Assembly (NCBI GenBank): GCA_035549295.1 | Contig: DASZRG010000011.1 | Span: forward strand, 1-17,078 | Origin: Patescibacteria group bacterium | GTDB lineage: Bacteria > Patescibacteriota > Microgenomatia > Levybacterales > GWA1-39-11 | Length of the DNA stretch: 17,078 nt | Direction of reading: 5' to 3' | Notes under the pieces: generated by a model | Databases searched by the model: none | What the model was told of the DNA's origin: nothing | What the model saw: only the letters and a program-made list of their open reading frames with translations | Made by a program: the position numbers and the translations under genes | In this document: positions 1-17,078 of the stretch, piece by piece | Numbering within the stretch: the stretch's first letter is position 1 | Layout of the letters: every line of letters begins with the position of its first letter

Positions 1-57
1 AATTTTCCCGACCTTAAGTTCTACTTTTGCAAACTCATCAAAACTTATCTTATCCAC
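1..57 (-). CDS. N-terminal fragment (19 codons, runs off the window) of a tRNA-binding-domain protein (CsaA/Trbp111-like)
   Basis: Minus-strand frame reads V(M)DKISFDEFAKVELKVGKI from GTG at 57..55. An in-frame TGA at 72..70 blocks any upstream extension. The pattern x-I-x-F-D-E-F-x-K-V-x-L-K-V-G-K-I resembles the start of the OB-fold tRNA-binding domain (B. subtilis CsaA begins MAVIDDFEKLDIRTGTI). The fragment is too short to be sure. Confidence 0.4.
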   Translation of the reverse strand, partial: MDKISFDEFAKVELKVGKI

Positions 58-63
58 AAAAAT

Positions 64-72
64 ATTATATCA
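64..72 (-). promoter_or_regulatory. Extended -10 promoter element TGaTATAAT, 6 nt upstream of GTG 57
   Basis: The minus strand reads TGATATAAT (72..64), then attttt, then GTG. No good -35 (TGCAGA at 17 nt). Confidence 0.4.
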
Positions 73-121
73 CTAATCTAAAATTATCTGCAGGTACTTA
101 TTAGAAATTAAAAATTTTTTG

Positions 122-1645
122 TTATTCCCATTCCATAGTTGCCGGAGGTTTGGTGGAGATATCATAGACAACGCGCGAGATTTCTGGAACCTCATTAACT
201 ATTCTACTTGAGATCCTTTGCAAAACATCGTATGGGAGTCTTGACCAGGTTGCGGTCATTACATCTTTTGATTCTACAATTCGAAGTGCGATAACTTCAC
301 CAAAAAACCGTCCATCACCTTTTACAGCAACAGAAGAAGCACCTGTCATGATAGGGAAAGACATATAAATATTTTTCAATAGACCTGCTTTTTGTAATTC
401 TTCCAGGACAATGTTGTCTGCTATTTTTATCTTTGAGAGGCGATCGCGAGTTATTTCTCCCCTGAGTCTTACAGCATATCCAGGGCCTGGAAAAACTTGT
501 TTTTCAACAAACTCTTCTGGCAAACCAAGGCTACGCCCAATTGTACGGACCTCATCTTTGTAGAAATGTCTTAATGGCTCGAGAAGTTTTAGTTTCATAT
601 CTTTTGGAAGTCCTCCCACGTTATGATGACTCTTAATTTTTGCTGCATGCTTTGTGCCTTTTGATTCAATTACATCCGAATAAATTGTTCCCTGGAGTAA
701 GAATTTGATATTCTTATTTTCTTTTAACTTTTCAACTTCACGATCAAATATTTCGATATAGAAATTTCCAATAATTTTTCTTTTCTTTTCTGGATCTTCA
801 ATTTTCCTAAGTCGTGTTAGCATTTCTTCTTCGCAGTGAACAATAATTGGTTTGATTTTAAACTTTTTAAAAATTTGTAAAACATGATTTTCTGTTCCAT
901 CTCTCATTAGACCATTTTCAACATATACAGGAATAAAATGATCACCTATTGCACGCGCCGTAAGAGTTCCTGCAACTGTTGAGTCTACGCCGCCCGAGAT
1001 TGCACCAATAACATAATCACCGCCAGCAATAGTTTTGATATCTTCAATAATTTGGTCAGTATTTATTTCATTTTTTTCGCCCTCCAATTCACAAATCCTA
1101 ATGAAGTTTTCAAGAACTTTTTGCCCCTCTTCTGTATGTTCAACTTCAGGGTGGAAGAGTGCGCCGTAAATTTTTTGTTTTGAATTTTCAACATAAGCAA
1201 AAGGAACGTTTTCTGTATTGCCAATGATTTCAAACCCTTTAGGAAGTTTTATAATTTCGTCACCATGTGACATCCAGACAGTAGACTTGTCTAGTAAATT
1301 TTCTGCCATTAGCGATTCTTTGTTGGTAATTGAAATTTTTGCGGGTCCGTATTCCTTTTTACCTGAAACAACAGAACCACCTAAAAGTTTTGCTGTGATT
1401 TGGAATCCATAACATATTCCTAAAATTGGTATATTTAAATCAAAAATTTTAGGATCTATAGTTGGAGCACTTTTATCATAAACTGAAGAAGGGCCTCCTG
1501 ATAGGATTATGCCGGCGGGTTTTTGTTTTTCGATTTCGGCTAATGCGTCTTCTGGTGGGAAAAATTTTGTGGGGATTCCGGCATCTTTAATCCTTCTTTC
1601 GATAAGCTGGGCAGTTTGTCCTCCAAAATCGATTATATAAATCAT
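122..1645 (-). CDS. guaA: GMP synthase (glutamine-hydrolysing)
   Basis: 507 aa. GATase-1 nucleophile motif GICYGFQ, His-Glu segment FHPEVEHT, ATP-pyrophosphatase P-loop SGGVDS, and the canonical C-terminus PPATMEWE. The start overlaps the guaB stop (TAATG). Confidence 0.95.
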   Translation of the reverse strand: MIYIIDFGGQTAQLIERRIKDAGIPTKFFPPEDALAEIEKQKPAGIILSGGPSSVYDKSAPTIDPKIFDLNIPILGICYGFQITAKLLGGSVVSGKKEYGPAKISITNKESLMAENLLDKSTVWMSHGDEIIKLPKGFEIIGNTENVPFAYVENSKQKIYGALFHPEVEHTEEGQKVLENFIRICELEGEKNEINTDQIIEDIKTIAGGDYVIGAISGGVDSTVAGTLTARAIGDHFIPVYVENGLMRDGTENHVLQIFKKFKIKPIIVHCEEEMLTRLRKIEDPEKKRKIIGNFYIEIFDREVEKLKENKNIKFLLQGTIYSDVIESKGTKHAAKIKSHHNVGGLPKDMKLKLLEPLRHFYKDEVRTIGRSLGLPEEFVEKQVFPGPGYAVRLRGEITRDRLSKIKIADNIVLEELQKAGLLKNIYMSFPIMTGASSVAVKGDGRFFGEVIALRIVESKDVMTATWSRLPYDVLQRISSRIVNEVPEISRVVYDISTKPPATMEWE

Positions 1646-2790
1646 TATGAGTAGCTCTTGCCAGCATTAGTTACTAAAATGTCATGGGGATGAGATTCCT
1701 GAAGAGATGCTTGTGTTATCTGAATAAATCTTGCACCTTTATGAGCTTCTTGTATATTTCTAAAACCACAGTAATAAAAACCCGATTTTATTCCACCAAT
1801 TGCAATATTGATAACATCCTCAACGGTACCCTTGATTGGTACAAGACCTTCGACGCCTTCTGCCACCAAAGTTCTATCTTTGTAAGATTTGCCATGAAAT
1901 TCTCCTTCAGACTTTGTTTTTGCTCCGCGTCTCATTGCCGCTTCAGATCCCATTCCTCTATATTCTTTGAAAATAAATTTCCCATTTTTGCTAAAAATAC
2001 TTTTGAATCTTTGAGGAACTTCCGCTCCCGAAAGTGAAACTTTTTTACCTGGCGATTCTAGAGTAGAAGCAAAAAATCTTCCCATCATAAGGGTGTTTGA
2101 GCCAGTAGCTAGTGCTTTCACCATATCACCACTATTGTTCATTCCGGCGTCTGCCATTATAGGAACGCTCATTTTTTTGGCCGCTTTTGCAACTTCAATT
2201 AATGCAGTAAATTGCGGAACTCCCATTCCTGAAACAACGCGAGTTGTGCAGATTGCTCCTGGTCCCATCCCAACTCGTAATGCATCCGCACCCGCTTTTA
2301 TTAGTCCGATTGCTCCTTCTTCTGTTGCTATATTTCCTGCAACCACTTGCAACTTGGGATATTTTTTTTTGATAAAACTTAAAGTTTCTATTTGTATATT
2401 TGTCCAACCGTGAGCAGAATCTAGGACTACAACATCAACGCCAGCCTTTATTATCAATTCTAGCCTTGTTTCAAATCCTGGATTCGGACCAATTGCCGCT
2501 CCAACTAAGAGATTTTTATCTTTGACTTTTTTTATTTCTAGGGCTTCCTTTTCTGGGGAAAAATTCCTATGAATTATTCCAATTCCTCCAAGTTTTGCGA
2601 GCGCAATTGCTAGAGGTGCTTCTGTAACAGTATCCATAGGAGATGATACAAAAGGAGATTTTATCCTTAAATTTTTTGTAATGTTTGTTTCTAAATTTAT
2701 CTCCTCTCGGGAGAAGTCAGAGAACCCAGGAAGAAGCAAGACATCGTTAAAAGTTAAAGCGGACGGGAGAAGTCGATTTGAGGGCTCCAT
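1645..2790 (-). CDS. guaB: IMP dehydrogenase-family enzyme lacking the CBS/Bateman subdomain
   Basis: 381 aa. Motifs: LTFNDVLLLP, SSPMDTVTE, catalytic Cys loop GMGPGAICTTR, flap YRGMGSEAAM...LVAEGVEGLVPIKG. The sequence goes directly from GIIHRNFSPEKEALEIKKVKDKN to LLVGAAIG, the point where about 120 aa of CBS pair normally sit. Translationally coupled to guaA. GMP reductase cannot be fully excluded by eye. Confidence 0.8.
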   Translation of the reverse strand: MEPSNRLLPSALTFNDVLLLPGFSDFSREEINLETNITKNLRIKSPFVSSPMDTVTEAPLAIALAKLGGIGIIHRNFSPEKEALEIKKVKDKNLLVGAAIGPNPGFETRLELIIKAGVDVVVLDSAHGWTNIQIETLSFIKKKYPKLQVVAGNIATEEGAIGLIKAGADALRVGMGPGAICTTRVVSGMGVPQFTALIEVAKAAKKMSVPIMADAGMNNSGDMVKALATGSNTLMMGRFFASTLESPGKKVSLSGAEVPQRFKSIFSKNGKFIFKEYRGMGSEAAMRRGAKTKSEGEFHGKSYKDRTLVAEGVEGLVPIKGTVEDVINIAIGGIKSGFYYCGFRNIQEAHKGARFIQITQASLQESHPHDILVTNAGKSYS

Positions 2791-2795
2791 AATTA

Positions 2796-2824
2796 AAAAT
2801 ACCAGAAGGAAACTTTCTTGTCAA
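2796..2824 (-). promoter_or_regulatory. Sigma70-like promoter of guaBA: TTGACA-17-TATTTT, with the -10 ending 5 nt before the guaB ATG
   Basis: Minus strand: TTGACA (2824..2819), 17-nt spacer, TATTTT (2801..2796), taatt, ATG (2790). Confidence 0.5.
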
Positions 2825-2839
2825 TACGAATTGGTATTT
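2797..2839 (-). repeat. 8-bp inverted repeat AAATACCA / TGGTATTT with a 27-nt loop, spanning the otsA stop and the guaB promoter
   Basis: 2797-2804 aaatacca is the exact reverse complement of 2832-2839 tggtattt. On the minus-strand RNA the hairpin is followed by UUUAAUU. The stem is weak and AT-rich and the loop is long, so terminator function is doubtful. Confidence 0.3.
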
Positions 2840-4328
2840 ATTTTGCGAGGATTGCTTCTCTTATAAATTCTTTACCCCATTCGTACACGTTATTTTCTTC
2901 AAGAAGAGCCGTCATTCGTTTCATTTTTGAAGCCTTTTCCTTCTTGGGCATCTCGAGTGCTGCGCGAATAGCATCCGCAACTTTATCGATGTCGTAAGGA
3001 TTGACGATCAATGCAGACGTTAAATCGATGGCGCTTCCGGTAAATTGCGAAAGCACAAGCATTCCAGGGTTTTCAGATGCAGCTGATGATACAACGAATT
3101 CTTTTGATACCAAGTTCATACCATCGTCAAGTGGTGTTACGACGCATACGTCAGCATGACTGTAAAATTTGATAATTTCCTCTCTTTGAAAAACTTCATA
3201 GATTAAGTGAATTGGTTTCCAGTCTCGTGTTCCGTACTTTAAATTAATATCTACCGCAAGTTCCTCAACTTCCATTCTGAGCTTTTGGTATGACGGTATG
3301 CTTTCTCTTGAGGGGGCAAGTATACCAACATAAACTGTTCTTTTCTTATACGAAGGATTTTTTTCATAAAATTTGTCTAGTGCTTTCAGTCTTGATCTGA
3401 GACCTTTCGTATAATCAAGTCTATCAACTCCAAAAATTATTTTGTATTTTCCAAAATATTGATTTATCATTAGACTCCTGTCATTAATTGATTCACTGTT
3501 TTGTGATTTTTCTCTTTCTTTCTCCTCGGCCAAAAGTGTTTTTACAACATCTGTATCGATTCCCATTGGAAGATTTCGAACAGAAGTTGAAGTGTTATGA
3601 AAGAAGACAGTTTGAGTTTCGTAATCAATTCTTGATTGAAGCTCACGGTCAACCGTTTGTAAAAAATTGCGTGCTTGATATCCTCTGTGAAAAGCTAAGA
3701 AATCGCAATATAGCATGCTTCTGAGTATTTCTTTTTTGTATGGCAGTATTCTGAAGATTTCCCATGTCGGCCATGGTATGTGCCAAAACATAGAAACAAC
3801 AGTATTTTTTGAGCGGCCAAGTAAAAGAGGGACTAAAGCAAGTTGATAGTCATTTATCCATATGAACGTTTTTTGTCCCCATGGAATCGACTTCTTAATA
3901 GCGGCAGCATATTGCTCGTTTACTTTTCTGTACGATCTGTACCAATCCTCGGTCCATCGTGGTTCCTCATATGCTATATGACACAAGGGCCAGAGAGTTT
4001 GGTTTGAAAAGCCAGAATAGTAGTTTTCAACATCAGTTTTGTTTAAAAACAATCGTTTCAGAGTGTATTCGCCATTAACTCCTTTTATTTTCATGCTATT
4101 GTTTCTGTCAAGTCCTTTTTTTTCATCGGGGTTTTTCGCAAGCGCAATGTAGAGAGCATTTGTCGCCTGAGCAATAGAGTCAAGGGCAACTGATACTCCA
4201 CCTGCAGGATTTTCGGTTATGAACTCATTGTTAACAAACCTTGAAACTCGCGGCTCCCCATGAGCTGCGATGATCATTTTGTATCCTTTGGAGCTAAAAA
4301 AATTATGAAGATCTGATGCGGAAGTCAT
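2838..4328 (-). CDS. otsA: GT20-family alpha,alpha-trehalose-phosphate synthase (OtsA-like)
   Basis: 496 aa. Motifs: PAGGVSVAL, FSNQTLWPLCH, INDYQLALVP, FWHIPWP, GVDRLDYTKG, PLDDGMNLVSKEF, all typical of OtsA/GT20. A related GT20 specificity (e.g. glucosylglycerol-phosphate synthase) cannot be excluded. Confidence 0.8.
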   Translation of the reverse strand: MTSASDLHNFFSSKGYKMIIAAHGEPRVSRFVNNEFITENPAGGVSVALDSIAQATNALYIALAKNPDEKKGLDRNNSMKIKGVNGEYTLKRLFLNKTDVENYYSGFSNQTLWPLCHIAYEEPRWTEDWYRSYRKVNEQYAAAIKKSIPWGQKTFIWINDYQLALVPLLLGRSKNTVVSMFWHIPWPTWEIFRILPYKKEILRSMLYCDFLAFHRGYQARNFLQTVDRELQSRIDYETQTVFFHNTSTSVRNLPMGIDTDVVKTLLAEEKEREKSQNSESINDRSLMINQYFGKYKIIFGVDRLDYTKGLRSRLKALDKFYEKNPSYKKRTVYVGILAPSRESIPSYQKLRMEVEELAVDINLKYGTRDWKPIHLIYEVFQREEIIKFYSHADVCVVTPLDDGMNLVSKEFVVSSAASENPGMLVLSQFTGSAIDLTSALIVNPYDIDKVADAIRAALEMPKKEKASKMKRMTALLEENNVYEWGKEFIREAILAK

Positions 4329-4406
4329 AGTTTTTTGAATAGATTATATTTAGGAATTGCTTCCGGAGACCGTGGCTCTATTTTGTATTGCTTGCTTCAT
4401 GCTCGT

Positions 4407-4435
4407 ATTATACTCCAAGTAAGCAAGTCCTTCAA
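4407..4435 (-). promoter_or_regulatory. Candidate otsA promoter TTGAAG-17-TATAAT (would give a 5' UTR of roughly 70-75 nt)
   Basis: Minus strand: TTGAAG (4435..4430), 17-nt spacer, TATAAT (4412..4407). A second TATAAT (4348..4343) without a -35 lies 14 nt from the ATG, so the real start site is ambiguous. Confidence 0.4.
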
Positions 4436-4449
4436 ATTAAAGGGTAGAC

Positions 4450-4851
4450 CTAGAAGCCTCCAATATTCTGATAATCCTGAAGTTGTGAATTAAAAGCTTT
4501 GGATGCAGCATCAAAAACTTGAATAGAGATAACTGTTGTTACTATTGTGGCAATGATTGTTAGAACGATTGCTGCTATGCCAATTTTTTTTGCAAGAGGA
4601 TCCTTCTGCAGGATATAGCGGACACCAGGTAACAAGCCGAAAGGGGGTAAAAATATGCAAGTAGCATATACTACGATTTGGTGAGCGAGATCAGTCGAGA
4701 GTGGAGGGTCTTTAATTTTATTCCCACAATGCGGACAGAAATAAGAAGTTGAGTCAATTTCGGATTTACATTTAGGACAGGTAGCCTTTGTATTGGTTGG
4801 TGGAATTGTGTTTGTGGATGGCGTTGCAGCACCTTGAGGTTGAGTATCCAT
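4450..4851 (-). CDS. Zinc-ribbon domain membrane protein (function unknown)
   Basis: 133 aa. Pro/Thr-rich N-terminus, CPKC-x14-CPHC zinc ribbon, then two hydrophobic helices (VVYATCIFLPPFGLLPG; IGIAAIVLTIIATIVTTVISI). Only 24 nt downstream of plsY, so probably co-transcribed. Confidence 0.6.
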   Translation of the reverse strand: MDTQPQGAATPSTNTIPPTNTKATCPKCKSEIDSTSYFCPHCGNKIKDPPLSTDLAHQIVVYATCIFLPPFGLLPGVRYILQKDPLAKKIGIAAIVLTIIATIVTTVISIQVFDAASKAFNSQLQDYQNIGGF

Positions 4852-4875
4852 AGGACAAGCTTCTCATAAAAACAT

Positions 4876-5466
4876 TTATTTCGTCAAATTGAGACGTTTC
4901 TCAGAGCCTTCAAGAAGCCTTTTTATGTTTGGTCTATGTGTCCACCAGATGAATAGTGCGCCGGCGATAGTGTATAAAGCATAAAAAGTATTATGTATTA
5001 AGCAAAAGACAAGGATCGGAATGGCGAGGCTTAATAGTAGATTGGTGAGACTCATAAGTTTTGTTAGGATTAAGATTGCAAACCAAATAACAAAAATTAT
5101 TACTATATATTTTATTCCCAAAATAACAAAAAGTGTTCCGCCATATGTCGCGACACCGCGACCTCCCCTGAATTTTAAAAAAAGAGGAAAAACATGCCCG
5201 ACTATTGCAGCAAGTGCAACAAGCCCAATAGAAATCTGATCAAATCCCAGAAGCGATGCAAGAAGAGTTGGAACGAGACCCTTTAAAAAATCAAAGAGCG
5301 CGACAGGGACTGCAAACTTCAGGCCAAATGTACGAAGGATGTTAGTCGCTCCAATATTGCCACTTCCAACTTTTCTTATGTCAACATTATTTTTTTTTGC
5401 GACGATAAAACCAGTCGGGATAGAGCCAAAAACATATGATAAGAATATCAAAAAAAGAGGCAACAT
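4876..5466 (-). CDS. plsY: Glycerol-3-phosphate acyltransferase PlsY (acyl-phosphate dependent)
   Basis: 196 aa polytopic membrane protein with canonical motifs GSIPTGFIVAK, GSGNIGATN and GHVFPLFLKFRGGRGVAT. Confidence 0.9.
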   Translation of the reverse strand: MLPLFLIFLSYVFGSIPTGFIVAKKNNVDIRKVGSGNIGATNILRTFGLKFAVPVALFDFLKGLVPTLLASLLGFDQISIGLVALAAIVGHVFPLFLKFRGGRGVATYGGTLFVILGIKYIVIIFVIWFAILILTKLMSLTNLLLSLAIPILVFCLIHNTFYALYTIAGALFIWWTHRPNIKRLLEGSEKRLNLTK

Positions 5467-5467
5467 C

Positions 5468-5497
5468 TGTTAAAATAGGTTACTGCTCTTGATTATA
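5468..5497. promoter_or_regulatory. Divergent promoter region between plsY (-) and the fakA operon (+)
   Basis: The whole 33-nt gap holds two elements. On the + strand, an extended -10 TGtTAAAAT (5468-5476) lies 23 nt before the fakA ATG. On the - strand, TATAAT (5497..5492) lies 25 nt before the plsY ATG. The -35 elements would fall inside the flanking coding regions and are weak. Confidence 0.35.
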
Positions 5498-5499
5498 TT

Positions 5500-6387
5500 A
5501 TGTTTGTTTTCAAAATCACAGACATTGCCGACATGCTCGCTGAAGGCGCCGATGAAGTTATTTCGAATCGAGATAATATTAACAGCATAAATGTTTTCCC
5601 GGTTCCAGACGCTGATACCGGAAGCAACATGGCAAGTACTTTGTTGCCAATCAAGAACGCTAAAGTAGATAGTCAAAGACCTCAAATATTTATCGAACAG
5701 ACTCTCCAGCAGGTACTGAAGGCTTCAAGAGGAAATTCTGGCATAATGATAACTTCATATCTTTCGGGTTTGCTAAATTCACTTACTGATGAGCAGATTG
5801 GTTCTGAATTGTTAATCAAGTCGTTTAAAAATGGAGCTGATTCAGCAAAGTCTGCAGTCGAAGCACCCAAAAAGGGCACGATGCTCGATGTGATGTACGC
5901 TTTTTATAAAAGCTTTGATGCGAATTTAGATATTTCACAGAATGCGTTTGATAAAGCACTGACTAGAACAAAAGAGGCACTTATTGCAACCGAAAGCCAA
6001 ATGAAAGTTTTATCAGATCACAAAGTAGTTGATGCAGGTGCTCTTGGTTTCACTCTATTTATCTACGGATTTTCAAAAAAAATCACACGCGAAAGGCTTG
6101 ATATATCGTTTCTTAACTTAAAAAAAGTTAATGAGGAGAAATTAGAATTTGGAAAATTCCCATATGAAGTCGTTTTTATAGTTGAGGAGCCTATGTTTTC
6201 TGCGCCCGATCTAAAAAGTATGTTCCATGCAATGGGTAATTCGATAGACATCGTGGAAGTTGCTGGTAGTATAAAAGTCCACATACATACAGATAATACG
6301 GATGTGGTGCGCGAAACAGCAGAGCTTGTTGGGAATATTGTTGATCTTAAAATTACTGATATGAGAAATACGGTCGTTCACGCGTGA
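5500..6387 (+). CDS. fakA: DAK2-domain fatty-acid-kinase subunit FakA-like (YloV family), short form with N and central domains only
   Basis: 295 aa. The N-terminus aligns with S. aureus FakA/B. subtilis YloV (DIADMLAEGADEV...NVFPVPDADTGSNM, RGNSGIM, VVDAGALGF). The C-terminal part matches the central domain (IKVHIHTDN...DLKITDMRN). It ends in tandem TGA TGA, and the roughly 220-aa C-terminal domain of canonical FakA is absent. Confidence 0.8.
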   Translation: MFVFKITDIADMLAEGADEVISNRDNINSINVFPVPDADTGSNMASTLLPIKNAKVDSQRPQIFIEQTLQQVLKASRGNSGIMITSYLSGLLNSLTDEQIGSELLIKSFKNGADSAKSAVEAPKKGTMLDVMYAFYKSFDANLDISQNAFDKALTRTKEALIATESQMKVLSDHKVVDAGALGFTLFIYGFSKKITRERLDISFLNLKKVNEEKLEFGKFPYEVVFIVEEPMFSAPDLKSMFHAMGNSIDIVEVAGSIKVHIHTDNTDVVRETAELVGNIVDLKITDMRNTVVHA

Positions 6388-7244
6388 TGAAGAATATTGG
6401 AATATTAGTGGGGGAAGACTGCGATCTTCCTGAAAAAATTATTAAAGATTCAGGAATCAATATTTTTCCATTTGTTCTTGAATGGGAAGAGCTAAAAAAA
6501 CAATCAGAAATTTACAAAACCATGCGTGGTCCACACAAGACAAGTCCCAAAACGTCTCAGCCATCACCAGCAACATTCAAAGAACTATTTGAAAAGTGTT
6601 TGGAAAAATATCAGGACTTAATTGTTCTAACAGTTTCATCAAAATTTTCCGGCACTTACAACTCCTCTGTTCAAGCAAGAAAAATGCTTGATAAAAAACT
6701 TCAAGATAGGGTTCATATTGTTGATTCTGAAGTTTCAAGCGGTGCTGAGGCGCTGTTGGTTTTTGAAGCGATAAGTATGATTGACACAGATGAGAAGGTT
6801 GAAAAAATTGTTGAAAAGCTTCGACGGTTAAGTCTGAGAGTAAACCTCTTGGGTGCATTTGAGGATCCGCAGTGGCTTGTTGCTGGCGGACGTCTAAATC
6901 CTATAAAAGCGCTTCTTGTTAAAAACCTTTTAAAAGGAGGATTTAGACCAATTCTTACAATAAAGGATGGTCAAATTGTAGTTAAAAAAATACAAGGTAA
7001 CGCACATGATAGCGCCGAAGCTTTGTTTAATCAGTTCAAGAATGATTTTGATAACCGTAGTCCTGACTCTGAAGTAAATGTTGTAATAACGCATGCGGAC
7101 TTTGAGGATCAGGCAAATTTGCTGTCAAAAAAACTTGCAAATTTTAGTCATTCAGTTAAAATTAAATTCATACATGAAATATCGCCGGTTATAGGTTCTC
7201 ACTTGGGACCAGGGGCACTTCTTCTTTCATGGATTGTTAAATAA
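6387..7244 (+). CDS. fakB: DegV-family fatty-acid-binding protein (FakB)
   Basis: About 285 aa. Motifs: MKNIGILVGEDCDLP, KTSQPSP, SSKFSGTY, VVITHAD, ISPVIGSHLGPGAL, all DegV hallmarks. I chose ATG 6387 (TGATG overlap with the fakA stop). The ORF track's 6384 start is an in-frame GTG one codon upstream and remains possible. Confidence 0.9.
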   Translation: MKNIGILVGEDCDLPEKIIKDSGINIFPFVLEWEELKKQSEIYKTMRGPHKTSPKTSQPSPATFKELFEKCLEKYQDLIVLTVSSKFSGTYNSSVQARKMLDKKLQDRVHIVDSEVSSGAEALLVFEAISMIDTDEKVEKIVEKLRRLSLRVNLLGAFEDPQWLVAGGRLNPIKALLVKNLLKGGFRPILTIKDGQIVVKKIQGNAHDSAEALFNQFKNDFDNRSPDSEVNVVITHADFEDQANLLSKKLANFSHSVKIKFIHEISPVIGSHLGPGALLLSWIVK

Positions 7245-7873
7245 TGGTGTTTTTTGAATCTCTAGCGTTTTTATTAATAGGATACCTCTTGGGTTCCTTT
7301 CCTACAGCATATATAGTTGTAAAACAAGCAACAGGAAAAGATATTAGACTTGAGGAGACGGGTAATGTAGGCGCTATGAATACTGCTCGTACAACGGGTA
7401 AGCCTCACCTTTTCCTTCTCGTATTTTTAATAGATTTCCTAAAAGGATATCTCGGTATTTTTCTTCCACAATATTTTTTAGGTAGTGATGCGACACTCGC
7501 GATCGCGGCAGGGGCATTTGGAGTTGTTCTGGGTCACTGTTATTCAATATATTTTAAACTGAAGGATGGAAAATTTGCTGGAGGCAAGGCAATTGCATCT
7601 CTTGCAGGTATATTAGCTGGCCTCAATTTTATGCACCTTCTTCTTCCTTGGGGTATCGCAATGTGTATTCCAGTAATTCTCGCCGGCAACCTGCTTCTTG
7701 GTCAATTTGCTGGGACTGTCGCACTTCCATTTATTGGTTTGTTTCTAGCTCCAGAATATTTTCTTTTGACTATTCTCTGTGCCATACCCATTTTTATAAA
7801 GCAATGGCCGAGAGTTATTCCTGCATTATCTGGGAAAGAGCCAAAATGGTATTTTAAAGGCAAGAAAAAATGA
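7244..7873 (+). CDS. Divergent PlsY-family acyltransferase paralog
   Basis: 209 aa polytopic membrane protein collinear with PlsY: GSFPTAYIVVK (motif 1), ETGNVGAMNTAR in place of GSGNxGATN (motif 2), and GHCYSIYFKLKDGKFAGGKAIAS (motif 3 with an insertion). The start overlaps the fakB stop (TAATG). Confidence 0.75.
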   Translation: MVFFESLAFLLIGYLLGSFPTAYIVVKQATGKDIRLEETGNVGAMNTARTTGKPHLFLLVFLIDFLKGYLGIFLPQYFLGSDATLAIAAGAFGVVLGHCYSIYFKLKDGKFAGGKAIASLAGILAGLNFMHLLLPWGIAMCIPVILAGNLLLGQFAGTVALPFIGLFLAPEYFLLTILCAIPIFIKQWPRVIPALSGKEPKWYFKGKKK

Positions 7874-8748
7874 AAAAAATCTACGAATACATCTTTATAG
7901 TTCTTCTAATTCTTCTTGCTATTTTTTCCTACACTTCATATCGTGCTCACGCAGCACTTGCACTACATGTAAGTCCTGGGACAGATACTCCAGCCAAATA
8001 CGGTCTTAAATATCAGGATAGATATTTTATGACGTCGGACAACGTAAAAATCGCTTCTTGGTACATACCTGTTAAAGATTCAAAAGCTGTAGTTATTTTA
8101 GTTCACGGATTTCAATCATCTCAAGGTGGAAAAGCCCTCATGCTATCTCATGCTCAATATCTCAATAAGGCTGGATATTCAACGCTTCTTATAGATCTGC
8201 GCTCAATGGGTTATACTGCTGGCAATAAAGTGACGCTAGGTATAAATGAATGGAAAGATGCTGAGGCAGCGTATGACTATGCCAAATCTCTCCCCGAGAA
8301 CAAGGGCAAGAAGATTGGTTTTATGGGTAATTCCATGGGGGCCGCGACTTCACTTATCGAGCGCGGAATAACTGGAAAGGGCGATTTTGTAATAGCATCA
8401 GTTCCCTATGCTAATTTTACAAGTCTTCTCAAATTTCAGATCGAACGCGAGGGGTTACCGCCGCTAGTGTTCTACCCGTTTTTGAGGCTTTCAACAGCAA
8501 TTGAGCTGGGTCTTCACTATGCTTATTATTCGCCTGCAAATTGGGTTGGCAAGATTGATGTACCAGTTTTTCTTATTTCGGCAGCACATGACAATGAAGT
8601 AAATAGTCTTGATGCAAAATCGTTGTACAACGAAGTCCATGCACCCAAAGAGTATTGGCAAGCAAACGCTGGTCATGATATATATAAAGATCAACCACAG
8701 CAATTCAAAACAAAAGTTCTTGCCTTCCTCTCAAAGATAAAGAGCTAG
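7870..8748 (+). CDS. Membrane-anchored alpha/beta-fold serine hydrolase (putative esterase/lipase, COG1073-like)
   Basis: 292 aa. N-terminal MKK + hydrophobic anchor IFIVLLILLAIFSYTSY, oxyanion-region VILVHGF, nucleophile elbow GNSMG, acid AAHDNEV, His in NAGHD. The start overlaps the plsY2 stop (ATGA). Confidence 0.8.
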   Translation: MKKIYEYIFIVLLILLAIFSYTSYRAHAALALHVSPGTDTPAKYGLKYQDRYFMTSDNVKIASWYIPVKDSKAVVILVHGFQSSQGGKALMLSHAQYLNKAGYSTLLIDLRSMGYTAGNKVTLGINEWKDAEAAYDYAKSLPENKGKKIGFMGNSMGAATSLIERGITGKGDFVIASVPYANFTSLLKFQIEREGLPPLVFYPFLRLSTAIELGLHYAYYSPANWVGKIDVPVFLISAAHDNEVNSLDAKSLYNEVHAPKEYWQANAGHDIYKDQPQQFKTKVLAFLSKIKS

Positions 8749-8781
8749 TGCAGCTAGTAGATTTTGCTCTAGGAATGTGCC

Positions 8782-8787
8782 TACAAT
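8782..8787 (+). promoter_or_regulatory. -10-like TACAAT, 6 nt upstream of the pseudo-HK ATG
   Basis: TACAAT (8782-8787), atatca, ATG (8794). No convincing -35. Confidence 0.3.
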
Positions 8788-8793
8788 ATATCA

Positions 8794-9987
8794 ATGCCCA
8801 TTATTTCGGAGTTTGTTCTGTATATTATTTTGTTTGTAGCGATTCTTGTTCTTCTGAGTATAATCGCCCATTTTTTGAATTTTAAAATCACAGATCTTTT
8901 CAAGCGCAGTAAGCGAAATTCAGCTCAGGGTAACAATGAAATTGTTCTTATTACAGATATTTCATTTAGTATTATCTCGGCAAACGATGCAGCTGAACAA
9001 GCTCTTCAGATGTTTGACTCAGAAATTCTCCACAAAAATATTTTCGACGTCTTACTTGTAAGGGATCAAAATAATACCCTTCTTTCAACAAAAACTCCAG
9101 AAATAGCCGAAGCTGCAGCAGGAAAAGTAGTAGTTATGGAGAAGCTCAGGCTTTTTAGAAAAAACCGCGCTGTATCTTTTCAGGAAATTGATTTGCAAAT
9201 CAGGCCAATAACAAATATTGATGGAACAGTTGGTCAGATGACTTTTATTGTAAATGCCGTAGGTCAGAAAAATACAAGTATTAACAATCATATAGATGTT
9301 GAGGTTGCAAGAATTCGGCATCAAGCACTTATTAGTCAGCTAAAAGAAGGTCTCCAAAAAAATGGACTTTGGGATTTGAAAAACATTACAGAGCTTGTTC
9401 GAAGTTCTGAGATCGATCTTCTTAATGCACTTGAAATAGAGCACGCAAAACTCAACGAAGACAAATCTTTAATTGACGTTGCAAATACATGTCGTCAAAT
9501 TGTTGACTCCGAGAAGGAATTTGCAACTGCCCTCAAATCATCTGTCATATTTTCGCTACCCGATTTTGGAGAAAAAGATGTTGCAGCCCTTATCCCGGCA
9601 GGAGCAACGATTGATCCAAATCTTCTAACTGCACCATTTTTTACAGCGCCAGTTAATGCAAAATGGTTTGATATTCTTATTCGGAAAACACTAGATGTTT
9701 CGCTTATGATTGTCCCAAATGGAAATAATTCATCAGTCAGCTTTACCGTAACTCGCGAAAATAAATCTGCACTGATTATCAACATCATGACGACAGCATA
9801 TTTGACTGAGGAGCAAGTTAAACTGTTATTCATTCCATATTACGGCGATCTGACTAGGTCAACTAACCTAAGATGGGGATCGGGTCTTGAAGGGCACCTT
9901 GCTAGCACTATTTCCCAAATGTTATCTGTTCCAATTGTGGTTAGTACTCAGCCGACAGTTTCATTTACAGTAAAACTTCCAAAATAA
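8794..9987 (+). CDS. Membrane-anchored PAS-domain protein with a degenerate histidine-kinase-like C-terminus (pseudo-HK)
   Basis: 397 aa. N-terminal TM helix, then a PAS-like segment (IVLITDISFSIISANDAAEQALQMFDSEILHKNIFDVL). The C-terminal half is collinear by eye with the neighbouring HK: IRHQALISQL vs ASHQLKTPL; IDLLNALEIEHAKL vs IDLVNALLNISRIE; GSGLEGHLASTISQM...VSFTVKLPK vs GTGLGLYLVKAIVEI...TTFWFSLP. The N-box Asn and the G1 DxGxG are not recognisable. Confidence 0.6.
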   Translation: MPIISEFVLYIILFVAILVLLSIIAHFLNFKITDLFKRSKRNSAQGNNEIVLITDISFSIISANDAAEQALQMFDSEILHKNIFDVLLVRDQNNTLLSTKTPEIAEAAAGKVVVMEKLRLFRKNRAVSFQEIDLQIRPITNIDGTVGQMTFIVNAVGQKNTSINNHIDVEVARIRHQALISQLKEGLQKNGLWDLKNITELVRSSEIDLLNALEIEHAKLNEDKSLIDVANTCRQIVDSEKEFATALKSSVIFSLPDFGEKDVAALIPAGATIDPNLLTAPFFTAPVNAKWFDILIRKTLDVSLMIVPNGNNSSVSFTVTRENKSALIINIMTTAYLTEEQVKLLFIPYYGDLTRSTNLRWGSGLEGHLASTISQMLSVPIVVSTQPTVSFTVKLPK

Positions 9988-10431
9988 CTAAACCAGTTGC
10001 TTGACCTTTGCGACAATTTCTTCGAGGCTAACATTTGATTTTATGAGAAAGTCGACAGCGTTAAAATAAAATTTAGTTTCATGCATATTGTCACTTGTTC
10101 CGGCATTTGTAAGCATAAGAACAGGAAGATTTTTGAATTCAGACATCTCTCTTAGTTTGGTAAGCATTTGTCTACCATCCATGATAGGCATCATGATATC
10201 AAGTATTACAAGGTCCGGTTTGTTTTGAGATATAGAACTAAGTCCAAGCTGACCGTTTTCTGCTTTAAAAGTTTCATATCCAGCTCCTTTTAACTTAACT
10301 TCTAACGCATCGGCTAATAGTTTTTCATCCTCAACTATTAAAATTTTTTTTGTAGGTGTGGCGACAGTTGCAGTTTGATTGATCGTGGGTTCAGCTTTTT
10401 TATTTCCCATTAAATCTTGTAAGAATCCCAT
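9988..10431 (-). CDS. Single-domain response regulator (CheY-like receiver, no output domain)
   Basis: 147 aa. A roughly 27-aa N-terminal extension, then REC motifs: ILIVEDE, phospho-acceptor LVILDIMMP, LMLTN, FLIKS. Confidence 0.9.
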   Translation of the reverse strand: MGFLQDLMGNKKAEPTINQTATVATPTKKILIVEDEKLLADALEVKLKGAGYETFKAENGQLGLSSISQNKPDLVILDIMMPIMDGRQMLTKLREMSEFKNLPVLMLTNAGTSDNMHETKFYFNAVDFLIKSNVSLEEIVAKVKQLV

Positions 10432-10438
10432 AATTGTA

Positions 10439-10468
10439 ATAATAAATTTTGAGCCTGATAAAAGTCAA
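10439..10468 (-). promoter_or_regulatory. Sigma70-like promoter of the receiver gene: TTGACT-18-TATTAT, with the -10 ending 7 nt before the ATG
   Basis: Minus strand: TTGACT (10468..10463), 18-nt spacer, TATTAT (10444..10439), tacaatt, ATG (10431). Confidence 0.45.
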
Positions 10469-10476
10469 TCTATCAG
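10455..10476. repeat. Palindrome CTGATA-N10-TATCAG bracketing the -35 of the receiver-gene promoter
   Basis: 10455-10460 ctgata and 10471-10476 tatcag are exact reverse complements. The 10-nt loop contains TTGACT (minus strand). Confidence 0.3.
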
Positions 10477-10499
10477 TTTAAAAACTAAATAATCGCAGT

Positions 10500-11849
10500 C
10501 TACCTGTCCCCTGTGGAATTTCCTGCAATTGGCAGGCTAAACCAGAAGGTTGTTCCATGATTAACTTCACTTTTATACCAAATTTTCCCTTTTGAAATTT
10601 CAACAATAGCTTTCACTAAATACAGACCGAGCCCGGTACCATCGCGTTCTGTATCTCGTATATTGTTTCCGCGATAAAATTTGTCAAACACTCGCGCTTT
10701 CTCCTCCTCGGGTATTCCATATCCATTATCTTTTACCTCAGATACGATGTCTCCCTCTTTGATGGCGATTGATAGTGATATTTCACCACCACCTTGCGTA
10801 TACTTGATGCCATTCGTTAGTAAATTCATGTACACCTGTCTAATTAGATTTTGATCAATATTTATCTCTGGGAGATTGTCAGGAATTTCAACTTTGAGAT
10901 TCTGCTTTTTCTCATCGGCCCTAAATTTTACGTCAGCGACAACAGTATCAACTAGTTTTTTTAGATCTGTTGGTTTTGCCTCAACGATGATTTTTCCTGT
11001 TTCAATCCTCGAAATATTAAGAAGGGCATTTACAAGATCTATCATGCGCAGCGTTGATGTGTTTATATTTGCTGCAAATTCTCCTTGTTTTGGCTGCAGC
11101 TGTCCAGCATCACCTGCGATCAGCATTTCCGTATACCATCTTATTGCAGACAGCGGAGTTTTTAATTGATGTGAAGCAAGTGAAATAAACTCTGTTTTCA
11201 TACTATCGATATTTTTTTCTGTTGTAACGTCTCGGAAAAGTGTAATCGTTCCGAGTACTTCATCGCCTTCAGTGTAAGAGGTAACTGTTGTTGCTGCCGG
11301 AAATTTCGTCCCATTGCGCCTGACAAAGTACAAGGAATAGTCACCTGCTGCTGACTTGCTTGTTACTCGATTTGGTTCAAAATCAGTTAGGGCCGCGTCT
11401 TCTCTGAATTTTTCTTCACCATACTGAATTTTGACAACATCTTGAAGATGTTTTCCGGCGGCTTCCTGCGCAGGCCAGCCCAAAAGCGACTCTGCTGCCT
11501 TATTAAACGTAATTATATTTCCAGTTTTATCAGTAACGATTAGACCATCTCCAATGTTTGCGAGAACGGCTTCGTATTTCAGTTTTTCAGTTTGATTTAT
11601 TCCAGCTTCAGGGACAATTTTACCTTTCCCTAAATTTGAAACTTTCTGAGAAATGCCGTATTTGAAATATATTTTTAAAAAATAGACAAGAGAATATAGG
11701 AATATTACTTCAAGAGCAAGCCAGCAGAAAAATTGAAAGAGTTCACGAGCGAACAACAATTCAAAAATAAAAAGATTAGTCGCGATAAAAATTGTGACTA
11801 GGAAATATAAAAGGAGATGGTGTAGTAATTTCACAAAATAAATCCTCAT
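10500..11849 (-). CDS. Sensor histidine kinase (2 TM helices, PAS, HisKA, HATPase_c)
   Basis: 449 aa. Two N-terminal hydrophobic helices, a PAS segment (GLIVTDKTGNIITFNKAAESLLGW), H-box SHQLKTPL, N-box NLLTNGIKYT, G1 DNGYGI, G2 GTGLGL. Confidence 0.9.
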   Translation of the reverse strand: MRIYFVKLLHHLLLYFLVTIFIATNLFIFELLFARELFQFFCWLALEVIFLYSLVYFLKIYFKYGISQKVSNLGKGKIVPEAGINQTEKLKYEAVLANIGDGLIVTDKTGNIITFNKAAESLLGWPAQEAAGKHLQDVVKIQYGEEKFREDAALTDFEPNRVTSKSAAGDYSLYFVRRNGTKFPAATTVTSYTEGDEVLGTITLFRDVTTEKNIDSMKTEFISLASHQLKTPLSAIRWYTEMLIAGDAGQLQPKQGEFAANINTSTLRMIDLVNALLNISRIETGKIIVEAKPTDLKKLVDTVVADVKFRADEKKQNLKVEIPDNLPEINIDQNLIRQVYMNLLTNGIKYTQGGGEISLSIAIKEGDIVSEVKDNGYGIPEEEKARVFDKFYRGNNIRDTERDGTGLGLYLVKAIVEISKGKIWYKSEVNHGTTFWFSLPIAGNSTGDR

Positions 11850-11903
11850 ATTAGATTGACATAAACGAGGCTATAAATCAATTAAGCTCTAGATCGATAA
11901 TTT

Positions 11904-11992
11904 TTAATTGCGGATAATTTATTATTTAATTATTGACAATAATATTAATTACTGCTAAATTAATGTTAATTAATTATAAAATTCTATTAATT
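11904..11992. repeat. Phased TTAATT motifs in the HK/glnA divergent intergenic region
   Basis: Exact TTAATT at 11904, 11926, 11945, 11966 (plus an overlapping copy at 11970) and 11987, giving spacings of 22, 19, 21 and 21 nt. The full palindrome TTAATTAA lies at 11966-11973, and AATTAA at 11880 and 11958. Confidence 0.4.
11933..11961 (+). promoter_or_regulatory. Sigma70-like promoter of glnA: TTGACA-17-TAAATT
   Basis: TTGACA (11933-11938), 17-nt spacer, TAAATT (11956-11961), 33 nt before ATG 11995. The region is so AT-rich that other -10-like hexamers also exist. Confidence 0.45.
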
Positions 11993-11994
11993 TA

Positions 11995-13431
11995 ATGAAT
12001 AATAATTCTTCGATCAAGGATTTTCTCGAACTATCCTACTCAGAGCTTGAATCCCTTAATCTTAAAGCGCTTGCAAATATTGATACAAAATCAGATAGCG
12101 AGATGGAAGAAGAATACAAGGCATACCTTTTGAAAGAAAAGAGGATAAAGGCAATAACGATCTGTTTTTCAGACATAGAGGGCCGACTTCACGCGCTTGA
12201 TTATGATAAAAAGTTTTTGCTAGATTCGCTGAATAATCTAACTTTTGATGGATCATCGATTAGAGGTTTTTCCGCGCAAATTGAGTCAGATTTGAGGCTG
12301 AAAATTGACTGGTCGAGTATTAGATATCTTCCATCAGACGTTTTCGGACCTGGAAAAGTAATATTTTTCGCAAGCGTGCTGAATCGCGACAGGACGCCTT
12401 ATGAGGCAGATTTTCGCGGGCAGCTTATTGAATATACAAAAAAACTAAAAACTGACAAAGGCGTTTCTGCTTATGCGGCCGCAGAAATAGAAGGATTTTT
12501 GGTCGACCGTGTAAATGCTGAACAGACTTATGTCGAGAATGGTAAGTTTGACTTAGTTACAACTGGAGGGTATTTTCACTCACTTCCCATGGACACTTTG
12601 CGACTTTTTATTGACAAATCAGCTGAAGCGCATCGAGCGATGGGATTTAGAAACGAAAAAGATCATCCTGAAGTTGCTCCCTCTCAATTCGAGATGAATT
12701 TTTCTTATTCAGATGTTGTTCGGGCATCAGACAATATCCAGCTATACAAACTCGTTTGTCGCCAAGTAGCTCGAAATATGGGTCTTACTGCGACGTTTTT
12801 GCCAAAACCTCTTATGGGAATTAATGGATCTGGTATGCATACCAATTTTTCACTTGTTAAGAACGGGAAAAATATTTTTTATGAAAAATCGGGTCAGGAT
12901 GGTCTTTCTAAGCTTGCTTGGGATTTTATCATGAGGCTTCTCAATCATGCTCCCGAAATATGTTTAGTCTTAAATTCGTCAGTTAATGCTTATCGGAGAT
13001 TAGACCCACATTTTGAAGCCCCAAATCAAATAAAAGTCTCACCAATTGATCGTGGTTCTATGGTGAGAATACCTGTTGGCAATGAAAAAACTGCTCGAAT
13101 TGAGGTCAGATCTGTCGCGCCAGACGCCAATCCTTACCTTGTTCTGTATACAATTCTTAGAGTCGGACTTGAGGGGCAAAGGCTCGAGAAAGATACTGAT
13201 AAAAGAGATCGTTTGAGATTTTTGCCCGACAACATAAACGATGCGATAAGACTTTTTAAAGCAAGCGCTTTGATAGAGGAAATATTGGGAGAGGAAACTT
13301 CGGGAAAATATGCTGGCTACAAGCAGTTGGTAGCTGACAGAAGTCCTAAAGAGCTTGGAACACAAGTTAAATCGTCAGAAATTCTGTATCATCACGAAGT
13401 TACAAACCAATTCCTCTGGAACCAGTTCTAG
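11995..13431 (+). CDS. glnA: Glutamine synthetase (type I-like)
   Basis: 478 aa. Motifs: FDGSSIRGF, HPEVAPSQFEMNF, GSGMHTNFSL, NAYRRL, RIEVRSVAPDANPYL. I saw no obvious adenylylation-loop motif. Confidence 0.9.
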   Translation: MNNNSSIKDFLELSYSELESLNLKALANIDTKSDSEMEEEYKAYLLKEKRIKAITICFSDIEGRLHALDYDKKFLLDSLNNLTFDGSSIRGFSAQIESDLRLKIDWSSIRYLPSDVFGPGKVIFFASVLNRDRTPYEADFRGQLIEYTKKLKTDKGVSAYAAAEIEGFLVDRVNAEQTYVENGKFDLVTTGGYFHSLPMDTLRLFIDKSAEAHRAMGFRNEKDHPEVAPSQFEMNFSYSDVVRASDNIQLYKLVCRQVARNMGLTATFLPKPLMGINGSGMHTNFSLVKNGKNIFYEKSGQDGLSKLAWDFIMRLLNHAPEICLVLNSSVNAYRRLDPHFEAPNQIKVSPIDRGSMVRIPVGNEKTARIEVRSVAPDANPYLVLYTILRVGLEGQRLEKDTDKRDRLRFLPDNINDAIRLFKASALIEEILGEETSGKYAGYKQLVADRSPKELGTQVKSSEILYHHEVTNQFLWNQF

Positions 13432-13961
13432 GTAAATATTTCTGCTACATCATCATTTGAAAGTTGGTTCCATGGGGTTAGGACAAAATCAACACCGTGA
13501 TCTCTTAAATATTTTTCATAAGCGCGTGTATCCATTTTTTCGGTAACGAAGGTTACACCCAACATCTCACGTGTTAGATCTGCAATGGCATCTTCGCTTG
13601 ATGCCCGATTAAATTCGGTTATTCCATACTTTGAAACAATCATTTCATGGGCATCGCCAACTCTTTTAAGAAAATCTGCAAGAGTCGGAATTCTTGATGG
13701 TCTATTGGGTATTTCAGAAGCATTGATATGTGAGTGTATTATTTTTCTTGTGGGATTAATTCCTTTCCATGGCGCAACGAACGAGATTCCTCGTCTCACT
13801 ACCCATACGTTTCCCTCTTTGGTTATTATGCTTTCAGTTTGTAACTTGGGAAGGCTGATTAAAAAATCCCGCGATGGCGCGCTCGGAAGAACCGAAGATT
13901 CAAATCCTCGTTCGTGAACGAGTGCATCATTTTGTGGTAATAATTTTTGATCTTGAGACAT
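13428..13961 (-). CDS. Hypothetical protein (177 aa), no family recognised
   Basis: Long ORF with its own strong promoter-like element. It contains IIHSH-x13-PTLAD, a loose resemblance to an HxH...(S/T)xxD metal site. No TM segment or signal peptide. The stop shares the palindrome CTAG with the glnA stop. Confidence 0.55.
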   Translation of the reverse strand: MSQDQKLLPQNDALVHERGFESSVLPSAPSRDFLISLPKLQTESIITKEGNVWVVRRGISFVAPWKGINPTRKIIHSHINASEIPNRPSRIPTLADFLKRVGDAHEMIVSKYGITEFNRASSEDAIADLTREMLGVTFVTEKMDTRAYEKYLRDHGVDFVLTPWNQLSNDDVAEIFT

Positions 13962-13967
13962 CTGGGT

Positions 13968-13996
13968 AATTTACCTCAATCTGAGGCTAAAGTCAA
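13968..13996 (-). promoter_or_regulatory. Sigma70-like promoter of the 177-aa orphan gene: TTGACT-17-TAAATT, with the -10 ending 6 nt before the ATG
   Basis: Minus strand: TTGACT (13996..13991), 17-nt spacer, TAAATT (13973..13968), acccag, ATG (13961). It sits back-to-back with the nuclease promoter, 4 bp between the two -35 hexamers. Confidence 0.5.
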
Positions 13997-14000
13997 TAAT

Positions 14001-14029
14001 TTGCCGAAAACAACGACAGGTTTTATAAT
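14001..14029 (+). promoter_or_regulatory. Sigma70-like promoter of the nuclease gene: TTGCCG-17-TATAAT
   Basis: TTGCCG (14001-14006), 17-nt spacer, TATAAT (14024-14029), 14 nt before ATG 14044. Confidence 0.5.
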
Positions 14030-14043
14030 TCATTTACTGCGTT

Positions 14044-14754
14044 ATGAGAAAGTCATTTTTGGCGAGTTTTTTCATATTTTTCTTTCTAACGTTTGCCGTG
14101 ATGCCAACTTACGCAAGCGCTGCTTTTCGTGTCACGAAAGTTATTGATGGAGATACGATAGCTGCAGATATTCGTGGTAAAAATGAGACTATTCGGCTTC
14201 TTGGAATAGATACACCTGAGACAGTTGACCCCAGGAAAACTATTCAATGCTTTGGGCAAGAAGCATCCAACAAGATGAAGGAATTTGTTTCTGGCAAGTT
14301 GGTAATTCTTGTGGATGATCCAACTCAGGGTAATCGCGACAAATACGGTAGGCTTCTTCGTTATGTTTATCTTCCCGACGCAAAATCGACGTTCATAAAT
14401 GGCGAAATGGTGAAGCAAGGTTATGCCTTCTCTTTTAGGGAATATCCTACGAAAATGCTCGATAAATTTAATTCGTTTGAAAAATACGCCCGAGATCACA
14501 ATCTTGGGTTGTGGTCGTCATGTCCTGTTAATACTCAATCGCCAAAACGAGAGACGACCGCGACGTCATCCACAACCTACAAGCCATCTATTGTAAACAA
14601 TTCGGTTGCAGTTAGCGGTGAAGATAAGGATTGCTCTGATTTTGCTACGCAAGCCTCAGCTCAAGCTTACTTTGTTGCAAAAGGTGGTCCCAAGCTTGAC
14701 CCCGACAAGCTTGATGCTGATCATGACGGGAAAGCATGTGAGTCACTAAGGTAA
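14044..14754 (+). CDS. Secreted thermonuclease (staphylococcal-nuclease fold) with C-terminal Excalibur Ca-binding domain
   Basis: 236 aa. Signal peptide MRKSFLASFFIFFFLTFAVMPTYASA. SNase motifs VIDGDTI, RLLGIDTPE, DKYGRLLRYVY, MVKQGYA. Ser/Thr linker, then Excalibur DCSDF...DADHDGKACE. Confidence 0.85.
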   Translation: MRKSFLASFFIFFFLTFAVMPTYASAAFRVTKVIDGDTIAADIRGKNETIRLLGIDTPETVDPRKTIQCFGQEASNKMKEFVSGKLVILVDDPTQGNRDKYGRLLRYVYLPDAKSTFINGEMVKQGYAFSFREYPTKMLDKFNSFEKYARDHNLGLWSSCPVNTQSPKRETTATSSTTYKPSIVNNSVAVSGEDKDCSDFATQASAQAYFVAKGGPKLDPDKLDADHDGKACESLR

Positions 14755-14789
14755 GCAGCTATTTTAAAAGTGGTATTATATAGCCCGCG

Positions 14790-15455
14790 ATGATTGATTT
14801 GAGCGAAGTTAAGATAATTTACGAGAGACGAACATCTTTAGTCCTTAAGGTTTTGCGAGACGGAACTATTCAAGTGCGAGCGCCTTTTTTTGTCCCAAAG
14901 CCAATTATCAACGAGTTTGTCAAAAAACACTCACGAATGATCGAGAAAAATCGCGAGAGGATACTTCTGAGTAAGCCCAAAAGGAAAAAATATGTAAATG
15001 GAGAAAAATTTTTGTACCTTGGAAATGAATATCAGTTGCAGGTAGGAAATTATACTCAGATAAAACTTGAAAAAGACAAACTTCTTTTTCCTGAGGCACT
15101 TCTTTTCCGAGCCAAGAAAGAAATCGAGAATTGGTACGTAAAATCGGCTCGAGAATTTATAGGCAGTTACGTTGAGCAGTATGCCAAAGAGATGAAAACT
15201 TCTTTCGTTACAATTTCTTATTCCGACACTATTTCAAAGTGGGGGTCCTGCACTCACGACAATCGGCTTCAATTCAACTGGCGACTTATCATGACTCCTG
15301 TTCTTGTTGTCCGCTATGTCATAATTCACGAACTAGCCCATACTATTGAAAAAAACCACTCGCGTGCTTTCTGGAGTCGAGTTGCCGCCTTCAATCCGTC
15401 TTACAAACAGCAAATAAAATGGCTTCGAGATAATGGCAACAGGCTTGTAACGTAA
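14790..15455 (+). CDS. YgjP/DUF45-family zinc-dependent hydrolase (HEXXH)
   Basis: 221 aa. C-terminal VIIHELAHTIEKNHSRAFW is the signature of the DUF45/YgjP (COG1451) family. WGSC...RLQFNWRL lies upstream, as in that family. Confidence 0.85.
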   Translation: MIDLSEVKIIYERRTSLVLKVLRDGTIQVRAPFFVPKPIINEFVKKHSRMIEKNRERILLSKPKRKKYVNGEKFLYLGNEYQLQVGNYTQIKLEKDKLLFPEALLFRAKKEIENWYVKSAREFIGSYVEQYAKEMKTSFVTISYSDTISKWGSCTHDNRLQFNWRLIMTPVLVVRYVIIHELAHTIEKNHSRAFWSRVAAFNPSYKQQIKWLRDNGNRLVT

Positions 15456-15462
15456 GAGTGAT

Positions 15463-15491
15463 TTGAAGAAAATATTCGATGGTGGTAATAT
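15463..15491 (+). promoter_or_regulatory. Sigma70-like promoter of the DnaQ-Cho gene: TTGAAG-17-(TGg)TAATAT, with the -10 ending 9 nt before the ATG
   Basis: TTGAAG (15463-15468), 17-nt spacer including TG at 15483-15484, TAATAT (15486-15491), ggtgcttgc, ATG (15501). Confidence 0.5.
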
Positions 15492-15500
15492 GGTGCTTGC

Positions 15501-16913
15501 ATGCTTCCGCGTTCACTCTCTTTTCTAGATCTTGAAACTACAGGTATAAATTCGAATTTTAACAAAGTAATAGAGATAGGGATAATTCGCGTGGACGATG
15601 ACAAAATTACAAAAGAGTTCCAATCACTTATTGACCCCGGTATTGGGATACCTGTGTCAATTCAGGACATGACAGGTATAAGAAGTGCCGATCTTGAGAT
15701 TGCCCCTACTTTTTATGAACTCGCAGATGAAATAAGAGAAATTCTTGATGGGTCAATTCTTGTTGCACACAATGTCCGCTTCGACTACGGATTTTTAAAA
15801 AGCGAGTTTCGTCAAATCGATACCTCATTCAATATGAAACATTTTTGCTCAGTAAAGCTTGCTCGCGACCTGTTTCCGGGCCTCGATCACTACAATCTAG
15901 ACGCGATCATTAGACATTTCAATCTCTCGTGTGAAAATCGCCATCGTGCATTTGATGATGCCAAGGTTATATACGATTTCTATAATAAGATCCAAGAGTC
16001 GGTTTCAGAGGATTTTATCGCCGCGGCAATAAATCGCGCGCTCAAAAAACCATCTGTACCGATTGGTTTATCAGAAAAAGTTTTGGACGACCTACCAGAG
16101 TCACCTGGCGTATATATTTTTTACGGTGAGGACAAATACCCTATATATATAGGAAAGAGCGTGAACATCAGAGACCGGGTATTGTCTCATTTCTCGAACG
16201 ATCATTCGCTTCTGAAGGATATGCAGATATCGCAAGAGGTAAAGCACGTAGACACAATACGGACCGCTGGAGAATTGGGTGCATTGCTTCTCGAGTCTAC
16301 TCTTATCAAAAAATACCAGCCGCTTTATAACCAAATGCTTCGTGAAGCAAGGCGCATGATAATAATCTTAAGAGATACAAATGACGATGGCTATTCAACA
16401 ATAAGAGTAAAAGAAGTTGAAAAGATTGAAGTTAGTGAGTCCGAGGAGATTATCGGAGTTTTCAGATCTCAAAAACAGCTCAAAAATCATCTTTTTGAGC
16501 TATGTAAACAGTTTAGTCTATGTCCCAAGATAATGGATCTTGAACACTCGCAAAAATCATGTTTTTATTATCATCTCAAGATGTGTAACGGTGCGTGTAT
16601 CGGAAAAGAGTCATCTTTCAGGTATAATTTGCGTTTCACCGAAGCTTTTTTCAAATACAAGCTCAAGAGATGGTATTTTGATACGCCAGTATTGATCAAG
16701 GAAAAAGGTGAGCTTGAAGAGGGTTTTATTATCGACAAGTGGTGTCTTTTGGGAAGCGTTAAGTCCGAGGCGGATCTGTCTGAAATTTCAAATGATTATC
16801 GTTTTGATCTTGATACCTATAAAATTCTCTCAAAATTTTTGCTTCACCCACCCAAAAATATCTCAGTAAAACCTATTCACCTCGGAAATCACAATCGAGT
16901 AAACAACAATTAA
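15501..16913 (+). CDS. DEDDh 3'-5' exonuclease (DnaQ/epsilon-like) fused to a GIY-YIG UvrC-N-terminal/Cho-like nuclease
   Basis: 470 aa. Exo I FLDLETTG, Exo II VAHNVRFDYGFL, Exo III HRAFDDA. Then GIY-YIG (PGVYIFY...PIYIGKS...R...LLESTLIKKYQPLYN) and a UvrC-type Cys cluster (CFYYHLKMCNGAC). There is no UvrC C-terminal endonuclease/HhH half. Confidence 0.85.
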   Translation: MLPRSLSFLDLETTGINSNFNKVIEIGIIRVDDDKITKEFQSLIDPGIGIPVSIQDMTGIRSADLEIAPTFYELADEIREILDGSILVAHNVRFDYGFLKSEFRQIDTSFNMKHFCSVKLARDLFPGLDHYNLDAIIRHFNLSCENRHRAFDDAKVIYDFYNKIQESVSEDFIAAAINRALKKPSVPIGLSEKVLDDLPESPGVYIFYGEDKYPIYIGKSVNIRDRVLSHFSNDHSLLKDMQISQEVKHVDTIRTAGELGALLLESTLIKKYQPLYNQMLREARRMIIILRDTNDDGYSTIRVKEVEKIEVSESEEIIGVFRSQKQLKNHLFELCKQFSLCPKIMDLEHSQKSCFYYHLKMCNGACIGKESSFRYNLRFTEAFFKYKLKRWYFDTPVLIKEKGELEEGFIIDKWCLLGSVKSEADLSEISNDYRFDLDTYKILSKFLLHPPKNISVKPIHLGNHNRVNNN

Positions 16914-16936
16914 TTCTAAATCCGAAGCTAAATTCT

Positions 16937-16965
16937 TTGAAATTTTATTATAGGTCTGATATAAT
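16937..16965 (+). promoter_or_regulatory. Near-consensus promoter TTGAAA-17-(TGa)TATAAT, with the -10 ending 8 nt before ATG 16974
   Basis: TTGAAA (16937-16942), 17-nt spacer with TG at 16957-16958, TATAAT (16960-16965), accaaatt, ATG. Confidence 0.55.
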
Positions 16966-16973
16966 ACCAAATT

Positions 16974-17078
16974 ATGACTGGTGAGCAAATAAAAATAACA
17001 CATGAAGGAATTGCCGCTTCAGAGTCACCCATCGCGAGAGGCGTAGAAGAAACTACTTCTAATATATTGAGTACCGAA
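16974..17078 (+). CDS. 5' fragment (35 codons) of an unidentified gene running off the window
   Basis: ATG 16974 opens MTGEQIKITHEGIAASESPIARGVEETTSNILSTE with no stop before the window end. A near-consensus promoter sits immediately upstream. No family is recognisable from 35 aa. Confidence 0.4.
   Translation, partial: MTGEQIKITHEGIAASESPIARGVEETTSNILSTE

Follow-up and report, generated by a model that had tools for sequence, protein, structure and literature searches.

Can a fatty acid kinase work without the domain that docks its fatty-acid carrier? In Staphylococcus aureus the C-terminal domain FakA_C (PF13684) is the FakB-binding domain of the kinase FakA (PMC9136124), but the window analysed here, a stretch of 17,078 nucleotides that is the entire contig C11 of a draft Patescibacteria group genome (1.38 Mb, 51 contigs, 97% complete), holds a fakA gene for a protein of 295 aa (5500..6387, plus strand) with a Dak2 and a FakA-like_M domain and without FakA_C. 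The original prediction took this gene for a naturally truncated FakA lying upstream of a complete DegV gene, and the locus raises the question whether it encodes a minimal enzyme or a damaged one. Among the papers covered by our literature search, none dealt with a C-less FakA or with Fak in CPR/Patescibacteria. Mis-binning of the contig was considered and rejected, C11 having a GC content of 38% and a tetranucleotide correlation with the genome of 0.989, like the other contigs.

Domain content and predicted structure of the short FakA

The 295-aa protein consists of a Dak2/DhaL-type ATP-binding domain (5599..6075, plus strand, residues 34-192; Pfam 2.9e-22) followed by a FakA-like_M middle domain (6154..6375, plus strand, residues 219-292; Pfam PF21645, 6.4e-13), both with match scores far above chance, and its frame closes with a TGA at 6385-6387 that has a second TGA directly after it. 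Pfam detected no FakA-like_C in the protein, nor any other domain beyond these two. The whole-protein models matched over their first half only, TIGR03599 (YloV) over positions 2-296 of 530 and NF038248 (FakA_VfrB) over positions 8-309 of 549, and the short FakA did not reach the whole-protein threshold of either (187.9 bits against a cut-off of 396.1, and 100.1 bits against a cut-off of 975, respectively). The open reading frame, the Pfam domains and these half-matches together bear out the predicted layout of kinase plus central domain, no C-domain and a TGA TGA end.

The FakA-like_M match spans profile positions 1-77 of 80, and the AF2 model of the protein (pLDDT 94.4, pTM 0.93) shows the whole beta-alpha-beta-beta-alpha-beta unit of the middle domain with pLDDT above 90, as in the ferredoxin/ATX1-like fold (strand 222-229, helix 235-243, strands 246-254 and 257-264, helix 267-277, strand 279-287). 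After the last strand the model has only a 7-residue helix (288-294, pLDDT ~59). In S. aureus this place is taken by helix alpha14 (residues 309-323), which is required for the tight dimer (PMC9136124); in the short FakA it is cut to about 7 residues. The central domain is thus almost complete in profile and complete in fold, as had been supposed, while most of alpha14 is missing. The short FakA is probably monomeric or weakly dimeric, and one current model holds that the dimer is required for phosphorylation in trans (PMC11617999).

In Foldseek comparisons the best match of the model was S. suis FakA (7w7h, 2e-15), followed by the FakA_N structures of S. aureus and T. thermophilus and then by DhaL, with TM 0.85-0.87 and rmsd 2.4 Å against S. 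aureus FakA_N and a poorer TM of 0.73-0.75 against E. coli DhaL. Three features that define curated FakAs are lacking (the C-domain, helix alpha14 and scores above the whole-protein cut-offs), and we class the protein as a FakA variant without C-domain that would work like FakA.

Gene order and junctions around the short fakA

Immediately downstream lies a full-length degV/fakB gene on the plus strand (6387..7244, or from 6384; Pfam DegV 2e-51, positions 2-278 of 280; TIGR00762 185.5 bits, above cut-off) with the motifs TSQPS, SSKFSGTY and IGSHLGPG, so that the complete DegV gene of the original prediction was confirmed, and its best PDB relatives are fatty-acid-binding DegV/FakB proteins. The two genes are read in different frames and yield two separate polypeptides. 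Their junction is the plus-strand hexamer GTGATG (6384..6389), in which the fakA TGA (6385-6387) lies over the degV start (ATG at 6387 or GTG at 6384), which leaves no room for a C-domain.

The following junctions overlap likewise. The next gene, plsY2 (7244..7873, plus strand; Pfam G3P_acyltransf 4.3e-30; TIGR00023 102.6 bits, under the cut-off of 137.2), encodes a divergent paralogue of PlsY and overlaps the degV stop with its start. The plsY2 stop in turn overlaps by 4 nt the start of an alpha/beta hydrolase gene (7870..8748, plus strand), whose product has a hydrophobic segment at its N-terminus and a serine motif, GNSMG. With overlaps at successive junctions, the genes from 5500 to 8748 look like one translationally coupled operon. 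On the other side of the fak pair, and divergent from the operon, lies a canonical plsY for acyl-phosphate:glycerol-3-phosphate acyltransferase (4876..5466, minus strand; Pfam G3P_acyltransf 1e-47, positions 1-164 of 164; TIGR00023 172.6 bits, above the cut-off of 137.2), and the fak pair is accordingly flanked by a canonical plsY and the divergent plsY2. A promoter scan gave sites no more numerous than in shuffled sequence.

The four-gene cassette, with plsY divergent from fakA-degV-plsY2, is kept in the same layout in G034, a genome of the same order, and in L009. A stop/start overlap (ATGA or TGATG) was present at the fakA/degV junction in all four loci compared, being of the ATGA type in L007, L009 and L004/G034. 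Production of a fused protein by programmed frameshifting was rejected, as no slippery motif is common to the four junctions.

Relatives and phylogeny of the short FakA

When relatives were ranked among 1.84 billion representatives, proteins of ~300 aa came first and Dak2-M-DegV fusions of 566-600 aa second, with canonical FakAs (520-560 aa) below both. Dozens of Dak2+M proteins with lengths of about 280-320 aa came from a word-indexed search; several are encoded on contigs of 16-79 kb, and those with a name are labelled Patescibacteria. A contig pattern search returned mostly canonical and fused FakAs and, among the matches listed, one more short protein (L013, on a 1,970-nt contig). We classified 257 matches with our own HMMs, whose classes agreed with Pfam in ten spot checks, and found that 92 lack a third domain, while 124 carry DegV and 41 carry FakA_C.

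A FastTree phylogeny of the N+M region (187 rows, 287 columns) placed the window protein inside an all-short clade of 46 cluster representatives (support 97), the sister of which (support 95) comprises 20 fusions and 9 short sequences, at least two of these nine being fragments cut off by the ends of ~1.1-kb contigs (331 and 291 aa). IQ-TREE with a mixture model on 76 rows recovered the short clade (support 96) and the sister fusions (support 96), which a branch with support 100 separates jointly from the remaining rows; since the groups were predefined on the FastTree phylogeny and the data are the same, this agreement is a consistency check, not an independent test. The DegV tree, which uses different residues and is independent, grouped the DegV partners of the window, L007, L009 and G034 in one clade (support 99), and this four-partner clade was joined (support 97) by the DegV domains of all 20 sister fusions and by no others. 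Because the DegV and kinase trees are congruent, the kinase module and the fatty-acid binder have diverged together.

One event, which on these unrooted trees may have been a fission or a fusion, would separate the split and fused forms. The nearest relatives of both the short FakA and its DegV are the Dak2-M-DegV single chains, so the description of the gene as truncated was not borne out: its history is one of fission or fusion with FakB, not of C-domain loss from a canonical FakA. The survey of FakA lengths called for at the outset also showed that the window protein belongs to an all-short clade of 46 representatives and is no one-off, and the C-less arrangement is a family trait, not a quirk of one genome. 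The single chains have the same module order as the window pair, likewise lack FakA_C and include a subset with a Glu-type metal site, whereas in the window the modules sit on two polypeptides with the stop/start overlap inside the linker. The short FakA is best filed, with respect to these proteins, as the split form of the Dak2-M-DegV single chain.

The linker itself can be compared residue by residue. Short-clade proteins terminate 3-10 residues past a conserved DMR motif (6 in the window protein), and fusions have 9-17 residues between the DMR motif and DegV strand 1 (IGIVxD). The window tail NTVVHA plus the DegV head MKN matches the fusion linker spacing, the stop/start overlap falls within the equivalent of the fusion linker, and M1 of the partner DegV falls, in the alignment, at the point where DegV beta-strand 1 begins. 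L012, a natural fusion of 593 aa from a Parcubacteria MAG, has in its AF2 model (pLDDT 93.6, pTM 0.81) only short helices separating M and DegV. L012 is collinear with S. suis FakA along ~620 columns, and its DegV portion resembles FakB structures loaded with fatty acid (TM 0.80-0.87); it therefore carries a true FakB at the place of FakA_C in sequence order.

Fusions of Dak2, M and DegV occur in many phyla, including Parcubacteria, Bacteroidales, Gemmatimonadales, Thermotogae and the cultured Vagococcus salmoninarum, and one preprint attributes Dak2-DegV fusions to Erni et al., 2006 (bioRxiv 10.1101/2021.02.16.431466). We also found four-domain Dak2-M-FakA_C-DegV proteins and a PlsY-Dak2-M protein (P0210). 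C-less FakAs arose elsewhere too: L010 lies upstream of recG and L011 beside a divergent DegV in a Bacillota MAG, and no C-domain gene adjoins either of them.

Conservation of the ATP and metal sites

All six ATP/Mg ligands of S. aureus FakA (N32, D38, D40, T41, N82 and D185; PMC9136124) are kept in the short FakA, as N31, D37, D39, T40, N79 and D178, and are invariant or nearly so in two alignments of relatives. The HxH pair, H261 and H263, corresponds to S. aureus H282 and H284, is retained as predicted, and is invariant in 187 of 187 sequences. Within the short clade the ATP/Mg ligands and the HxH pair are invariant although mean column identity is just 45%.

Cys240, His282 and His284 coordinate Zn in S. 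aureus and S. suis (PMC11617999; PMC10848957), and S. aureus FakA is inactive with C240A and badly impaired with C240S (PMC11617999). Cys240 aligns with Glu223 in the short FakA. A column census gave Glu223 (6166-6168), H261 (6280-6282) and H263 (6286-6288), all on the plus strand, as putative metal ligands. In the Cys240 column the short proteins have Glu in 56 rows, Cys in 19 and Asp in 1, with one more row gapped; the fused proteins have Glu in 21, Cys in 56 and Asp in 0; and the canonical proteins have Glu in 6, Cys in 25 and Asp in 2. No residue besides Cys, Glu and Asp occurs in the column in the 187 sequences of all architectures. The short clade has Glu223 throughout, and the column covaries with the residue two positions on (+2), giving C-x-E or E-x-[V/I].

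Glu and Asp are ordinary Zn ligands. Together with a column restricted to Cys, Glu and Asp, this leads us to read Glu223 as a ligand swap: it looks like the exchange of one metal ligand for another and not like a loss. The original prediction had placed Glu or Val at this position, and the alignment supports the Glu and discards the Val; it had also taken the replacement as a possible sign of altered catalysis, and the recurrence of Glu in all architectures speaks against impairment. Where the literature calls the Cys 'invariant', it draws on samples from Firmicutes. A counterpart of S. suis H226, the fourth Zn ligand there, was also looked for, but none of the architecture classes has a conserved His upstream of 223, so that this position is uninformative.

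Proposed function and alternative explanations

We think it likely that this locus encodes a working minimal Fak, supplied with its sole FakB by translational coupling and feeding the products of the two flanking PlsY genes. The 295-aa protein would be the minimal catalytic subunit, made up of an ATP/Mg-binding Dak2 domain and a metal-binding middle domain, and would phosphorylate the fatty acid held by the DegV/FakB encoded directly downstream. In sequence order this FakB would occupy the position of FakA_C, itself a FakB-like docking domain, and the cognate FakB may contact the active site of the kinase directly. There is one Dak2 protein in the genome and likewise a single DegV, a DegV HMM run on its six-frame ORFs having found the adjacent gene only. 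Because translational coupling would produce this single cognate FakB in step with the kinase, no docking domain would be needed. The acyl-phosphate could then pass to both flanking PlsY acyltransferases. The gene appears to be a natural minimal version of a known enzyme, not a broken gene.

Precedent for the chemistry comes from the engineered S. aureus construct FakA_NL (residues 1-327), which has the same N + L content as the short FakA and is active without FakA_C, although with a Km for FakB1 of 0.99 versus 0.09 µM, 11-fold higher (PMC9136124). The S. aureus domain dissection was described correctly in the original prediction, and the activity of FakA_NL means that the C-domain is not needed for chemistry. 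The construct nevertheless retains the full alpha14, the dimer and Cys240, whereas the short FakA has a reduced alpha14 and Glu223; unlike the construct, the short FakA comes from a lineage that evolved without the C-domain.

Four other explanations were weighed. The gene could be a decayed or repurposed remnant, for example a regulator, that binds ATP or metal without phosphorylating a FakB-bound fatty acid. This would fit the cut-back alpha14, the rarity of the cassette among relatives, the strong impairment of C240A and C240S in S. aureus, and the failure to detect FakB1 binding to isolated N or L in that species (PMC9136124). This reading, however, sits poorly with ATP/Mg ligands and an HxH pair that stay invariant at 45% mean column identity, and with a Glu223 that is fixed in the clade while Glu and Cys alternate in canonical and fused FakAs as well. 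It is likewise at odds with a tight operon with DegV and PlsY that is conserved across families, with the co-divergence of kinase and DegV, and with the covalent fusions, which argue that both modules act together. We consider a remnant unlikely.

Docking might instead be supplied in trans, by a FakA_C gene missing from the assembly or by an unrelated adaptor, and a 51-contig draft at 97% completeness leaves some space for a missing gene. We searched with two different profiles for the separate FakA_C gene that the original prediction had named as a possible partner. Pfam FakA-like_C gave a best E of 0.116 in this genome, at chance level and in a 42-aa frame containing a stop, and our own C-domain HMM, built from 41 canonical C-domains and run on the genome's 13,967 six-frame ORFs, gave nothing at E<=10. 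The same cassette is present in G034, a 5-contig genome at 100% completeness, and there too no FakA_C was found; short FakAs elsewhere stand beside recG or DegV with no adjacent C-domain gene. Docking in trans is on these grounds very unlikely.

An assembly or sequencing indel at the TGATG junction could also have split a single Dak2-M-DegV gene, given that the break lies exactly within the fusion linker, that a one-base change would join the frames, and that the sister clade is one of fused forms. Nevertheless, the clade of the window protein has 46 representatives that are all short, the DegV M1 aligns with the start of beta-strand 1, and four independent loci from different assemblies have the fakA stop overlapping a proper degV start codon; an overlap shared by four of four related loci makes such an indel highly improbable. 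That the protein is instead the DhaL (ADP-binding) subunit of a dihydroxyacetone kinase, with which it has the Dak2 domain and weak glycerone kinase model matches (1.2e-08) in common, is effectively refuted by the FakA-specific middle domain, the closer structural match to FakA_N (TM 0.85-0.87) than to E. coli DhaL (TM 0.73-0.75), the operon with DegV and PlsY, and a search of the genome for DhaK/Dak1 (PF02733) that found no match at E<=1, which settles the non-Fak DhaL possibility raised in the original prediction.

Comparison with known kinase systems

The minimal Fak proposed here shares with the Firmicutes FakA/FakB systems (7RM7, 6W6B and the S. suis FakA-FakB2 complex 7W7H) a Dak2 domain with the same six ligands, a middle-domain fold with HxH, a separate DegV/FakB carrier and a product presumably used by PlsY. 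It differs from Firmicutes FakA in lacking the FakA_C docking domain (about 220 aa), in having Glu for the 'invariant' Cys240 and alpha14 cut to about 7 residues, and in having only one FakB, encoded by a gene whose start overlaps the stop of the kinase gene. With the DhaL-DhaK kinase of E. coli (3PNL) it shares the principle that a small helical-barrel subunit, which binds the nucleotide, acts on a substrate held by a separate EDD-fold subunit, but here the substrate subunit is DegV with a fatty acid and not DhaK with Dha, a middle domain is present, and the genome is without DhaK or DhaM.

It is possible, though doubtful, that the split pair and its fused sisters keep the original Fak design. 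FakA_C would then be a later addition to canonical FakAs, a degenerate internal copy of FakB, and the alpha14 dimer and the 'invariant' Cys would be lineage-specific additions and not chemical requirements. Under such a design a DhaL-like module would act one-to-one, probably as a monomer, on a genuine fatty-acid-binding DegV in the place now held by FakA_C. The retention of FakA_C as an adaptor for docking would have let a single kinase work with several exchangeable FakBs.

Three groups disagree on the roles of FakA_C, the middle domain and the dimer (PMC9136124, PMC10848957, PMC11617999), and the short FakA pair would offer a ready-made natural test of what FakA_C, the dimer helix and the Cys do. 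If the pair is active, docking and tight dimerisation would be dispensable, and the Cys/His/His triad would be more aptly described as a metal site in which a carboxylate ligand is tolerated.

Lipid pathway context and distribution of the cassette

We found no PlsX, ACP or CdsA in this genome, and a PlsC-type protein only as a marginal match (21.9 bits). With neither PlsX nor ACP found, the cassette would be the only acyl-phosphate route in the genome. The pathway downstream of the cassette is incomplete, as CdsA was not found and the PlsC-type match is marginal. An apparently sole acyl-phosphate source in a small-genome bacterium with no ACP or PlsX found is relevant to the way in which organisms of this kind make their lipids out of scavenged fatty acids.

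Among 24 same-family genomes searched, 11 of them of the same genus, none had FakA, DegV or PlsY, and of 300 genomes sampled evenly across the phylum four had a FakA-like gene, in every case in a frame of ~600 aa. This rare and patchy occurrence suggests that the cassette is an accessory module, possibly transferred. At the end of the operon, the alpha/beta hydrolase may act as a lipase that frees fatty acids.

Distribution of the FakA-DegV-PlsY cassette

Comparison of the window's own genome (G000) with genomes of relatives (G001-G040) found the FakA, DegV and PlsY cassette in none of the 24 same-family genomes, and in identical gene order in G034, a genome of the same order but a different family. 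Such scattered occurrence among relatives suggests either transfer or repeated loss of the cassette. A same-order genome, G037, carries a DegV gene (G037:C1:226885-227709) with a good match to the family (3.1e-46), but no Dak2 domain, PlsY or FakA_C was found there, making its DegV an orphan fatty-acid-binding protein.

The plsY2 and hydrolase genes of the fak operon

Within the fak operon of the window lies plsY2 (7244-7873, + strand), a divergent second PlsY paralogue that scores 102.6 bits against TIGR00023, below the cut-off of 137.2, and whose position is kept in G034 and in L009, a related locus with a short fakA. A search of the window's own genome for ACP, PlsX and CdsA found none of the three, and its sole PlsC-type match was marginal. 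One possibility is that the plsY2 product uses acyl-phosphate for the acylation of lysophosphatidate. The plsY2 stop overlaps by 4 nt the start of an alpha/beta hydrolase gene (7870-8748, + strand), whose product has a hydrophobic N-terminal segment and a GNSMG serine motif and could be a lipase or esterase releasing fatty acids for FakB.

FakA sequence and architecture

In an alignment of short, fused and canonical FakAs, whether Cys or Glu fills the putative metal-ligand position (residue 223 in P0001, the window's short FakA) covaried with the residue in column 225, reading either C-x-E or E-x-[V/I]. In S. aureus FakA, an E242A substitution leaves catalysis unaffected (PMC9136124).

At the fakA/degV junction of the related locus L007, AATCATG occurs three times in tandem (L007:5895-5925), and these repeats generate three ATGA stop/start overlaps, all in phase.

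FakAs without FakA_C were also observed immediately 5' of recG, the customary neighbour of FakA (yloV) in Firmicutes, at L010:3501-4400, and in a Bacillota MAG at L011:3501-4409, where the adjoining DegV is divergently transcribed. Both are independent and not part of the Patescibacteria clade. Two further proteins, P0254 (825 aa) and P0256 (841 aa), have the four-domain order Dak2-M-FakA_C-DegV, which joins FakB to a complete canonical FakA in one protein.
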